NCBI GenBank assembly: GCA_963695875.1
Contig: CAVOID010000003.1
Span: 128,001-192,000, forward strand
DNA from: an uncultured delta proteobacterium
GTDB taxonomy: Bacteria > Desulfobacterota > Syntrophia > Syntrophales > UBA2185
Length of the DNA stretch: 64,000 bases
Direction of reading: 5' to 3'
The position numbers and the translations under genes were made by a program. The notes under the pieces are model-generated. The model saw only the letters and a program-made list of their open reading frames with translations, made no database searches and was not told the origin of the DNA. Shown one piece after another: positions 1-64,000 of this stretch. Each line of letters opens with the position of its first letter. Positions within the stretch are counted from its first letter, which is position 1.

Positions 1-1148
1 ACGCCTCCGCCAGCCGTCAGAAAATATCGGGAGCATCAATCGGTCAGCCGGATGCCGATATCGGTACCTTCAATCTTTTCAATGCGTCCGTCAATGTCTC
101 GTATGCCCTCGATCTCTTTGGCGGCACACGGCGGGCTCTGGAATCATTGCAATCGCAGATCGACTACCAAAAGTTTCAACTAGAGGGCGCATATCTCACA
201 CTTACGTCCAATATCGTTACAACAGCGGTGCGGGAGGCTTCTCTGCGCGCCCAGATTATAGCAACGCAGAAGATTCTGGCCTTCCAGGAGAAGCAGCTTG
301 GTGTGGTGGAAAGTCAGTTCCGGCTCGGCGGCGTATCACGCTCCGATGTACTCGCGCAGAAGACGCAACTTGCACAGACGCAGGCGACACTGCCGCCACT
401 GGAAAGAGATTTAGCGCAGACGCGTCACCTGCTGGCGGTACTCACCGGCAGATTGCCAAATGAAGCGGCAGGACTTCCTGAGTTCAGCCTCGAGGAGATT
501 GAACTGCCGGAAGAGCTGCCTGTGAGCCTGCCATCATCCCTCGTGCGTCAGCGTCCGGATATCGCCGCCTCAGAAGCGCTCTTTCACGCGGCATGCGCGG
601 AGGTAGGTGTAGCAACGGCATACCTCTATCCGCAAATAACACTGACCGGTAGTTACGGCTTTGCAGCGGCCAATGCCGGCGATCTATTCAACAGTAACTC
701 AGTCGTTTGGAATCTCGGCGCGGGGTTGTTGCAGCCCATCTTCCATGGGGGGACTCTAACTGCCAAGCGCCGCGCCGCTATTGCCGCTTACGATCAAGCC
801 GCGGCGCAATATCGCGTCACAGTATTACAGGCATTTCAGAACGTGGCCGATGTACTGCGCGCCCTGGAGGCGGACGCGCGCTCCCTGAAGGCGCAGGCGG
901 ACGCGGATGCGGCCGCGCGCGACACCCTCGACCTTACACAGAAGGAGTTCCAATTCGGCGCCGTGAGTTATCTCTCTCTGTTGAATGCCGAGCGCCAGTA
1001 CCAGCAGTCACAGATCGGCCTGATTCAAGCTCAGGCTGCGCGCTATGCCGACACGGCGGCGCTGTTCCAGGCCCTCGGCGGCGGGTGGTGGAATCGTGCT
1101 ATGGATAACAGTACGGCTCAAGGACAAAAGGAGAGTAATGCTAAATGA
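1..1148 (+). CDS. RND efflux outer-membrane lipoprotein (NodT/OprM family), 5'-truncated
   Basis: PSSLVRQRPDIAASE and LFQALGGGWW motifs; coding sequence continues to the window edge. Confidence 0.9.
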   Translation, partial: ASASRQKISGASIGQPDADIGTFNLFNASVNVSYALDLFGGTRRALESLQSQIDYQKFQLEGAYLTLTSNIVTTAVREASLRAQIIATQKILAFQEKQLGVVESQFRLGGVSRSDVLAQKTQLAQTQATLPPLERDLAQTRHLLAVLTGRLPNEAAGLPEFSLEEIELPEELPVSLPSSLVRQRPDIAASEALFHAACAEVGVATAYLYPQITLTGSYGFAAANAGDLFNSNSVVWNLGAGLLQPIFHGGTLTAKRRAAIAAYDQAAAQYRVTVLQAFQNVADVLRALEADARSLKAQADADAAARDTLDLTQKEFQFGAVSYLSLLNAERQYQQSQIGLIQAQAARYADTAALFQALGGGWWNRAMDNSTAQGQKESNAK

Positions 1149-2276
1149 AGAAGCGGATGTTAATCATGCTGGTGGCCGTCGGCCTTCTTGTTCGGCGCCG
1201 TTTTTGGTTACAAGGCCTTCCAGGCGCAGATGAACAAAAGATTCATGGCGTCCCATCAGATGCCGCCGGTAACCGTCTCCGCGATAAAGGCGGAAGTCCA
1301 TCCCTGGCAGCCGCAGCTCAAGGCTGTGGGCAGCCTGCGCGCTGTGCGCGGGGTAGATGTAACCAGCGAGATTTCCGGTCTCGTACGGACCCTGCATTTC
1401 AAAGCGGGTGATGAGGTCCGGGAGGGTCATCTTCTTGTCCGGCTCAACGCCGATGCGGATCTAGCACAGCTGCGTTCTCTTGAAGCTGCGGCCGAATTGG
1501 CCAACACGGTCTATGAGCGCGATAAAAAGCAATTCGCCGTGCAGGCCATAAGCCAGGCGACGCTGGACGCTGACGCCGCCGATCTCAAGAGCAAACGTGC
1601 CCAGGTGGCGCAACAGAGGGCAGTGGTCGACAAAAAGACCATTCGCGCACCCTTTGCGGGCCGGCTTGGCATCAGCACTGTGAACCCCGGCCAGTATATG
1701 AATCCGGGAGACAAGATCGTCACCCTTCAATCACTATCATCCGTCTATGTCGACTTTTTTCTGCCGCAGCAGGAGCTTTCGCGCGTTTCACTCGGGCAGA
1801 AAGTTGTCGTTTCCTCCGACACTTATCCCGGCCGTACTTTCACCGGCAAGATAACGACTATCAATCCAAAGGTGGAAACGGATTCACGCAACGTCCAGGT
1901 CGAGGCAACCATCAACAATCTCCGGCACGAGCTTTTCCCGGGAATGTATGTATCGGTCGAGGTTAAGGCCGGGAAGGAGGAACGTTATCTGACCCTGCCA
2001 CAGACTGCCGTGACTTACAACCCTTATGGGGAAACCGTATACATTATCGAGGAGAGCGGGAAGGGCCCGGACGGCAGCCCGATTTTGACAGCCAAGCAGA
2101 CCTTTGTAGCCTTGGGCCCCACTCGCGGTGATCAGGTGGCAGTTCTTAAGGGAATCAAGGAAGGAGATATCGTGGTTACAAGCGGCCAACTCAAGCTTAA
2201 GTCCGGCAGCACGGTAATTATCAACAACCAGGTGCGGCCGAGCAATGACGCAGCCCCCCAGCCGGTAGACGAGTAG
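1145..2276 (+). CDS. RND efflux periplasmic adaptor subunit (frameshift near 1190)
   Basis: MKKRMLIMLVAVGL N-terminus joins ORF 1188..2276; IRAPFAGRLG motif. Confidence 0.9.
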
Positions 2277-2291
2277 CGTGGAAGGTGCCAG

Positions 2292-5200
2292 ATGCGCTTC
2301 ACTGATCTGTTCATACGACGTCCGGTGCTTGCCACCGTCGTCAGCCTGCTGATTCTCGTACTGGGACTGCGCTCCATAGGATTGCTCCAGGTGCGGGAAT
2401 ATCCGATGACGCAGAACGCGGTGGTCACCGTTGCGACTTTCTATACTGGCGCCGACCCATCTCTGGTCGCAGGCTTTATTACCACCCCTCTGGAAAATTC
2501 CATTGCCCAGGCCAACGGTATCGACTATCTGACTTCTTCCAGCACGCAGAGCCAGAGCATAATCCAGGCAAGCCTGCGTCTGAACTATGATCCAAACAAG
2601 GCGCTAACCGAGATTAATACCAAGGTCAATGCCGTGCTTAATCAATTGCCGAAAGATTCGCAGCAGCCGGTGCTGTCCGTGGCTATCGGCGAGACCATCG
2701 ATTCGATGTATATCAGGCTTTTATAGCAAGATACTCCCGACAAACAAGATCACCGACTATCTGATCCGCGTAGTGCAGCCAAAGCTCCAGGCCGTCGACG
2801 GTGTGCAGACTGCCGAGGTTCTCGGCAAACGCACATTTGCACTCAGGGCGTGGCTCGATCCCAGGAAAATGGCTGCCTACGGTGTGACAGGCACGGACAT
2901 AAGCAACGCCCTCGCTAACAACGACTTTATTTCCGCCGTGGGGCGCACACAGGGGCAGATGGTTACTGTGGATCTAACCGCCGATACAAGCCTGCACTCG
3001 GTGGATGAGTTTCGCAATCTTGTAATCAAGTCACTAAACGGTGCGATCGTCCGTCTGGGCGATATTGCCAACGTCACCCTCGGCTCGGAGGACTACGATA
3101 CGGCGGTGTCCTTTGATGGCGACAGCGCCGTCTACATCGGTATTCAGGTGGCGCCAACCGCGAATCTGCTCACGGTGATCGACGGCGTGCGCAAGGCATT
3201 TCCTCCGATAGAGCAGCAGTTGCCCGAAGGGCTCAACGGACGCATTGTCTATGACGCCACCAAGTATGTGAACAGTTCGATTAATGAAGTTATCAGCACA
3301 TTGGTAAAGTCTTTCGTAATCGTGACCGTGGTTATTTTCCTTTTCCTGTGCTCGGTGCGGTCGGTTATTATTCCCACGATCGCGATGCCACTTTCGCTGA
3401 TCGGGGCATTCTTCATCATGCTGGTGCTCGGCTACACCATCAACCTGCTGACACTGCTCGCTCTGGTGCTGGCGATCGGCCTTGTCGTGGACGACGCGAT
3501 AATCGTCGTGGAAAACGCGCACCGCCACATAGAGGACGGCGCGGAGCCCATGCAGGCGGCGATTCAAGGCACGCGCGAACTTGCCGGACCTATAATCGCG
3601 ATTTCCGTGGTGCTGATCGCGGTGTATGTACCGATCGGGTTCATGGGCGGTCTCACCGGGGCTCTGTTTACCGAGTTTGCTTACACACTGGCAGGTACCG
3701 TGGCCGTGTCGGCGATCATCGCTCTCACGCTTTCACCGATGATGTGCTCGCGCCTTCTCGAAACATCAGGAGATTGTGAGCGGCACCGCTTCATGGGTTT
3801 CGTCGACCGGCAATTCAGACGAATGCGCAGCGGCTATGAACGCCTGTTGCGAGGCGCCCTCAACTACCTGCCGGTGACGGGAGTATTCGCATTGATCATC
3901 CTGGCCAGCAATTATTTTCTGTTCACCACCTCAAAAAGCGAACTCGCACCGCAGGAAGATCAGGGGATCATCATCTCACTTATCACCGCGGCTCCTAATG
4001 CTTCACTGCAGCATACGCAACTCTATTCGAAGGAGCTATACAAGATCATCAGCAGCTACCCGGAGACTGATCATGTGTTTCAGCTTGACGGCATCAGCGG
4101 GCTCAACAGCGGCGTCGCAGGCATGGTCATGAAGCCATGGGACGAGCGCAAGCGCACATCCATGGAGTTGCAGCCCGACGTACAGAGACGGCTTGGTGAG
4201 CTCTCGGGCGTGCAGGCAGTTGCTTTCCTTCGTCCGCCGCTGCCCGGGGCAGGAAGAGGCCTGCCTGTGCAGTTTGTGATCGGCACTACGGAATCATATG
4301 AACGGCTGGACGAAGTGTCGCAGGCATTGATAGCCAAGGCCAGGGCAAGCGGCGTGTACGCCTTCGTGGATACCGATCTGAAAATCGACAAGCCGCAGAC
4401 AACAGTCGAAATCAATCGCGACAAGACAGCCCTCTTGGGCCTTACGATGCGCGACGTCGGTGGATCGCTGGGATGGATGCTGGGAGGCGGCTATGTCAAT
4501 TACTTCAGCCTTGCCGGGCGATCATACAAGGTCATTCCCCAGGTGATGCAGCGTGACCGGCTTAATGCCGGACAATTGCCCGACTATTACATCAATACCG
4601 CAAGCGGCGTGCCTGTTCCGGTGTCGACCGTCACACGTCTCAAGACGGAGGTTGTACCGGAAGCGATAAACCATTTCCAGCAGCTGAACGCGGCGACAAT
4701 CTCGGCAGTGCCAGCCCCTGGAATCACCCTGGGTGAAGCATTAGATACTCTTAGAAACCTGGCGAAGGATGTTCTTCCCCAGGGCTACAGTATCGATTAC
4801 AGCGGCCAGTCGCGGCAGTTTATGCAGGAGTCAAGCGCCCTGATCGTCACATTCTTTTTTGCACTGATCATAATTTTTCTCTCCCTGGCGGCCTTGTTCG
4901 AAAGCTTCCGCGATCCCTTCATCGTGCTTGTGAGCGTGCCTATGTCTATCTGCGGAGCGATGATCTTCATCAGCCTTGGTGTTGGCCAGGCGAGTCTGAA
5001 CATTTACACAGAGGTGGGTCTGGTGACGCTGATCGGTCTTATCAGCAAGCACGGCATACTGATCGTCCAGTTCGCCAACGATCTGCAGCGTGAAGGGAAA
5101 GGCAAGCGTGAGGCCGTGGAGATGGCCGCGGGTATCCGCCTGCGTCCGATACTGATGACTACGGCGGCGATGGTCCTGGGCGTACTGCCGCTGGTAACGG

Positions 5201-5373
5201 CCTCCGGCGCGGGCGCGGTGGGCCGTTTCAACATGGGGCTGGTCATCATGACTGGTATTGCAATCGGTACGCTTTTCACCCTGTTCGTGGTGCCGGCGAT
5301 GTATATGTTTCTTGCTACTGATCACGCCAAGAAGCGGGCGGGTGAAGGAGGGCAATTAGAGGCCGGTAGATGA
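2292..5373 (+). CDS. RND efflux permease (AcrB/MexI-like; frameshift near 2715)
   Basis: MRFTDLFIRRPVLA, GLVVDDAIIVVEN and RLRPILMTT motifs. Confidence 0.95.
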
Positions 5374-5446
5374 AGCCGCGGAGTCATTCGTATTTAAGCT
5401 GTCTCTCCGGGTATGATTATTTAAATATGTCTGAGGAGCCTCTGAC

Positions 5447-6197
5447 GTGAGCGTTAGATATCTGTTAACAGTCCATTCTCTGCATTTCATTCTTTGGCTG
5501 CGCGCTTTTCTACACCACAAAGAAACCCATAGATACAATCTATTATGTCACAGGAAAAGCACCGTCCGATAGCCTCATAGTTATGCTTCCCGGAGGTGGG
5601 GATGAACCTGCTGATTTTATGAGAAACGGATTCATCAAGGCGATACAAGACTCCGGAATCCACGCTGATGCAATCGCAGTGGATGCGAATCTTGGATACT
5701 ATTTTAAAAGAAATCTCCTTCCTCGTCTCCATGAAGACGTCATTATTCCCGCCAGGCAGAAAGGATATAAAAATATCTGGTTATTAGGCATATCCATGGG
5801 TGGATTAGGCGCGATGATCTATGCAAAACATTATCCCGATCACATAAACGGATTAGTCCTGCTCGCGCCATTTCTAGGATATCCGGGAGTGGTCAATGAG
5901 ATTGCCGATGCCGGCGGGCTTTCCAGATGGTCTCCACAGGAGCCGATAGACAAAGACGATTACGAGCATGATCTCTGGAAATGGCTGAAGGGTTATACAA
6001 GACCTGAAGAAAACCATCCCCGCCTTGTGATCGGATACGGCACAGAAGATAAATTCGCCGCAGGATCTGCTCTGCTCGCGGAAGTCTTGCCAAAGGATCA
6101 GGTATACATAGTACAGGGCAGACATGACTGGGAAACCTGGGGCAGGATATTTGATTTGATCTTGAAGTCGGGAGCTATCTCCGGCAGTGACAGATAG
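5447..6197 (+). CDS. Alpha/beta hydrolase, probable lipoprotein (frameshift near 5475)
   Basis: GISMGG nucleophile elbow, GRHDW His; GAGGAG SD then GTG at 5447 and FFGC lipobox upstream of ORF 5583. Confidence 0.7.
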
Positions 6198-6306
6198 GGC
6201 AGCCCTGTAGATAGTATCCACGGAATTTTCCAATATTGTCTTTGAAAATCCCGTCCATTTCTTTATAATATATCTCCGGAACACATCTTTTTTGAAGGAG
6301 GAAGCC

Positions 6307-8106
6307 ATGGCGGAAAAATTCGTCGGTGAAAGAAATCTCAGGTTTTTGCTATATGAGGTCTTTGATGCATCCTCTCTAATTAAATATCCCCGCTATGCTG
6401 AGCACAGCCGGGAGGTCTTCGATATGATTATCGAAACAGCCCTGAAGCTGGGGAGGGATCTTTTCAAACCTACCTTGCGGGAGATGGACAAAAATCAGCC
6501 GGAATTTGTTGACGGCCGTGTAAAGGTTCATCCAAAGGTAAGAGAGATCATGAGGATTTGTGGCGACGGCGGCTGGATATCTGCCACAGCTCCCGCGGAA
6601 CTGGGCGGACAGCAACTCCCCTCCATGGTAGGCTATATCCCCATGTTCATCTACTCCGCGGCGAATTACGCGGCCAGCGTCTATCCCTACCTCACCGCCG
6701 GCGCCGCACATCTCATTTATTCTTTTGGTACGGAAGAACTGATCAATACCTATATTCCCAGCATGTATGCCGGCCAGTGGCAGGGTACGATGGCCCTCAC
6801 AGAGCCTCAGGCAGGAAGTTCATTATCTGACATCACCACTGTCGCCGCACCCACCGACCACGGGTATCACTTAATGCGGGGGCAGAAGATTTTTATCTCA
6901 ACAGGCGATCATGATGGCGTAGAAAACGTCGTGCATCTCCTCCTCGCGCGGATTGCAGGCGCGCCGGCCGGCGTGAAAGGCATTTCGCTTTTCGTCGTCC
7001 CAAAAATGCGGCCTGATGGAAATGGCGGCCTTGTCTCCAACGATGTCCATGTGACGGGTATCTACCATAAAATGGGATACCGCGGGGCGCCCATCACGCA
7101 CTTGAGTTTCGGCGATAACGGTGATTGCAGAGGCTCTCTCGTCGGACAGCCTAACCGGGGACTGCCCTACATGTTTCAGTTGATGAATGAGGCCCGCATC
7201 GCAGTGGGAATTGCGGCTACGGGTATCGCCTCCGCCGCCTATTATACGGCACTGGAATATACCCGGGAAAGGCCACAGGGAAGGCCGCTATCAACCAAAG
7301 ATCCTTTGTCTCCTCAGGTGCCCATCATCGAGCATGCTGATGTAAAACGGATGCTTCTCTTCCAGCGTGCCGTCGTTGAGGGCTCCCTTTCGCTCCTCAT
7401 GCAGTGCGGTAAATATGTCGATCTGGAGAAAGTTCTCGAAGGGGATGAGAAAGAGAAATACAACCTCCTCCTGGAAATCCTCACACCTGTGGCCAAGACC
7501 TATCCTGCAGAGATGGGAATCCTTGCCGTAAGCCAGGCCCTCCAGTGTCTCGGAGGCTACGGCTACTGTGATGAGTTCCCCCTGGAACAGCTCTATCGCG
7601 ATGCACGCATCCATCCCATCCATGAGGGAACTACAGGGATCCAGGGGCTCGACCTCCTTGGTCGCAAGGTGACGATGAAGAATGGAAAGGCAGCCATACT
7701 CCTCATCAAGGAGATGGGAGAAACTATCGCCTCGGCCAAAGAGGATCCGGAGCTGAAGCCTTATGCCCTGGAACTCGAAAAGGCGGCAGGAAAACTGCAG
7801 AAGGTAACGGCACATCTGATCGGTCTTGCCATGCAAGGAAAGATGGATCTATTCCTGGCAGACGCAACTATTTATCTGGAGTTCTTCGGCATCATAACGA
7901 TTGGCTGGCAGTGGCTCCTCCAGGCATTAGCCACACAGAAGGCCCTGCGTGAAAATCCTGCCGGAGCGGATATGAATTTCTACCAAGGGAAGCTTTATAC
8001 GTTCCGGTATTTCTTCCAATATGAACTTCCCAAAATCGAGGGCCTTGCCAAAAGCCTTCTGGCAAGCAACCGGCTGACCGTCGAGATGAAAAAAGATTTC
8101 TTCTAA
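6307..8106 (+). CDS. Acyl-CoA dehydrogenase (~600 aa family)
   Basis: GTMALTEPQAGS, GQKIFIS, HKMG, GGYGY and HEGTTGIQ motifs. Confidence 0.95.
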   Translation: MAEKFVGERNLRFLLYEVFDASSLIKYPRYAEHSREVFDMIIETALKLGRDLFKPTLREMDKNQPEFVDGRVKVHPKVREIMRICGDGGWISATAPAELGGQQLPSMVGYIPMFIYSAANYAASVYPYLTAGAAHLIYSFGTEELINTYIPSMYAGQWQGTMALTEPQAGSSLSDITTVAAPTDHGYHLMRGQKIFISTGDHDGVENVVHLLLARIAGAPAGVKGISLFVVPKMRPDGNGGLVSNDVHVTGIYHKMGYRGAPITHLSFGDNGDCRGSLVGQPNRGLPYMFQLMNEARIAVGIAATGIASAAYYTALEYTRERPQGRPLSTKDPLSPQVPIIEHADVKRMLLFQRAVVEGSLSLLMQCGKYVDLEKVLEGDEKEKYNLLLEILTPVAKTYPAEMGILAVSQALQCLGGYGYCDEFPLEQLYRDARIHPIHEGTTGIQGLDLLGRKVTMKNGKAAILLIKEMGETIASAKEDPELKPYALELEKAAGKLQKVTAHLIGLAMQGKMDLFLADATIYLEFFGIITIGWQWLLQALATQKALRENPAGADMNFYQGKLYTFRYFFQYELPKIEGLAKSLLASNRLTVEMKKDFF

Positions 8107-8115
8107 GAAAGTATC

Positions 8116-9111
8116 TCAAGACGGAATAAAATCTTCCTGCCTGACAACCCTCAGACGAATGGCATCGGCAGGGCAGATACGTGAACAGACCCCGCACCCG
8201 ATGCATAACTCCACTTCTACTTCTGCTATGTTTGACGTGTTCACACTTATGGCGTCCATGGGACAGTCATCCACGCAAATGCCACAGCCAGTGCAGGCGC
8301 TTCCTTCAACAACCGCCTGATAACGGCTGGGAACGATCATGCCCCTGCTTTCGGCTTTCTTCGCATATGGCAAGCCGATGCAGCAACAATCACAACAATT
8401 ACAGATAACCGTCCCTATGCCGGCTTTATTCTCTGTGAGATGAACGAGACCGGCTTCCTCCGCCCTCCGGAGGATCGCTTTGGCCTCCTCAGAATCTATC
8501 TTGCGTCCCGTACCGCGCTTGATTGCGTAATCCGCGCCCCTGTTAATCTGGAGGCAGACGTCAAGCGGTTTATCACATTTGCGCATAATCGTGCGGCATG
8601 GGCAGTTTGTAACAGCAAGGACAGATGCCTTCTCGACGATTCTGGCGGCGTCTTCATATGCGAGAACCTGACTTCTCGTTTCGATCTTTTCGTTGATCGG
8701 GACAACCCGGAAGAAAGGGGGTGCCTTCATGGCGGTCAACGCGGCCGGGATTTGCGGGTATTCCTCTTCCATAAATTGCCGCCAGAGATCAATCAACACT
8801 CGTGGCGCTTCGGCCCAGAGGGTAGAAGAGTCATGGAACTGTATTATATGTCTTGGCAGGCGGTAGGTGGTCTTTCCTTCCTTGATGGCTTCAAAGACCA
8901 GACCCTTATGGAATAGAAGCCGGACCATGCTGCTGATTGCTTCCGAAGTTCTTCCCAAATGCTGAGATAGTTCTTCTGTAGTCGCCGGCAAGACATTAAG
9001 TAACTCAGCCTCCTCAGGGGTACAAACGATCTTCCAGATCTCCGGAACAATGCGGGATTGTTCCGTACCAACCTTCTTCGACAGTTCCTTATATATATCA
9101 AGGTGTGACAT
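8116..9111 (-). CDS. Cys-rich 4Fe-4S ferredoxin-domain protein
   Basis: Two CxxCxxCxxxCP motifs at the C-terminus; central CPC and CNCCDCCC motifs. Confidence 0.85.
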   Translation of the reverse strand: MSHLDIYKELSKKVGTEQSRIVPEIWKIVCTPEEAELLNVLPATTEELSQHLGRTSEAISSMVRLLFHKGLVFEAIKEGKTTYRLPRHIIQFHDSSTLWAEAPRVLIDLWRQFMEEEYPQIPAALTAMKAPPFFRVVPINEKIETRSQVLAYEDAARIVEKASVLAVTNCPCRTIMRKCDKPLDVCLQINRGADYAIKRGTGRKIDSEEAKAILRRAEEAGLVHLTENKAGIGTVICNCCDCCCIGLPYAKKAESRGMIVPSRYQAVVEGSACTGCGICVDDCPMDAISVNTSNIAEVEVELCIGCGVCSRICPADAIRLRVVRQEDFIPS

Positions 9112-9324
9112 AGGCTCCTCCTTCCTTTCCCTTCATTTATGAATTGGAGCTATTGTAAAGGTCTTTATTCTTTACATCAACTACTTTATTTAAAATCCTC
9201 CCTTCCAGACCCTTTAGTGTTATTCCTCAACCATACCCTGCTAATTAACTTTACATAATAGATTTCTTTTGCAAATCGTGGTAACAGGGAGCAAGTAAAA
9301 GGCATCATTAAAAACACGCACACT

Positions 9325-9726
9325 ATGAAATGGAAAAGCGCAAATCCGCAAACATGGCTTAAACTCATCAGTGCAATTATCCTGCTGGTTGGTTTGGGTA
9401 GTGCTGTCTTGATTTATCAAACAGCTGAGACTGATTTGAGCAGTGCATTAGGTTATGACATTGCAGGTCAATCTGTCTATCCAATTATGCCCGAAAATTC
9501 CAAGATGTATAAACATGATTTGGAACTCTATGGCGGAAAGGCGGCTGTGCTTGCGGATGAGTTCAGGCGTTGGTTTGTTGGGTTATGGCATGGAAAATCC
9601 CTCGCATTCACAGTAGCCTTCATTAGTATTTTTATATCCTTTGGCTTTTTCTTTGCTGCCAATTACATGCCACCCCGCTTAAAATCCGATGTCCGCAGTG
9701 AAAACAATCGGAACGGGACCGACTAA
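9325..9726 (+). CDS. Hypothetical membrane protein with 2 TM segments
   Basis: 133-aa ORF with two hydrophobic segments. Confidence 0.65.
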   Translation: MKWKSANPQTWLKLISAIILLVGLGSAVLIYQTAETDLSSALGYDIAGQSVYPIMPENSKMYKHDLELYGGKAAVLADEFRRWFVGLWHGKSLAFTVAFISIFISFGFFFAANYMPPRLKSDVRSENNRNGTD

Positions 9727-9897
9727 AAATATAATGGCTCGTCTCCTTTTCCATCAACAATATCCTAATAGAAAGTCTTCAGGGCCTTTACATCTGCCAG
9801 ACAAGGTACCACGATCCCATGGCGGAAAGGTGAACGGTGCTACACAATATAAATCTAAAACAAGTATGAGCAAGAAACATTGTTTGAGGTACTTTCT

Positions 9898-10822
9898 ATG
9901 ATCAAGATCACTGGATGATTTTTCAAGGATTGCACGGGAAAAGGGACCTAAGAAGGCTGGCTGTTCTTGCCCCTGAAGATGAGGACTTCATGCTTGCGGT
10001 GAAAACGAGCTGGCAGATGGGGTACATCGAACCTGTTCTCATCGGAAATACGGAAAAGATGGAACAGGTAGCTGAAAAAGTCGAATTCGACATAGGCAGA
10101 TTCGAAAAGATCGTCGGTGACGACAGGCAGGCCATTGCCGATCTCGGCATAAACATGCTCTTTACAGGAAGACTGGCAATCGTAAGCAAAGGGCAGATCC
10201 CCACCTCTTACATCTACCGCTCGATCATCAGGGAAGAAAGTAGAGCAGGTTCAGGCATGACCGTGAGCGTCGTCACGTTCTGGGAGGTTCCGGGACTCGA
10301 TCATCTGGTTGCCTTCACGGATACGGGCGTCAGCATCAAGCCGGATTTGCAAGACGAAGGCCGAGATTCTCAAGAACGCCCTTTTTGTCTATCGTCTTCT
10401 GGGATACCCGAAACCGCGGATCGCCGTCCTTTCCGGCCAGAGGGAGATCGGAGGTACGCTTGACTCTTACCGGGATTTCGAGCTGCTCAGGAAAGCCGCT
10501 CTCGCGGGGGACTTCGGGGATTGTGAGATTGTTGATGCGACTTCGTTTACGGAAATATTTCTTGGTGGCAGAGGCCGTCCGGTTAATGACGGCGGCATGA
10601 ATATGGAGAGGATGCCGCACATCCTTCTCGTTCCCTGCCTCGATACAGGCAACATCATCTGCAAGCTTGACTTCTTCCTCGATGTGACCCGCATGTTCCC
10701 TCGTTGCAACGTCCAGGGGGCCCGTGTGCATCCCGGCCCGATCCGACTCCAGTGATAATATCGTGGAGCAGCTCGCCATGTGCGTCGTGGTGGCGGACAG
10801 GATGAAAGGGGAGGTGAAGTGA
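9898..10822 (+). CDS. Phosphate acyl/butyryltransferase-like protein, divergent (several frameshifts)
   Basis: RLAVLAPEDE, KGQIPT, TDTGVSIKP and PRIAVLS pieces across frames. Confidence 0.75.
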
Positions 10823-10823
10823 G

Positions 10824-11739
10824 ATGCTGAAATCGTTCAGAGAGGTTCTTGAAGCTGCGAGAGAAGGGGGCGCAAAGAGACTGGTGACTTCTTTTGTGGA
10901 TCAAGCAGGACATTGACCTCCTCTGCAAGGCTGCGGGCGCCGGCCTCATCATTCCCTGTCTGGTCGGTGACGGTAAAACGATAGAAGGAATGATCAAGGA
11001 CACTCCGCTGGCATCGCTGGAACATGAGATCATGGATGAGAAAGAGCCGGACAAGGCGCTGAGTGCAGCGATAAATCTCGTCAGGGAAGGCCGTGCCGAT
11101 ATGCTCATGCAGGGCGCTGTTAATCACCAGACGCTGATGGACGCCGTCATGGATGCAAAGAACGGTCTTAGAAAGGGAAAGCTTGTGAGCTACATTTCAG
11201 TCTTTCAGTTGCCGAGGCCGGAGAAGCTGATCCTCGTGACCGATACATTCATCAACAACAGGCCGACTCTTGCCGAAAAACAACTCATCCTTGAACATGC
11301 CCTCCGGCTCGCGGGTATACTGGGAATCGAAGCGCCGAAGGTCGCGGCTCTTGCCGCCATCGAGCAGATAAACCTCAATATACCCTCGACACTGGATGCA
11401 GCGATACTCTCCAAGATGTCGGAAAGGAAACAGTTCGGAAAGGCTATAGTTGAGGGACCTCTCGACATAGACTGTGCCCTGAGCGAGGCCGCGGCGGGAA
11501 GAAAAGGGCTCCGGAGCGTTGTGACCGGAAATGTGGATATATACCTTGTCCCGGAAATCGATACGGGCCATCTCCTGGCTGAAGCCCTCGTCTTCTTCGG
11601 AAAGATGGAGACCGCAGGGGCGATCATGGGAACGACAAATCCGGTGATCCTGAATCTGCCTTTCGTCTCGGAAGAAGACAGGATGGTGGAGATTGCGATT
11701 GCAGCCTTGATGTGCAAAAAGGGGAGAAACGATGCATAA
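10824..11739 (+). CDS. ptb: Phosphate butyryltransferase (frameshift near 10900)
   Basis: PKVAALAAIE, VEGPLDIDCA and DIYLVPEIDTG; adjacent to buk. Confidence 0.8.
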
Positions 11740-12806
11740 AGAACATCGCCTGCTCGTTATCAACGTCGGCTCTACTTCAACAAAAGTCGCATGGTTCAAG
11801 GGAAACGCCCCCATAGATCCTCGAAACAATCCGGTACAGCAGTGAAGACTTGACCCGTTATTCTTCTCTTGAAGAACAGCTTTCTCTTCGTGAAAAGGAC
11901 CTCCTTGAATTCCTGAAGAAGAACGGAATCGGCCTGGAAGAAGTGGACATGATTGTCAGCCGCGGAGGTCTTGGCAGGCCGGCGCCGGCGGGTGCTTACG
12001 AAATTGATGAAGCCATGTGCAGTGATCTTCTGGAGGGAAAATTCGGGAAACACCCTTCAGCCCTGGGGCCGGCCATGGCCCTGAATTTCTCCAGAAAATA
12101 CGGGATACCGGCCATCGTGATCGATCCGCCGAGCACGGACGAATTTCAGCCTCTGGCCAGGTTTTCCGGTCTTCCGGAAATTGAGAGGAAAAGCGCCCTT
12201 CACGCGCTGAATCAGAAGGCGGCAGCCCGTCGTCTTGCCGGAGAATTGCGGAAAAAATACGAGGAAATGAATCTCATCGTGGCCCATCTGGGCGGGGGTA
12301 TCACTGTCGGCGCCCATCAGAAGGGCAGGGTAATCGATTGCACCCATGGGCTTGCGGAGGGTCCTTTCACACCGGAGAGGGCCGGTAGTCTTCCCACAGC
12401 AGACCTGCTTGACATGGCCTTTTCAGGCAAGTTTGATAAAAGACAACTTCTGCGCCGCCTTGTTGGTCAGGGCGGCCTTTTCGCCTATCTTGGTACAAAC
12501 GATGTTGAGAAGGTACAGGAGATGATCAGGGCGGGAGACGAAAAGGCAAAGCTGGTGTATGAGGCCATGGCCTATCAGGTGGCCAAGGAGATCGGTGCGA
12601 TGAGCGTTGTCCTGAAGGGTGAAATCGATGGGATCATCCTGACAGGGGGTCTGGCAAACTCCGAGATTATGACAGGCTTGATCAGGGAGCGTGTCCGGTT
12701 CATTGCACCTGTATTCGTCTATCCCGGTGAGGATGAGATTTCAGCGCTCGCCGAAGGCGGCCTCAGGGTGTTGCGCAAGGAAGAAATTCTAAAAAGATAT
12801 TCGTAA
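11732..12806 (+). CDS. buk: Butyrate kinase (frameshift near 11820)
   Basis: LLVINVGSTSTK, HALNQKA, HLGGGIT, EGPFTPERAG and YPGEDE. Confidence 0.92.
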
Positions 12807-12823
12807 GGAGTACCGAATTCCGG

Positions 12824-15237
<2,414 letters not shown>

Positions 15238-15309
15238 TTATATATTCCTCTGGCCCCTCTCTAGAAAATTCACTACCTCACCTATGGCTTCGCGATGACA
15301 AGGTGTCGT

Positions 15310-16439
15310 TTATTGTACTTTTAACGGCATTATAATGCACATATAATCATCATTATTGACAGATCTTATGACCCCCGGCTTCATACCCGCGCCTATTTCA
15401 AATGCAACCTCCCCTTCATCAATAACCTCTATGGCATCAATCAAATACTTGACATTATAACCAACTGAAATGTCCTTGTCATGATAAGCAACTTCAATCT
15501 CTTCTTTTGCTTCTCCCACGTCCGGGTTTGTCGACTCCAGCACCATTTTACCATCCGCTAACGCGATGATCACTCCGCTGTATCTTTCGCTCGATACAAC
15601 ACTCATTCTTCGAAGTGCATGTAGTAGTGCATCCTTTTCAAATTTTACCACAACACCCTTTTCCGTTGGCATGACCCGTTTGTAGTCCGGATATTCCGCA
15701 TCCACCAGGCTGACCCGGAGCATGGTACTATCCGTTTTGACGATGCACATCCCCTGACGTACCCCAACAAAAATTTCCTCCGGCGCATCTTCAATAAGCC
15801 TTCTGATTTCACTCAATCCTTTTCTGGGAATGATAATCCCCTTTTCAAGCTTCAGAAAATCTGCCTCCCCATATCCGCATTGGCCATGGCCAGGCGATGT
15901 CCATCTGTTGCAACCATTCTTATTCTATTTTTACCGGCGTCATTGACAGTTTCAAAAAAGACGCCACTCAAATTTTTCCTCATCTCATCGCCGGACATGG
16001 CAAAAGACGTTTTCTTAATTAATCCCTCAATTAATTGTCCCTTTATATTATGAAAACTTACTTCACTACGGTCATCAAGAACACTTGGAAAATCATCCGC
16101 AGGCAAACCGGAAATCTTATAAATTATTTTCTGAGACGTTACGGTCACTCTGTGATTTTCACTTGACTCAAACTGAACGATATCCCCCTGAATCTCTCTG
16201 ATCATTTCATACAGTTTTCTTGCGGAGACGGTAATATCACCTTCAGTTAATATTTCCGCATCGTAATCGGCAACCAATCCGATCTCCCTGTCTGTCGCCA
16301 CAATTTTGATCTTATTATTACCGGTCCTGATGAGAATGTTGTTAAGGATCGGCATGGTAGTTTTTTTCTCGACGATACTAAGCGTCTTTTGGATGCCTTC
16401 CAGAAAGGTACTTCTTTGCACTGTAAATTTCATTGTCAC
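15310..16439 (-). CDS. dnaN: DNA polymerase III beta clamp (frameshift near 15860)
   Basis: MVATDGHRL, YPDYKRV and IIMPLK; downstream of dnaA. Confidence 0.95.
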
Positions 16440-16444
16440 GTCCT

Positions 16445-16592
16445 TTCTAAGATATTTTTATTTATATATATAAATTAATAGTAATAGTAATAGGGCCTGT
16501 TACGATTGTTGATCAATATATTTACCTAACTCTTCCTGCATACATATCTAAGATAAGACTGTTAATGAAAAGGGCTAACAAACTGTTAAGCT
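16445..16592. other. Probable oriC with DUE, DnaA-trios and DnaA boxes
   Basis: AT-rich tract, (TAA TAG)x3 at 16476-16493, GGCC, and tandem DnaA-box-like 9-mers at 16498-16515, lying between dnaA and dnaN. Confidence 0.8.
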
Positions 16593-17942
16593 TTGTTTTG
16601 TAAAATCTCCTCAATGTCCTGAACAATCTTTTTCAAATTCATGTCTTCTTCCAGGGCCTTTTTTATTTTGTTATTGGCATAAATAACAGTTGAGTGATCC
16701 CGTTGACCGATTTTGTCTCCGATGTCAGGGAATGATGCAGCTCGTCATTTTTCTTGACAGATACATAGCAATTTGTCTTGCTAATACAAGATTTTTATTT
16801 TTCTTCTGTGATTTGATATCCGATAATTTAATGTTGAGTTTAGAAGCTACGGTTTTTAGAATTTCATCAATCGTCACTTCTTCTTTCTCGATCCGCTTGA
16901 GAATCTTTTTTAAAACCTCTTTGGTAAGGTTCATATCGATTTCTTTACCTGTCAGTGAAGAAAAGGCAGAAATCCTTATTAGATAGCCTTCAAGTTCTCT
17001 GATGTTGGATTCCACCTGGGATGCCACATAGTAGGCCACATTTTGTGGGAGAACCATTTTGTTTTCCTGGGCCTTCTTTTCCAATATTGCGATCTTTGTT
17101 TCTATTTCCGGCGGATGGATGTCGGCAATGAGGCCCCACTCGAACCGGGAACGTAATCTATTTTCCATGTTTGGTATGTCTTTGGGAAATTTGTCGCTCG
17201 TGACGACGATTTGTTTACCTGAATCATGCAGGGTGTTAAAGGTGTGAAAAAATTCCTCCTGAGTCTTTTCCTTTCCGGCAACGAACTGAATGTCATCCAT
17301 CAGGAGACAGTCGATGTTTCTATATTTTTCCCGGAACTTCGGCATTCTGTCATACCTTATCGAATTGATCAATTCGTTCATGAACTCTTCTGCTGAGACG
17401 TACACAACGTTCATATCCGGATGGACTGAAAGCGCATGAAGCCCGATGGCATTAAGAAGGTGTGTTTTTCCGAGACCGACTCCGCCATAAATAAAGAGAG
17501 GATTATAATTCTTAGCCGGTTGTTCTGCTACAGATACGGATGCTGCATGAGCAAATTGGTTGCATGGTCCGACTACAAATCTTCCAAAACTGTAATGCGG
17601 ATTCAACGACTGATTGATCCCTGATCGAACCGGCTTTTTGGGAGCGCGTGTTTTTTCCTGGTGGTCTCCTTGACGACGACCTGAGCTTTGGCTTTTTTTA
17701 GCTTCCTGGGCAATCTGAATATCAACTTTAAGATCGATACCTGCTATTGATGCAAGGGCCTCCCTGATGACAGGGTGGTAATTTTCGATAAGCCAGTCTT
17801 TAAAAAACTTATTGGGAACATTCAAAGTAATGTTGCTCCCCTCCATAGAGGATATTTTGATCGGTCTAATCCATGTCTCAAAGTTCTGTGGACTAACCTT
17901 TTCCTTAATGAATTGAAGACTTTTTTCCCAGAGTATATCCAA
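16586..17942 (-). CDS. dnaA: Chromosomal replication initiator DnaA (frameshift near 16740)
   Basis: YNPLFIYGGVGLGKTHL, DDIQF and RLRSRFEWG; domain IV RDHSTVIYA lies in the shifted frame; probable TTG start. Confidence 0.97.
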
Positions 17943-17953
17943 AACAGTGTGCC

Positions 17954-17985
17954 TTATAAACAGGGTTATCAACACCTGTTGATAC
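17954..17985. promoter_or_regulatory. Cluster of three DnaA-box-like 9-mers upstream of dnaA (possible autoregulation)
   Basis: TTATAAACA at 17954, TTATCAACA at 17966 and inverted GTATCAACA at 17977-17985. Confidence 0.65.
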
Positions 17986-18003
17986 TTTATATTACAAAGA
18001 AAT

Positions 18004-18861
18004 TTATTTGTCTATGCTGTTCATCAGCAATGTCACCAATCGATTTAGTTCCTCTGCTGACTTAAACTTGATTTCTATAGATCCTTTGTTTTTATGCCGG
18101 CGAATATGGATCTCCGACATTAACTTGGATGAGAGATTGTTTTCCAGATCGCGAAGAAAGGGGTCCTTTTTTTTGGCTTTCGTCTCCGTTGGCGCTTTTT
18201 TCAGTTTTTGAATCAGACTTTCCGTTTCTCTTACGCTGAGAGTCTTTTTCCGGATGACGTGAAAAATTCTATTTTGTTCTGCCGGTGTATCAATCATAAG
18301 CAGGGCTCGCGCGTGACCGGGGGTTATGGTTCTATTGATCAAGGCCGACTTGATTTCCGCAGGCAGTCTTAAGAGCCTTATGGTGTTGGCAATAGTGGAG
18401 CGGTCCTTTCCAACCCGGGCAGAGAGTTCATCCTGTGAGAGGCCGAATTTGTTAATAAGCGTCTGGTAAGCGTCGGCTTCTTCGAGGGCGTTCAATCCTT
18501 CTCTCTGAACATTTTCTATGAGCGATAATTCTGCTGCCTCCGAATCGGGAGCATCTCTGACGATTATGGGCACTTCTTTGAATCCGGCTTCCTGAGAGGC
18601 CCTCCACCGCCGTTCCCCTGCTATGATCTCATAGCCGGCGTCGGTTCTTCGCACAACAATGGGCTGAATAATACCGTTTTTCTTAATGGATGCTACAAGT
18701 CGTTTCTGCTCCCGGTCATTAAAGTCCTTGCGGGACTGAAACCGGTTGGGAGAAAGCTCTTCAATCCCGCACATGATGAATGAGGGCCTTGTGCTGACAT
18801 CATCAAGAAGGTCGGGGAACATGGCCCCGAGCCCCTTACCGAGGGAACTTTTTGGCGGCAT
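18004..18861 (-). CDS. parB: Chromosome partitioning protein ParB/Spo0J
   Basis: LGKGLGA, GIIQPI, IIAGERRWRA and ENVQRE. Confidence 0.95.
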   Translation of the reverse strand: MPPKSSLGKGLGAMFPDLLDDVSTRPSFIMCGIEELSPNRFQSRKDFNDREQKRLVASIKKNGIIQPIVVRRTDAGYEIIAGERRWRASQEAGFKEVPIIVRDAPDSEAAELSLIENVQREGLNALEEADAYQTLINKFGLSQDELSARVGKDRSTIANTIRLLRLPAEIKSALINRTITPGHARALLMIDTPAEQNRIFHVIRKKTLSVRETESLIQKLKKAPTETKAKKKDPFLRDLENNLSSKLMSEIHIRRHKNKGSIEIKFKSAEELNRLVTLLMNSIDK

Positions 18862-19632
18862 CTAAATCCTCCCGTTGGTCATGATTTCTCGTGCGAGCTC
18901 CATGTACGAAATAGCTCCACGTGATTTTAGATCGTAGAGAATGATAGGAAGACCATGGCTAGAACTTTCAGACAATCTGACATTCCTGGGGATAATTGTG
19001 TTAAACACTTTATTCCCTAAATGTTTTCTCACATCCTCACTGACCTGATGGGACAGCAAATTTCTCGTATCAAACATTGTAAGCAGGATACCACCTAGAG
19101 CCAAGGAAGGATTTAGTCTTGTCTTAACTAGCTTAACCGTATTGAGCAAATAACCGAGACCTTCCATAGCAAAATATTCGCACTGGAGGGGAATTATCAA
19201 ACTATCAGCTGCGACGAGGGCATTTACCGTTAAAAATCCCAGAGATGGAGGACAATCAAGGATTATGAAGTTATATGCCAAATCCAGATTCTTTAACAGA
19301 GTGCGGAGCTTTTTTTCCCGATCTTTAAGATTTACAAATTCTACCTCAATCCCTATCAGATCCTGATTGGCGGGGACAACATCAAGGTAGGGTAACATTG
19401 TGCCAACAATTACTTCTTTCAGGGGAATCTTGCCGATGAGGGAATGATAAAGATTTTTTTTAGTGATCAGATTCTTGTCTATCCCCATGCCGCTGCTGGC
19501 GTTTCCTTGGGAGTCGCAATCGATGAGCAGTGTCTTCGTTTCCACCGCCGCCAGAGACGCTGCAAGATTGATGGCTGTGGTTGTCTTGCCAACTCCTCCT
19601 TTTTGATTAGCTATGCATATGATTTTACGCAT
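18862..19632 (-). CDS. parA: Chromosome partitioning ATPase ParA/Soj
   Basis: NQKGGVGKTT, DCPPSLG and IPRNVRLSE. Confidence 0.95.
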   Translation of the reverse strand: MRKIICIANQKGGVGKTTTAINLAASLAAVETKTLLIDCDSQGNASSGMGIDKNLITKKNLYHSLIGKIPLKEVIVGTMLPYLDVVPANQDLIGIEVEFVNLKDREKKLRTLLKNLDLAYNFIILDCPPSLGFLTVNALVAADSLIIPLQCEYFAMEGLGYLLNTVKLVKTRLNPSLALGGILLTMFDTRNLLSHQVSEDVRKHLGNKVFNTIIPRNVRLSESSSHGLPIILYDLKSRGAISYMELAREIMTNGRI

Positions 19633-19749
19633 GATTTAATAGAACATACAAACGTCTTTTGCAGTCATAAATTTTGTGTGAAACATTAGCATAAAAAGGC
19701 ATGTTTGAGAAGGAATATTTGCCTTTTTTGTGAGGCAATCTTATCACAT

Positions 19750-20448
19750 TTATAAAGGACGTTTTTCGTAAATGATAATTCTTCGAAAATCACCCGTTAT
19801 AGGTAATGTTATTTCATGGCTCGAGATATATTCTAATCCCAAATTTTGAGACATCTCGGCAGCTTCTGTTAGTTCTTCAGCCGCTTTTTTGCCTTTCATC
19901 GCAATTAAGGTCCCGTTCCCGGACAGAAAGAAGGCACTCATCTGAAGGACTTGAGGTAGTTTAAAAGTGGCCCTTGTTGAGACTACATCAAAACACGCTC
20001 TATAGGAGTCATCCTTCATTAGGTTTTCGGCCCTATTGTGGATTACTGAGATATCTGTAAGGCTTAAACTGCGGATTATGTGCTTCAGAAAAGAGGTCTT
20101 CTTGCGTGATGACTCGAGGAGAGAAACCTTCATTGAATTCAGGACAATCTTCAAAGGGATGCCCGGAAATCCGGCCCCCGATCCTATATCCAGAAGCCGG
20201 CCTGTTTTATTCTTTATGAACGGCAGCGGAGTCAGGGAATCAATGAAATGCTTTATCGGTATGTCGAGGGCTGATTTTACAGAGACCAGATTGATCTTTT
20301 CATTCCAGCCAAGAAGCTCGTTGTAATATGTTGTAAATTGAGAAATCTCTCTTGCCCCCAGGGCTATTCCAAGGGCGTTTGCTCCAGTGGCAAGTATTTT
20401 GGATATATCCCGTTCCATCGCCCACTTGTCGCAGAGGTTGCCATACAT
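19750..20448 (-). CDS. rsmG: 16S rRNA m7G527 methyltransferase (true start may be 20418)
   Basis: HFIDSL and LLDIGSGAGFPGIPL. Confidence 0.93.
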   Translation of the reverse strand: MYGNLCDKWAMERDISKILATGANALGIALGAREISQFTTYYNELLGWNEKINLVSVKSALDIPIKHFIDSLTPLPFIKNKTGRLLDIGSGAGFPGIPLKIVLNSMKVSLLESSRKKTSFLKHIIRSLSLTDISVIHNRAENLMKDDSYRACFDVVSTRATFKLPQVLQMSAFFLSGNGTLIAMKGKKAAEELTEAAEMSQNLGLEYISSHEITLPITGDFRRIIIYEKRPL

Positions 20449-20507
20449 GTCAATCTTTTCTTATTTTGTGGTAGAATTAATTTCCGTTATCTAATAAATA
20501 CGGTGAA

Positions 20508-21257
20508 GTGAGCAGACAAATGCACAATAGAGTAAAAACTGAAAACATCACCATTGTTCTGAACAAGCCAAAATATCCGGGCAATGTCGGATCTGTGGCG
20601 AGGTGTGTGAGGAATATGGGGATTGAAAAAATCTCTGTTGTGGGAAATAGAGACCTTGCTGTAGAGGATATGAAACAGATGGCAACACATTTTGCCGCGG
20701 GGATTGTGGCTCGAATTCAGCACTTCGAGCGGCTGGACGAAGCCTTGGCAAAATTCAACTATATTGTCGGTGCAACATCAAGGAGAGGATCAGGAAGAGG
20801 ACCCGTTGTGTCGCCACGGGAGATGGCGGAACGTATGATGGACATATCCCAGGACAATGAGGTAGCACTGCTCTTCGGGCCGGAAGATACGGGACTTTCC
20901 AATGATGACTTGCGGTTCTGCCATCTTCTAGTAACCATCCCCACGTCAAAACGCTCTAAATCCATTAATCTGTCTCATGCTGTTATGATACTATGCTATG
21001 AGATTTTCGCGGCCCATATGGAACCACTGGAGGCATTTACACCACGTCTTGCTGAATCGACGGAGCTTGAGGGAATGTATGAACAAATGAAGGCGCTGTT
21101 AACGAAGATTGGATTCCTTAATCCCCAAAACCCCGACTACTGGATGATGCACATACGCCGTTTCCTTGGGAGGACCAGTCTCTTGTCCAAAGATGTCAAG
21201 ATCATCCGGGGCATCTGCCGGCAGTTGGACTGGTACATGAGAAACAAAAAAACTTGA
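20508..21257 (+). CDS. trmJ: TrmJ/LasT-family SPOUT tRNA methyltransferase
   Basis: PGNVGSVAR, LFGPEDTGL and SINLSHAV. Confidence 0.85.
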   Translation: MSRQMHNRVKTENITIVLNKPKYPGNVGSVARCVRNMGIEKISVVGNRDLAVEDMKQMATHFAAGIVARIQHFERLDEALAKFNYIVGATSRRGSGRGPVVSPREMAERMMDISQDNEVALLFGPEDTGLSNDDLRFCHLLVTIPTSKRSKSINLSHAVMILCYEIFAAHMEPLEAFTPRLAESTELEGMYEQMKALLTKIGFLNPQNPDYWMMHIRRFLGRTSLLSKDVKIIRGICRQLDWYMRNKKT

Positions 21258-21309
21258 CTTTCCATCGACAGAAAACTATTACTCATCGAAATTCCATGGG
21301 GGTATTATC

Positions 21310-22470
21310 ATGAAAAAGCACTTTTCCTTCACCGGGGCAAGAAAAATTGTCTTCGGCAACGGTTCCTTGGAGACGCTGTCAGACCATATTAGTGAACTGA
21401 AGGCTGCCCGTCCCCTGATTGTCCTTGATAGAAATCTGGCCAAGACAGGCATTAAGGAAAAGGTCTTAGATATTCTTGGTAAAGGCGGTCTTAAGGCGGC
21501 CCTATTCGACCAGAAGGTTGAAGCCGAACCAAAGCTGGAGGTAGCCGACGAAGGGGTTAAAGCCGCCCAGAGGGGGAAGTGTGATATTGTCGTGGGCATT
21601 GGTGGGGGAAGTGCCATGGATGTCGCAAAAGCCATTGCCGTTCTGGCAGCCAATAATGGAAGGGCGAAGGACTATTTAGGGCTTAATAAGGTTCCCGGCC
21701 CCGGACTCCCCAAGATCATGATTCCTACAACTGCGGGGACAGGGAGCGAGGTTACCTTTACGGCTGTTTTTATCCGGCAGAACCTGAAGAAAAAAGAAGG
21801 CATGAACAGTCCGTTCCTGTATCCCGAATTGGCTCTTCTCGATCCGACTCTTACCCTCTCTCTCCCCTCCGTTTCAACCGCATCCACGGGTATTGATGCC
21901 CTGTGTCATGCCATAGAATCCTACACATCAATTAATGCTTCGCCGATGAGCGAGGTGCTTTCCCTGGAGGCCATTGGCTTGATTGCTTCGAACCTGCGAA
22001 CATGCGTCCATGACGGCAGCAACCTGGAGGCGAGGGAGAAGATGCTTCTCGGAAGTCTGTATGCGGGTTTAGGACTTGCTAACGCCGGGGTTGGTGCGGT
22101 CCATTCCCTCTCCTATCCTTTGGGTGGGAAATACGGCGTTTCGCACGGTCTGGCCAATACTATCATGCTGCCCCATGTGATGGCTTTCAATCTGCCGGGT
22201 GCTTTGGAGAAATTCGTTGTCATCGCGGAAGTGATGGGAGAGGTTGTTGATGATATGCCTCTCCGCGAAGCGGCATATCTCGCAGTGGAAGCGGTACAGT
22301 CCCTGATTGAGGATTGCGGTATCTACACTACCCTCGAGGATTTGAACATACCCGAGGAAGCATTGCCTGAGCTTGCTGAGGTGGCTATGACTGTTACGAG
22401 GCCCTTGGAGAACAACCCCCGTAAAGTGACTATAGAGGATGCCATAGAGATATACGGTGAGGCGTACTGA
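21310..22470 (+). CDS. Iron-containing alcohol dehydrogenase, candidate Kdo 8-oxidase (KdnB role)
   Basis: GGGSAMD, PTTAGTGSE and DALCHAIE; adjacent to the kdnA-like gene. Confidence 0.85.
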   Translation: MKKHFSFTGARKIVFGNGSLETLSDHISELKAARPLIVLDRNLAKTGIKEKVLDILGKGGLKAALFDQKVEAEPKLEVADEGVKAAQRGKCDIVVGIGGGSAMDVAKAIAVLAANNGRAKDYLGLNKVPGPGLPKIMIPTTAGTGSEVTFTAVFIRQNLKKKEGMNSPFLYPELALLDPTLTLSLPSVSTASTGIDALCHAIESYTSINASPMSEVLSLEAIGLIASNLRTCVHDGSNLEAREKMLLGSLYAGLGLANAGVGAVHSLSYPLGGKYGVSHGLANTIMLPHVMAFNLPGALEKFVVIAEVMGEVVDDMPLREAAYLAVEAVQSLIEDCGIYTTLEDLNIPEEALPELAEVAMTVTRPLENNPRKVTIEDAIEIYGEAY

Positions 22471-22572
22471 AGCAAAAAAACAAGCACGAAATACAAAATT
22501 ATAATCCGTCATTCTTAGAGCGAGTCTGTTTAGAATTTAGGGATTAGAGTTAAGAATTTAATGGAGGAAAAT

Positions 22573-23775
22573 ATGGCCGGTGCGGAACTTATCGGAAAAG
22601 AAGAAATAAAAGAAATTATGGATGTACTGGAAACAGGTATCCTTATGAGATACGGATTTGACAAGGAAAGGAAAGGCGTCTTCAAGGTACGGCAATTCGA
22701 GGAGGAGTTTTCGCGATATTGCGACGCAAAATATGCCTTGGGTGTAACATCCGGTTCCACAGCACTTAAAGTGGCCCTTACGGCAATGGATGTAGGGCCG
22801 GGGGATGAGGTCATCGTACCGGCATTCACCTTTATCGCTTCTTATGAGGCGGTTTTGGAAGTCGGAGCGATACCGATAGTGGCTGACATTGATGAAACCC
22901 TGAACCTGGATCCCGACGATATTGAAAAGAGGATCACCCCCTATACAAAGGCCGTTATTCCCGTACACATGTGCGGTGCTCCGGCACGTATCGACAAAAT
23001 CATGGCTGTAGCCAGAAAGCATAAGCTTCTTGTCCTTGAGGATAATGCCCAGGCCAGTGGCGGGAGCTATCGCGGGAAAAAACTGGGAACATTTGGTGAT
23101 ATGGGTATCTTCAGCTTTGACTATTACAAAACGGTTACCACCGGCGAAGGAGGAATGGTCTTGACAGATAGCAAAGATTATTATCTCCGTGCCGAGTGGT
23201 ATCACGATCATGGTCATGACCACAACCCCAATGTCAGCAGAGCACTTGAGGGGCGAACCATTCTGGGGTTTAACTACCGGATGAACGAGATCCAGGGAGC
23301 CCTTGGCCTCGCCCAGTTGAGGAAACTTGATACTATTATTGCTGAACAGAAAAAAAATAAACAGGCAATCAAGGAAGTCCTTCGCAAAGTCAAGGGCATT
23401 AAATTCCGGGATATACCTGATCCTGATGGTGATACGGCAACCTTTCTTGCCTTCAATCTGCCCGATGAGGGTACTGCATCGAAGTTTCAGAAGGCGCTCG
23501 GCAGCGAGGGAGTCGATACGGTCTGTTTCAAGAACAATTTGTGGCACTATCTTCCCAACTGGGAGCATTTTCTGGCAAGGGCGACGGCGAATTCAAAAAA
23601 ATATCCCTTTACAGACCCGTCGTATAAAGGAAAAGTCAACTATGACAGATCAACCATTCCCCGGGCGGAGGATATCCTTTCCCGGACCCTTGTGATAGCA
23701 ATAACAGTCAAGATGCCTGAAGAGAAATTTTTGAGAATCAAAGGCGGTATTGAGAAAGCGGCTAAAGGCCTATAG
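22573..23775 (+). CDS. kdnA: DegT/DnrJ-family PLP aminotransferase, KdnA-like (8-amino-Kdo transaminase)
   Basis: SFDYYKTVTTGEGG, DHGHDH and LGLAQLRKLDTII resemble Shewanella KdnA as I recall it; clustered with kdsB. Confidence 0.75.
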   Translation: MAGAELIGKEEIKEIMDVLETGILMRYGFDKERKGVFKVRQFEEEFSRYCDAKYALGVTSGSTALKVALTAMDVGPGDEVIVPAFTFIASYEAVLEVGAIPIVADIDETLNLDPDDIEKRITPYTKAVIPVHMCGAPARIDKIMAVARKHKLLVLEDNAQASGGSYRGKKLGTFGDMGIFSFDYYKTVTTGEGGMVLTDSKDYYLRAEWYHDHGHDHNPNVSRALEGRTILGFNYRMNEIQGALGLAQLRKLDTIIAEQKKNKQAIKEVLRKVKGIKFRDIPDPDGDTATFLAFNLPDEGTASKFQKALGSEGVDTVCFKNNLWHYLPNWEHFLARATANSKKYPFTDPSYKGKVNYDRSTIPRAEDILSRTLVIAITVKMPEEKFLRIKGGIEKAAKGL

Positions 23776-23795
23776 GCCTATAGGGAGAAGGATTC

Positions 23796-24767
23796 ATGAT
23801 CATCGTCACCGGCGGAGCCGGATTTATCGGGAGCGCCTTTGTCTGGAAACTGAATACAGAAGGCATCAACGACATCGTGATCGTCGATGACCTCGGACAG
23901 ACGGACAAATGGAAGAATCTCGTAAACCTGCGTTATGCTGAGTACATCCACAAAGACGTGTTCCTCCGGATGCTCCGCAGCGAACAGGCGCCTTTCCAGC
24001 CCAGGGCAATCATACACATGGGGGCCTGCTCATCAACGACGGAACGCAATGCCGACTATTTAATGGACAATAATTATCACTATACATGCCGCCTCGCCGA
24101 ATGGGCACTCGCTCGCGGCATTCGCTTCATCTATGCGAGTTCTGCCGCCACGTACGGGGATGGATCCAAGGGGTTTTCCGATGAGAATGCACGTACGGAA
24201 ACACTTCACCCGATCAATATGTACGGGTATTCCAAGCAGCTCTTCGACCTCTGGGTTTTGAGGAATAAGGTGGAGAATAAGATGGTCGGGATAAAATTTT
24301 TCAATGTCTTCGGTCCCAACGAGTATCACAAGGGTGACATGCGGAGTGTTGTTCATAAGGCCTTTGAACAGATCAGGGACACAGGAAAAGTCCGACTCTT
24401 CAAGTCTTATAAGCCTGAATACGCCGATGGCGGACAGATGCGTGATTTTGTCTATGTCAAGGATTGCGTCGATATCATGTGGTGGTTGTATGACCATCCG
24501 GAGGTCAACGGCATATTCAATCTGGGGACCGGTAAGGCCCGGACATGGAATGACCTGATCCATGCCGTTTTTTCAGCCATGAATATCAAGCCCAAAATTG
24601 AGTATTTCGAAATGCCGCCGGAGATCCGTGATCAGTACCAGTATTTTACAGAGGCGAAGATGGACAAACTCCGTGCAACGGGATGCCCGATTAATTTCCT
24701 GCCAATGGAAGAGGCAGTACAGGACTATGTCGTAAATTACTTGCAGAAACCGGATCCTCATCTATGA
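23796..24767 (+). CDS. hldD: ADP-L-glycero-D-manno-heptose 6-epimerase
   Basis: [27 protein letters not shown] and RDFVYVKD. Confidence 0.95.
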
Positions 24768-25533
24768 AAGTCGTCTGCATCATACCTGCCCGCTATGACT
24801 CCTCCCGCTTTCCCGGGAAGCCCCTTGCCGATCTGTGCGGCAAACCGATGATCCAGCATGTCTATGAACGGGTAGTGCAGAGCAAAGACGGTTTCCTATG
24901 CCGCCGTGGCCACGGATGATGAAAGAATTTTGACCGCTGTGCAAAGCTTCGGCGGCCATGCCATCATGACCTCAGCAACTCACAGATCGGGCACGGACCG
25001 GATCGCCGAAGCAGTCATCCAACTTGATCTTGCAATGCTTCCGATATCGTTGTGAATATCCAGGGAGATCAGCCCCTCTTTGAACCGTTCACAGATTGAT
25101 GAAGTGGCGAAACCGCTCCTAGATGATCCGACGATCCCCATGTCCACCCTGATCTATAAAATTGTGAGGGAAGAAGAGATTACTCATCCCAACGCGGTAA
25201 AGGTCGTCTTTGACAACGACCATTTTGCCATCTATTTTTCCCGGGCGACGATTCCGTATGTTCGGGATAAAGGGACAAGGCGTCATACTACAAGCACCAC
25301 GGCATCTATGCCTACAGGAGGCATTTCTCGAAACCTTTACTCGACTCCCCGAGGGAGTACTTGAAAGACTGGAGGCACTCGAACAACTGAGGGCGATGGA
25401 GCATGGTTACAGAATTAAGGTTGTGGAGACATTACACGACTCTGTGGAGGTCGATACCCCCCAGGAACTCAAGAGGGTGAGAAGACTCATCAAGAGTCGT
25501 GATTCAGTGAGAAAAAGGACGAACAATGATTGA
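24764..25533 (+). CDS. kdsB: 3-deoxy-manno-octulosonate cytidylyltransferase (several frameshifts)
   Basis: [21 protein letters not shown] from ATG 24764; SGTDR, NIQGDQP and LEQLRAME. Confidence 0.92.
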
Positions 25534-26463
25534 TATTGCTTACTTGAAGAGGATCAACCTGGTATCCAAACCCATTGGCCAAAGGATTGTAGCTGCACTA
25601 TTATTGTATTCCCAATTATCGTATTTTTGCCAAAGTGGATATTCAGATTGAAAATATCGATCGTATTCCGCGTGATGAGAATGTGATTTTTGCCATGAAT
25701 CACACGGATCGCTTCAACTACTGGCCCTTTCAGTATAAGCTCTGGAGCTATGAAATGTTTCCCGTATACCACGGCCTGGGTGAAGGGGAAGTATTACAGA
25801 AATGCCCTTCTCGCGAAGGGGCTTGATCTCTGCAACTGCGATCCCCGTGCCATCCATGAAGTATCTGATTGAAGAGTTCTACAGGAAAAAATTTAAGACA
25901 AGGCCTGACGGCAACCTCTACAGGGCAATTAAAGACGTGATTGACGGCAGATATGAGAAGATCGAACAATATCCCGGGATGGCCGCCGAGGCGGTAAGTG
26001 CGATGGGGGAGCAGTTTGTCGAATTTATCAGCGGCTACTATGATCTCATCATGGAGGGTGTGGCAGCCCTGAGCTGGAAGGCCTTGTGCGAGAAAGGACT
26101 CAATCTCATCATTTTTCCGGAAGGCACACGGGGTACCACGCTTGGTGAAGGACGAACCGGCCTAGCCCAGGTGGCACTCGCCACGGGAAAAAGATCGTTC
26201 CTGTCGGCTGCAATAATTCGGATGCTCTCTACACCGGGAGCCTTCCCTTTGCAAAGAGCGGCGTTATCACTTACCGGATAGGTGAACCCCTCTCTCTGGA
26301 TAACCGGCTCAAAGAATTTCGCATAGAAGAGAAATTCACACTTCTGTCTAAAGAATCACAGCTGAAATACAAGAAACATTTCGAACAGGTTACAGCGATC
26401 GTCATGGAAAGCATCAACCAGCTTTTAGACGAGAAGTACCGCCGAGCGTTTACCGGTACTTGA
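25526..26463 (+). CDS. Lysophospholipid acyltransferase family protein (frameshifts)
   Basis: NHTDRFN (HX4D-like) and IFPEGTR motifs. Confidence 0.75.
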
Positions 26464-26490
26464 TGTTAGAATTACTCCCATCATTTCAAA

Positions 26491-26757
26491 CTAAGTCTTA
26501 TATTTGACGGTTGTAGAGGGATGCGTTATTTTTCGTTCGTGATCCATCATTATTTTTAGCTCTCTAATGTCATCATTTAACTTCGAGAACGCCTTCTCGT
26601 ACTCGCCCTTGCACTCAGAATTTAAAGACGGATTCATCAACACCAACTTCATGCCGGTTCTAATTATCTCGGCTTCTTCGAGTGAACGTTTCAAGTGTTC
26701 CATCTTTTTCAATCCAGTGCGTCCTTCTATCGTCATAAATTTCTTGCCGTTTTGCAA
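26491..26757 (-). CDS. Hypothetical small helical protein
   Basis: ORF fills an intergenic gap; no motif recognised. Confidence 0.4.
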   Translation of the reverse strand: MQNGKKFMTIEGRTGLKKMEHLKRSLEEAEIIRTGMKLVLMNPSLNSECKGEYEKAFSKLNDDIRELKIMMDHERKITHPSTTVKYKT

Positions 26758-26858
26758 AAAGCAGGAATCGAAAATGTTACTTCAATCTTTTAGTATTATT
26801 TTTTCGCTTCCTGCAGAATTTCATAGACCAAATCCGGTCTTGTAACCTGCACATAAAA

Positions 26859-27041
26859 TCATTTGAGTCTTATACAGTCTTTTTTCCACAGACAATCCTC
26901 CGCACATGTGTTCCTCGTATGAAAACATGGCGAATAGCCTTCTCTTAGCTGAATATCCCGGATGATGTCCCCCTTTTTGCGGCCACCATTCGAGTCAACA
27001 CCCCAGGTCTTTGCAATTTTACGAATCTCTTGAATATTCAT
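26859..27041 (-). CDS. Small SAP/Rho-N-like helix domain protein with C-terminal Cys cluster
   Basis: MNIQEIRKIAK..KKGDIIRDIQLREG..CF..C...CLWKKDC; AAGGAGG SD. Confidence 0.75.
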   Translation of the reverse strand: MNIQEIRKIAKTWGVDSNGGRKKGDIIRDIQLREGYSPCFHTRNTCAEDCLWKKDCIRLK

Positions 27042-27155
27042 TTCATGATCCTCCTTTTCATTCGAGCGATTTTCTTTCCGCAAACAATCGGTTTTTAAGC
27101 AAGGTTCTTGTTAAAAGGCATGCTGATTAGCCGTTATTTTGAATTTACAGGAAAT

Positions 27156-27171
27156 TGCACTAACTATGCCA
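27156..27171 (-). promoter_or_regulatory. Sigma-54 (-24/-12) promoter
   Basis: Minus strand TGGCAT-AGTTA-GTGCA with correct GG-N10-GC spacing. Confidence 0.6.
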
Positions 27172-27294
27172 TATTGGAAGGATAAAGGTAGGCAGTACTG
27201 TATAAACAGAAAAAACCCGCCAATTATAGCTACTTAGACAAAAGAGACTGGCGCTGCATCGCTTTATTGGAATAATGCAAGTAACTGAAATGAA

Positions 27295-27310
27295 TGTCAA
27301 TTAATTGACA
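27295..27310. promoter_or_regulatory. Perfect 16-bp palindrome, candidate enhancer-binding-protein site
   Basis: TGTCAATTAATTGACA about 125 bp upstream of the sigma-54 site. Confidence 0.55.
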
Positions 27311-27357
27311 ATTTTATGACAACCCGTCAGCTATGCCATTGGCGGGACAATAAACAG

Positions 27358-27393
27358 GAAGAGCGCCCATTCGCTTAAAATGGACGCTCTCCC
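27358..27393 (-). terminator. Hairpin downstream of ilvD
   Basis: GAGCGCCCATT / AATGGACGCTC inverted repeat. Confidence 0.55.
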
Positions 27394-27426
27394 GATAAAG
27401 CACAGGTGAGTTGTATTATAACAGTA

Positions 27427-29090
27427 TCAGTCTTTCAAGATGGCGCCGGTGCTGGCTGAGGTAACCATTCTGGCATACCGGACGAGGTAACCGCTGTTAA
27501 TCGCCGGTGGCTGGGGTCTGAATTTCGCCTGTCTTCGCTTTAATTCCTCCGGGTTGACCTTGAGGGTAATTGTCTTTTTCGGAATATCGATGGCGATAAC
27601 ATCACCCTCCTTTACTAGGCCGATGGGGCCTCCTTCAGCAGCCTCCGGAGAGATGTGTCCGATAGCGGCGCCGCGTGTACCACCGCTGAACCTTCCATCC
27701 GTCAGTAGGGCCACCGTCGTATCGAGTCCCATCCCGGCTATTGCTGATGTCGGTCCCAGCATCTCCCGCATACCGGGTCCTCCTTTCGGACCCTCATAGC
27801 GGATTACGACAATATCTCCCGGTTTGATCTTCCCGCCGAGGATGGAAGCAATCGCATCGTCTTCGGCATCGAAGATGCGGGCCTTGCCTTCATTGACGAG
27901 CATATTTTCTGCGACAGCGGACTGCTTCACCACGGCACCGTCAGGCGCCAGATTTCCTCTGAGGATGGCAATGCCCCCTTCTTTCGTATATGGTTTGTCC
28001 AGAGGCCTGATGACCGAATTGTTTAGTACCCTGGCGTCTTTCAGATTCTTGCCCACGGTTTTCCCTGTCACCGTCATGGCATTCAGATTAATGACACCGA
28101 GTTGACTTATTTCCTTCATTACAGCCTGGACACCGCCTGCCATGTCCAGGTCTTCTAAGTGGTGCTGTCCTGCGGGACTTAGTTTGCAGATATTGGGCGT
28201 TTTTTTGCTGATCTCATTGAACATGTCCAAATCCAGCTTGATTCCCGCTTCATGGGCAATGGCAGGAATATGCAGGACCGTATTGGTCGAACACCCCAGG
28301 GCCATGTCCACGGCGATGGCATTTTTAAAGGCTTTCAAAGTGGCTATATTCCTCGGACGGATGTCTTTCTTGAGGAGTTCCATGATTTTCATGCCGGCCT
28401 GCTTTGCCAGGCGCTGCCGGGCCGCTTGAACAGCGGGTACCGTGCCATTTCCGGGAAGGCCGAGACCAAGGGCCTCGGTGACGCAGTTCATGGAATTTGC
28501 CGTGTACATACCGGAACAGGATCCACAGCCCGGGCAGGCACAGTCTTCCAGAGCCTTGAGATATTGCTCCTTCATCTGGCGGGATTTTACCTTTCCCACG
28601 CCCTCGAAGACGCTGATGAGGTCCACAGTTTTCCCTTCCAGGGTTCCTGCCATCATAGGACCACCGCTGATGAAGATAGTAGGGATGTTCAGGCGCAGTG
28701 CCGCCATCAGCATTCCGGGGATGATCTTATCGCAGTTGGGGATCATGACCAGGGCATCAAAGGGATGGGCCATGACCATAACCTCGATGGAATCGGCAAT
28801 GAGCTCCCGGCTGGCAAGGGAGTATTTCATGCCGGTATGCCCCATGGCAATGCCGTCACATACGCCGATGACGGGAAATTCGACAGGTGTGCCCCCCGCC
28901 ATGCGGATGCCCTGACTTTCACATCTTCGGTTATGATATCTAAATGAATATGGCCGGGGACGATTTCATTGGCGGAGTTCACCACGCCGATCAACGGCTG
29001 TGCGATTTCTTCATCGGTATACCCCATGGCCTTGAACAGAGATCTGTGGGGTGCCCGCTCCAATCCTTTTTTCATCAGGTCGCTTCTCAT
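27427..29090 (-). CDS. ilvD: Dihydroxy-acid dehydratase (frameshift near 28910)
   Basis: [33 protein letters not shown] and TDGRFSG. Confidence 0.97.
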
Positions 29091-29129
29091 GCTTTCCTCC
29101 TGCTTTCCTCCTGTTTTTTTACAATGCCG

Positions 29130-30177
29130 CTATTTTTTTCTCCGTTCCGGCCTTAAAGATCGAACTACTGCACCTGCCAGCCACATCTCGCTGTTTTTCA
29201 TGGTGTCGAGTTCCTTCTGCAGTTTCTCCCTGTAGTCGGGAGCAGAGTTGACTTCCAGGACAATCGCGGTTTCTTTGCCGGAGGCCACTCTGTCATATAA
29301 TGCATCGAAAACAGGTGCTACAGCATCACGGAACCTATTTTTCCAGTCCAAGGGCGCCTCGCTGGGCCGTTGTACTGCAATTGGCATACATCCAGTCCAT
29401 GCCGTTTTGAGCGACGAGCGGCATGAGGCTCTGGGTCAGCTCTTCGACGGTTTCATTGAAGGCTTCGCTCGGACTGTGGCCGTGTTTGCGAAGGACATTA
29501 TACTGGGCTTCCAGGACACCGGCCAGACATCCCATGAGGACGCCACGCTCACCTGTGAGATCGCTGTAAACTTCTTTTTCAAAGGTGGTCGGGAACAGAT
29601 ATCCCGAACCGATGGCAATACCAACGGCAAGGGTTCTTTCCAGAGCCTTTCCCGTGTAATCCTGGAAAACGGCGTAGCTGGAATTGATGCCGCTACCGGC
29701 AAGAAAGTTGTCGCGCACGGTGCGTCCTGCACCTTTTGGCGCTACCAGAATAACATCGATGTCGGCGGGAGGAATCACACCGGTCTGCTCTTTGTAAACG
29801 ATGGAGAATCCGTGAGAAAAATAGAGGGCCTTCCCTTTCGTCAGGTGTGGTTTGAGTTCCGGCCACATGGCCTTCTGGCCCGCATCGGACAGCAGGTACT
29901 GGATAATGGTGCCGCGTTTGGCCGCTTCTATTGGCGGAAACAGGGTCTCACCGGGGATAAAGCCTTCATCGATGGCCTTTTGCCAGTTGTATTCTCCCTC
30001 GCCGACGATACAGCGGATTCCGTTATCTTTCATATTCAAGGCCTGTCCCCGTCCCTGAACACCGTAACCGATGACGGCAACTATTTCATCTTTAAGCACC
30101 TCCCGTGCCTTTTCCAGTGTAAATTCCTCAGAGGTGACAACCTCTTCCATGACTCCGCCAATGTTGATTTTTGGCAT
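29130..30177 (-). CDS. ilvC: Ketol-acid reductoisomerase, Ilv5-like (frameshift near 29350)
   Basis: GYGVQG, FSHGF, VAPKG, SDLTGERG and NCSTTAQRGAL. Confidence 0.95.
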
Positions 30178-30257
30178 ATAAAGTACCTCCTCACTTTGAT
30201 GATTAAATTATTAAAAGTGCGATATAGCTTGTACTTTAAAACACTCTTGATCTGCGA

Positions 30258-30743
30258 TTATTTATGACGCTCCAAGGCGATAACTCCCGTTCTCGTAAAA
30301 TCATCCATACCCATTTTTTCTAAGAGAGCCAGGGCATTATCGATGTCTTCTTTATCGCCCGTGACTTCCAGAATACAGATATCAGCATCCATGCTTACAA
30401 TTTTCCACTTGAGTGTGTCAATAGTTTGCATGATTTTTCCTTGATTCGCCTCCGTAAATTTCATCCTGACCAGTATCATTTCCCTACAGGCTGAATCACT
30501 GCGCGTCAAATCCTTGACTTCGAGGACATCGATGATTTTGGTCAGCTGCTTTTCAAGTTTGATGACGGTTTCCCGATTACCGAGGGTTGTAATAATGATT
30601 CTGGTAATATCAGGATTCCTGGTGATGTTTGCCGAGATGCTTTCAATGTTGAACCCCCGTCCGCTGAAGGTTCCGGCAATCCTTGCCAGGACGTCAGGTT
30701 TGTTGTTCACTAGGATTGAAATCGTGTTTTCTTTAATTTCCAT
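30258..30743 (-). CDS. ilvN: Acetolactate synthase regulatory subunit (ACT); Asp at the conserved Gly
   Basis: [37 protein letters not shown]. Confidence 0.9.
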
Positions 30744-30782
30744 AATAAGTTGAATCCTCTCTCAATATTTTTTGATGTGAAA

Positions 30783-30912
30783 CCCTTGAAAATATGTGGT
30801 GTGTGCCATTCCGCGGGGAGAAGCAACGAGGAATCTTTAAGATCCCTTCCTTCCGTCGGTACAAGGATTTGTACTTTAGATCGAAATGACACAGTGCGCG
30901 TTTTTCAAAGGG
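30783..30912. repeat. REP/MITE-like palindromic element
   Basis: Outer CCCTTGAAAA / TTTTCAAAGGG and inner GTGCCATTCC / GAAATGACAC inverted repeats. Confidence 0.55.
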
Positions 30913-30935
30913 CACTAAATATCTTTTAATATGTC

Positions 30936-32628
30936 TTACTTGCTCAAGACCATCTCTGTCAGCGCCGCACCTGGTGAAACCATAGGATATACACCTTCCT
31001 CTGGTTCGACATGGAAATCCATTATCACTGTCTTTGAGCGTATCAAGACCTTGTTGTAATGTGGCCTCTACCTCTTCGGGACGGGTTGCCCGCAGGCCGA
31101 CAGCATCGTAGGCTTCAGCCAGTTTCACAAAATCAGGGACATTGCGTATATTACTATGAGAATACCGTTTCCCATAAAATAACTCCTGCCACTGGCGAAC
31201 CATGCCCAGGAAGCCATTGTTCAATATGACTATTTTAACCGGAAGGTCGTAATTGACAGCCGTTGCCAGCTCCTGAATGTTCATCTGAATACTTCCGTCA
31301 CCGGCAATATCCACAACAACCCTGTCAGGACAAGCAACCTGTGCACCTATTGCTGCCGGGAAATCCGAAGCCCATTGTACCCAGACCGCCCGACGAAATG
31401 AAGGAGTTCGGATAATCAAAATGATAGAATTGTGCAGCCCACATCTGGTTCTGTCCCACCTCTGTCGTTATGATTGCCTTGCCCTTTGTGAGGCGGTACA
31501 GTGTATCAACCACGTGCTGGGGTTTTATTTTGTCACCCTGGCAGTATGTCATGGGTGCGTGCTTTTTCCATGCCGCTATTTGATCGAGCCATGCCTTTGT
31601 CTGTGCTTCGGGGATTACAAATTTATCATCGGCAATCCACTTGTTGAGAAGCTGTAATACAGGCTTACAGTCACTGGCAATCGACAGATGTGTCTTTACA
31701 AATTTGTCGATTGACGCCGGATCAATGTCAATGTGGATAACCTTGGCATGCGGCGCAAAGGCATCCAGCTTTGAAGTGACACGGTCGTCAAACCGCATGC
31801 CGAGGGCAATCATCAGGTCGCAATTACTGATGGCCATGTTAGCATAATAGGTGCCGTGCATCCCCGGCATGCCAAGCCAGTGGGGGTCTGTGGCAGGAAA
31901 TGCCCCGAGCCCCATCAATGTTGAGGTAATGGGGATGTTTAGCGCTTTCACAAATGTTCTCAATTCATCCCAGGCCCGGCCTAGCATTACACCACCACCC
32001 GAGATAATGAGCGGTTTTTCAGACTTCCTGATCATGTTAAGGGCTTTTTCGCACTCCTTTTCGACAGAAGTCTTTTTACCGTTATTAGGAAGGCTCAATG
32101 CCCAGGATATATCTTTCTCATCTATGAGAGCCCGTGTGACATCCTTGGGAATATCGATCAGGACAGGTCCCGGACGCTCCTGAGCGGGCTATATAGAAAG
32201 CCTCTCTGACGGTTCGTCCAAGGTCTTCAATCCGCCTGACCAGAAAATTGTGCTTGGTGCATGGTCTTGTAATACCGGTGATGTCCACTTCCTGAAAGGC
32301 ATCGCCGCCGATCAGTGATGTCGCTACCTGTCCGGTCAGTACGACAACCGGAATGGAATCCATAAAGGCATTGGCAATACCGGTGACCGTATTGGTTGCT
32401 CCAGGTCCCGATGTCACCAGGCAGACACCAACCTTGCCGGAAGCCCTTGCGTACCCATCAGCCGCGTGTATGGCACCCTGTTCATGGCGGACTAATATAT
32501 TCTTGATATTTGCTCCTGTACAGTTCATCAAAAATGTCGAGTACGGCACCACCCGGAAAACCGAAGATGGTATCAACTTTCTCTTGCTCCAAGGCATTAA
32601 AAAGAACTTGTGCTCCTGTTAATTTCAC
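30936..32628 (-). CDS. ilvB: Acetolactate synthase large subunit, isozyme A (several frameshifts)
   Basis: GTG start [40 protein letters not shown] and MVRQWQ. Confidence 0.93.
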
Positions 32629-32688
32629 TTGTAACCCCCCCTTTTTTGATTCTTGGTATCTTTGTAAGTCTTTGTTCAGAATTTCTCC

Positions 32689-32722
32689 AAAAAAAAACCG
32701 TTACCTTTGGCTGGTAACGGTT
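32689..32722 (-). terminator. Attenuator terminator of the ilvB-A leader
   Basis: AACCGTTACC-agccaaa-GGTAACGGTT followed by a U-run. Confidence 0.9.
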
Positions 32723-32755
32723 CTTAGTTGCAAAATATATGCTAAGCGCAAACCA

Positions 32756-32830
32756 TCAGCCAGCCCCTTTCCGGAAGGGAATAATTATCCCGATAATTAT
32801 GGCGATGGTTACGACATTTGGTTCAAACAT
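32756..32830 (-). CDS. Ile-rich leader peptide MFEPNVVTIAIIIGIIIPFRKGAG
   Basis: GAGG SD, 24 codons including 7 Ile and 2 Val, followed by antiterminator and terminator. Confidence 0.88.
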   Translation of the reverse strand: MFEPNVVTIAIIIGIIIPFRKGAG

Positions 32831-32896
32831 GTAATTAATCCTCAATTAGTAATTAATCATTAACAGGCTCTTCTAACATTGTCAAGAATATTTTTT

Positions 32897-33409
32897 TCAG
32901 GGTTTTCCTTTTGGTCTATTCCGTTGCATGGCAATTGATCCGGTTCTGTTCGTTTCTTCCACACCAAAGGGTTGAAAGAATTTTAAGACTGCTGCCGTTT
33001 CGTCCTGATGGCCTGTTATTTCCAGGATAAAATAATCGGGGGTCATAGTGACTATTCTGCATCCGAACATTTCAATCGCCCGCAGGACTTCGGAATGTGC
33101 TCCTTCTTTTATAGTAACACCTATTAGCATCAGTTCTCTTTGAATGAAGGCCTGTCCAGAGAGATCGGAGACTTCTATAACGTCGACAAGTTTGTCCAGT
33201 TGTTTTTTTATTTTTTCGGTAAAATCGGGATCCGATTCGCTCGTCAGCGTGATTCTCGAGACATCGGGGTTCGTGGTTTCTGCCACACAGAGGCTTTTGA
33301 TGTTGTATCCATGACGGCCAAATACACCCCCTACGCGGGACAGCACGCCCGGTTGGTTATTGACTAAAATGGAAATGGTCTGTTCCTGTTCACGTATTTT
33401 TCTAAACAT
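32897..33409 (-). CDS. ilvN: Acetolactate synthase regulatory subunit (canonical)
   Basis: ISILVNNQPGVLSRVGGVFGRHGYNIKSL; NRTGSIAM. Confidence 0.92.
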   Translation of the reverse strand: MFRKIREQEQTISILVNNQPGVLSRVGGVFGRHGYNIKSLCVAETTNPDVSRITLTSESDPDFTEKIKKQLDKLVDVIEVSDLSGQAFIQRELMLIGVTIKEGAHSEVLRAIEMFGCRIVTMTPDYFILEITGHQDETAAVLKFFQPFGVEETNRTGSIAMQRNRPKGKP

Positions 33410-33472
33410 AGTATGTCCTCCGGAGTATATCGATCAATCAAGCAAGTCTGACGGCACTGTAAAAAGCCCATG

Positions 33473-35147
33473 TTAAGCAAGTCTTTCATACATCATCTCG
33501 ATGTTTGAGCATCCGGGCGGTATGATGGGATACACATAATTTTCCGGATCGATCACAGCTTCCAGCAGAAACGGACCATCAGAGTTGGCCATTGCTTCAA
33601 TGCCGCGTTTGGGGATCTTCTTCCACGGCAATCCTGCAACCCTGTATACCGAAGCCCCGGGCGACGGCGACGAAATCAACGTTTCTTCCCAGATCGATGG
33701 TGTTAAAGCGGCCATTGTAGAAATGATGCTGGATCTGGCGGATCATCCCCAGGTGGCCGTTATTGATGACAATAATCTTTATCGGCAGATTGTAGTAGCC
33801 GATTGTCGCCAGTTCCTGGATATTCATGTAGAACCCACCGTCACCCGTGATAGCTACGACGGCCCTTTCCGGTGTGCCGACCTTGACGCCGATTGAAGCG
33901 GGTAGGCTGAATCCCATAGTTCCCATCCCGCCGCTGGTGATTAGGCTGCGAGGGCCTCTCGGCCTCCATGTACGGATTGTCCATATCTGATTGAGTCCCA
34001 CGTCTGCGGTCACCGTTGTTTCCCTGGGCATGGCATCCTGAATCATGCGGATGAAATCTCCCGCCTGTCCGCACCCGCTGTCGGAAAATTTTTGTACTAT
34101 CGCATCCCTCTCCGTATCGATTCTCTGCAGCCACTCCGACTTTCCCCTCTCATCAATGAGGGGCAGCAAAGCCGCGAGTGTTTCATTAATATCACCGATG
34201 TAGGGTAGATTGATCTTGATGCTCTTGCCGATTGATGTGGGATCAATATCGATCTGGGCGATTTTTGCCAGAGGCGCGAATTCATCGATTTGCGCAGTAC
34301 TGCGGTCCGAAAAACGGGTACCCACAGCAAGGATAAAATCGCTCTGATGCACCATTTTGTTTGCCAGCTCGTTTCCGTGAGTTCCGATCAAACCCAGGTT
34401 ATATCCATTGGTGGAATCGACGGAACCAACGCCCATCATTGTTGTGACGAAGGGGATTTTTGCCTTTTCTATAAGCTCACGGATCAGGTGAAATGAATTG
34501 CTCAGTTTGACTCCTCCACCGATAATGAGAACCGGTCTTTCGCTCTGATTTAAAGCCCTGGCAATTTTCTCCAGTTGTTCCGGGTCTTCCACCACCCTGC
34601 CGTTCGTTTTCAATGCAGAGGCCGATTGTTTTTCCGCCGGCTCGCATTTCGATGCCAGAATGTCACGAGGCAGATCAACGAGGACAGGGCCTGGTCGCCC
34701 GGTCTTGGCCAGTTCAAAGGCCTGTCTAAGCGAGGGTGCAATATTGTTCACGTCGTGCACCTGGTAGCTGTGTTTGGTGATCGGCATTGTGATCCCGATA
34801 ATGTCCGTTTCCTGAAAAGCGTCCTGACCAAGGAGGCCTGTGCTCACCTGCGCGGTCAGGGCGACCATTGGTGTTGAGTCCATATAGGCTGTGGCAATAC
34901 CGGTTACCAGGTTGGTAGCTCCCGGTCCCGATGTTGCGAGGCATACACCTACCTTTCCGGTGGCGCGGGCGTAGCCGTCGGCGGCATGTGCCGCTGCCTG
35001 TTCGTGCCGCATGAGATAATGTCGGATCTGGCTATCCGTCAGGCGGTCGTGTAAGGGCAGTGTGTTTGCCCCGGGGTATCCGAAGATAACATCCACCCCT
35101 TCCTCTCTGAGGATTTGTATAATGATATCTGCACCGATGGTTTCCAT
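33473..35147 (-). CDS. ilvB: Acetolactate synthase large subunit, isozyme B (frameshift near 33610)
   Basis: [24 protein letters not shown] and GDGG..NN. Confidence 0.92.
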
Positions 35148-35185
35148 ATTTCTTTTCCTTCAATTTTCTTAATTCTTTGGACAAT

Positions 35186-35220
35186 AAAAAAGCCGCAAAT
35201 TCTTCTGAACGGCGGCTTTT
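35186..35220 (-). terminator. Second tandem terminator in the ilvB-B leader
   Basis: AAAAGCCGC ... GCGGCTTTTTT. Confidence 0.75.
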
Positions 35221-35227
35221 CAAATAT

Positions 35228-35260
35228 AAAAAAAGCCGCGGGTTTGCGGGGCCCGCGGCT
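35228..35260 (-). terminator. Attenuator terminator of the ilvB-B leader
   Basis: AGCCGCGGG-ccccgcaaa-CCCGCGGCT followed by a U-run. Confidence 0.9.
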
Positions 35261-35281
35261 CTTCGTTTCTATGTCAATCCA

Positions 35282-35368
35282 TCACAGAAACCGAGCAGCG
35301 GTCCCCCTGAGTACAAGTACTACCACTACGGCTACGATTAGAATGTTGCTCAGTTTGTGATGGGTCAT
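35282..35368 (-). CDS. Val/Leu-rich leader peptide MTHHKLSNILIVAVVVVLVLRGTAARFL
   Basis: 28 codons with an ILIVAVVVVLVL run, followed by antiterminator and terminator. Confidence 0.88.
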   Translation of the reverse strand: MTHHKLSNILIVAVVVVLVLRGTAARFL

Positions 35369-35399
35369 TTATTTACCATTATTCACGAATTATTGAAAA

Positions 35400-35427
35400 A
35401 TATTATATTAAAATTTGAATTTGTCAA
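35400..35427 (-). promoter_or_regulatory. Sigma-70 promoter for the ilv leader
   Basis: TTGACA-N16-TAATAT on the minus strand. Confidence 0.55.
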
Positions 35428-35597
35428 GTATTTTCTGAAGTATTCATTTTTTGACTTGTTTTTCCCTTGAGAGATTGATTGGCTGATTCAAGACGTTTCT
35501 TTAGCAACTCTACCGGCAGTCGTTTATGCCTTGGCTGATCTTTGGTTCAAGGCAGAGACTTGAAATGGCAAAGTAAACTCTATTTACTCAACGTATT

Positions 35598-37640
35598 TTA
35601 ACGGGAGGCATCCTTACTCTCTTTCTTAAGATCCTCCTGCGTATCGTCACTCCCTACGGGTACTGCGCCGATTGCAGTTGTACCCTCAAGGAAACTTTCA
35701 AATAAGGCTCCTTCAGTGGACCGTGTTGCCGGAATGCCTGTGTGCGGATCTACCTTGATGAAAACAATTCCGTCTGGAACGGGAAACACTTCTACTGGCT
35801 TGCCTTGCACGGCTTTTTCCATGAAATAGAGCCATATAGGCGCTGCAGCCCTGCCTCCCACTTCGTTCTTACCAAGGGATCTTTCCTGGTCGAAGCCTAC
35901 CCACACTCCAGCCACCAGTGAAGGTGTAAAGCCTATGAACCACGCATCTCGCATGTCATCCGTTGTTCCCGTCTTCCCGGCTACAGGCCTGCCGATGCTT
36001 TTTACCCTTCTGCCTGTTCCGCTTTCCACAACATCCTGCATGACATATGATGAAATGAAGGCTATGCGGGGGTCGATGACCTGTTCGTCTATTACCTGAG
36101 CCTCTTCAAAGACCTGACCTGTTCGATCAACGATTTTTTTAATAAAAAATGGGGCGACCCTTTTACCCTGATTTGCCAGAACGCCATAACCCCTGACCAT
36201 TTCCTGAAGGGTGACACCGGACGTTCCCAATGCCAGGGTTAGGTTCTTTGTTAGGGGAGAAGTAATTCCCATATTGGTGGCATAATCAGTCGCGTAATCA
36301 ATACCGATCTCGTGAAGGACTTTTATTGTAATGATATTCCGTGACTGGACAAGTGCGTTTCTAAGAGTAGTCGGCCCATTAAATTTTCCATCAAAGTTTT
36401 TAGGTTTCCAGAAACCATCCGGTGATGACTTGTCTTCATAGATAATGGGAGCATCAAGGATCCGTGTTGATGGCGTCATTCCTTTGTCGAAAGCGGCTGT
36501 ATATATGAATGGCTTAAAAGCCGAGCCCGCCTGTCTCCTTGACTGGGTCGCACGGTTGAATTCACTTTTTTTGAAATCCCTTCCTCCGATCATGGCCTTG
36601 ATAGCACCAGTCTTCGCCTCCATACATAAAAGGGATCCCTGAACAACTCCCTTCTCATATCCCTCACGGGCTTCCAATTCTTGAAGGCCCTTTTCCACCG
36701 CATCCCGTGCCGCTTTTTGCATGTCTATATTAAGGGTGGTATATACCTCAAGACCCTCTCTGTACAGAACTTCGCTGCCGTATTTTTCCATAATGTACTT
36801 TCGTACATTTTCGATAAAATAAGGGGCTATTTTTTCCTTAGGTCTGATAGATTTGAGTCTGATTGGCGTTGCGAATGCCCGTTCTCTTTCTGCCCGGGTA
36901 ATATATTCGTCATCAACCATCCTGTCCAGTACATAGGCCTGTCTCTGGCGGGCTTTGTCGAAATGGAGAAAAGGTGAGTAACTGCTGGGTGCCTTGGGAA
37001 GGCCGGCCAGAAGTGCGGCCTCAGGCAGGGTCAGGTATTTGGCACTTTTACCAAAATATCCCTCAGATGCCGCCTCGATGCCGTAGGTGCCGTGCCCCAG
37101 ATATATGTGGTTCAGGTAGAGGCTCATAATTTCATCTTTGGTAAGATATTTGTCAATTTTATAGGCTAAGATGGCCTCTTTAATCTTTCTCATGTACTTT
37201 TTTTCTGAAGAGAGATAGAGAGATTTGGCCACCTGTTGTGTTATGGTGCTGCCTCCCTGGACAATGCGCCCTGCTTCGATATTCCTATAAAATGCCCTCG
37301 CAATGCTCAGCAGGTCGAGGCCCGTGTGCTGATAAAATCTCGCATCTTCTGCAGCCACAAAGGCCTGAATAACCACCTTGGGAACTTCGGAAAGCCGAAT
37401 TATTTTTCTGTCTTCCAGGAAAAACTCGTCGATGAGGTCATTATTGTCCGCATACACCCTAGTGGCAATGCTGGGACGGTAGTCCTTTAAGGCGGCAATG
37501 CTCGGCATTTCACTGAGAAGGATGTAGTAAACAATACTGCTTCCGATAACGCTCAGAATGAGGCAACACAGTATGGTCACCAACAATATTGTCCCGAGTC
37601 CGGAGTATTTTAAATACATTTTTTTATTCTTATGAGTCAT
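35598..37640 (-). CDS. Penicillin-binding protein 1A family
   Basis: EDARFY, QGGSTITQQ, GSAFKP, SRN and KTG motifs. Confidence 0.93.
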   Translation of the reverse strand: MTHKNKKMYLKYSGLGTILLVTILCCLILSVIGSSIVYYILLSEMPSIAALKDYRPSIATRVYADNNDLIDEFFLEDRKIIRLSEVPKVVIQAFVAAEDARFYQHTGLDLLSIARAFYRNIEAGRIVQGGSTITQQVAKSLYLSSEKKYMRKIKEAILAYKIDKYLTKDEIMSLYLNHIYLGHGTYGIEAASEGYFGKSAKYLTLPEAALLAGLPKAPSSYSPFLHFDKARQRQAYVLDRMVDDEYITRAERERAFATPIRLKSIRPKEKIAPYFIENVRKYIMEKYGSEVLYREGLEVYTTLNIDMQKAARDAVEKGLQELEAREGYEKGVVQGSLLCMEAKTGAIKAMIGGRDFKKSEFNRATQSRRQAGSAFKPFIYTAAFDKGMTPSTRILDAPIIYEDKSSPDGFWKPKNFDGKFNGPTTLRNALVQSRNIITIKVLHEIGIDYATDYATNMGITSPLTKNLTLALGTSGVTLQEMVRGYGVLANQGKRVAPFFIKKIVDRTGQVFEEAQVIDEQVIDPRIAFISSYVMQDVVESGTGRRVKSIGRPVAGKTGTTDDMRDAWFIGFTPSLVAGVWVGFDQERSLGKNEVGGRAAAPIWLYFMEKAVQGKPVEVFPVPDGIVFIKVDPHTGIPATRSTEGALFESFLEGTTAIGAVPVGSDDTQEDLKKESKDASR

Positions 37641-38406
37641 TCTTTTCTTGATCGTTTTTTATATCGTCGGTTTTGGGGTGTTTCTTTACGGCAAATTTCG
37701 CAACAATTATACCAATTTCGTAAAGTCCCATCAAAGGTACAGCCATGATAATCTGGGTTAGTGCGTCAGGAGAAGGTGTCAGGATGGCAGCAGCAACAAA
37801 TATTATAAGGATGGCATATCGCCTGTTTTTCGATAACATTTTTGAGTTTACCACTCCGATCTTGGCCAGGAAAAAGATCAAGACAGGGAGTTCAAAAGAC
37901 AGACCAAATGCGAGCAGGAGTTTCAGGGCAAGAGAGAGGTACTCTCGCAGCGTAAACATGGGCTTGAGAAAGTCCGATGAAAATTCCACAAAGAAGCCGA
38001 ATGCCGGGGGGAGGGCAAGAAAATATCCGAAGAGGACCCCTCCGATGAACAACAGGGAAGAAGAGATTACAAAGGGGATTACATATTTCTTTTCCGCCTT
38101 ATAGAGGCCGGGTGATATGAACTTCCATAGTTGATACAGGGTGAAGGGGCTTGTAAGAAAGAGAGATGCAAAGAAGGAGATTTTCATGTAGTTAAAAAAA
38201 GCCTCCGGCAGGCTGGTATATATCATGAAACTATTTTGAGGCAAGACCTGGTAGAGGGGCCTTGTAATGACATGGAATAACCAGTCTTTAAAATACCAGC
38301 AAACTCCAAAACCAATACCGACCGCGATAAGTACGCGGATGAGCCTGGTTCTCAATTCCCCCAGATGAGCGGTGAAGGGCATTTTTTCTTCTACAGGTTC
38401 TTCCAT
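37630..38406 (-). CDS. tatC: Tat translocase subunit TatC
   Basis: MPFTAHLGELRTRL, WKFISPGLY, FELP and LTPSPD. Confidence 0.96.
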   Translation of the reverse strand: MEEPVEEKMPFTAHLGELRTRLIRVLIAVGIGFGVCWYFKDWLFHVITRPLYQVLPQNSFMIYTSLPEAFFNYMKISFFASLFLTSPFTLYQLWKFISPGLYKAEKKYVIPFVISSSLLFIGGVLFGYFLALPPAFGFFVEFSSDFLKPMFTLREYLSLALKLLLAFGLSFELPVLIFFLAKIGVVNSKMLSKNRRYAILIIFVAAAILTPSPDALTQIIMAVPLMGLYEIGIIVAKFAVKKHPKTDDIKNDQEKNDS

Positions 38407-38460
38407 AGATTAAATATCACGCATCTCCTTTTCGAATTGATTCTATATCGATATGTGAAG

Positions 38461-38778
38461 TCAAGATTGAGCTTTAAAAGTGGAATGTATTTGAGGTTTT
38501 TCTCTCTTTTCATCTTCGGCAGGTGAAGATTGTTTATCATCCCCCTGGTCGTCTTTTTTACCGAACAGGAGGGAATTCTTAAAATCATCAACTTCCTTTT
38601 TGACGTCATCCGGCTTCAGATTTTCTTTTAAGTTTTCTGTAACATCATCTGCCGCCTTTTTAAATTCAGTGAGCCCCTTACCTAGGGACTTGGCAAGATC
38701 AGGCAACTTTTTGGGACCTACAACTAGGAGTGCGATAATGGCGATCACGATGAGCTCGGGCAAACCGATTCCGAACAT
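38461..38778 (-). CDS. Tat translocase TatA/TatB subunit
   Basis: [24 protein letters not shown]. Confidence 0.9.
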
Positions 38779-38954
38779 AACTTTAACCTCTTCTTCGCTA
38801 AATCTTGTTTAAATATATATATATTTATACATTTGTCAACGTTTTTCCAAAAATAGGAAGAGCTGTTCCTGTTTATGGAAAATTTTTGCGTTCTCCGTAC
38901 TTTTGTGCTAAAAACCTGAACCTGTGAACAAAATCCTTCCAGGGCTGGTGGCCT

Positions 38955-40012
38955 ATGTCTCGAAAAACGGGTATTGTTAAGGATGAAAGGTATTTAAGGC
39001 ATGACGCCGGATTTGGACATCCGGAGTCGCCGCAGCGGCTTGAAGCGACCCATGCTATTCTTGAAGCCCCTGATATGGCGGGGCAATTTGTTGAAATAGA
39101 ACCGCGTTATGCTACCCATGAAGAGATTGGCATTGATTCATTCTCCTTCATACATCAATCTGGTGGCCAGTACAGCCGGGCCAGCCATTCGTTTCCCTCG
39201 ATCCCGATACTGCAACAACACCGGAATCATATGATGTTGCAAAATTAGCAGTGGGAGGGCTTTGCAATGCCATTGACAGTGTTGTTTCCGGGGAAGTTGA
39301 AAATGCCTTTGCCCTTGTCAGACCTCCCGGACATCATGCGGGGGTGTCGAATGCAGCGGGATTCTGCATATTCAACAATGTTGCCATAGGTGCCATGCAT
39401 GCAATTGTGAAGCACAAAATGGATAGAATTCTGATCGTCGACTGGGATCTGCACCATGGAAACGGTACACAGGCACAATTTTATGAAGACCCGAGGGTTT
39501 TGTATTTTTCAACACACCAGTATCCTTACTATCCGGGTACAGGTGCTATAGAAGAGATCGGTCGCGGGAAAGGTCTCGGTTATAATGTCAATGTTCCCCT
39601 GAGACCCGGTACAGATAATGCCCAGTATGTCAAGATTTTTAGAAAAATAATATATCCCCTGTCCATGAAGTTTAAACCTGATCTTGTGTTGATTTCAGCC
39701 GGATTCGATCCTTATTACAAAGACCCGTTGGGCGGTATGAAGGTGACGCCTGACGGTTTTGCCTACATGGCACGGATGCTATGGATGTTGCCGATAACTG
39801 CTGCGGGGGAAAAGTGGTTGTAACCCTCGAAGGCGGGTACCATCTTACCGGTCTGGCAGAGTCGATAAAATCGGTACTCATTGAGATGAGCGACGGCACG
39901 CATGTGTCAGATGATGTGCTTGCTCGCATTGAGCAGGAGGCGGATAGCCATATAGATCCGGTGATAAAGAGGGTTATTGATCAGATCAAATCCGATCTGG
40001 CGAGTGTTTTAG
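38955..40012 (+). CDS. Zn-dependent histone deacetylase family protein (frameshifts)
   Basis: HPESPQRL, RPPGHHA, GFC, DWDLHHGNG, SAGFD and LEGGY. Confidence 0.9.
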
Positions 40013-40163
40013 TAGTCAATTTTTTGGTCACTGCACACAAAGTGAAGCAATCTTCTCATACTCATGATGCCGCTGGAGATTACGCATCACTCCATTCCAT
40101 GCAATGACTTTTTTTATTCACGCGAGGGATACTGTATTGTTCAATAAACGCAGGAGACGAGGA

Positions 40164-40452
40164 TTGAAGATTACAAAAGATGAAGTGGAGTATGTAGCCC
40201 ATCTGGCAAGGCTTGATTTCAGCGAAGAGGAAAAGGTCGAAATTCACCTCACAGCTCAATGATATCCTGATGTATATGGAGAAGTTGAACCAGGTAGATA
40301 CGGCGGGTGTCGAGCCGATGAGCCATGCCATTGCTCTACAGAATGCCTTCAGGGATGACGTTGTCAAAGATTCCCTCAGCCATGACCTTTCCCTGTCCAA
40401 TGCCCCCGAAGCACGGGGCCCCTTTTTCCGTGTACCGAAGGTTATAGAGTAA
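40164..40452 (+). CDS. gatC: Asp/Glu-tRNA amidotransferase subunit C (frameshift)
   Basis: TTG start KITKDEVEYVAHLARL; FRVPKVIE end. Confidence 0.92.
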
Positions 40453-40461
40453 TAGGGGCCC

Positions 40462-41922
40462 ATGGATCTCAATCAGTTGACTATTCACGAGTTGCAGAAA
40501 TTGATCAGGTCGGGAGAGGTAACTTCTTCTGATATCGTCAAATCAGTGTTCAAGAGGATTGATGCTGTAGAGGGGAGTGTTCATGCATATATTACCCTCA
40601 TGAAGGATTATGCCTTTGAAGAAGCTGCCAAGAGCCGACCGGGATATCAAGGCAGGGAAGATCAAGCCCCTGACCGGTATACCCATCGCCCTTAAGGATA
40701 TTGTATGTACAAAGGGTTTTTTGACGACATGCGGATCCCATATCCTGCATAACTATATCCCGCCGTATGATGCCACAGTAGTGGAAAAATTAAGAGAAGC
40801 CGGCGCGGTTTTTACGGGGAAGACAAATATGGATGAATTCGCCATGGGCTCATCTACGGAGACCTCGTATTTCGGGATTACGAGAAATCCCTGGGACCTC
40901 GACAGGATACCCGGGGGGTCCAGCGGCGGGTCCGCGGCGGCCGTGGCCGCTGATGAGTGTATCGCCTCTATCGGGTCCGATACAGGCGGCTCCATCAGGC
41001 AGCCCGCTGCCCTGTGCGGCGTCGTCGGGATGAAACCCACCTATGGCAGGGTGTCCCGGTATGGTCTGATCGCCTTTGCCTCCTCCCTGGATCAGATCGG
41101 TCCTTTTACCAAGGATGTAGAGGACTGCGCCATCATGATGAATGTCATTGCCGGTTATGATCCGAGGGAATCGACGTCCGTTCCCATGGATGTGCCTGAT
41201 TACCGGGAATTTGTCTCACGGGGCATCGACGGCTGGAAGGTTGGGATTCCGAAGGAATACTTCATCGAAGGGATTGACCCGGAAGTCATGGAGGCGATGC
41301 AAAGAAGCCATTACAACCATCGAGGGACTCGGCGCTACAGTGTATCGAGATATCCCTTCCCCATACGGAGTACTGCCTGGCCGTGTATTACATCATTGCC
41401 CCGGCGGAGGCGAGCTCCAATCTGGCCCGCTATGACGGAGTGAAATACGGCTTCCGGTCTCAGGACAGCAGGGATCTTCTGGATATGTACAAAAAGACAC
41501 GCTCGGCCGGTTTCGGAGCTGAGGTAAAAAGGCGGATCATGATCGGAACGTATGCATTGTCTTCAGGATATTATGATGCGTATTACAAGAAGGCTTCCCA
41601 GGTACGGGCGCTTATCAAGCGGGATTTTGAGGAGGCCTTCAAACAGTGTGATGTGATCCTTACCCCCACATCTCCCACCCCTGCCTTTAAAATCGGCGAG
41701 AAAATGGACGATCCCCTCCAGATGTACCTCTCTGATATATTCACCATATCAACAAACCTGGCGGGGATACCGGGGATATCCGTACCGTGCGGATTTACAA
41801 AGGATGGACTGCCTATCGGCGCGCAGTTTCTGGCAGGACACTTTGAAGAAGGCAAGTTGATCCAGATAGCCTCTGCTTTTGAAAAGCACGCAAACCTTGA
41901 GAAAAGGAGACCAGCTCTCTAA
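40462..41922 (+). CDS. gatA: Asp/Glu-tRNA amidotransferase subunit A (frameshifts)
   Basis: [31 protein letters not shown] and SSNLARYDG. Confidence 0.96.
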
Positions 41923-43363
41923 TGGCATATGAACCGGTTATCGGGCTGGAGGTTCATGCCCAGCTCCTCACAAAATCAAAAATTTTCTGCAGCTGCTCGA
42001 CTCAGTTCGGGGCTGAGCCCAACAGCCATACCTGTCCCGTATGCATGGGTATGCCCGGGGTCCTGCCCGTCTTGAACAAGACAGGTGGTCGAGTTCACGA
42101 TGAAAATGGCCCTGGCGACGCACTGTAGGATCAACGAGTCATGCAATTTCGCGAGGAAAAACTATTTCTATCCTGACCTCCCCAAGGGGTATCAGATATC
42201 CCAGTATGCCCAGCCCCTTTCGGAACACGGGTATGTGGATATTGAGCTGGACGGCGGGAAGAAAAGGATCGGCATTACCCGGATTCACATGGAGGAAGAC
42301 GCGGGGAAGCTTTTGCATGATGAGCATCTGCCGTCGAGTTATGTGGATCTGAACCGGACAGGAGTTCCCCTTATCGAGATCGTCAGCGAGCCGGATATGA
42401 GAAGCGCCGAGGAGGCCGCTGCCTATCTGAGGAGACTCCATGAAATACTGGTCTATCTGGAGATCTGCGACGGGAACATGGAAGAGGGGAGTTTCCGCTG
42501 CGATGCCAATGTATCCCTCCGACCTAAAGGAGAAACGGCCTTCGGTACGCGGACGGAACTGAAAAATATGAACTCCTTCCGAAATGTCCAGCGTGCCCTG
42601 GAGTATGAAATCAAGCGACAGCAGTACATTCTGGAGAACGGCCAGGAGGTGATCCAGGAAACCAGGCTCTGGGATGATTCGCAAGGGGTGACCCAATCCA
42701 TGCGGGGCAAGGAAGAGGCCCACGATTACCGCTATTTCCCCGATCCCGATCTTGTGCCCATCGTCATTGATCAGGAGTGGATAGAAGCGGATAAGAAAAA
42801 GCCTCCCCGAACTGCCCCTGGAAAAACGGGAGCGGTTTGTCAGAGATTATCAGATTCCTCCCTACGATGCCGGGGTGCTGACGTCCAAGCCGGGCTCATG
42901 CCGATTACTTTGAGGAAGTAGTTGCGATCTCCGGAAAACCGCAAGATAGCCAGCAACTGGGTTATGGGCGATGTTCTGCGGTTTCTCAATGAAGAAAAGC
43001 GGGACATTCAAGGAATGTCCCGTTCGTCCCGCGGCTCTTGGCGGAGATGATTCTGACTCATTGAGGACGGAACCATCAGCGGCAAGATGGCCAAGGATAT
43101 TATCGTGGAAATGTACAGAACCGGCAAGCCGCCCAAAACGATTATCGAAGAAAAGGGCATGGTACAGATTACCGATGAAGATGCACTGGCAAAAACCATT
43201 GCTGGAGGTCATAGCGGCAAATCCGGCCCAGCTCGAGCAGTACCGGGGAGGCAAGGAAAAACTCTTCGGGTACTTCGTCGGTCAGGTCATGAAGGCTACC
43301 CAGGGAAAGGCCAATCCCCAGCTCATCAACGAGCTTCTGAAAAAGATGTTGGCTGTGTCATAA
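41922..43363 (+). CDS. gatB: Asp/Glu-tRNA amidotransferase subunit B (frameshifts)
   Basis: [25 protein letters not shown] and [13 protein letters not shown]. Confidence 0.96.
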
Positions 43364-43392
43364 TCAAACCTTTTAAACAAACACATCAATCA

Positions 43393-44436
43393 ATGCAAAG
43401 CGACATCAGAACGATATTCTGGGAAGACAATACGGTCGTCATGATCGACCAGAACGCCCTGCCCCACGAAGAGCGGTACCTGAGATTTACGGATTATAAA
43501 GATGTCGTCGCGGCTATCAAGGATTTGACTATTCGCGGCGCCCCGGCCATCGGCGTAGCCGCTGCCCTGGGGATTGCCCTCGGCACACTCCGGCATTCCC
43601 CATCATCGAAAGAAGAGCTGAAAGCGGCTTTCTATGAAATCTGCGAGCAATTTTCCCGGACTCGCCCCACGGCAAGGAATCTCTTCTGGGCTATAGAGAG
43701 GATGAAAAGGCGCTTCGAAGAAGCGCTGCCATTGCATCTGGATGAGATAAAGAAGGCCCTTGTGGAGGAAGCTATCCGCATCTGTGAGGAAGATATTGCC
43801 ATTAACCATAGGATCGGCATCAACGGAAGATCGCTGATCCGGGATGGCGACAGTCTCCTCACGCACTGTAATGCCGGTGCCCTGGCGACAGCAGGTTGCG
43901 GGACGGCCTTGGGCGTGATCAGGGCTGCCTTCGAAGAAGGTAAGAAAATACATGTTTTTGTAGATGAAACAAGGCCCGTTCTCCAGGGAGCCCGGCTGAC
44001 GGCATGGGAGCTCATGAAGGAGAATATCCTTGCCACATTGATAGCCGATAACATGGCCGGCTTCTTGATGAAACAGGGAAAAATCGACAAGATCATTGTC
44101 GGGGCTGACCGGATCGCTGCTAATGGTGATACGGCGAACAAGATCGGTACGTATTCAATCGCTGTACTGGCTAAAGAGCACGGCATCCCCTTTTACGTGG
44201 CTGCACCGCTGTCAACTATAGACATATCCATTCAGAGTGGTGATGACATTCCCATTGAGGAAAGAGATAGTGAGGAAATCACAACCATCCGGGGAGTAAA
44301 AGTGGCGCCCGAAGGAATTAATGTCTATAACCCTGCCTTTGATGTGACGCCGAATCGCTATATTACTGCCATTATCACCGAGGCGGGAGTTGCCTTTTCC
44401 CCTTATCAAGAAAGCATAGCTAAATTAAAGTCCTGA
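43393..44436 (+). CDS. mtnA: S-methyl-5-thioribose-1-phosphate isomerase
   Basis: [27 protein letters not shown] and NPAFDVTP. Confidence 0.93.
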
Positions 44437-44541
44437 CCTCTGTATGCTGCCCCCTACTTGCTTTATTCCTGCCACCGTTTTATTATTCACATAAATAGTT
44501 TATAAACATGAACGGCAACTCCTACAGGACGGTATAAAAGG

Positions 44542-45195
44542 GTGATAAAAAAATTAAGAGATCCGATGAGCGGCTTGACACATTGTATCGGTGCTGTCCT
44601 TGCTGTTGCCGGTCTCGTCCTTTTGATTTGTGAATCTGTGAACCCGGTTAAGCCCTGGCATATTATCTCATTCTCGGTTTTTGGCACCGGCCTGATCCTG
44701 CTGTATACTGCCAGCACCCTGTATCACTGGTTGCCGCTTTCAGAAAATGGCGTCCGGAACTTGCGAAGATTAGACCATATAATGATATTTATTCTGATCG
44801 CAGCCACGTATACCCCTGTCTGTCTGATTCCGCTCCGGGGCCCGTGGGGATGGAGTTTGTTCGGCAGTGTCTGGGCATTGGCCATACTGGGAATTTTTCT
44901 CAAGTTATTCTGGCTTCAGGCCCCTCGCTGGTTCTCTACCACAGTCTATATCATAATGGGGTGGCTCGCAATTGCCGGTGTTTGGCCTCTCATAATGACT
45001 CTGCACGTGGGAGGATTTATCTGGGTCCTTATGGGGGGATTATTCTATACAATCGGCGCCATTATCTATGCGACCAAACTGCCAAACCCCTGGCCGAATT
45101 TCTTCGGATTTCATGAAATTTTTCACATCTTTGTCATGTTGGGAAGTGTTTCGCATTTCTGGGTGATGTATGAATATGTCGCGAAGTTCAGTTGA
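44542..45195 (+). CDS. Hemolysin III / PAQR (TrhA-like) membrane protein
   Basis: STLYH, DHIMIF..TYTP and HEIFHIFV. Confidence 0.9.
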   Translation: MIKKLRDPMSGLTHCIGAVLAVAGLVLLICESVNPVKPWHIISFSVFGTGLILLYTASTLYHWLPLSENGVRNLRRLDHIMIFILIAATYTPVCLIPLRGPWGWSLFGSVWALAILGIFLKLFWLQAPRWFSTTVYIIMGWLAIAGVWPLIMTLHVGGFIWVLMGGLFYTIGAIIYATKLPNPWPNFFGFHEIFHIFVMLGSVSHFWVMYEYVAKFS

Positions 45196-45269
45196 CATAT
45201 TCTCGACGGCAGGGCAGGCGTCCCGCCTGTCTGTTATTGAAACTGGACCAGGAAGGAGATTGATGGCCG

Positions 45270-47558
45270 GTGATTGAAAAGCACATAACAAAAATTGCTT
45301 CGCAATTGAATGTGGGAAGTGAGCAGGTGCAGGCAACAGTCCTGCTTCTGGATGATGATGCCACTGTACCTTTTATTGCCCGCTATCGCAAAGAAGCAAC
45401 CGGTGGGTTGGACGAGGTCGCCATTATCGCCATACGTGATCAGTTAGAATATCTTCGCGCATTAGACAAGAGAAAGGAAGCAATCCTGAAATCGCTTGCT
45501 GACCATGGAAAGCTTAACGATGACTTGCAGGAAAAGGTCTTAAGTGCGGAAACATTAGCCGTTTTAGAGGATATTTATCTCCCCTATCGACCCAAACGTC
45601 GTACCCGCGGCACGATTGCCAAAGAAAAAGGTCTCGAGCCGCTGGCCGAAAAAATATTTGCACAACCCGATATGGATCTTAAGGTGGAGGCCGCGTCCTT
45701 CGTAAATCCTGAAAAGGGCGTGGAGACTGTGGAAGAAGCTCTTGCGGGTGCGCGGGATATTATTGCCGAATGGATCAATGAGAACGCTGATCTCAGAGCG
45801 AAACTCAGGGAACTTTTTACCGGCAAAGCTACAATCAGATCGAGGGTTGTCAAAGGCAAGGAAGAAGATGGCATGAAGTTCAAGGATTATTACGACTGGG
45901 AGGAGCCTGCCGCAAAAGCGCCGTCACACCGCATTCTGGCTATTCGCCGCGGCGAGGATGAGGGATACCTCACGTTCCACGTCTTTCCGGATGAAGAAGA
46001 AGCGATAGCCCTTGTGGAGCGCTGCTTTGTGAAGAATGACAGTCCCGCAGCCGGGCAGGTTCGCCTCGCGGCACGGGATAGTTACAAAAGACTGCTCTCA
46101 CTTTCGATGGAGACGGAGATACGTTTGCAATGCAAGAAACGGGCAGATGAGGAGGCCATCAAGGTATTTGCTGAAAACCTGCGGGAACTCCTCCTCGCAT
46201 CCCCTCTGGGGCAAAGAGCAGTTCTGGGAATCGATCCCGGCTACCGCACAGGGTGTAAGGTGGCATGCCTCGATGCCCAGGGCAAGCTCCTGCATAATGA
46301 GACGATATTTCCCATTGAACCGTTCAATCGTACGGAAGAATCGGTAAAGATTTTGAAGAAGCTGGTGGAAGCGTACCATATCGAGGCTATCGCCGTAGGG
46401 AACGGGACGGGAGGTCGTGAGACGGAAGCGTTCTGCAAGAAAATCGATTTCGGGAGGCCTGTTTCTGTGGTGATGGTTAATGAGAGCGGGGCATCGGTGT
46501 ATTCTGCTTCCGAGGTAGCGCGAGAGGAATTCCCGGATTTTGATGTTACCGTCCGGGGCGCTGTGTCTATCGGCAGGCGTCTCATGGATCCCCTGGCAGA
46601 GCTGGTTAAGATTGACCCGAAGTCCATCGGCGTCGGTCAATATCAGCATGATGTGGATCAGAAGGCCCTGAAGACTTCGCTTGACGATGTGGTTTCGAGT
46701 TCCGTCAATGCCGTGGGTGTCGAAATCAATACGGCAAGCAAAGAACTGCTGAAATATGTATCGGGTCATTCCGAGAGGCTAGCCGGAAATGTGATACGAT
46801 ATCGCAATGAAAATGGTGCCTTTCTGTCCAGGGAAGCCTTGATGAATGTTTCCGGCATGGGGCCTAAGACGTTCGAACAAGCAGCAGGCTTTCTGAGAAT
46901 TCGAGGCGCAAAAAATCCCCTCGATGCCTCGGCTGTTCATCCGGAAAGCTACGGAGTTGTCGAAGCAATGTCTCACGATCTGAAATGTACGGTAGCGGAT
47001 CTCATGAGCAATGCCGATCTGAGAAGTAAAATTAAATTACAAGACTATGTAACCGATAAGGTCGGCATGCCGACGCTTACAGACATCCTGGAAGAACTGG
47101 CAAAACCGGGCCGGGACCCGCGGGACCAGTTCGAGTTATTTTCATTTACGGAAGGTGTCAACGATATGACCGATCTGGAAATCGGTATGCATCTTCCCGG
47201 CATCGTGACGAACGTAACGGCATTCGGGGCGTTTGTTGACATCGGAGTGCATCAGGACGGTCTGGTGCATTTGAGCGAAATGGCGGATCGCTTCATTAGA
47301 AATCCGCACGATGTGCTAAAGGTTAATCAGAAGGTAAGGGTTACCGTCATCAATGTGGATGAGAAGCGAAAACGCATTTCTCTGTCTATGAGAACAAATC
47401 CGTTTGAACCGGGCCGGAAGTCTTCCGAAGACACATCTTCAAGGGAGACGAAGCAAGGTGGCAAATACATAAAGCCTCCACGTCGGGAGAAGAAGGAAGA
47501 ACAACCATCTAACCCGTTTGCAAAGGTCCTGAAGGACTTGAAGATCCCCAGGCATTAG
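45270..47558 (+). CDS. tex: Tex family RNA-binding transcription accessory protein
   Basis: VPFIARYRKE, DPGYRTGCK, VGQYQHDV and a C-terminal S1 domain. Confidence 0.95.
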   Translation: MIEKHITKIASQLNVGSEQVQATVLLLDDDATVPFIARYRKEATGGLDEVAIIAIRDQLEYLRALDKRKEAILKSLADHGKLNDDLQEKVLSAETLAVLEDIYLPYRPKRRTRGTIAKEKGLEPLAEKIFAQPDMDLKVEAASFVNPEKGVETVEEALAGARDIIAEWINENADLRAKLRELFTGKATIRSRVVKGKEEDGMKFKDYYDWEEPAAKAPSHRILAIRRGEDEGYLTFHVFPDEEEAIALVERCFVKNDSPAAGQVRLAARDSYKRLLSLSMETEIRLQCKKRADEEAIKVFAENLRELLLASPLGQRAVLGIDPGYRTGCKVACLDAQGKLLHNETIFPIEPFNRTEESVKILKKLVEAYHIEAIAVGNGTGGRETEAFCKKIDFGRPVSVVMVNESGASVYSASEVAREEFPDFDVTVRGAVSIGRRLMDPLAELVKIDPKSIGVGQYQHDVDQKALKTSLDDVVSSSVNAVGVEINTASKELLKYVSGHSERLAGNVIRYRNENGAFLSREALMNVSGMGPKTFEQAAGFLRIRGAKNPLDASAVHPESYGVVEAMSHDLKCTVADLMSNADLRSKIKLQDYVTDKVGMPTLTDILEELAKPGRDPRDQFELFSFTEGVNDMTDLEIGMHLPGIVTNVTAFGAFVDIGVHQDGLVHLSEMADRFIRNPHDVLKVNQKVRVTVINVDEKRKRISLSMRTNPFEPGRKSSEDTSSRETKQGGKYIKPPRREKKEEQPSNPFAKVLKDLKIPRH

Positions 47559-47571
47559 CCAGCCTTCAGGG

Positions 47572-49926
47572 TTGAGCGCTTCACAAAAAATAAAGAAGAG
47601 AGCTTTAAACAAGGGTGTTCATTTGATAATAACAAAAAAAAGAATCATCAAGTTCTTAGGCCTTTTTTTTGCTTTTATCTCCATAGGGATATTGCTTTAC
47701 TGCCTGTACAGTTCCTTTTTGATCGGTAAGCGATTCTCGACAAGAAGGTGGAGTATACCGTCAAAAGTATTTTCCGACACTACACTGCTCTTTCCTGGCC
47801 AGCGGATCGACCGGACGCTCTTCTTAAATAAACTGCGTCGTCTCGAATATCGTGATGTTCGGCATGTGCCGGGGAAAAATGGTGAAATGCGGATTATGGG
47901 GTCAGCCGTTGAATTGTATCTCCACGACCTGGAAATGCCGGATAAAAATCAAAAAGGCTTCCCAGTAAAAATTGTGTTCCGGAATCGAGAAATTGAGGAT
48001 ATTATCCGTCAGGATCATAACGAAAATTTGCCGCTCCTTGAACTGGAGCCGGAAAAAATAATGCTGTTTTTCGGCCCTGAAAGGCAACAGAGGCAGCTTG
48101 TGTCCATCGATCGGGTTCCAGAATATCTCATTCACGCCATTCTTACTGCAGAAGACAACCGATTCTATGAACATCATGGGGTCAATCTCCAGGCCATTCT
48201 TCGGGCCTTATATGTCAATATCCGACATGGGACGATACGGCAAGGGGGGTCGACGCTGACCCAACAGCTGGCCAAGAGTTACTTCCTGACACCGGAGAGA
48301 ACGTTTACCAGAAAAGGCAAGGAACTGCTCATGGCCCTGATAATGGAGGTCATGTATAAGAAAAAGGAAATAATCGAGATATACCTGAATGAAATTTATC
48401 TCGGCCAGAAGGGTTCCGTATCAATTAACGGTGTCGGCGAGGCCTCTTTCTTCTATTTTGGGAAGTCGGTTGATAGTCTTTCCCTGGCAGAGGCGGCAAC
48501 GATTGCAGGTCTTATCAAAAGCCCCGGTCTATATTCCCCTTATCTAAATAAAACAAAGTGCAGGGATCAAAGGAATAAAGTTCTTCACGATATGGAGAAG
48601 CTAGGTTACATTTCCCGGGAACAAATGGATAGAGCCCTCTTGGAGACGATTAAAACTGTCGGCTTCACAGTGTACGGCAAAAAGGCGCCGTATTTTGTCG
48701 ATTACCTCTCAAAGCAGCTCCCCACACTGTACTCTGCCGAAGTCCTTTCTTCGCAGGGACTCTCCATCTATACGACCCTTGATACGCAGGTTCAGGAGGC
48801 AGCGGAGAAGACCCTGGAAAGGGGATTGGCCCGTTTGGAAAAGTCCTATCCGGCCCTTATGCGTTCCAACCCGGAGCGGAAAATCCAGGGCGCCATCATC
48901 GTAATGCAGCCGAAAACCGGATATATTCTTGCGATGGTCGGCGGCAGAGATTACGGTAAAAGCCAGTTTAATCGGGCCACCCAGGCGCATCGTCAACCGG
49001 GCAGTGCATTCAAACCATTTGTTTATTTGACCGGCTTGGATCAATTCACCCCGGCGACACTGCTCTCCAATAATCCGAAGCAGTATGAAGTTGAGGGGAA
49101 ATTATGGACACCGCATAATTTGGGGCCTGTTTCTGAAGAGGGGATAAGGATGAGAGATGCCCTGGCAAAGTCGGATAATCTGGCAACTGTCGATCTGGCT
49201 ATGAAAGTCGGTCTCGACCGGATTGTGAACACAGTCAATACCTTTCAGTTTTCAACACCCATAAAGCCGCAGCCCTCCCTTGCATTGGGGGCCTATGAAG
49301 TCATTCCCCTTGAACTGGCAAGGGCTTACTGCACATTTGCTTCCGACGGCGTGGAACCTTATCCTCTGTCCCTGAAGACTGTCGTAGCTGAAAACGGGAA
49401 TATCCTGGAACGAAGACACATGACCATCCAGAATATCATTTCACCGGCAAAGGCTTATGTCATAAGCGATATGCTGAGAAGCGTGATTACAGAAGGGACG
49501 GGGAAATCACTTAAGAACATGGGAATTTCATTTCCTGTCGCGGGAAAGACAGGAACAACAAACGATTACAGGGATGCCTGGTTTGTCGGATATACCCCGG
49601 ACCTCCTGGTACTGGTGTGGGTGGGTTTTGATAATGGAGATACATTATTTGTAGAAGGTGCTGTTGCCGCACTGCCCATTTGGGCTGACCTTGTAAGTGC
49701 CATACCGCAATATATCTCAGGTGGTTGGTTTGTAATGCCTCCCGGTGTTGTTAAGAGAAAAATTTGTCCACAAAGCGGACAATTAGCCGTCGAAACCGGG
49801 TGTCCCGGGCCTATCGAAGAGGTCTTTCTCGCTGAAAATGCACCTGTTGGATATTGTCAAATTCCGGAGCATCGTCAGTATGGTGGAGTATTGAAGAAAA
49901 TGTGGAAAAAATTGTGGAGGAAGTAG
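47572..49926 (+). CDS. Penicillin-binding protein 1B family with UB2H-like region
   Basis: TM followed by WSIPSKVF, UB2H-like insert, EDNRF, QGGSTLTQQ, GSAFKP and KTG. Confidence 0.9.
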   Translation: MSASQKIKKRALNKGVHLIITKKRIIKFLGLFFAFISIGILLYCLYSSFLIGKRFSTRRWSIPSKVFSDTTLLFPGQRIDRTLFLNKLRRLEYRDVRHVPGKNGEMRIMGSAVELYLHDLEMPDKNQKGFPVKIVFRNREIEDIIRQDHNENLPLLELEPEKIMLFFGPERQQRQLVSIDRVPEYLIHAILTAEDNRFYEHHGVNLQAILRALYVNIRHGTIRQGGSTLTQQLAKSYFLTPERTFTRKGKELLMALIMEVMYKKKEIIEIYLNEIYLGQKGSVSINGVGEASFFYFGKSVDSLSLAEAATIAGLIKSPGLYSPYLNKTKCRDQRNKVLHDMEKLGYISREQMDRALLETIKTVGFTVYGKKAPYFVDYLSKQLPTLYSAEVLSSQGLSIYTTLDTQVQEAAEKTLERGLARLEKSYPALMRSNPERKIQGAIIVMQPKTGYILAMVGGRDYGKSQFNRATQAHRQPGSAFKPFVYLTGLDQFTPATLLSNNPKQYEVEGKLWTPHNLGPVSEEGIRMRDALAKSDNLATVDLAMKVGLDRIVNTVNTFQFSTPIKPQPSLALGAYEVIPLELARAYCTFASDGVEPYPLSLKTVVAENGNILERRHMTIQNIISPAKAYVISDMLRSVITEGTGKSLKNMGISFPVAGKTGTTNDYRDAWFVGYTPDLLVLVWVGFDNGDTLFVEGAVAALPIWADLVSAIPQYISGGWFVMPPGVVKRKICPQSGQLAVETGCPGPIEEVFLAENAPVGYCQIPEHRQYGGVLKKMWKKLWRK

Positions 49927-49929
49927 GAG

Positions 49930-50359
49930 ATGAACAGTAAACCGATCAAAAAATTCTTATTGTATTTATTTTGTTTCATCCTGTCAGGATGTTCCATGCT
50001 TTTTCCATCGAAACATCCGCCGATGACATCTCAAGAGGAGAGAATAGGGAACAAAGGAATTGCCAGAGGAAAGACCTCGCTCAAGGGAAATGGCAGCCCT
50101 TCACCTAACGGAACAGGGGAAAATGCTCCTCGAAAGCGGTAAAATCGATGATGCAATCAGTGTTCTGGAGCGGGCCGTCAGTATCTATGGCACCAACGGT
50201 AAAAACTATTATTACCTTGCGGAAGCCTGGCTTAAGAAAGGAAATATAATGCAGGCAAGGGAGTGGAGTCGACTGGCGGAGATGTATCTGGCGGGGGATC
50301 GTGAGTGGTCACAGCGGATTTCTGAACAACGCGAGAGGATCCGCTCGCGTATCAGGTGA
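49930..50359 (+). CDS. TPR lipoprotein, LpoP-like PBP1B activator candidate (frameshift near 50055)
   Basis: LSGC lipobox; TPR-like AISVLERAVSI..YYYLAEAW; 3 bp after the PBP1B gene. Confidence 0.7.
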
Positions 50360-51027
50360 TATTTTTTTGGTAGGAGTGACAATCCGGCACGCGTAAAAAT
50401 AATATCAATCTTATATGTAAAAGTTAAAACTTGTCCTGGCGGACAGTGTCAAATTAGTTAATATATCATATAATTATCTTAACTTTTTCAAATGAGCAGA
50501 GCAACAAAATAATCTCAGATAGTCATCGTTGAAAACGCTGGACTTTTCTTCCCATATGTTGAAACCACAACGATTAACGCATCCCTGCTATTACAATGAA
50601 ACGGGGATTTTTGTCTTTAGCCTTATATATTTGAGTATATACTTGGAGGATAAAATTGGCTATGAAATGCGGGATGTTCTCAGATAAGTAAAAAATGATT
50701 TCTAAAGATTGTTTGATGCTGAAGGAATTATTGATCCTCATCTGTATCATTAAAAGGTTAGTAATATTCTTGTGTTATTAGGAAACTGAGGAATATCAGG
50801 AAAAAACAAAATAAGTCTTGACATTCAGTTAGGGTCATACTAGAAAACTCAAAGTATATGTACCCTTCAACTAGGTTACAGTTGGCAAATAGGGTATAGT
50901 AAAAGTTGGATCAGACATATTGAAGTGCAAAGGTTGGCCACCATGCTCTTTAGGTCTTGGTGGCTTTTTCTTTCTGTTATAGCTGTAATCCGACTTTGAG
51001 AAAATTTGAGAAAGGAGGATTAAAGCG

Positions 51028-51228
51028 ATGTCAGAAGGTAAAGTGAAGTGGTTTAATGAACATAAAGGCTTTGGTTTCATCGAAAAAGATGAAGGTGGCG
51101 ATGTGTTTGTTCATCACAGTGCCATACAAGCAGTCGGTTTCAAGACCTTGTATGAAGGCCAGCGTGTCAGCTTTGATGTTACGCAGGGCAAGAAAGGCCC
51201 GGCAGCAGAAAACGTGAAGATCTTATAG
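51028..51228 (+). CDS. csp: Cold-shock protein
   Basis: GKVKWFN..KGFGFI and DVFVHHS. Confidence 0.97.
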
Positions 51229-51246
51229 TATCATTGATCGTTAAAA

Positions 51247-51288
51247 AAAGGCACTCCTCTATGGGTTACCATATACCGGAGTGCCTTT
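51247..51288 (+). terminator. Terminator after csp
   Basis: AAAGGCACTCC / GGAGTGCCTTT. Confidence 0.75.
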
Positions 51289-51330
51289 CCTTTTGTAAAA
51301 AACCGAGTATGCAATTGATACATGCTAACC

Positions 51331-51443
51331 TGAATCCGTAGCGAGCGCATTCCCCGAAGCTCGCTTTAGTGTCAGCGAGCGAATACTAATAATAAAATCT
51401 ATAAGGATCGAAGCTTTCCCGAGGTATGCCGCTGGGAGCTTCA
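51331..51443. repeat. MITE/REP-like element
   Basis: TGAA...TTCA ends; internal AGCGAGC / GCTCGCT inverted repeats. Confidence 0.45.
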
Positions 51444-51482
51444 TGTGTGTTGATTAAGACATCAATTGCAGGAAGGGAAATC

Positions 51483-52061
51483 ATGCAAAAACTTTTGAAT
51501 TCTTTTTTAGTGGTTATCGCTATAGGTTTATTGATAGTTCCTAACTGCGAAAACATATTAGGAGCGGAAGGCTCTTTATACCCGCAAGGCTATAACGAAG
51601 CAGTGGAACGCGCTATGGTGAAATCTATTTTATGGGCTAACGACGAACAGCTCCGCAGATTGGTAAATATTGTAGAAAAAAAATATGGCAGTCAGATCGA
51701 CGAGATATCAAAAAAGTATTATGCTTGCCCGAAAGACATCAAGGCTATTGCTATCGTTGAATCTTTAATGGATGAAAATGCCGAATCCAGTGTCGGCGCA
51801 ATAGGCCTTATGGGAGTTAAACGAATGACCGGGAAGGAGATGGGGTTTGATGATATTGAACGCCCCTTAAATAACCTTGAAGCCGGAACAAAATACTATA
51901 CGGTCTTACTTGAAAGATTCAAAGATCGAGAATTAGCATTGGCAGCCTATAACCTTGGCCCGGGTGAAGTGGAAAACAGATTAAACAAGGGATTTAATCC
52001 TGAAACGATTGATTATATATGGAAAATCAGACGAGTCAGTCGATTTGTTATGCAAATCTGA
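51483..52061 (+). CDS. Lytic transglycosylase (SLT domain), exported
   Basis: VES..AESSVGAIGLMG and LALAAYNLG; N-terminal hydrophobic segment. Confidence 0.85.
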   Translation: MQKLLNSFLVVIAIGLLIVPNCENILGAEGSLYPQGYNEAVERAMVKSILWANDEQLRRLVNIVEKKYGSQIDEISKKYYACPKDIKAIAIVESLMDENAESSVGAIGLMGVKRMTGKEMGFDDIERPLNNLEAGTKYYTVLLERFKDRELALAAYNLGPGEVENRLNKGFNPETIDYIWKIRRVSRFVMQI

Positions 52062-52143
52062 TTCAAAATCTCCGATTAAGACGTAGCTATTTTGTCATTT
52101 CGACCACATTGAGGTGAGAGATCCTTTCCGTATGCGGAAGCCC

Positions 52144-52235
52144 TGAATCTTGTGTGAGGAAAGCGAGCCATCTAAATGAATTTGGTATGTAAAGCCATAC
52201 AGTGGTATGCCTGCCCTTACACTCACTAAGATTCA
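52144..52235. repeat. Inverted-repeat-bounded element (MITE-like or structured RNA)
   Basis: TGAATCTTGTG ... CACTAAGATTCA ends. Confidence 0.45.
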
Positions 52236-52391
52236 TGACAACTATTCAAAAAAAGTGATTGAAAAGCCGCCGACCATGGATAGAATCGCTCAATTTAATA
52301 TGGTGCCACAGGAATTGAACTGTGGAGATTGCTAAAGTCAAACCATTATTGTCTTTAGCAACATACACGGTCTGTTGTGCCCGTTTTCACG

Positions 52392-52420
52392 TTGACACAC
52401 TCGTCCTTTTTCTCTATACT
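52392..52420 (+). promoter_or_regulatory. Sigma-70 promoter of the ABC-F gene
   Basis: TTGACA-N17-TATACT. Confidence 0.75.
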
Positions 52421-52458
52421 CCTCTCACCTGAAGAGAGACAATTTCGGTGTTTAATCC

Positions 52459-54477
52459 GTGATTTATCTGAATAACATAACGCTCGCCTTCTCCGACCAC
52501 AGGATCTTCGAGAACATCACTTGGATGATTCCAGAAAAGAGCAGGATCGGCCTGGTAGGAGATAACGGCACCGGGAAAACAACCCTGTTAAAAGCGATTT
52601 TGGGAATGGTTGACCTCGACCGAGGCTCCATCGAAATCCCTAACCGGAAAAACCGGACGATCGGTTATCTGCCCCAGGATCTGGTGGACCTGGAACCTCT
52701 TCCCCTGATAGACTATCTCAGAAAAAAAAGCGGCATAGCTGATCTCGAGCAGACGCTGAAGAATTATGAAAGCCGGATGTCCCGGTGCGATCCTGAATCG
52801 GCCGAGTATGGCGAGATACTCGATGCATATGAGGCAACCGCCGCTCGGTTTCAGTCCATTGAGGGATACCGCTTTGACGCTAAGGCCAAGCAGATCCTGA
52901 ATGGCTTCGGGTTCCGGGAAGAGGATTTCTCTGAGAACTGCAGTGAATTTTCGGGTGGCTGGAAGATGCGGATTCTGATTGCCCTGATCCTCCTTTCCGC
53001 CCCGGATATTATGCTTCTCGATGAACCCACCAACCACCTGGATACGGAGAGCATGGAGTGGCTGGAAAGCTATCTGAAAAATTACCACGGCACCCTGCTT
53101 ACAATTGCCCACGACCGTGTGTTCCTTGACAAAATGGTCAATCAGATTGTTGAATTATCCAACCACCGCCTCACCGTCTACAAAGGAAATTACTCCTACT
53201 ATCTGGCGGAAAAAGAAAGACGTCTGGAAGTCCTGAAAAAACAGATGGCCCTCCAGCGGACAGAGATCAAAAAGACACAGGAATTTATCGAACGGTTCCG
53301 GTATAAGGCCACCAAGGCTAAACAGGTTCAAAGCCGCATCAAGATGCTGGAACGCTTTGAACTCATCGAACTTGAACAGAGGGGAAAACAGGTCCATTTC
53401 CAGTTTCCCGAAGCGCCGAAAAGCCGCAGGGAGGTCGTCTCTGTCCGGCACGTTTCCAAAAGTTACGACAATGTGAATGTGTTCAACTCTGTTGATCTGA
53501 CAATTTACCGTGGTGAGAAAATAGCCCTGGTCGGTGTAAATGGGGCCGGTAAATCCACACTGGCCAGGATTCTGAGCGGTACGGAAGAACCGTCTTCCGG
53601 GACCGTAACATACGGACTCAATGTGAGTATGGCTTTTTTTTCTCAGGAAAGCGCCCAAAATCTCGACTATCAGCGAACCATCTGGGATGAGGTCAACATG
53701 ACAGGGACCCGCAGCAATGACCAGGAAAAGCGGAACCTCCTGGGCGCATTTCTCTTTTCCGGGGATGACATCTATAAGGAGATTTCTGTCCTCTCCGGCG
53801 GGGAGAAGTCCCGATTGGCCCTGCTGAAAATCCTACTTCAGGATTCCAACCTGCTGATCCTCGACGAACCCACCAATCATCTTGACCTTAAAACGAAAGA
53901 AATTTTTCAGAACGCCCTGCTTGGGTATACAGGTACGGTCGTCATTGTCTCTCATGATCGTTTCTTTTTGGACTGTCTTGTTAACCGGGTGATCGAGATT
54001 CGTGACGGTCAATGCAACGAATATCATGGCAACTATTCTTATTTTATACAGAAGCGCAGTGAAATGGGCGCAACCAGTCCGGGGAGGATTGACGCAAAAC
54101 AGGTTCAGAATCTGAGAGGATCATCTGAAACTTTACGGCCATCCGCGGCTGAAGATCCGCCCGATGATCAGGGGATAACATCAGGCCGGAGGGCTTTTAA
54201 GACAAAAGAGGAAAAGCGGCTGGAAGCGGAGGAACGAAACCGGCTCTCCCGGATAACAAGGACTGTAAAAAGTGAACTTAAGTCACTGGAAAACCGTATT
54301 ATCCATCTTGAAGAAAAGAAAGCAGAGCATGAGAGGACCCTCTGCGGGCCGGACATTTACAGAGAACCGCAACAAATCAAACAGCTAAATCAGGAACTTG
54401 TTGATATCGCGAGAGAGCTTGAAGAGCTTTATGTCTCATGGGAGGATGTAACTAAAAAACTGGAAGCCCTTCAGTAG
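52459..54477 (+). CDS. ABC-F family ATPase
   Basis: Two NBDs (GDNGTGKT, FSGGW, LDEPTNHLD; GVNGAGKS, LSGGEK), no TM segments, C-terminal coiled coil. Confidence 0.95.
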   Translation: MIYLNNITLAFSDHRIFENITWMIPEKSRIGLVGDNGTGKTTLLKAILGMVDLDRGSIEIPNRKNRTIGYLPQDLVDLEPLPLIDYLRKKSGIADLEQTLKNYESRMSRCDPESAEYGEILDAYEATAARFQSIEGYRFDAKAKQILNGFGFREEDFSENCSEFSGGWKMRILIALILLSAPDIMLLDEPTNHLDTESMEWLESYLKNYHGTLLTIAHDRVFLDKMVNQIVELSNHRLTVYKGNYSYYLAEKERRLEVLKKQMALQRTEIKKTQEFIERFRYKATKAKQVQSRIKMLERFELIELEQRGKQVHFQFPEAPKSRREVVSVRHVSKSYDNVNVFNSVDLTIYRGEKIALVGVNGAGKSTLARILSGTEEPSSGTVTYGLNVSMAFFSQESAQNLDYQRTIWDEVNMTGTRSNDQEKRNLLGAFLFSGDDIYKEISVLSGGEKSRLALLKILLQDSNLLILDEPTNHLDLKTKEIFQNALLGYTGTVVIVSHDRFFLDCLVNRVIEIRDGQCNEYHGNYSYFIQKRSEMGATSPGRIDAKQVQNLRGSSETLRPSAAEDPPDDQGITSGRRAFKTKEEKRLEAEERNRLSRITRTVKSELKSLENRIIHLEEKKAEHERTLCGPDIYREPQQIKQLNQELVDIARELEELYVSWEDVTKKLEALQ

Positions 54478-55394
54478 AGCCAGTTGAGTCTTTCCTTGAA
54501 TTCCTCGGGGCTGATCTTGTAGTCCTGCGTTCCGTAACACTCCACAGCGAAGGAAGCGCATACGCTGCCCATCCTTGCGCACTGCTCGATGTCCATGCCC
54601 CGGACGAGCCCGCTGATCAGCCCGCCCCTGTATGAATCGCCGGCGCCTGTCGGATCCTCTACCTTCTTTGGTTTTACAACAGGAATGCTTATTTCTCCAG
54701 TTGTCGTTGATACCTGTGACCCCTGCTCACCCAGAGTTACAATGATAACCCTGGCCCGTTTAAGCAAGGCTTCTTTTTTTAACCCGGTCTTGCTCATTAT
54801 AAGATCCAACTCATAATCATTGGAGATCAGAATGTGGCAACCGTCAATGGCATCTACCAGGTCTTCGGCATCCAGCACGGGCAAAGATTGTCCGGGGTCA
54901 AAGATATAGTCAATCCCCCTGGCCTTACAGGCGCGGGGGTAATTTACCATGTCCTCGAGATTGCCGGGAGAGACGATGACAATGGTATCCGCAGGATTGA
55001 GTTTGTCGAAATCCATCGACGAAGAATATTTCATTGCACCCGGGTTGAAGCCGGTAATCTGGTTATCGGCCAGGTCTGTAGTTATGTAAGCGCAGGCCGT
55101 AAAGTCGTCTTCTATGATTTTGATGTTTTCTGTAGGAATCCCATTCTTCGTAAGCCAATCGAGGTACCTGTGATAATCATGGCCGATTGTAGCGGAGATT
55201 GTCGGCTTTTCACCCATCAGGGTGAGTGCATAGGCGATATTGCCCGCGGTACCGCCGAATTTCTCCTTCATGCCATTCACCTGGAAGCAGACATTCAAAA
55301 CATGTATCTTCCCTGGGAGAATATGGTCCGAGAAGTGTCCCGGGAAATCCATGATCCTGTCGTATGCCAGTGACCCGGAAACAATGATATTCAT
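54471..55394 (-). CDS. PfkB family carbohydrate/nucleoside kinase (adenosine-kinase-like)
   Basis: GSLAYD, FGGTAGN and DPTGAGD. Confidence 0.9.
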   Translation of the reverse strand: MNIIVSGSLAYDRIMDFPGHFSDHILPGKIHVLNVCFQVNGMKEKFGGTAGNIAYALTLMGEKPTISATIGHDYHRYLDWLTKNGIPTENIKIIEDDFTACAYITTDLADNQITGFNPGAMKYSSSMDFDKLNPADTIVIVSPGNLEDMVNYPRACKARGIDYIFDPGQSLPVLDAEDLVDAIDGCHILISNDYELDLIMSKTGLKKEALLKRARVIIVTLGEQGSQVSTTTGEISIPVVKPKKVEDPTGAGDSYRGGLISGLVRGMDIEQCARMGSVCASFAVECYGTQDYKISPEEFKERLNWLY

Positions 55395-55408
55395 ATTAAT
55401 GAGACCTC

Positions 55409-55807
55409 TCAAATCAGTTCGAAATCATCGTCATGGAAACAACGCAGCCAGTCGTGCGCGCTGGGTTCAGTCGAGGCAAACGCGGACATCCTTGCATCAT
55501 CAATAATCTGATCATGGGTTATGATACACACCGGCCAGCCCGGATAGCCCGGCGAAACAGCACAGTTATCGTTTATACGATAGGCAAAGAATTTTTTTTC
55601 GCTGCAGGAAATCCGGTATCTTCTGTCGTGGTGCTTGATCCGGAGCGTCTGGTTGAGCCATCCTTTGCTCATAAAAACGCCGACAAATTTCTGCAAGACG
55701 TCTGTCGGATTTTTTTCTGCATGTTTTTGCAAAGGTGTGTTTCCGCCTTTCATGTTTCCCCTACTGATAATATTATAATAAAGCTGTCCAGTTTTTGCGT
55801 TTACCAT
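55409..55807 (-). CDS. Hypothetical protein (start uncertain)
   Basis: ORF co-oriented with and abutting pfkB. Confidence 0.5.
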   Translation of the reverse strand: MVNAKTGQLYYNIISRGNMKGGNTPLQKHAEKNPTDVLQKFVGVFMSKGWLNQTLRIKHHDRRYRISCSEKKFFAYRINDNCAVSPGYPGWPVCIITHDQIIDDARMSAFASTEPSAHDWLRCFHDDDFELI

Positions 55808-56005
55808 ACAGATTACCGGATAAAGACTTTTTTAAACTTCCTGCCAGCTGAATGTCAAGGGATATTTGGGAACTTCGGTTTCAACGCTTACATAGTTCAA
55901 TAACATGATAGCTGCTTTGATAAGAATTGTCTTAAACCTAAACTAAATTGACCCTTTCTGAAAATGGTGATAATCTTCAGCTCAAGTTATTCCTACGAAA
56001 ATAGA

Positions 56006-56097
56006 TGTCACTCTGAGCTATGTCACAGTGAACTTGTCGAACTGCGAAAAGTCATGCTTCGATCCTTCGACAAACTCAGGACAGGCTAAGAATGACA
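56006..56097. repeat. REP-like palindromic element
   Basis: TGTCACTCTGAGC / GCTAAGAATGACA outer stem; TTGTCGAA / TTCGACAA inner stem. Confidence 0.6.
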
Positions 56098-56201
56098 AAT
56101 ACAGTTTCATGCCGACATGGTGTCAATTCGGAGAGAAGGAAATCCGGAGACGTCATTCCCCACGCCGATGGGGAAATAATGGTCGGAGGCATTGTTAATA
56201 C

Positions 56202-56882
56202 ATGACGAAAAAAGATGCTCTTTTCGACGAATGGCCGGAAAAATATGATCAGTGGTTCACAACCCCAATTGGGTCCCTCGTAAAAAAATACGAATCCGAG
56301 TTGATTTCGGACCTTTTAATGCCATGTCCCGGTGAAGTGATTCTGGATGCAGGTTGCGGCACGGGAGTGTTTTCTCTCGATATAATATCCTCAGGATCAC
56401 AGGTTATAGGGCTCGATATCTCTTTACCGATGCTGCGACGGTCAAGGGAAAAGTTTGGAGGATATCCTTTCTATCCGGTCTTAGGTGATATATCGACTCC
56501 ACCCTTTCGAGAAGGTACTTTTGACAAGGTCGTTTCGATAACGGCAATTGAATTCATCAAGGACGCTAAAAAATGTGTGGCCGAGTTATTTCGTGTGACA
56601 AAAAGAGGCGGGGTCGTCGCTGTGGCGAATCTGAATAGCTTAAGCCCTTGGGCAGTGCGCAGAATAGAGAGAGCAAAAAAAGGAAAATCCATATTCCGTA
56701 ACGCAATTTTCAGATCCCCTGATGACTTGCTCTCCCTTGCACCTGTGAAAGGTGTGGTAAGGACCGCCATCCATTTTCAGAAAGACGATGTGCCTGAAAA
56801 AGCAATGGAGAAAGAGCACGAAGGCCGGATCAAGGGATGGGATACAGGTGCCTTCGCTATTGTGCGATGGTTCAAACCCTAA
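56202..56882 (+). CDS. Class I SAM-dependent methyltransferase
   Basis: ILDAGCGTG, GLDIS and FDKVVS. Confidence 0.9.
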   Translation: MTKKDALFDEWPEKYDQWFTTPIGSLVKKYESELISDLLMPCPGEVILDAGCGTGVFSLDIISSGSQVIGLDISLPMLRRSREKFGGYPFYPVLGDISTPPFREGTFDKVVSITAIEFIKDAKKCVAELFRVTKRGGVVAVANLNSLSPWAVRRIERAKKGKSIFRNAIFRSPDDLLSLAPVKGVVRTAIHFQKDDVPEKAMEKEHEGRIKGWDTGAFAIVRWFKP

Positions 56883-56957
56883 GATATAACTTATTCTTGC
56901 CGCTCCCTGTATTATTCGGAGTGACATTTTAAAAAATCAAATCAGGAGAATAAGCAA

Positions 56958-57408
56958 ATGCCAATCAGTGATGAGCATAAGGACCTTGTTAATTATCTCG
57001 AAAAGACGATTAAGATCATTGAAAAGATGGGAATGCGTATCCTGGATTTTCAAAAGCACTCCGTGAAAATTAAGCTTCCGAAAGAACCGAATATGAATCA
57101 CCTCGGTACGGTATATGCCGGGTCTCTCTTTTCCCTCGCGGATTATGCGGGAGGTGTTCTATTCTATGCCTCTTTCGATGGCAAAAAATACTATCCCCTC
57201 CTGAAGGAGGTTAACGATCGCCTTCAAGAAGCCTGCGACCACGGATATTACGGTGGAGGCATCAATGCCCCCCACACAGGCTGAACAGATTAAAAATATT
57301 ACCGACGAAACGGGGAAGGCAGATTGGGTTTTAGATCTAGAATTGAAGGACGAAAAGGGGGACATCTGCTGTATTGCACACGGCGTCTTTCAGATGAGAA
57401 AGATGTAG
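56958..57408 (+). CDS. Hotdog-fold thioesterase (YiiD C-terminal/PaaI-like; frameshift near 57215)
   Basis: NMNHLGTVYAGSLFSLAD. Confidence 0.8.
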
Positions 57409-57502
57409 GGCACATTATAAACCGTGCAACATTATCCGTAAAAGACCGGAAAACTGCCCAAGGCGGCCGGCCGGGTTAGCACGGTTTTCTTTATACATAG
57501 AC

Positions 57503-57622
57503 TTTGAAAATAGACTCCTCGTGTCATTGTGAGGAGCGAAGCGACGTGACAATCTTATTATTTATCAAAAGCCTAGAAGATTTTTCCCTTCGGTCGAAAT
57601 GACAAAATGTAAATTTTTCAAA
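57503..57622. repeat. REP/MITE-like palindromic element
   Basis: Outer TTTGAAAA / TTTTCAAA; inner TGTCATT ... AATGACA; GAGCGAAGCGACG..AATCT core. Confidence 0.65.
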
Positions 57623-57626
57623 TGAC

Positions 57627-59497
57627 TTATATCGTGAATGACTCTTCCGGCATTTCAATGGGTGTCCTGTCTCCGACTTTGATCGCTTCGCACCTGGCCT
57701 TGACGGTGGCCAAGAATATTGAGCGCAAAGAATTTAGCAGAGGCAATCTTCCCGTTATAGAAGGCAACGTCCTTGTTTTCACGGATCAGGGCCCTCTGCT
57801 TCGCCTTTGATCCTTTTGCGTCATTTTCCGTGTAGAGGGCATTCAACTTTTCATTCGCCATTGTAGCCGCCTGCATCAAGAGCGATCCGACGGCAATGTC
57901 ACCAAAAAGCTCAAGGTATGGAGTTGCATTAACGACGGGGATCAAGAAGCTTGCACCCCGGCTCAGCCGGTAAAAATGTGTTGTCAGATCGGACACTGCC
58001 TTCAGGGCCTCTTCCAGGTAGTTGCACGGTACGGTAAGATCTTCAAATCCCTTGCTCCTCGTTATGATACTATATACTTCACTATACAGGCTCATCATGA
58101 ATTCGCCTCTTCTCTGCGCCAGTTTCCTGCCGACGAGATCAAGGGCCTGAATCCCGTTTGTTCCCTCATAGATGGTTGTTATTTTGCAGTCCCTTAAATA
58201 CTGTTCAACGGGATATTCGGAACAGTAGCCGTATCCGCCGTATACATCGATGGCTTTTGAACAGACCATGCATTGCCTTATCCGAGGAATAAGCCTTACA
58301 AATCGGGATTAAGAGTTCCGCCAATCCCTGCCATTTTGCCTTATCTGTCTTGCTTTCTGAAACAGCCGCCATGTCAAAGCAGTAGGCTGTATAGTAAAGC
58401 AATGCCCTTATTCCTTCCACGTGGGCCTTCATCCAGAGAAGCGTCCTTTTGACATCGGGATGCTGGATAATAGGTACGGGCTTGGCGTCGGGGTTTTTCA
58501 TGTCCCATATGGCGACGCCCTGAATCCTTTCCTTGGCATAGGCGACCGCATGTTCATATGCCGCCGTCGCAACGCCCAGGGCCTGTATGCCGACCTCAAG
58601 CCTGGCGTCATTCATCATCTGGAACATGATCGCCATCCCGGCCCTCTCTTTTCCGAGGAGTTCTCCGATGCATTTTCCCGTCGTCACCGAAATTGAGGGT
58701 GCAGGTGGCGGAACCCTTGATCCCCATTTTGTGTTCGATATTTCCCGTACGCACGTCATTGAATTCCCCCAGGCTGCCGTCATCGTTTACCCGGTACTTG
58801 GGAACGAGAAAGATGGAGATGCCTCGTGTCCCCGCGGTGATCTCCTTCGATTCTGGCGAGAACAGGGTGAATGATGTTCGGGCAAAGGTCGTGGTCTCCG
58901 CCGGAGATAAAAATCTTAGTCCCCGTGATGCTGTATGTACCGTCGGGCAATTTTTTTGCCGTCGTTTTCAGGGCGCCTACATCGGTCCCCGCGCCCGGCT
59001 CCGTCAGACACATGGTTCCAGCCCATTCGCCGGAAAACATTTTATACATGTATTTGTTCTTCTGTTCTTCCGTTCCGAAATGTTCTATGAGTGAGGCGGC
59101 GCCGCAGGTCAGCATGGGATACATGATGAGGGGATAGTTGGCGGCCTGAAAAAGTTCAAAGCACGCAGTGGAAACACTTACCGGCATTCCCTGCCCCCCT
59201 ACATCGGGATCTTTCATGGCAGCATTGCCAGCCGGCTTCAATAAATTTCCTGTATGCATCGTGGAAACTTTTCGGTACGGAGACTTTTCCGTCTGCAAAT
59301 GTGCATCCTTCCCTGTCCCCATCCACATATGTCGGGAGGATTACTTCCAGGGCCATCTTTTCCGCTTCCGTCAGCATCATATCCACGGTTTCTTTGGAAT
59401 AATCCGCATACTTGCCACTCTTGAAAAGATTTTCCACACCAAGCTGCTCATAAAGGACAAATTGCTGATCTCTGGTGTTTACCAATAAGTTACTCAT
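57627..59497 (-). CDS. Acyl-CoA dehydrogenase (~600 aa family; several frameshifts)
   Basis: [28 protein letters not shown] and YEGTNGIQ. Confidence 0.92.
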
Positions 59498-59549
59498 AAT
59501 GACCTCCTTAATAAGAATTCGTAGATGAATTGATGCTGTATATTTCAGT

Positions 59550-59591
59550 AAAAAAACAAAACCCCGCCTTCTTTTTCAGAAACGGGGTTTC
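59550..59591 (-). terminator. Intrinsic terminator inside the 5' leader of the acyl-CoA dehydrogenase gene
   Basis: AAACCCCGTTTCT-gaaaa-AGAAGGCGGGGTTT followed by a U-rich tract. Confidence 0.65.
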
Positions 59592-59833
59592 AACAATCAG
59601 TCCATAGTACCTTCACGTAGGGTTAAAGAACTTATGAAATTTAATCTCTGACATTACATCAGTGTTTTTGATCTATCACGATTTACAGAATAAATCTACA
59701 ATGAAAAGGAAAATCATGACTGAAGCAATTGCGACATGGCACAAAAGTTAAAAAACTGTTATAGACACCGAACTCTGTGTAGAACTATCTGAAGGTGTGT
59801 TTTCAAAATATTCAGGTAAAGGAGGAATAAAAT

Positions 59834-60320
59834 ATGAAAAAGCTGGAATGGAAGAGCTCCACCTGAAATGAAGATTGACCCAGGCAAGACATATAGGGCA
59901 GTTATTGAGACTGACAAAGGGGTAATTGAATTGGAACTTTATCCGCAACATGCACCCAAAACAGTAAACAACTTTATTTTCCTGGCGAGAGAGGGTTTCT
60001 ACGATGGCATATCTTTTCATCGGGTGATCAGCGATTTCATGATCCAGGGGGGAGATCCCACAGGCACGGGGAGGGGCGGTCCAGGCTACAGGTTTGAGGA
60101 TGAGGTGAAGGGGAATCCCTTGAAGCATGAAACAGGAGTGATCTCGATGGCAAACTCCGGACCGAACACGAACGGAAGCCAGTTCTTCATCACGCATTCC
60201 CCGCAGCCGCACCTGAACGGAAGACACACTGTATTCGGCAAAGTAGTAAGCGGCCAGGAAGTCGTCAATGCAATTCAGCAGGGCGATAAGATGCTGCATG
60301 TAAAGATACATGAGGTTTAA
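59834..60320 (+). CDS. Cyclophilin-type peptidyl-prolyl isomerase (frameshift near 59858)
   Basis: [27 protein letters not shown] and HTVFG. Confidence 0.95.
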
Positions 60321-60567
60321 AAAGGTCGGTAATGTGGGGAAATGATACAACTGCAGCGAAGGGGGGTGAGCTGAGACCATGAGGTAAAGTTGAGGTGGAA
60401 GTGGTAATCGTATGATTTATCAATCGCTTATAGTATTTCTCGCTTCGCTCTGATGGGGAAAATTATTGCACAGTCTCGATGTCGAAATAAAATGGAGGAA
60501 AATTCAAAATAACGTTTTCAGAGGTCATTTCATCCGCTGCTCCGGCGAAGCAATTATCCGGTAAAAT

Positions 60568-60594
60568 TAAAGTTTTAAGGCAGACAGCCGATAT
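60568..60594 (+). promoter_or_regulatory. Sigma-28 (FliA) promoter
   Basis: TAAAGTTT-N11-GCCGATAT. Confidence 0.8.
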
Positions 60595-60617
60595 ATGATC
60601 TTAGAGGGTACGGTACA

Positions 60618-61121
60618 ATGACAGGTGTCTCAGGACTGAACGCGAATATTCCGGGCAATCTCTCAAGCGGCCTTTCTAAGAAAAATTCCACAACGTCAAA
60701 TAATGCTTCTTCGATAGTTTCTGCACAACCGACTGCAGCTCAACAGCGCCAAAAAGATTCGCTTACTATGATGCTTTCTGAAATCCGGCTCTCGATGGTG
60801 CAATCTCTCTTTGATGAGGATTTTTCATTCTCCCCTCTCGAATCTCTTACCACATCGCTGTATGATTCACAGGCGACTACTGAGGCCAGTGTGTTCCAAG
60901 CTAATCCCGGTATGTCCCAGTCTATACTCAGTTCTGATTCCCTGGGGCAGGCACTGGACTCTTTGAGCCCTGCTCTGGAACTTATGAAGACTATGGAAGG
61001 GATGAATCTTTCTCCAAACAATCCCGATCAGGTACAAGCCCTCATCCAGACGTTGGAATCTAATCATGCGGAAGAGTTTGCACCCGATTCTCCCGGTTCA
61101 ATATTGGATCTGCTCGCCTGA
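60618..61121 (+). CDS. Hypothetical Ser-rich protein, probably in the flagellar regulon
   Basis: Follows a sigma-28 promoter; C-terminal GSILDLLA. Confidence 0.75.
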   Translation: MTGVSGLNANIPGNLSSGLSKKNSTTSNNASSIVSAQPTAAQQRQKDSLTMMLSEIRLSMVQSLFDEDFSFSPLESLTTSLYDSQATTEASVFQANPGMSQSILSSDSLGQALDSLSPALELMKTMEGMNLSPNNPDQVQALIQTLESNHAEEFAPDSPGSILDLLA

Positions 61122-61454
61122 TCCCGGATCTTATCAGCTCTATTTTAACCAAAAGTCCTGAACATCGATCGTATCAAAGGGTTTACAATTTGCTCAATGA
61201 GGTGGGCAAACATTTCTCGCTTTGCTTCCAAGAATCTCTTCCTCACCTTTAAAAATCATAGTCCTCTTTTTCAAAGCGAAACCCGAATTATCTCTTACGC
61301 CCCATAAATAAAAAATGACCGGATTTCCATGGGTACGGAGTCCCGGGGACAATAGATTCAAGTAAAATTTCTATCCATGCTCTAACACAGGCTTTCCTGA
61401 AATCAGATAATTTAGTATACTGTTCAGAACAATCCTCAGGATAAATTCTCCCCT

Positions 61455-61842
61455 ATGAAGAAGAGGCTGATACTTAACGAGATGGAGTTTGATCGGGCCG
61501 TAAGAAGGGCGATAAAGCGCATACCGTCGGGAAATACACTGTCATCTGAAAAATATTCTCATTTCCGTCCGGAAGCGCCCGTCAAAGGAAGTTCGTGAGG
61601 AAATGGGCCTTCACCGGAATACACCCCTGCTCGGCATGTACAGGGGCACATCACTCGTGGATCGTTCTGTTACCTACCCACCTATTTACCCGGATACCAT
61701 CCTTTTATTCCAGGAACCTTTGGAAAAGATATGCTGGACGATAGAAGAACTTGAAGAACAGATTGAGATTACAGTGGTGCACGAAATCGCGCATTTTCTC
61801 GGAATCAGTGAGGAAAGGCTTGCTGAACTTGGATATGGCTGA
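61455..61842 (+). CDS. Zincin-like minimal metallopeptidase (frameshifts)
   Basis: LLGMYRG, PDTILLFQ and VVHEIAHFLG. Confidence 0.85.
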
Positions 61843-62053
61843 CAGGAAATCATTCATCGAACTATAAGTGAAAATGTGGTAGATAGGTCACAACAAGTCA
61901 GTTCACAATATTAGTTGTTGCCGGGACAGCCTCATGTTTGAGGCGGCATAGATAAAGAGTAGAGGTCTTATAGTTCTGAAATCGGACAGCGGCATTATTA
62001 GGGAGAGACTAATTTAAGAAAAAGGAGCCAAGAAAAAAGGGAGGGAAGAAAGT

Positions 62054-63712
62054 ATGTCAGAGATTTGGAAGCCTTTAATGGAATCGGAAAAGCAAAGATA
62101 CAATACCTTGAATAAAGAAAATGTCGAATTCCTTATGAATAGGTACAACAAAGTGAACCGCTGGGTAATTGCAGATATGATCCGGCGAAGCAGCTATCAT
62201 TATCCTGATAAGAAGGCCGTGATCTTCCAAAATAAGACACTCACCTATGCCGAACTGGAAGCAGAGTGCAACAGGGTAGCAAATGCGCTGTCGGACCTCG
62301 GGGTGCGGAAGTACGATCGCGTTGCCATCCTGGCTCACAACACTATCCACCATGTTTTGACGTGGCTGGGATGTGCGAAAATAGGAGCTATCTACCTGGC
62401 GATCAATTATCTCTTAAGGGGCAAAGATATCTCCTACTGTATAAAACACTCGGAAAGTAAAGTCTTTATCGTAGAGGATAGCCTCTATGATCTGGTTAAG
62501 GATGTCATGAATGACGTGCCTACCGTAAAAACATGGATCTGGTCCAATCAGGGCGCCGGGAAACCGTCTGTGAGTAATCAGTTCAAGGATTTTGACGAAT
62601 GGTATAAAAAATATCCCGCTGAGGAACCTGATGCGGTCCTTCATATCGAGGACCCCGTGCAAATGACCTATACGAGTGGTACGGAAACGCTGCCCAAGGG
62701 CGTTATCATCAGCAATCAGGCGTTGATGGCCCAGTATATGGGAGCTATCATTGATGGGCAGTACGATGAGGATGACATTTCTGTCAATGCCCTTCCCATA
62801 TACCACTGTGCGCAGCGCGACGTATTCATGAATCCTATTTTCTGGGTTGGGGGGACCAATATTCTGATTGCTCCGGATATCAGTCTGATCCTCAAAAATA
62901 TTGCCGACTACAAGGCTACACTTTTCTTCGCACCACCAACCGTCTGGATCGGAATGCTCAGACATCCTGATTTCAACAAATACGACCTATCCAGTCTTAA
63001 AAAATGCTACTACGGCGCCTCGATCATGCCCGTTGAGGTGTTGAAAGAGCTCATAGAAAGACTACCGGGAACAAGAATTTACAACTACTACGGCCAAACT
63101 GAACTTGCCCCATACCATACGATCCTGAAGGCAAAGGACGCTTTGAAGAAGCTTGGTTCAGCCGGTATGGGAGGCTTGAACATGGAAACAAGACTTGAAG
63201 ATGATAATTATAAACCCATCGATAAGCGGGGTATTCCCGGGGAGATCTGCGGAAAGGGACCCCATGCCTTGACGATGTATTTCAAGGATCCCGAAAAGAC
63301 AGATGAGGCTATGAAGGGGGGCTGGTTCCATTCCGGAGACGTTGGGGTCATGGACGAGGATAGATATATTACCGTCGCAGATCGGAAGAAAGATATGATT
63401 AAGACCGGCGGTGAAAATGTCCCGACCCGTGAAGTGGAAGAGGCCATATACCTTGACAAAAGGGTCCAGGAGGTCGCTGTCATAGGATTACCGCATCCTA
63501 AGTGGGTCGAGGCTGTGACGGCGGTGATCGTCCCCAAGAAAGGTGAGAAGATTACGCAGGAGGAGATCATGGAACACTGTCGGAAGGAACTTGCTGCATT
63601 CAAGTGTCCCAAAGCAGTCATCTTTCTTGATGCCCTCCCCAAGACACCAACGGGGAAAATTCTTAAGAGGGAAATGCGAGCATCCTACAAAGAAATGTTT
63701 GCAGGTAAATGA
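62054..63712 (+). CDS. AMP-forming acyl-CoA synthetase (fatty-acid-CoA ligase)
   Basis: YTSGTETLPKG, YGQTE, WFHSGD, DRKKDMIKTGGEN and PKTPTGK. Confidence 0.95.
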   Translation: MSEIWKPLMESEKQRYNTLNKENVEFLMNRYNKVNRWVIADMIRRSSYHYPDKKAVIFQNKTLTYAELEAECNRVANALSDLGVRKYDRVAILAHNTIHHVLTWLGCAKIGAIYLAINYLLRGKDISYCIKHSESKVFIVEDSLYDLVKDVMNDVPTVKTWIWSNQGAGKPSVSNQFKDFDEWYKKYPAEEPDAVLHIEDPVQMTYTSGTETLPKGVIISNQALMAQYMGAIIDGQYDEDDISVNALPIYHCAQRDVFMNPIFWVGGTNILIAPDISLILKNIADYKATLFFAPPTVWIGMLRHPDFNKYDLSSLKKCYYGASIMPVEVLKELIERLPGTRIYNYYGQTELAPYHTILKAKDALKKLGSAGMGGLNMETRLEDDNYKPIDKRGIPGEICGKGPHALTMYFKDPEKTDEAMKGGWFHSGDVGVMDEDRYITVADRKKDMIKTGGENVPTREVEEAIYLDKRVQEVAVIGLPHPKWVEAVTAVIVPKKGEKITQEEIMEHCRKELAAFKCPKAVIFLDALPKTPTGKILKREMRASYKEMFAGK

Positions 63713-63807
63713 TGCATGGAACAGGGGAAAACGGATTACTGTGATGAGGGCAGGTTGAGGCCTTGAATACAATCAACACAGCTTAAAGATAAAATAGGAG
63801 ACTTATC

Positions 63808-64000
63808 ATGGAAATTAAGAATGTTTGCGTCTTAGGAGCCGGTTTGATGGGAAGCGGTATAGCCCAGGTATGCGCTCAGGCAGGTTTTCAGGTAGCTATG
63901 AGGGACATTGAGCAGAAATTCATCGACGGCGGTATGAATACGATCAGAAAGAGTTTGAGCCGCGACGTGGAGAAGGGGAAAAGAACTAAGGAGAATATGG
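63808..64000 (+). CDS. 3-hydroxyacyl(butyryl)-CoA dehydrogenase, 3'-truncated
   Basis: MEIKNVCVLGAGLMGSGIAQVCAQAG after an AGGAG SD. Confidence 0.88.
   Translation, partial: MEIKNVCVLGAGLMGSGIAQVCAQAGFQVAMRDIEQKFIDGGMNTIRKSLSRDVEKGKRTKENM

Follow-up and report, generated by a model that had tools for sequence, protein, structure and literature searches.

Two AHAS gene pairs behind two amino acid-specific leader peptides in a branched-chain locus of Syntrophales

The window analyzed here, 64 kb of DNA from an uncultured delta proteobacterium, carries an ilv locus on its minus strand, extending from 35427 to 27357. Read in that direction, it consists of a promoter, a Val/Leu leader peptide with two terminators, the ilvB1-ilvN1 gene pair, a second promoter, an Ile leader peptide with one terminator, the genes ilvB2-ilvN2-ilvC-ilvD and a last terminator; the coordinates of all these features refer to the minus strand. 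The limits given in the original prediction coincide with two features of the system, the -35 hexamer of its first promoter at 35427 and the stop codon of ilvD at 27427. The host is a bacterium of peat and sediment, belonging to an uncultured, syntrophic and anaerobic lineage (Syntrophales), and its assembly, the source of the window, is 82.6% complete by marker genes. The promoter-like P1 (35400..35427; TTGACA, 16 nt, TAATAT) lies directly 5' of leader 1 and P2 (32856..32885; TTGACA, 18 nt, AATGAT) between ilvN1 and leader 2, each with 10 of 12 matches; since the region as a whole holds 12 promoter-like hits, not above the 11.2 in shuffles, its position is the one argument for P1 as a promoter. 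At the other end, a terminator-like hairpin of 16 pairs, 8 of them G-C (27357..27393), stands 3' of ilvD and is likely the end of the operon.

The AHAS large subunits are encoded by ilvB1 (33473..35147; TIGR00118, 620.9 bits against 538.35) and ilvB2 (30936..32628, with a GTG start), the latter with an RQWQ motif and an orthologue in genome G002. Both small subunits have two domains and score above the thresholds of their families: ilvN1 (32897..33409) reaches 164.9 bits and ilvN2 (30258..30743) 135.9 bits in TIGR00119, against 56.9, and the corresponding values in NF008864 are 177.1 and 149.5 bits (cut-off 119). Behind them come ilvC, encoding ketol-acid reductoisomerase (~29130..30177; NCBIfam, 265.5 bits against 226.15), and ilvD, encoding dihydroxy-acid dehydratase (27427..29090; NCBIfam, 747.5 bits against 618.15). 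These two genes do follow the Ile-controlled pair, as had been predicted, and the order ilvN2-ilvC-ilvD is kept in 16/16 related loci.

Leader peptide 1 (35282..35368) has 28 codons, MTHHKLSNILIVAVVVVLVLRGTAARFL, among them six for Val, five for Leu and two for Ile, and is kept in all 21 aligned sequences. Between it and ilvB1 lie two hairpin and T-run terminators in series, T1 (35260..35228) and T2 (35220..35185), which together with an antiterminator 5' arm inside the last leader codons form the attenuator RNA (35185..35310). The Ile-rich leader peptide 2 (32756..32830) is slightly shorter, with 24 codons, MFEPNVVTIAIIIGIIIPFRKGAG, of which seven encode Ile, two Val and none Leu, and it is kept in 22/22 aligned sequences; its attenuator RNA (32689..32765) has a single terminator (32721..32689) and an antiterminator whose 5' arm (32765..32751) overlaps the leader stop codon. 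A generic terminator scan did not pick up the attenuator terminators, and T1, T2 and the leader 2 terminator all come from targeted folds. The two amino acid-specific attenuators proposed originally, one for each ilvBN pair, are thus present with both leaders and their terminators, and they are retained in relatives.

In both leaders, the terminator and antiterminator folds obtained with RNAalifold and ViennaRNA are mutually exclusive. As the minimum free energy of the whole leaders gave mixed results, the switch was assessed instead with a co-transcriptional energy model, in which the antiterminator stays accessible while the ribosome is stalled and is covered once the ribosome has reached the stop codon. 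With the ribosome modelled as stalled at the Val/Leu codons of leader 1, the 5' arm of T1 is sequestered and its 3' arm forms a helix with the T2 5' arm, and with the ribosome at the stop codon both T1 and T2 fold, each outcome being obtained in 21/21 sequences; for leader 2, 19 of 22 sequences switched in the model between the stalled and the stop-codon state. No pair with changes on both sides was counted in terminator T1, whose stems hardly vary, or in the leader 2 antiterminator, where 96.4% of cells are paired, so that covariation speaks neither for nor against the helices. Because the stems are almost invariant and lack compensatory changes, the attenuator structures are read from conservation and energy, and it is from this anatomy and the modelled folds that we infer ribosome-mediated regulation in vivo at both leaders.

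Further sensors probably exist elsewhere in the genome. A genome-wide scan of the source assembly for mini-ORFs dense in Ile, Leu or Val codons and followed by a terminator gave six candidates, two of which are leaders 1 and 2 and four of which have no plausible downstream gene; the scan missed the leaders of cimA and leuA because its thresholds were too strict. Citramalate synthase, the product of cimA, is the entry step to isoleucine; the gene is found outside the locus (627.5 bits, cut-off 450), and an Ile-rich mini-ORF precedes it in 22/22 loci, with a terminator common to 18 of them. Most likely, 2-ketobutyrate is supplied by citramalate synthase rather than by threonine deaminase, and no IlvA over the cut-off was found in the source assembly at its 82.6% completeness.

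The arrangement exceeds chance: the two leaders occur again in relatives, together with the two gene pairs and the Gly and Asp alleles. Tandem AHAS pairs are found in 20/21 other genomes of the family, and also in two genomes from other families. A co-occurrence of the Ile leader with the Asp-type small subunit had been suggested as a check of the whole scheme, and it holds in one part of the data only. Among genomes with two isozymes, the Asp type stands behind an Ile leader in every readable case (25/25), and the readable leaders of the Gly type are all Val-rich (26/26, including those of G028 and G036). In the eight genomes of the order with a single isozyme, in contrast, the leader of the Asp-type IlvN is Val-rich in five, mixed Ile/Val in two and Ile in just one, so that seven of the eight depart from the expected association. 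In these sequences, the leader matches the role that the enzyme has in the genome rather than the allele as such. The description of the two pairs as duplicated ilvBN has also proved misleading: identity is 37% between the small and 41% between the large subunits, and neither pair resembles the other more than it resembles AHAS III of E. coli. The pairs are old paralogues or an acquisition rather than the result of a recent duplication.

The expected difference between the small subunits, Gly in the first and Asp in the second, is borne out by the alignment with E. coli IlvH, where Gly21 of IlvN1 and Asp17 of IlvN2 occupy the position of G14; the conserved Gly of the valine site is thus present in IlvN1 only and absent from IlvN2. 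At the same position, E. coli IlvN has Gly and the naturally insensitive IlvM has Glu, the comparison with IlvM being made in a five-sequence alignment at 23% identity. Changing the conserved Gly, including to Asp, is reported to make AHAS III of E. coli insensitive to valine, and the Gly is described as not conserved in the small subunits of AHAS II (PMC5727371); in Corynebacterium glutamicum IlvN, Gly20Asp is part of a triple change, Gly20Asp/Ile21Asp/Ile22Phe, that reportedly relieves inhibition (PMC9834717). By analogy with these mutants and with IlvM, the Asp-type IlvN would be insensitive to valine.

The distribution of the Asp type leaves room for another explanation, according to which the isozymes differ mainly in expression and not in feedback, the Asp-type small subunit still answers to valine or another end product or binds a different effector, and Asp17 is a mark of the Syntrophales lineage instead of a safeguard against toxic valine. 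The type looks ancestral and is order-wide: the motif occurs in 15/401 genomes of the phylum, 14 of which belong to the order and comprise the source genome and all 13 other genomes sampled from it. In the only genome outside the order, G418, the motif is far from the ilvB gene, and it may be a chance match as a reversed-pattern control gave four matches in 401 genomes. Moreover, Asp-type and Gly-type small subunits are separated by fixed differences at only eight positions. In the eight single-isozyme genomes no small subunit other than the Asp type was found, five times behind a Val-rich leader, so that Asp does not go with an "isoleucine" role as a rule; an AHAS without valine feedback would also be unusual as the only one in a genome. 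Against this stand the effects of the very same substitution in AHAS III and, within the triple change, in C. glutamicum, the acidic residue of IlvM, and the fact that Asp is always paired with a Trp-type large subunit and, wherever a second isozyme exists, with an Ile leader. We regard this explanation as possible though unlikely, and favour the view that Asp17 would make the enzyme insensitive to valine.

The large subunits differ at the position that sets substrate specificity, where IlvB1 has Ile (RQIQ), E. coli IlvB has Gln, and IlvB2 shares the Trp of IlvI and IlvG (RQWQ). This Trp is described as the key site for 2-ketobutyrate, replaced by Gln in AHAS I; its change to Leu in E. coli AHAS II is reported to remove the preference for 2-ketobutyrate, and AHAS I with its Gln to have none (PMC5727371). 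Since the Trp is missing from AHAS I of E. coli as well, its absence does not exclude IlvB1 from the TIGR00118 enzymes. The replacement could nevertheless be neutral for the substrate, both enzymes being general AHASs and the second copy providing no more than extra capacity under a shortage of valine or leucine. In keeping with that, non-Trp motifs (Leu, Phe, Val) occur in other families of the phylum, where 14 of 151 genomes matched with no control hits, and G028, which is 98% complete, holds AHAS of the non-Trp, Gly type alone, so that this type presumably can serve isoleucine synthesis, too. Neutrality is nonetheless very unlikely, given not only the loss of preference in AHAS II and its lack in AHAS I but also the pattern among relatives: 119 of the best 120 IlvB1 homologues have Ile, Met or Leu at the Trp position and none has Trp, and across 41 stretches the residue co-varies with the type of the small subunit, Trp going with Asp in 33/33 pairs and Ile, Leu or Met with Gly in 28/28. 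From these residues we infer that IlvB1N1 is a valine-inhibited enzyme making mainly acetolactate for valine and leucine, and that IlvB2N2 is a valine-insensitive enzyme preferring 2-ketobutyrate.

In the window, ilvB2 is split by four single-base insertions (near 32508, 32177, 31357 and 31033) into three pieces with TIGR00118 scores of 204.7, 304.2 and 148.1 bits, and it is because of these assembly frameshifts that each stays under the cut-off of 538.35. Single insertions also affect ilvB1 (near 33614), ilvC (near 29350) and ilvD (near 28915). Those of ilvB1 and ilvB2 belong to the present assembly alone: in short-read contigs of near-identical strains from four metagenome runs, the extra base is omitted in 4/4 runs for ilvB1 and in 3/4 at each ilvB2 site. 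That ilvB2 is a decaying pseudogene and the organism has a single functional AHAS is scarcely credible, and we reject it on account of these contigs: the four frameshifts in 1.7 kb, against one in each of ilvB1, ilvC and ilvD, may hint at decay, but the essential gatA and gatB are split likewise in the window, the assembly is only 82.6% complete, and the G002 orthologue is intact, with 562 aa and 91-96% identity to the pieces.

Taken as a functioning whole, the features would make up one branched-chain locus with two AHAS isozymes that differ in substrate and valine feedback, each under a ribosome-mediated attenuator of its own, a reading we hold with moderate confidence. A shortage of Val- or Leu-tRNA would stall the ribosome within leader 1, upon which the last leader codons would pair with the 5' arm of T1 and the freed 3' arm would occupy T2, letting RNA polymerase continue into ilvB1-ilvN1. 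Leader 2 would work in the same manner, sensing isoleucine only and governing ilvB2, ilvN2, ilvC and ilvD, and this second unit would be induced jointly with citramalate synthase through the latter's own Ile leader; IlvB2N2 could then keep isoleucine synthesis running at any level of valine. The placement of ilvC and ilvD solely behind the Ile attenuator counts against this explanation, both enzymes being required for all three amino acids. A bolder proposal, and one we find distinctly unlikely, is that the Asp-type ACT domain has been retuned, perhaps to isoleucine, 2-ketobutyrate or no ligand, and that the non-Trp enzymes are natural dedicated acetolactate synthases, with the branches controlled independently. 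Were it true, Syntrophales would steer the isoleucine and valine/leucine branches separately at the level of both enzyme and RNA, with a network of four attenuator sensors: Val/Leu, Ile, Ile on cimA and Leu on leuA.

An AHAS split into isozymes with different feedback, attenuation and choice of substrate is a textbook example, to our knowledge almost exclusively an enterobacterial one. The likeness to enterobacterial AHAS I and II, pointed out in the original prediction, extends further than claimed there, to the loss or retention of the specificity Trp and to the Glu in IlvM. Unit 1 resembles E. coli ilvBN with its leader ivbL, MTTSMLNAKLLPTAPSAAVVVVRVVVVVGNAP, rich in Val and Leu only, and IlvB1N1 resembles AHAS I in combining a small subunit with the conserved Gly, valine-sensitive in E. 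coli, with a large subunit without Trp; AHAS I is described as lacking a preference for 2-ketobutyrate (PMC5727371). IlvB1 and its homologues nevertheless have Ile, Met or Leu in place of the Gln of AHAS I, IlvB1 is 39% identical to E. coli IlvB, the small subunit of AHAS I consists of just one ACT domain with 96 residues whereas IlvN1 has two domains and 170 residues, and the two chained terminators of leader 1 are unlike the E. coli ilvBN leader; the two-domain IlvN1, the Ile and the low identity rule out orthology with AHAS I.

Leader 2, in turn, shares with ilvL of the E. coli and Salmonella ilvGMEDA operon, MTALLRVISLVVISVVVIIIPPCGAALGRGKA, an Ile run just 5' of Pro, and IlvB2N2 shares with AHAS II, reported to be valine-insensitive (PMC5727371), the retained Trp, an acidic side chain in place of the Gly and a co-transcribed ilvD. 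Yet ilvL is multivalent (Ile, Val, Leu) and leader 2 essentially Ile only, IlvM has one domain and 87 residues whereas IlvN2 has two domains, and the partners in ilvGMEDA are ilvE, ilvD and ilvA instead of ilvC and ilvD. Orthology with AHAS II is rejected by the family scores, with IlvB1 at 576.3 bits against 738 in NF006524 and the IlvB2 pieces lower, and IlvN2 at 33.5 against 68 in NF008362.

The valine-resistant mutants of E. coli IlvH and C. glutamicum IlvN have the same Gly-to-Asp change in the same loop after the first ACT strand (PMC5727371, PMC9834717), but those are laboratory mutations, whereas the Asp of IlvN2 occurs naturally and is fixed throughout a clade, in all 34 sequences of this type and in 10 of 146 representative clusters. 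In the C. glutamicum ilvBNC attenuator, too, alternative hairpins and a terminator follow a mini-ORF that carries regulatory codons; as in ilv attenuators of other phyla, it is a single multivalent sensor for one AHAS, in contrast to the two monovalent sensors in series with two isozymes, and the further sensors on cimA and leuA, in Syntrophales. The logic of AHAS I and II arose independently in this order, with two-domain, IlvH-like subunits and the citramalate route. The Ile at the Trp site of IlvB1, the co-variation of Trp with Asp and of Ile, Leu or Met with Gly, and the Ile leader of cimA are new, and the text portions returned by full-text literature searches contained no description of a two-isozyme, two-leader system in Syntrophales. 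The locus may provide natural counterparts of two engineered changes, Gly-to-Asp for valine-resistant AHAS and the loss of Trp for acetolactate-only AHAS, and it illustrates how several monovalent leader peptides may jointly control a pathway with branches.

Two smaller observations concern the RNA and the spacing of the genes. An Rfam scan of positions 20000-45000 with E up to 1 gave a single, weak match to an sRNA, on the plus strand at 35193-35267 over the leader 1 terminators; it reached 22.4 bits where the gathering score is 97, and was judged to be chance. Between ilvB2 and ilvN2, an extra spacer of ~120 nt (30806..30927), for which no strong repeat was found elsewhere in the source assembly, is present in some strains only: it has no counterpart in G002 and the X3 contig skips it, and the contigs of X1, X2 and X5 span it without a gap.

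All genes of the ilv locus lie on the minus strand. A promoter-like site, TTGACA-16-TAATAT (35427..35400), precedes leader 1, a Val/Leu-type ORF of 28 codons (35368..35282; peptide MTHHKLSNILIVAVVVVLVLRGTAARFL), and two hairpin-plus-T-run terminators separate this leader from ilvB1 and ilvN1. Between ilvN1 and leader 2, an Ile-type ORF of 24 codons (32830..32756; peptide MFEPNVVTIAIIIGIIIPFRKGAG), lies another promoter-like site (32885..32856); a single terminator then stands ahead of ilvB2, ilvN2, ilvC and ilvD, in that order, and a strong terminator-like hairpin (27393..27357) follows ilvD. All proteins score above the NCBIfam cut-off in the expected family, save ilvB2, which is present as three ORF pieces in this assembly, and no Rfam family matches leader 1 or leader 2. 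The ORFs, the terminators, the NCBIfam assignments and the alignment of the small subunits together confirm the observation on which the original prediction was built, that of paired AHAS isozymes with leaders of their own. Related genomes are Syntrophales or Syntrophaceae MAGs that originate from peat, fen and sediment. Besides this genome, 21 of its family were compared, and in 20 of them a single contig holds two IlvN genes ~2.5 kb from each other, a contig end precluding a call on the tandem layout in the 21st. The layout is also found in two genomes from other families of the order, and three further genomes of the order carry the two pairs on separate contigs; the order ilvN2-ilvC-ilvD is kept in 16/16 further loci.

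The small subunits IlvN1 and IlvN2 were aligned with the three small subunits from the E. coli K-12 record, with G14 of E. coli IlvH as the reference position. IlvN1 has Gly21 at this position and IlvN2 has Asp17; E. coli IlvN has Gly, and E. coli IlvM, a subunit of the valine-insensitive AHAS II, has Glu. According to one study, AHAS III becomes valine-insensitive when the conserved Gly is changed, the small subunits of AHAS II do not keep this Gly and AHAS II shows no sensitivity to valine (PMC5727371); according to another, the changes Gly20Asp/Ile21Asp/Ile22Phe relieve inhibition in C. glutamicum (PMC9834717). Asp is present in 34/34 collected sequences of the Asp type, and the Asp and Gly types have fixed differences at only 8 positions. 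In a protein survey covering the best 150 representative clusters out of 1.84 billion proteins, Asp was found in 10 of the 146 clusters alignable at the position, among those nearest to the query (43-61% identity); among the aligned domains of the same survey, 153 have Gly, 3 Asn and 2 Ser. Of the 401 sampled genomes of the phylum, 15 contain the Asp motif, against 4 matches for a reversed-pattern control, and 14 of the 15 belong to this order, being the genome that contains the window (G000) and all 13 other sampled genomes of the order.

The large subunits add a feature on which the original prediction did not comment. We read the specificity position at the Trp of the RQWQ motif (W464 in E. 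coli AHAS II). IlvB2 has Trp at this position, as do E. coli IlvI and IlvG; E. coli IlvB, of AHAS I, has Gln, and IlvB1 has Ile. One of these studies names this Trp as the key site for 2-ketobutyrate, with no 2-ketobutyrate preference in AHAS I, which has Gln, and with the preference lost in AHAS II upon a Trp-to-Leu change (PMC5727371). In a set made up of the window and 40 related stretches, the two positions go together: a Trp-type IlvB precedes the Asp-type IlvN in 33/33 pairs (a 34th Asp-type locus, L063, is outside the count, its IlvB motif having been missed by the pattern), and an IlvB of Ile (24), Leu (2) or Met (2) type precedes the Gly-type IlvN in 28/28. When the best 120 homologues of IlvB1 (68-96% identity) are read at the specificity position, Ile stands in 75, Met in 41 and Leu in 3; Trp is seen in none, and the remaining one is without the motif. 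A search for non-Trp motifs carrying Leu, Phe or Val also matched other families of the phylum, in 14 of 151 genomes against 0 matches for the control.

The predicted co-variation of leader type with the IlvN allele holds in genomes with two isozymes, where an Ile-rich leader precedes the Asp-type pair in 25/25 readable cases, one additional genome having an assembly gap at this leader. The Gly-type leaders are Val-rich in 26/26 readable cases, including those of the genomes G028 and G036. The co-variation breaks down in single-isozyme genomes: eight genomes of other families have the Asp/Trp type only, and their leaders are Val-rich in five, mixed Ile/Val in two and Ile-type in one. As the Val-type leaders of the two-isozyme and single-isozyme contexts have a C-terminal tail, ...GTAAR..., in common, we infer a single Val attenuator that is homologous in both contexts. 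Where two isozymes are present, this attenuator would now be in the service of the non-Trp pair, and the older Asp/Trp pair would have gained an Ile-only leader. The idea that the pairs are duplicated ilvBN copies is not borne out in the sense of a recent duplication, IlvN1 and IlvN2 being 37% and IlvB1 and IlvB2 41% identical, equal to their identity with E. coli AHAS III. The earlier interpretation, in which valine would not block the Asp-type isozyme, is partly supported: the anatomy and the Gly/Asp contrast hold, and a recent duplication and a leader-allele link within single-isozyme genomes do not.

Leader-peptide attenuators upstream of ilvB are widespread, and by themselves the attenuators are ordinary. 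Both leader regions are highly conserved in alignments of relatives. The two terminators of leader 1 follow each other at 35185-35260. In the consensus fold of leader 1, the last leader codons form a helix with the 5' arm of terminator 1. When the window's own leader 1 sequence is folded with the ribosome-covered bases masked, a stall in the Val/Leu run yields an antiterminator, and terminator 1 thereby releases its 3' arm, which base-pairs to the 5' arm of terminator 2; with the ribosome at the stop codon, or with none, both terminators form. According to this folding model, one antiterminator may disarm both terminators. At leader 2, the terminator 5' arm and loop are the partners of an antiterminator arm that overlaps the stop codon. 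In a transcription-order test, with folding restricted to the sequence up to the terminator loop, the switch was seen in 21/21 Val/Leu leaders and 19/22 Ile leaders. The attenuator helices contain no compensatory pairs; their stems are near-invariant (96.4% and 98.8% paired cells), which leaves conservation, folding energy and the classical layout as the grounds for the structures.

Overall, the sequence evidence is best explained by branch-specific AHAS isozymes. Isozyme 1 would be induced by a shortage of valine or leucine, make acetolactate and be inhibited by valine; isozyme 2 would be induced by a shortage of isoleucine, along with ilvC, ilvD and, separately, cimA, and would prefer 2-ketobutyrate and probably be insensitive to valine. 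The working logic is that of enterobacterial AHAS I (ivbL leader) and AHAS II (ilvL leader), and the analogy to them was already drawn in the original prediction. The isozymes are not, however, orthologues of these enzymes, from which they differ in the length of the small subunit, in profile scores and in what stands at the Trp position. Several observations speak against the branch-specific reading or leave it open: some relatives have no small subunit other than the Asp type, and it lies behind Val leaders; G028, also of this order and 98% complete (loci L069 and L093), apparently has only a non-Trp, Gly-type AHAS with a Val-only leader; ilvC and ilvD lie solely behind the Ile attenuator; and the attenuator helices lack covariation. 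The delta-proteobacteria sampled in one study are reported to have a single AHAS, Desulfovibrio excepted (PMC5727371). In a full-text literature search, neither this two-isozyme arrangement nor natural small subunits of the Asp type or large subunits of the Ile/Met/Leu type were found to have been described.

Elsewhere in G000, a citramalate synthase scores 627.5 bits against a cut-off of 450. With no threonine deaminase (TIGR01127) above the cut-off in this genome, 82.6% complete by marker genes (best score 50 bits against 378.75), isoleucine is probably made via the citramalate route. Upstream of the citramalate synthase gene, cimA, and outside the window (G000:C5:64524-64667) come a promoter-like site, a leader ORF that contains Ile (MITAQSVIRIEGIIRFPK) and a terminator, and a permissive search of the relatives' cimA loci found an Ile-rich mini-ORF upstream in 22/22 and a common terminator in 18/22. 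Also outside the window, on the minus strand, a leader of 39 codons, 12 of them Leu, and then a terminator (G000:C4:306054-305875) lie ~480 nt upstream of leuA. Given the leaders at ilvB1, ilvB2, cimA and leuA, control of the pathway appears to lie with four amino-acid-specific attenuators. Two copies of a ~45-nt repeated element are found between the leuA leader and leuA.

The assembly appears indel-rich. Compared with G002, a genome of the same genus, there are four single-base insertions in ilvB2 and one each in ilvB1, ilvC and ilvD. Single-base indels occur at ~1 per kb across the ilv locus, and the essential genes gatA and gatB (40610-42921) are likewise split by them. We checked the frameshifts against short-read contigs from four metagenome runs with near-identical strains: one letter is absent from the contigs at 31039, 31361, 32178, and 32508 or 32512, each in 3/4 runs, and one at 33615, in ilvB1, in 4/4. 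These letters coincide with the insertion sites of ilvB1 and ilvB2, and since the contigs are without the extra bases, the frameshifts of the two genes belong to this assembly only, and ilvB1 and ilvB2 are read as intact; those in ilvC and ilvD lie beyond the contig-compared stretch and are judged by comparison with relatives only. The ~120-nt spacer between ilvB2 and ilvN2 (30806-30927) is real and strain-variable, being present in G000 and the contigs of three runs and missing in G002 and the contig of the fourth, and it has a stable fold.

Follow-up and report, generated by a model that had tools for sequence, protein, structure and literature searches.

Acetohydroxyacid synthase (AHAS) catalyses the first step common to the synthesis of valine, leucine and isoleucine. 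It is a classic model of ACT-domain allostery, is targeted by herbicides and antimicrobials, and is the chief lever for producing valine and leucine industrially. In canonical small (regulatory) subunits a Gly residue stands directly ahead of helix alpha1, in the ACT-ACT interface that binds valine. The E. coli K-12 isozymes combine the state of this column with that of a specificity residue in the catalytic subunit in different ways: AHAS I has Gln (IlvB) with Gly (IlvN), AHAS II has Trp (IlvG) with Glu (IlvM) and AHAS III has Trp (IlvI) with Gly (IlvH). The conserved catalytic-subunit Trp is the key 2-ketobutyrate site, and its change to Leu abolishes the preference for this substrate; AHAS II and III prefer 2-ketobutyrate, and AHAS I, with a Gln there, has no preference (PMC5727371). 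AHAS II is the valine-insensitive isozyme of E. coli (PMC5727371, PMC8406616), the conserved Gly is not kept in its small subunit, and AHAS III itself becomes valine-insensitive once that Gly is changed (PMC5727371). Since AHAS III is Trp + Gly and valine-sensitive, Trp alone is no predictor of insensitivity. E. coli K-12 is a valine-sensitive strain, and its ilvG is a pseudogene.

Among substitutions around the site, the greatest impact is described for G14, "upstream of helix 1", together with the next two residues (PMC13158618). At high valine the V21D/L22F and G20D/V21D/L22F variants of the M. thermautotrophicus subunit are reported there to retain as much as 80% activity, and the triple mutant has 25% of wild-type activity (PMC13158618). 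Feedback-resistant alleles given elsewhere are ilvH G14D+S17F and E. coli ilvN G20D/V21D/M22F (bioRxiv 10.1101/2020.12.01.406439). Such alleles were made in Gly-type backgrounds and are mostly double or triple mutants. A first-pass annotation of the DNA described below had likened a natural Asp at this column to a classic valine-resistance mutation known from C. glutamicum, and the parallel is broadly right (PMC5727371), but the C. glutamicum allele is the triple G20D/I21D/I22F and not G20D alone (PMC8709942, Table 1). A literature search on Syntrophus acetolactate synthase found no account of AHAS from this group.

Two ilvBN pairs in one stretch of DNA

The window is the whole stretch of DNA analysed, 64,000 nucleotides from an uncultured member of the Syntrophales. 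It holds two AHAS gene pairs, A and B, and downstream of these two further genes which, from operon position, we take to be ilvC and ilvD. The features needed here, all on the minus strand, are as follows, with G007 denoting a complete related genome.

30258..30743, minus strand: ilvN-A, Asp-type AHAS small (regulatory) subunit of 161 aa, ACT then ALS_ss_C (PF22629, PF10369, TIGR00119, NF008864)
30693..30695, minus strand: codon 17 of ilvN-A, GAC for Asp17 (GTC on the plus strand), read directly from the sequence
30744..30935, minus strand: spacer between ilvB-A and ilvN-A, with a hairpin-forming insert of about 120 nt at about 30807-30926
30936..32628, minus strand: ilvB-A, catalytic partner of IlvN-A, in five frame pieces in the window (tblastn with the intact G007 orthologue)
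31189..31191, minus strand: specificity Trp of IlvB-A (TGG, motif GMVRQWQ), at the column of E. coli IlvI W484
32897..33409, minus strand: ilvN-B, Gly-type AHAS small subunit of 170 aa (TIGR00119, 164.9 bits), which groups with the order's other Gly-type copies
33347..33349, minus strand: Gly21 codon GGC of IlvN-B (NNQPGVLSR), read directly
33476..35210, minus strand: ilvB-B, catalytic partner of IlvN-B, with one frameshift between 33606 and 33652 (tblastn with a relative's orthologue)
33732..33734, minus strand: Ile (ATC) of IlvB-B at the specificity-Trp column, motif GMIRQIQ, read directly
29145..30177, minus strand: ilvC (ketol-acid reductoisomerase), directly downstream of ilvN-A, with one frameshift near 29351; 95% identical to its 348-aa G007 orthologue
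27427..29090, minus strand: ilvD (dihydroxy-acid dehydratase), with one frameshift near 28914 (tblastn with a relative's orthologue)

IlvN-A matches PF22629 with 64.2 bits (residues 8-75) and PF10369 with 65.3 bits (residues 87-159), and lies above the curated equivalog cut-offs of both TIGR00119 (135.9 bits, cut-off 56.9) and NF008864 (149.5 bits, cut-off 119). The TIGR00119 scores of the Asp-type proteins are low for the phylum, at 123-136 bits against about 190-226. On the IlvM model NF008362 the protein reaches 33.5 bits, below the cut-off of 68, and with 161 aa and a C-terminal domain it is unlike the single ACT domain of about 85 aa that marks the IlvM type. Its gene lies directly 3' of a biosynthetic AHAS large-subunit gene and among ilv genes. 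On TIGR00118 (cut-off 538) the orthologue of IlvB-A scores 797.5 bits and that of IlvB-B 659.8 bits, so the partner of the Asp-type subunit is the more canonical large subunit.

IlvN-A and IlvN-B share the ACT plus ALS_ss_C architecture and are 37% identical in a gap-free alignment, in which D17 is paired with G21. In phmmer comparison with PDB sequences D17 falls opposite the conserved Gly of E. coli IlvH (2f1f, enesGalsr), and this column is Gly also in N. europaea 2pc6, T. maritima 2fgc, yeast 6u9d and both repeats of A. thaliana 6u9h; aligned directly, the translated E. coli K-12 IlvH places G14 at D17. The Asp/Gly difference between the paralogues and its assignment to the IlvH G14 column, both put forward in the first-pass annotation, stand on these comparisons. 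In place of the hallmark Gly of the beta1-alpha1 loop, which in IlvH belongs to the valine site, IlvN-A therefore has Asp17. An AlphaFold2 model of IlvN-A (monomer, no ligand, from a 60-sequence alignment) has a mean pLDDT of 94.5, with a strand at 4-13 and a helix at 18-27, and puts Asp17 directly ahead of helix alpha1 at the N-cap position. Superposition on the A. thaliana regulatory subunit with bound valine (6vz8_G) gives TM 0.93 and rmsd 1.4, and that on 2f1f_A gives TM 0.92; 2pc6_A likewise falls within 0.92-0.93, and solved small subunits overall within 0.90-0.93.

Contigs from three independent metagenome runs (X1-X3) span codon 17; the best-supported differences, which are those listed, include 30675 and 30713, and none of those listed falls at 30693-30695. 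The frame of ilvB-A is broken by four 1-nt insertions, near 32508/32512, 32178, 31361 and 31039, and the ilvB-A genes of relatives are intact. At five of the seven junctions in the window's split ilv genes (29352, 31039, 31361, 32178 and 32508/32512) one base is absent from the independent-run contigs, that at 29352 in ilvC being missing in the X1 and X3 contigs. Because independent contigs do without the extra bases and the orthologues of these genes are unbroken in G007, the breaks in the split ilv genes most likely stem from single-nucleotide insertions made in error during assembly; such errors would lower the assembly's completeness estimate of 82.6% as well.

Distribution and origin of the Asp-type subunit

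A base-call error had been allowed for at the outset as a cause of the Asp codon, and the relatives speak against it. Among the best 120 of 3142 protein matches (the query and 119 clusters, 64-100% identical) all 120 have Asp at the column, in the nearly invariant motif NN[KR]PDV[LM]ARIAGTFSG. Across 41 genomes of the order, the window's own included, 37 have an Asp-type subunit, two have only a Gly-type one (G028, G029) and two have neither (G031, G032). Loci picked from these by protein similarity and not by motif gave 41 Asp-type hits, three genomes being counted twice, and the codon check in relatives that had been proposed returned Asp in every one of them, written GAC in 27 and GAT in 14.

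Seen more widely, a strict DNA pattern for the Asp motif is present in 124 of 151 genomes of an even sample of the order, covering 19 of its 24 families, and in 14 of 401 genomes of an even sample of the phylum. All 14 belong to the order, the 387 genomes of other orders having none; a control with the reversed DNA pattern gave 0 matches in both samples. IlvN as such was detected in 119 of 121 sampled phylum genomes, and 41 of 41 IlvN homologues from other orders of the phylum have Gly, among them 11 divergent or second copies. An alignment of 178 domains, taken from the best 150 representatives of clusters at 50% identity, has Gly at the column in 154, Asp in 10, Asn in three and Ser in two, with a gap in nine, so that 169 carry a residue there; all 10 Asp rows are the query's nearest relatives, and the five Asn or Ser proteins are genuine small subunits. 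A scan of 185,579 species genomes returned at least 119 Asp-motif loci. Among the matches listed, all titles but one name Syntrophus, Smithella, Syntrophaceae, Smithellaceae, Syntrophales, Syntrophobacterales, Deltaproteobacteria or Thermodesulfobacteriota, the exception being one "Pseudomonadota bacterium" MAG. Judged by this spread of genomes the Asp is a fixed trait of an order-wide (Syntrophales) clade, neither a base-call error nor a private mutation.

In a tree of 40 non-redundant Asp-type sequences and 73 Gly-type representatives, made with the Asp/Gly column masked, a single split (support 0.977) unites all the Asp-type sequences and takes in nothing else. When nine Gly-type copies from the same order are added and the tree is rooted on E. 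coli IlvH, these copies and IlvN-B become the sister group of the Asp clade, with support 0.991 for the joint node and 0.97 for the Asp clade. This sister placement is consistent with a duplication at the base of the order or close to it.

The window's family has the tandem order ilvB-B, ilvN-B, ilvB-A, ilvN-A, ilvC, ilvD, unbroken in the complete genome G007. Leaving the window's own genome uncounted, 19 of 21 family genomes have the second small-subunit copy about 2.5 kb upstream; in G010 it is on another contig, and G012 (82% complete) has a single copy. Wherever checked, namely in the window, G007 and nine other genomes, the second copy has Gly at the column. The operon ilvB-ilvN(Asp)-ilvC-ilvD is intact in G007, G024 and G030, and is the sole arrangement in the last two. 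Five genomes from five families, 97-100% complete, have exactly one TIGR00119 match each, of the Asp type, and one large subunit each over the TIGR00118 cut-off, directly upstream and scoring 811-835 bits. On this gene content the Asp type is the main biosynthetic (housekeeping) AHAS small subunit, often the sole one, and that five near-complete genomes have no other small subunit argues that IlvN-A is functional as an activator of the catalytic subunit. The Asp had been taken at first for a peculiarity of one isozyme; that description is too narrow for a residue invariant in an order-wide, operon-linked clade that often supplies the only small subunit.

Catalytic partners, the effector region and valine

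The catalytic partners differ in a reciprocal manner. The specificity Trp is present in 68 of 68 Asp-type partners with the motif inside the flank retrieved (in 12 of the 80 loci it was not seen), and among 20 large subunits encoded upstream of a Gly-type ilvN in relatives the column is Ile in 16, Met in two and Leu in two, and Trp in none. In other orders of the phylum Trp goes with Gly in 27 of 27 loci with a motif found, from 30 loci, and because those orders carry Trp with Gly the ancestral AHAS state is, on this comparison, Trp + Gly.

Pair A resembles E. coli AHAS II in three respects: the Gly column is acidic (IlvM has Glu15, IlvN-A Asp17), the catalytic partner bears the Trp, GMVRQWQ being the motif in both IlvG and IlvB-A, and a Gly-type isozyme coexists with it. 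This is a likeness in possible mode of action and not membership of the IlvM family. IlvM differs in being a single ACT of 87 aa with no C-terminal domain, in which the equivalents of Asn11 and Asn29 are lost (to Phe and His). Since Gly-type copies from the same order are the sister group of the Asp clade, the tree places the Asp of IlvN-A and the Glu of IlvM as independent in origin. Pair B is like E. coli AHAS I, with Gly in the small subunit and the specificity Trp replaced, but here by Ile, Met or Leu where E. coli IlvB has Gln, and IlvN-B is a full two-domain subunit, unlike the 96-aa single-ACT E. coli IlvN.

The subunits of E. coli AHAS III (IlvH, 2F1F), T. maritima (2FGC) and N. europaea (2PC6) are nearer to IlvN-A in build, sharing ACT plus ALS_ss_C and the same length. 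As with IlvH, the gene directly follows one for a TIGR00118 large subunit, and the residues equivalent to N11 and N29 (N14 and N32 of IlvN-A) are kept. Across a non-redundant set of 40 Asp-type sequences, which go down to about 43% identity with the query, 16 of the 161 positions are invariant, and 11 of these lie within residues 14-33 (N14, P16, D17, V18, L19, A20, R21, G24, G30, N32 and I33), which makes the effector region the most conserved part of the protein. Unlike IlvH, with Gly at the column of the invariant Asp, the clade also has its own residues at several further columns. The column of IlvH A36 has Asn in 31 and Asp in nine Asp-types, against Gly in 53, Ala in 11 and Ser in six Gly-types; that of R45 has Lys in 37 Asp-types against Arg in 65 Gly-types, and that of Q59 has Lys or Arg in 38 Asp-types against Gln in 68 Gly-types. 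More clade-specific residues stand at the columns of E58, Q25, L22 and K90. The changes at the A36 and Q59 columns perhaps fall at known IlvH resistance sites, reportedly described by Mendel in 2001 and Kaplun in 2006, a coincidence that is given no weight here; an open-literature search on IlvH N11A, N29H, T34I, A36V and Q59L found nothing. With several ACT positions altered alongside the Asp, the site looks remodelled rather than lost.

The engineered alleles of E. coli ilvH and ilvN, C. glutamicum ilvN and M. thermautotrophicus have the same residue change at the same column, and between the paralogues of the window the codons compare as GGC and GAC. Those alleles are recent, stand in a Gly-type background, usually carry extra substitutions and can cost activity; IlvN-A, in contrast, keeps Val-Leu after the Asp, which is fixed and co-adapted throughout the order. 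We lean, with moderate confidence, towards an IlvN-A that activates IlvB-A yet transmits no canonical valine inhibition. An enzyme with an Asp-type subunit probably ignores valine, and natural precedent exists in IlvM of the valine-insensitive AHAS II, with Glu at the D17 column. The insensitivity predicted in the first-pass annotation is thus far plausible and is strengthened by the way Trp and non-Trp catalytic partners are paired, and valine insensitivity of the IlvN-A enzyme is the reading best supported by the comparisons made here.

Quite how this state arose may be sketched as follows. The clade would descend from an ancestral Trp + Gly AHAS that was duplicated at the root of the order or close to it, after which copy A would have kept Trp and changed Gly to Asp, and copy B kept Gly and lost Trp. 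The side chain of Asp17, to go by a monomer model with no ligand, may cap the N-terminus of helix alpha1, and its carboxylate could fill, or repel, the place of the ligand's carboxylate. IlvN-A would then still activate IlvB-A and no longer pass on canonical valine inhibition. AHAS-B would stay valine-controlled and oriented to pyruvate condensation (acetolactate), such that valine could throttle isozyme B and not starve isoleucine synthesis through isozyme A. In many families copy B may later have been lost, leaving the Asp-type enzyme alone.

A different account, possible but to our minds doubtful, would have the ACT site retuned, the Asp and the co-varying N/D39, K48 and K/R62 rebuilding the pocket so that AHAS-A is still under allosteric control, by valine with altered affinity or by Ile, Leu or another metabolite. 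It draws on the placing of 11 of the 16 clade-invariant positions in the loop, helix alpha1 and the start of beta2 (residues 14-33), N14 and N32 among them, both of which were lost in the truly unregulated IlvM; on the clade-specific substitutions at several further ACT positions; and on the many complete genomes having the Asp-type AHAS alone, where a dead site would mean no end-product control at this step. A dead site may explain the conservation pattern no better than a rebuilt, functional one does, but the pattern could equally reflect contacts with the catalytic subunit. The ACT helices act on the catalytic dimer (PMC12994207), and the conservation of helix alpha1 could come from contact with and activation of that subunit. 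Moreover every tested Asp at this column abolished or weakened valine inhibition, and an alternative ligand is suggested by no data here.

That the Asp should be neutral for regulation, a mere helix N-cap in place of Gly with valine inhibition as in canonical AHAS, seems unlikely. D17 does stand directly ahead of the modelled helix 18-27, and the other rare residues at the column in genuine small subunits are Asn (three) and Ser (two). Asn and Ser are, like Asp, good N-cap residues, which suggests a structural requirement at the column. A neutral residue should, however, toggle, and Gly fills 154 of 169 aligned residues, very divergent second copies included, while Asp never reverts inside the clade and never appears outside it in the samples examined; nor is Gly-to-Asp neutral in the laboratory alleles. 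Hardly credible at all is that GAC is a sequencing error or the IlvBN-A pair a pseudogene. The five frame pieces of ilvB-A and the splits in ilvC, ilvD and ilvB-B do point to an error-prone assembly, but Asp is invariant over hundreds of independent assemblies, the contigs of three independent runs have no extra base at the ilvB-A and ilvC junctions, and the genes are intact in G007.

On the reading of an activating but valine-blind IlvN-A, what is new is that a textbook feedback-resistance change would be the wild type of a whole order, co-adapted and with an enzyme that is probably fully active. It would offer a natural experiment on the switching off or retuning of ACT sites, ready-made small subunits for engineering that are probably valine-insensitive, and a clue to the control of amino-acid supply in slow-growing syntrophs, the dominant agents in the turnover of propionate, fatty acids and alkanes in methanogenic sediments and digesters. 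The loss of Trp in the sister isozyme would be a clean and independently evolved case of isozyme division of labour. A fuller outline can be offered tentatively, as plausible rather than probable: a tandem ilvBN duplication at the base of the order or close to it, with reciprocal single-site changes (Trp + Asp against non-Trp + Gly), would have re-invented the AHAS II/AHAS I logic independently, and the Asp-only lineages would then either have no valine feedback at the first common step or sense another effector through a rebuilt and extremely conserved pocket (D17, N/D39, K48 and K/R62, with N14 and N32 kept). Were another effector involved, the Asp type would constitute a new regulatory class of AHAS small subunit.

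Spacers and candidate signals around the genes

An Rfam scan of 26500-36500 (E<=1) for leaders, T-boxes and riboswitches gave two chance-level matches far below gathering scores, and a promoter and terminator scan gave counts not above those of shuffles (12 against 10.1, and 13 against 9.8). The candidate sites at 35427-35400 and 32885-32856, and a terminator-like hairpin with a 16-bp stem at 27393-27357, after ilvD, are mere suggestions, since the totals are not above shuffles. The spacer between ilvB-A and ilvN-A was considered as a repeat and set aside, a search of its own genome with 30744-30940 giving just three short partial matches of 75-86% identity. It folds with -46 kcal/mol (z -1.91), and its insert is missing from one related strain, in which the X3 contig jumps from 30806 to 30927; in G007 the same spacer is only 32 nt long. 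A Shine-Dalgarno-like GAGAGAGGA stands ahead of the ilvN-A ATG.

Small-subunit copies within the order

In the Syntrophales two genomes, G028 and G029 (loci L238, L239, L052 and L049), carry a small subunit of the Gly-type only, and the large subunit paired with it has Leu or Ile in place of the tryptophan associated with 2-ketobutyrate specificity. No Asp-type copy was found in either genome with the queries used. These lineages seem to have retained the other duplicate. Genome G036 (loci L034, L045 and L051) has two Asp-type copies, on separate short contigs, together with one Gly-type copy; this set of copies may reflect a further duplication, a mixture of strains or contamination of the assembly.

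Other duplications and effector-site variants

In another family of the Desulfobacterota, each of three genomes (G093, G129 and G052) has a second, very divergent IlvN near the canonical one on the same contig (loci L218, L219 and L220, with L222-L224). Helix alpha1 of these divergent proteins is unusual (CENKPGVTANV.N.ISRRGFNITSF) and retains the valine-site glycine, and the pairs are a separate and independent duplication of the small subunit. At the same glycine column Asn occurs in the cluster representatives P0159, P0177 and P0181 and Ser in P0222 and P0243; all five score above the cut-off of the curated small-subunit model TIGR00119 and may be additional natural effector-site variants in other lineages.

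Reading frames and spacer of the window's ilv region

The ilv genes are unbroken in the complete relative G007, and in the window the stretch 27427-35210 holds seven single-base frameshifts, in ilvD, ilvC, ilvB-A (four of the seven) and ilvB-B. At five of these places, in ilvC and ilvB-A, independent metagenome contigs have one base fewer, and insertion errors in the window assembly seem to run at about one per kb across the ilv region, which calls for caution with gene calls elsewhere in the same genome.

Features of the ilv region (genes on the minus strand)
near 28914, 29351, 31039, 31361, 32178, 32508-32512 and 33606-33652: frameshift junctions in the ilv genes
30744-30935: spacer between ilvB-A and ilvN-A
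about 30807-30926: insert within that spacer

The spacer between ilvB-A and ilvN-A measures about 195 nt, compared with 32 nt in G007, and 120 nt of it is absent from the contig of one related strain. Folding of the insert gives an extended, imperfect hairpin whose inverted ends are CCCUUUGAAAAA and UUUUCAAGGG (-46 kcal/mol, z -1.91), and other copies of the spacer in its own genome are weak and partial only. The inserted stretch resembles a small palindromic insertion that is polymorphic.
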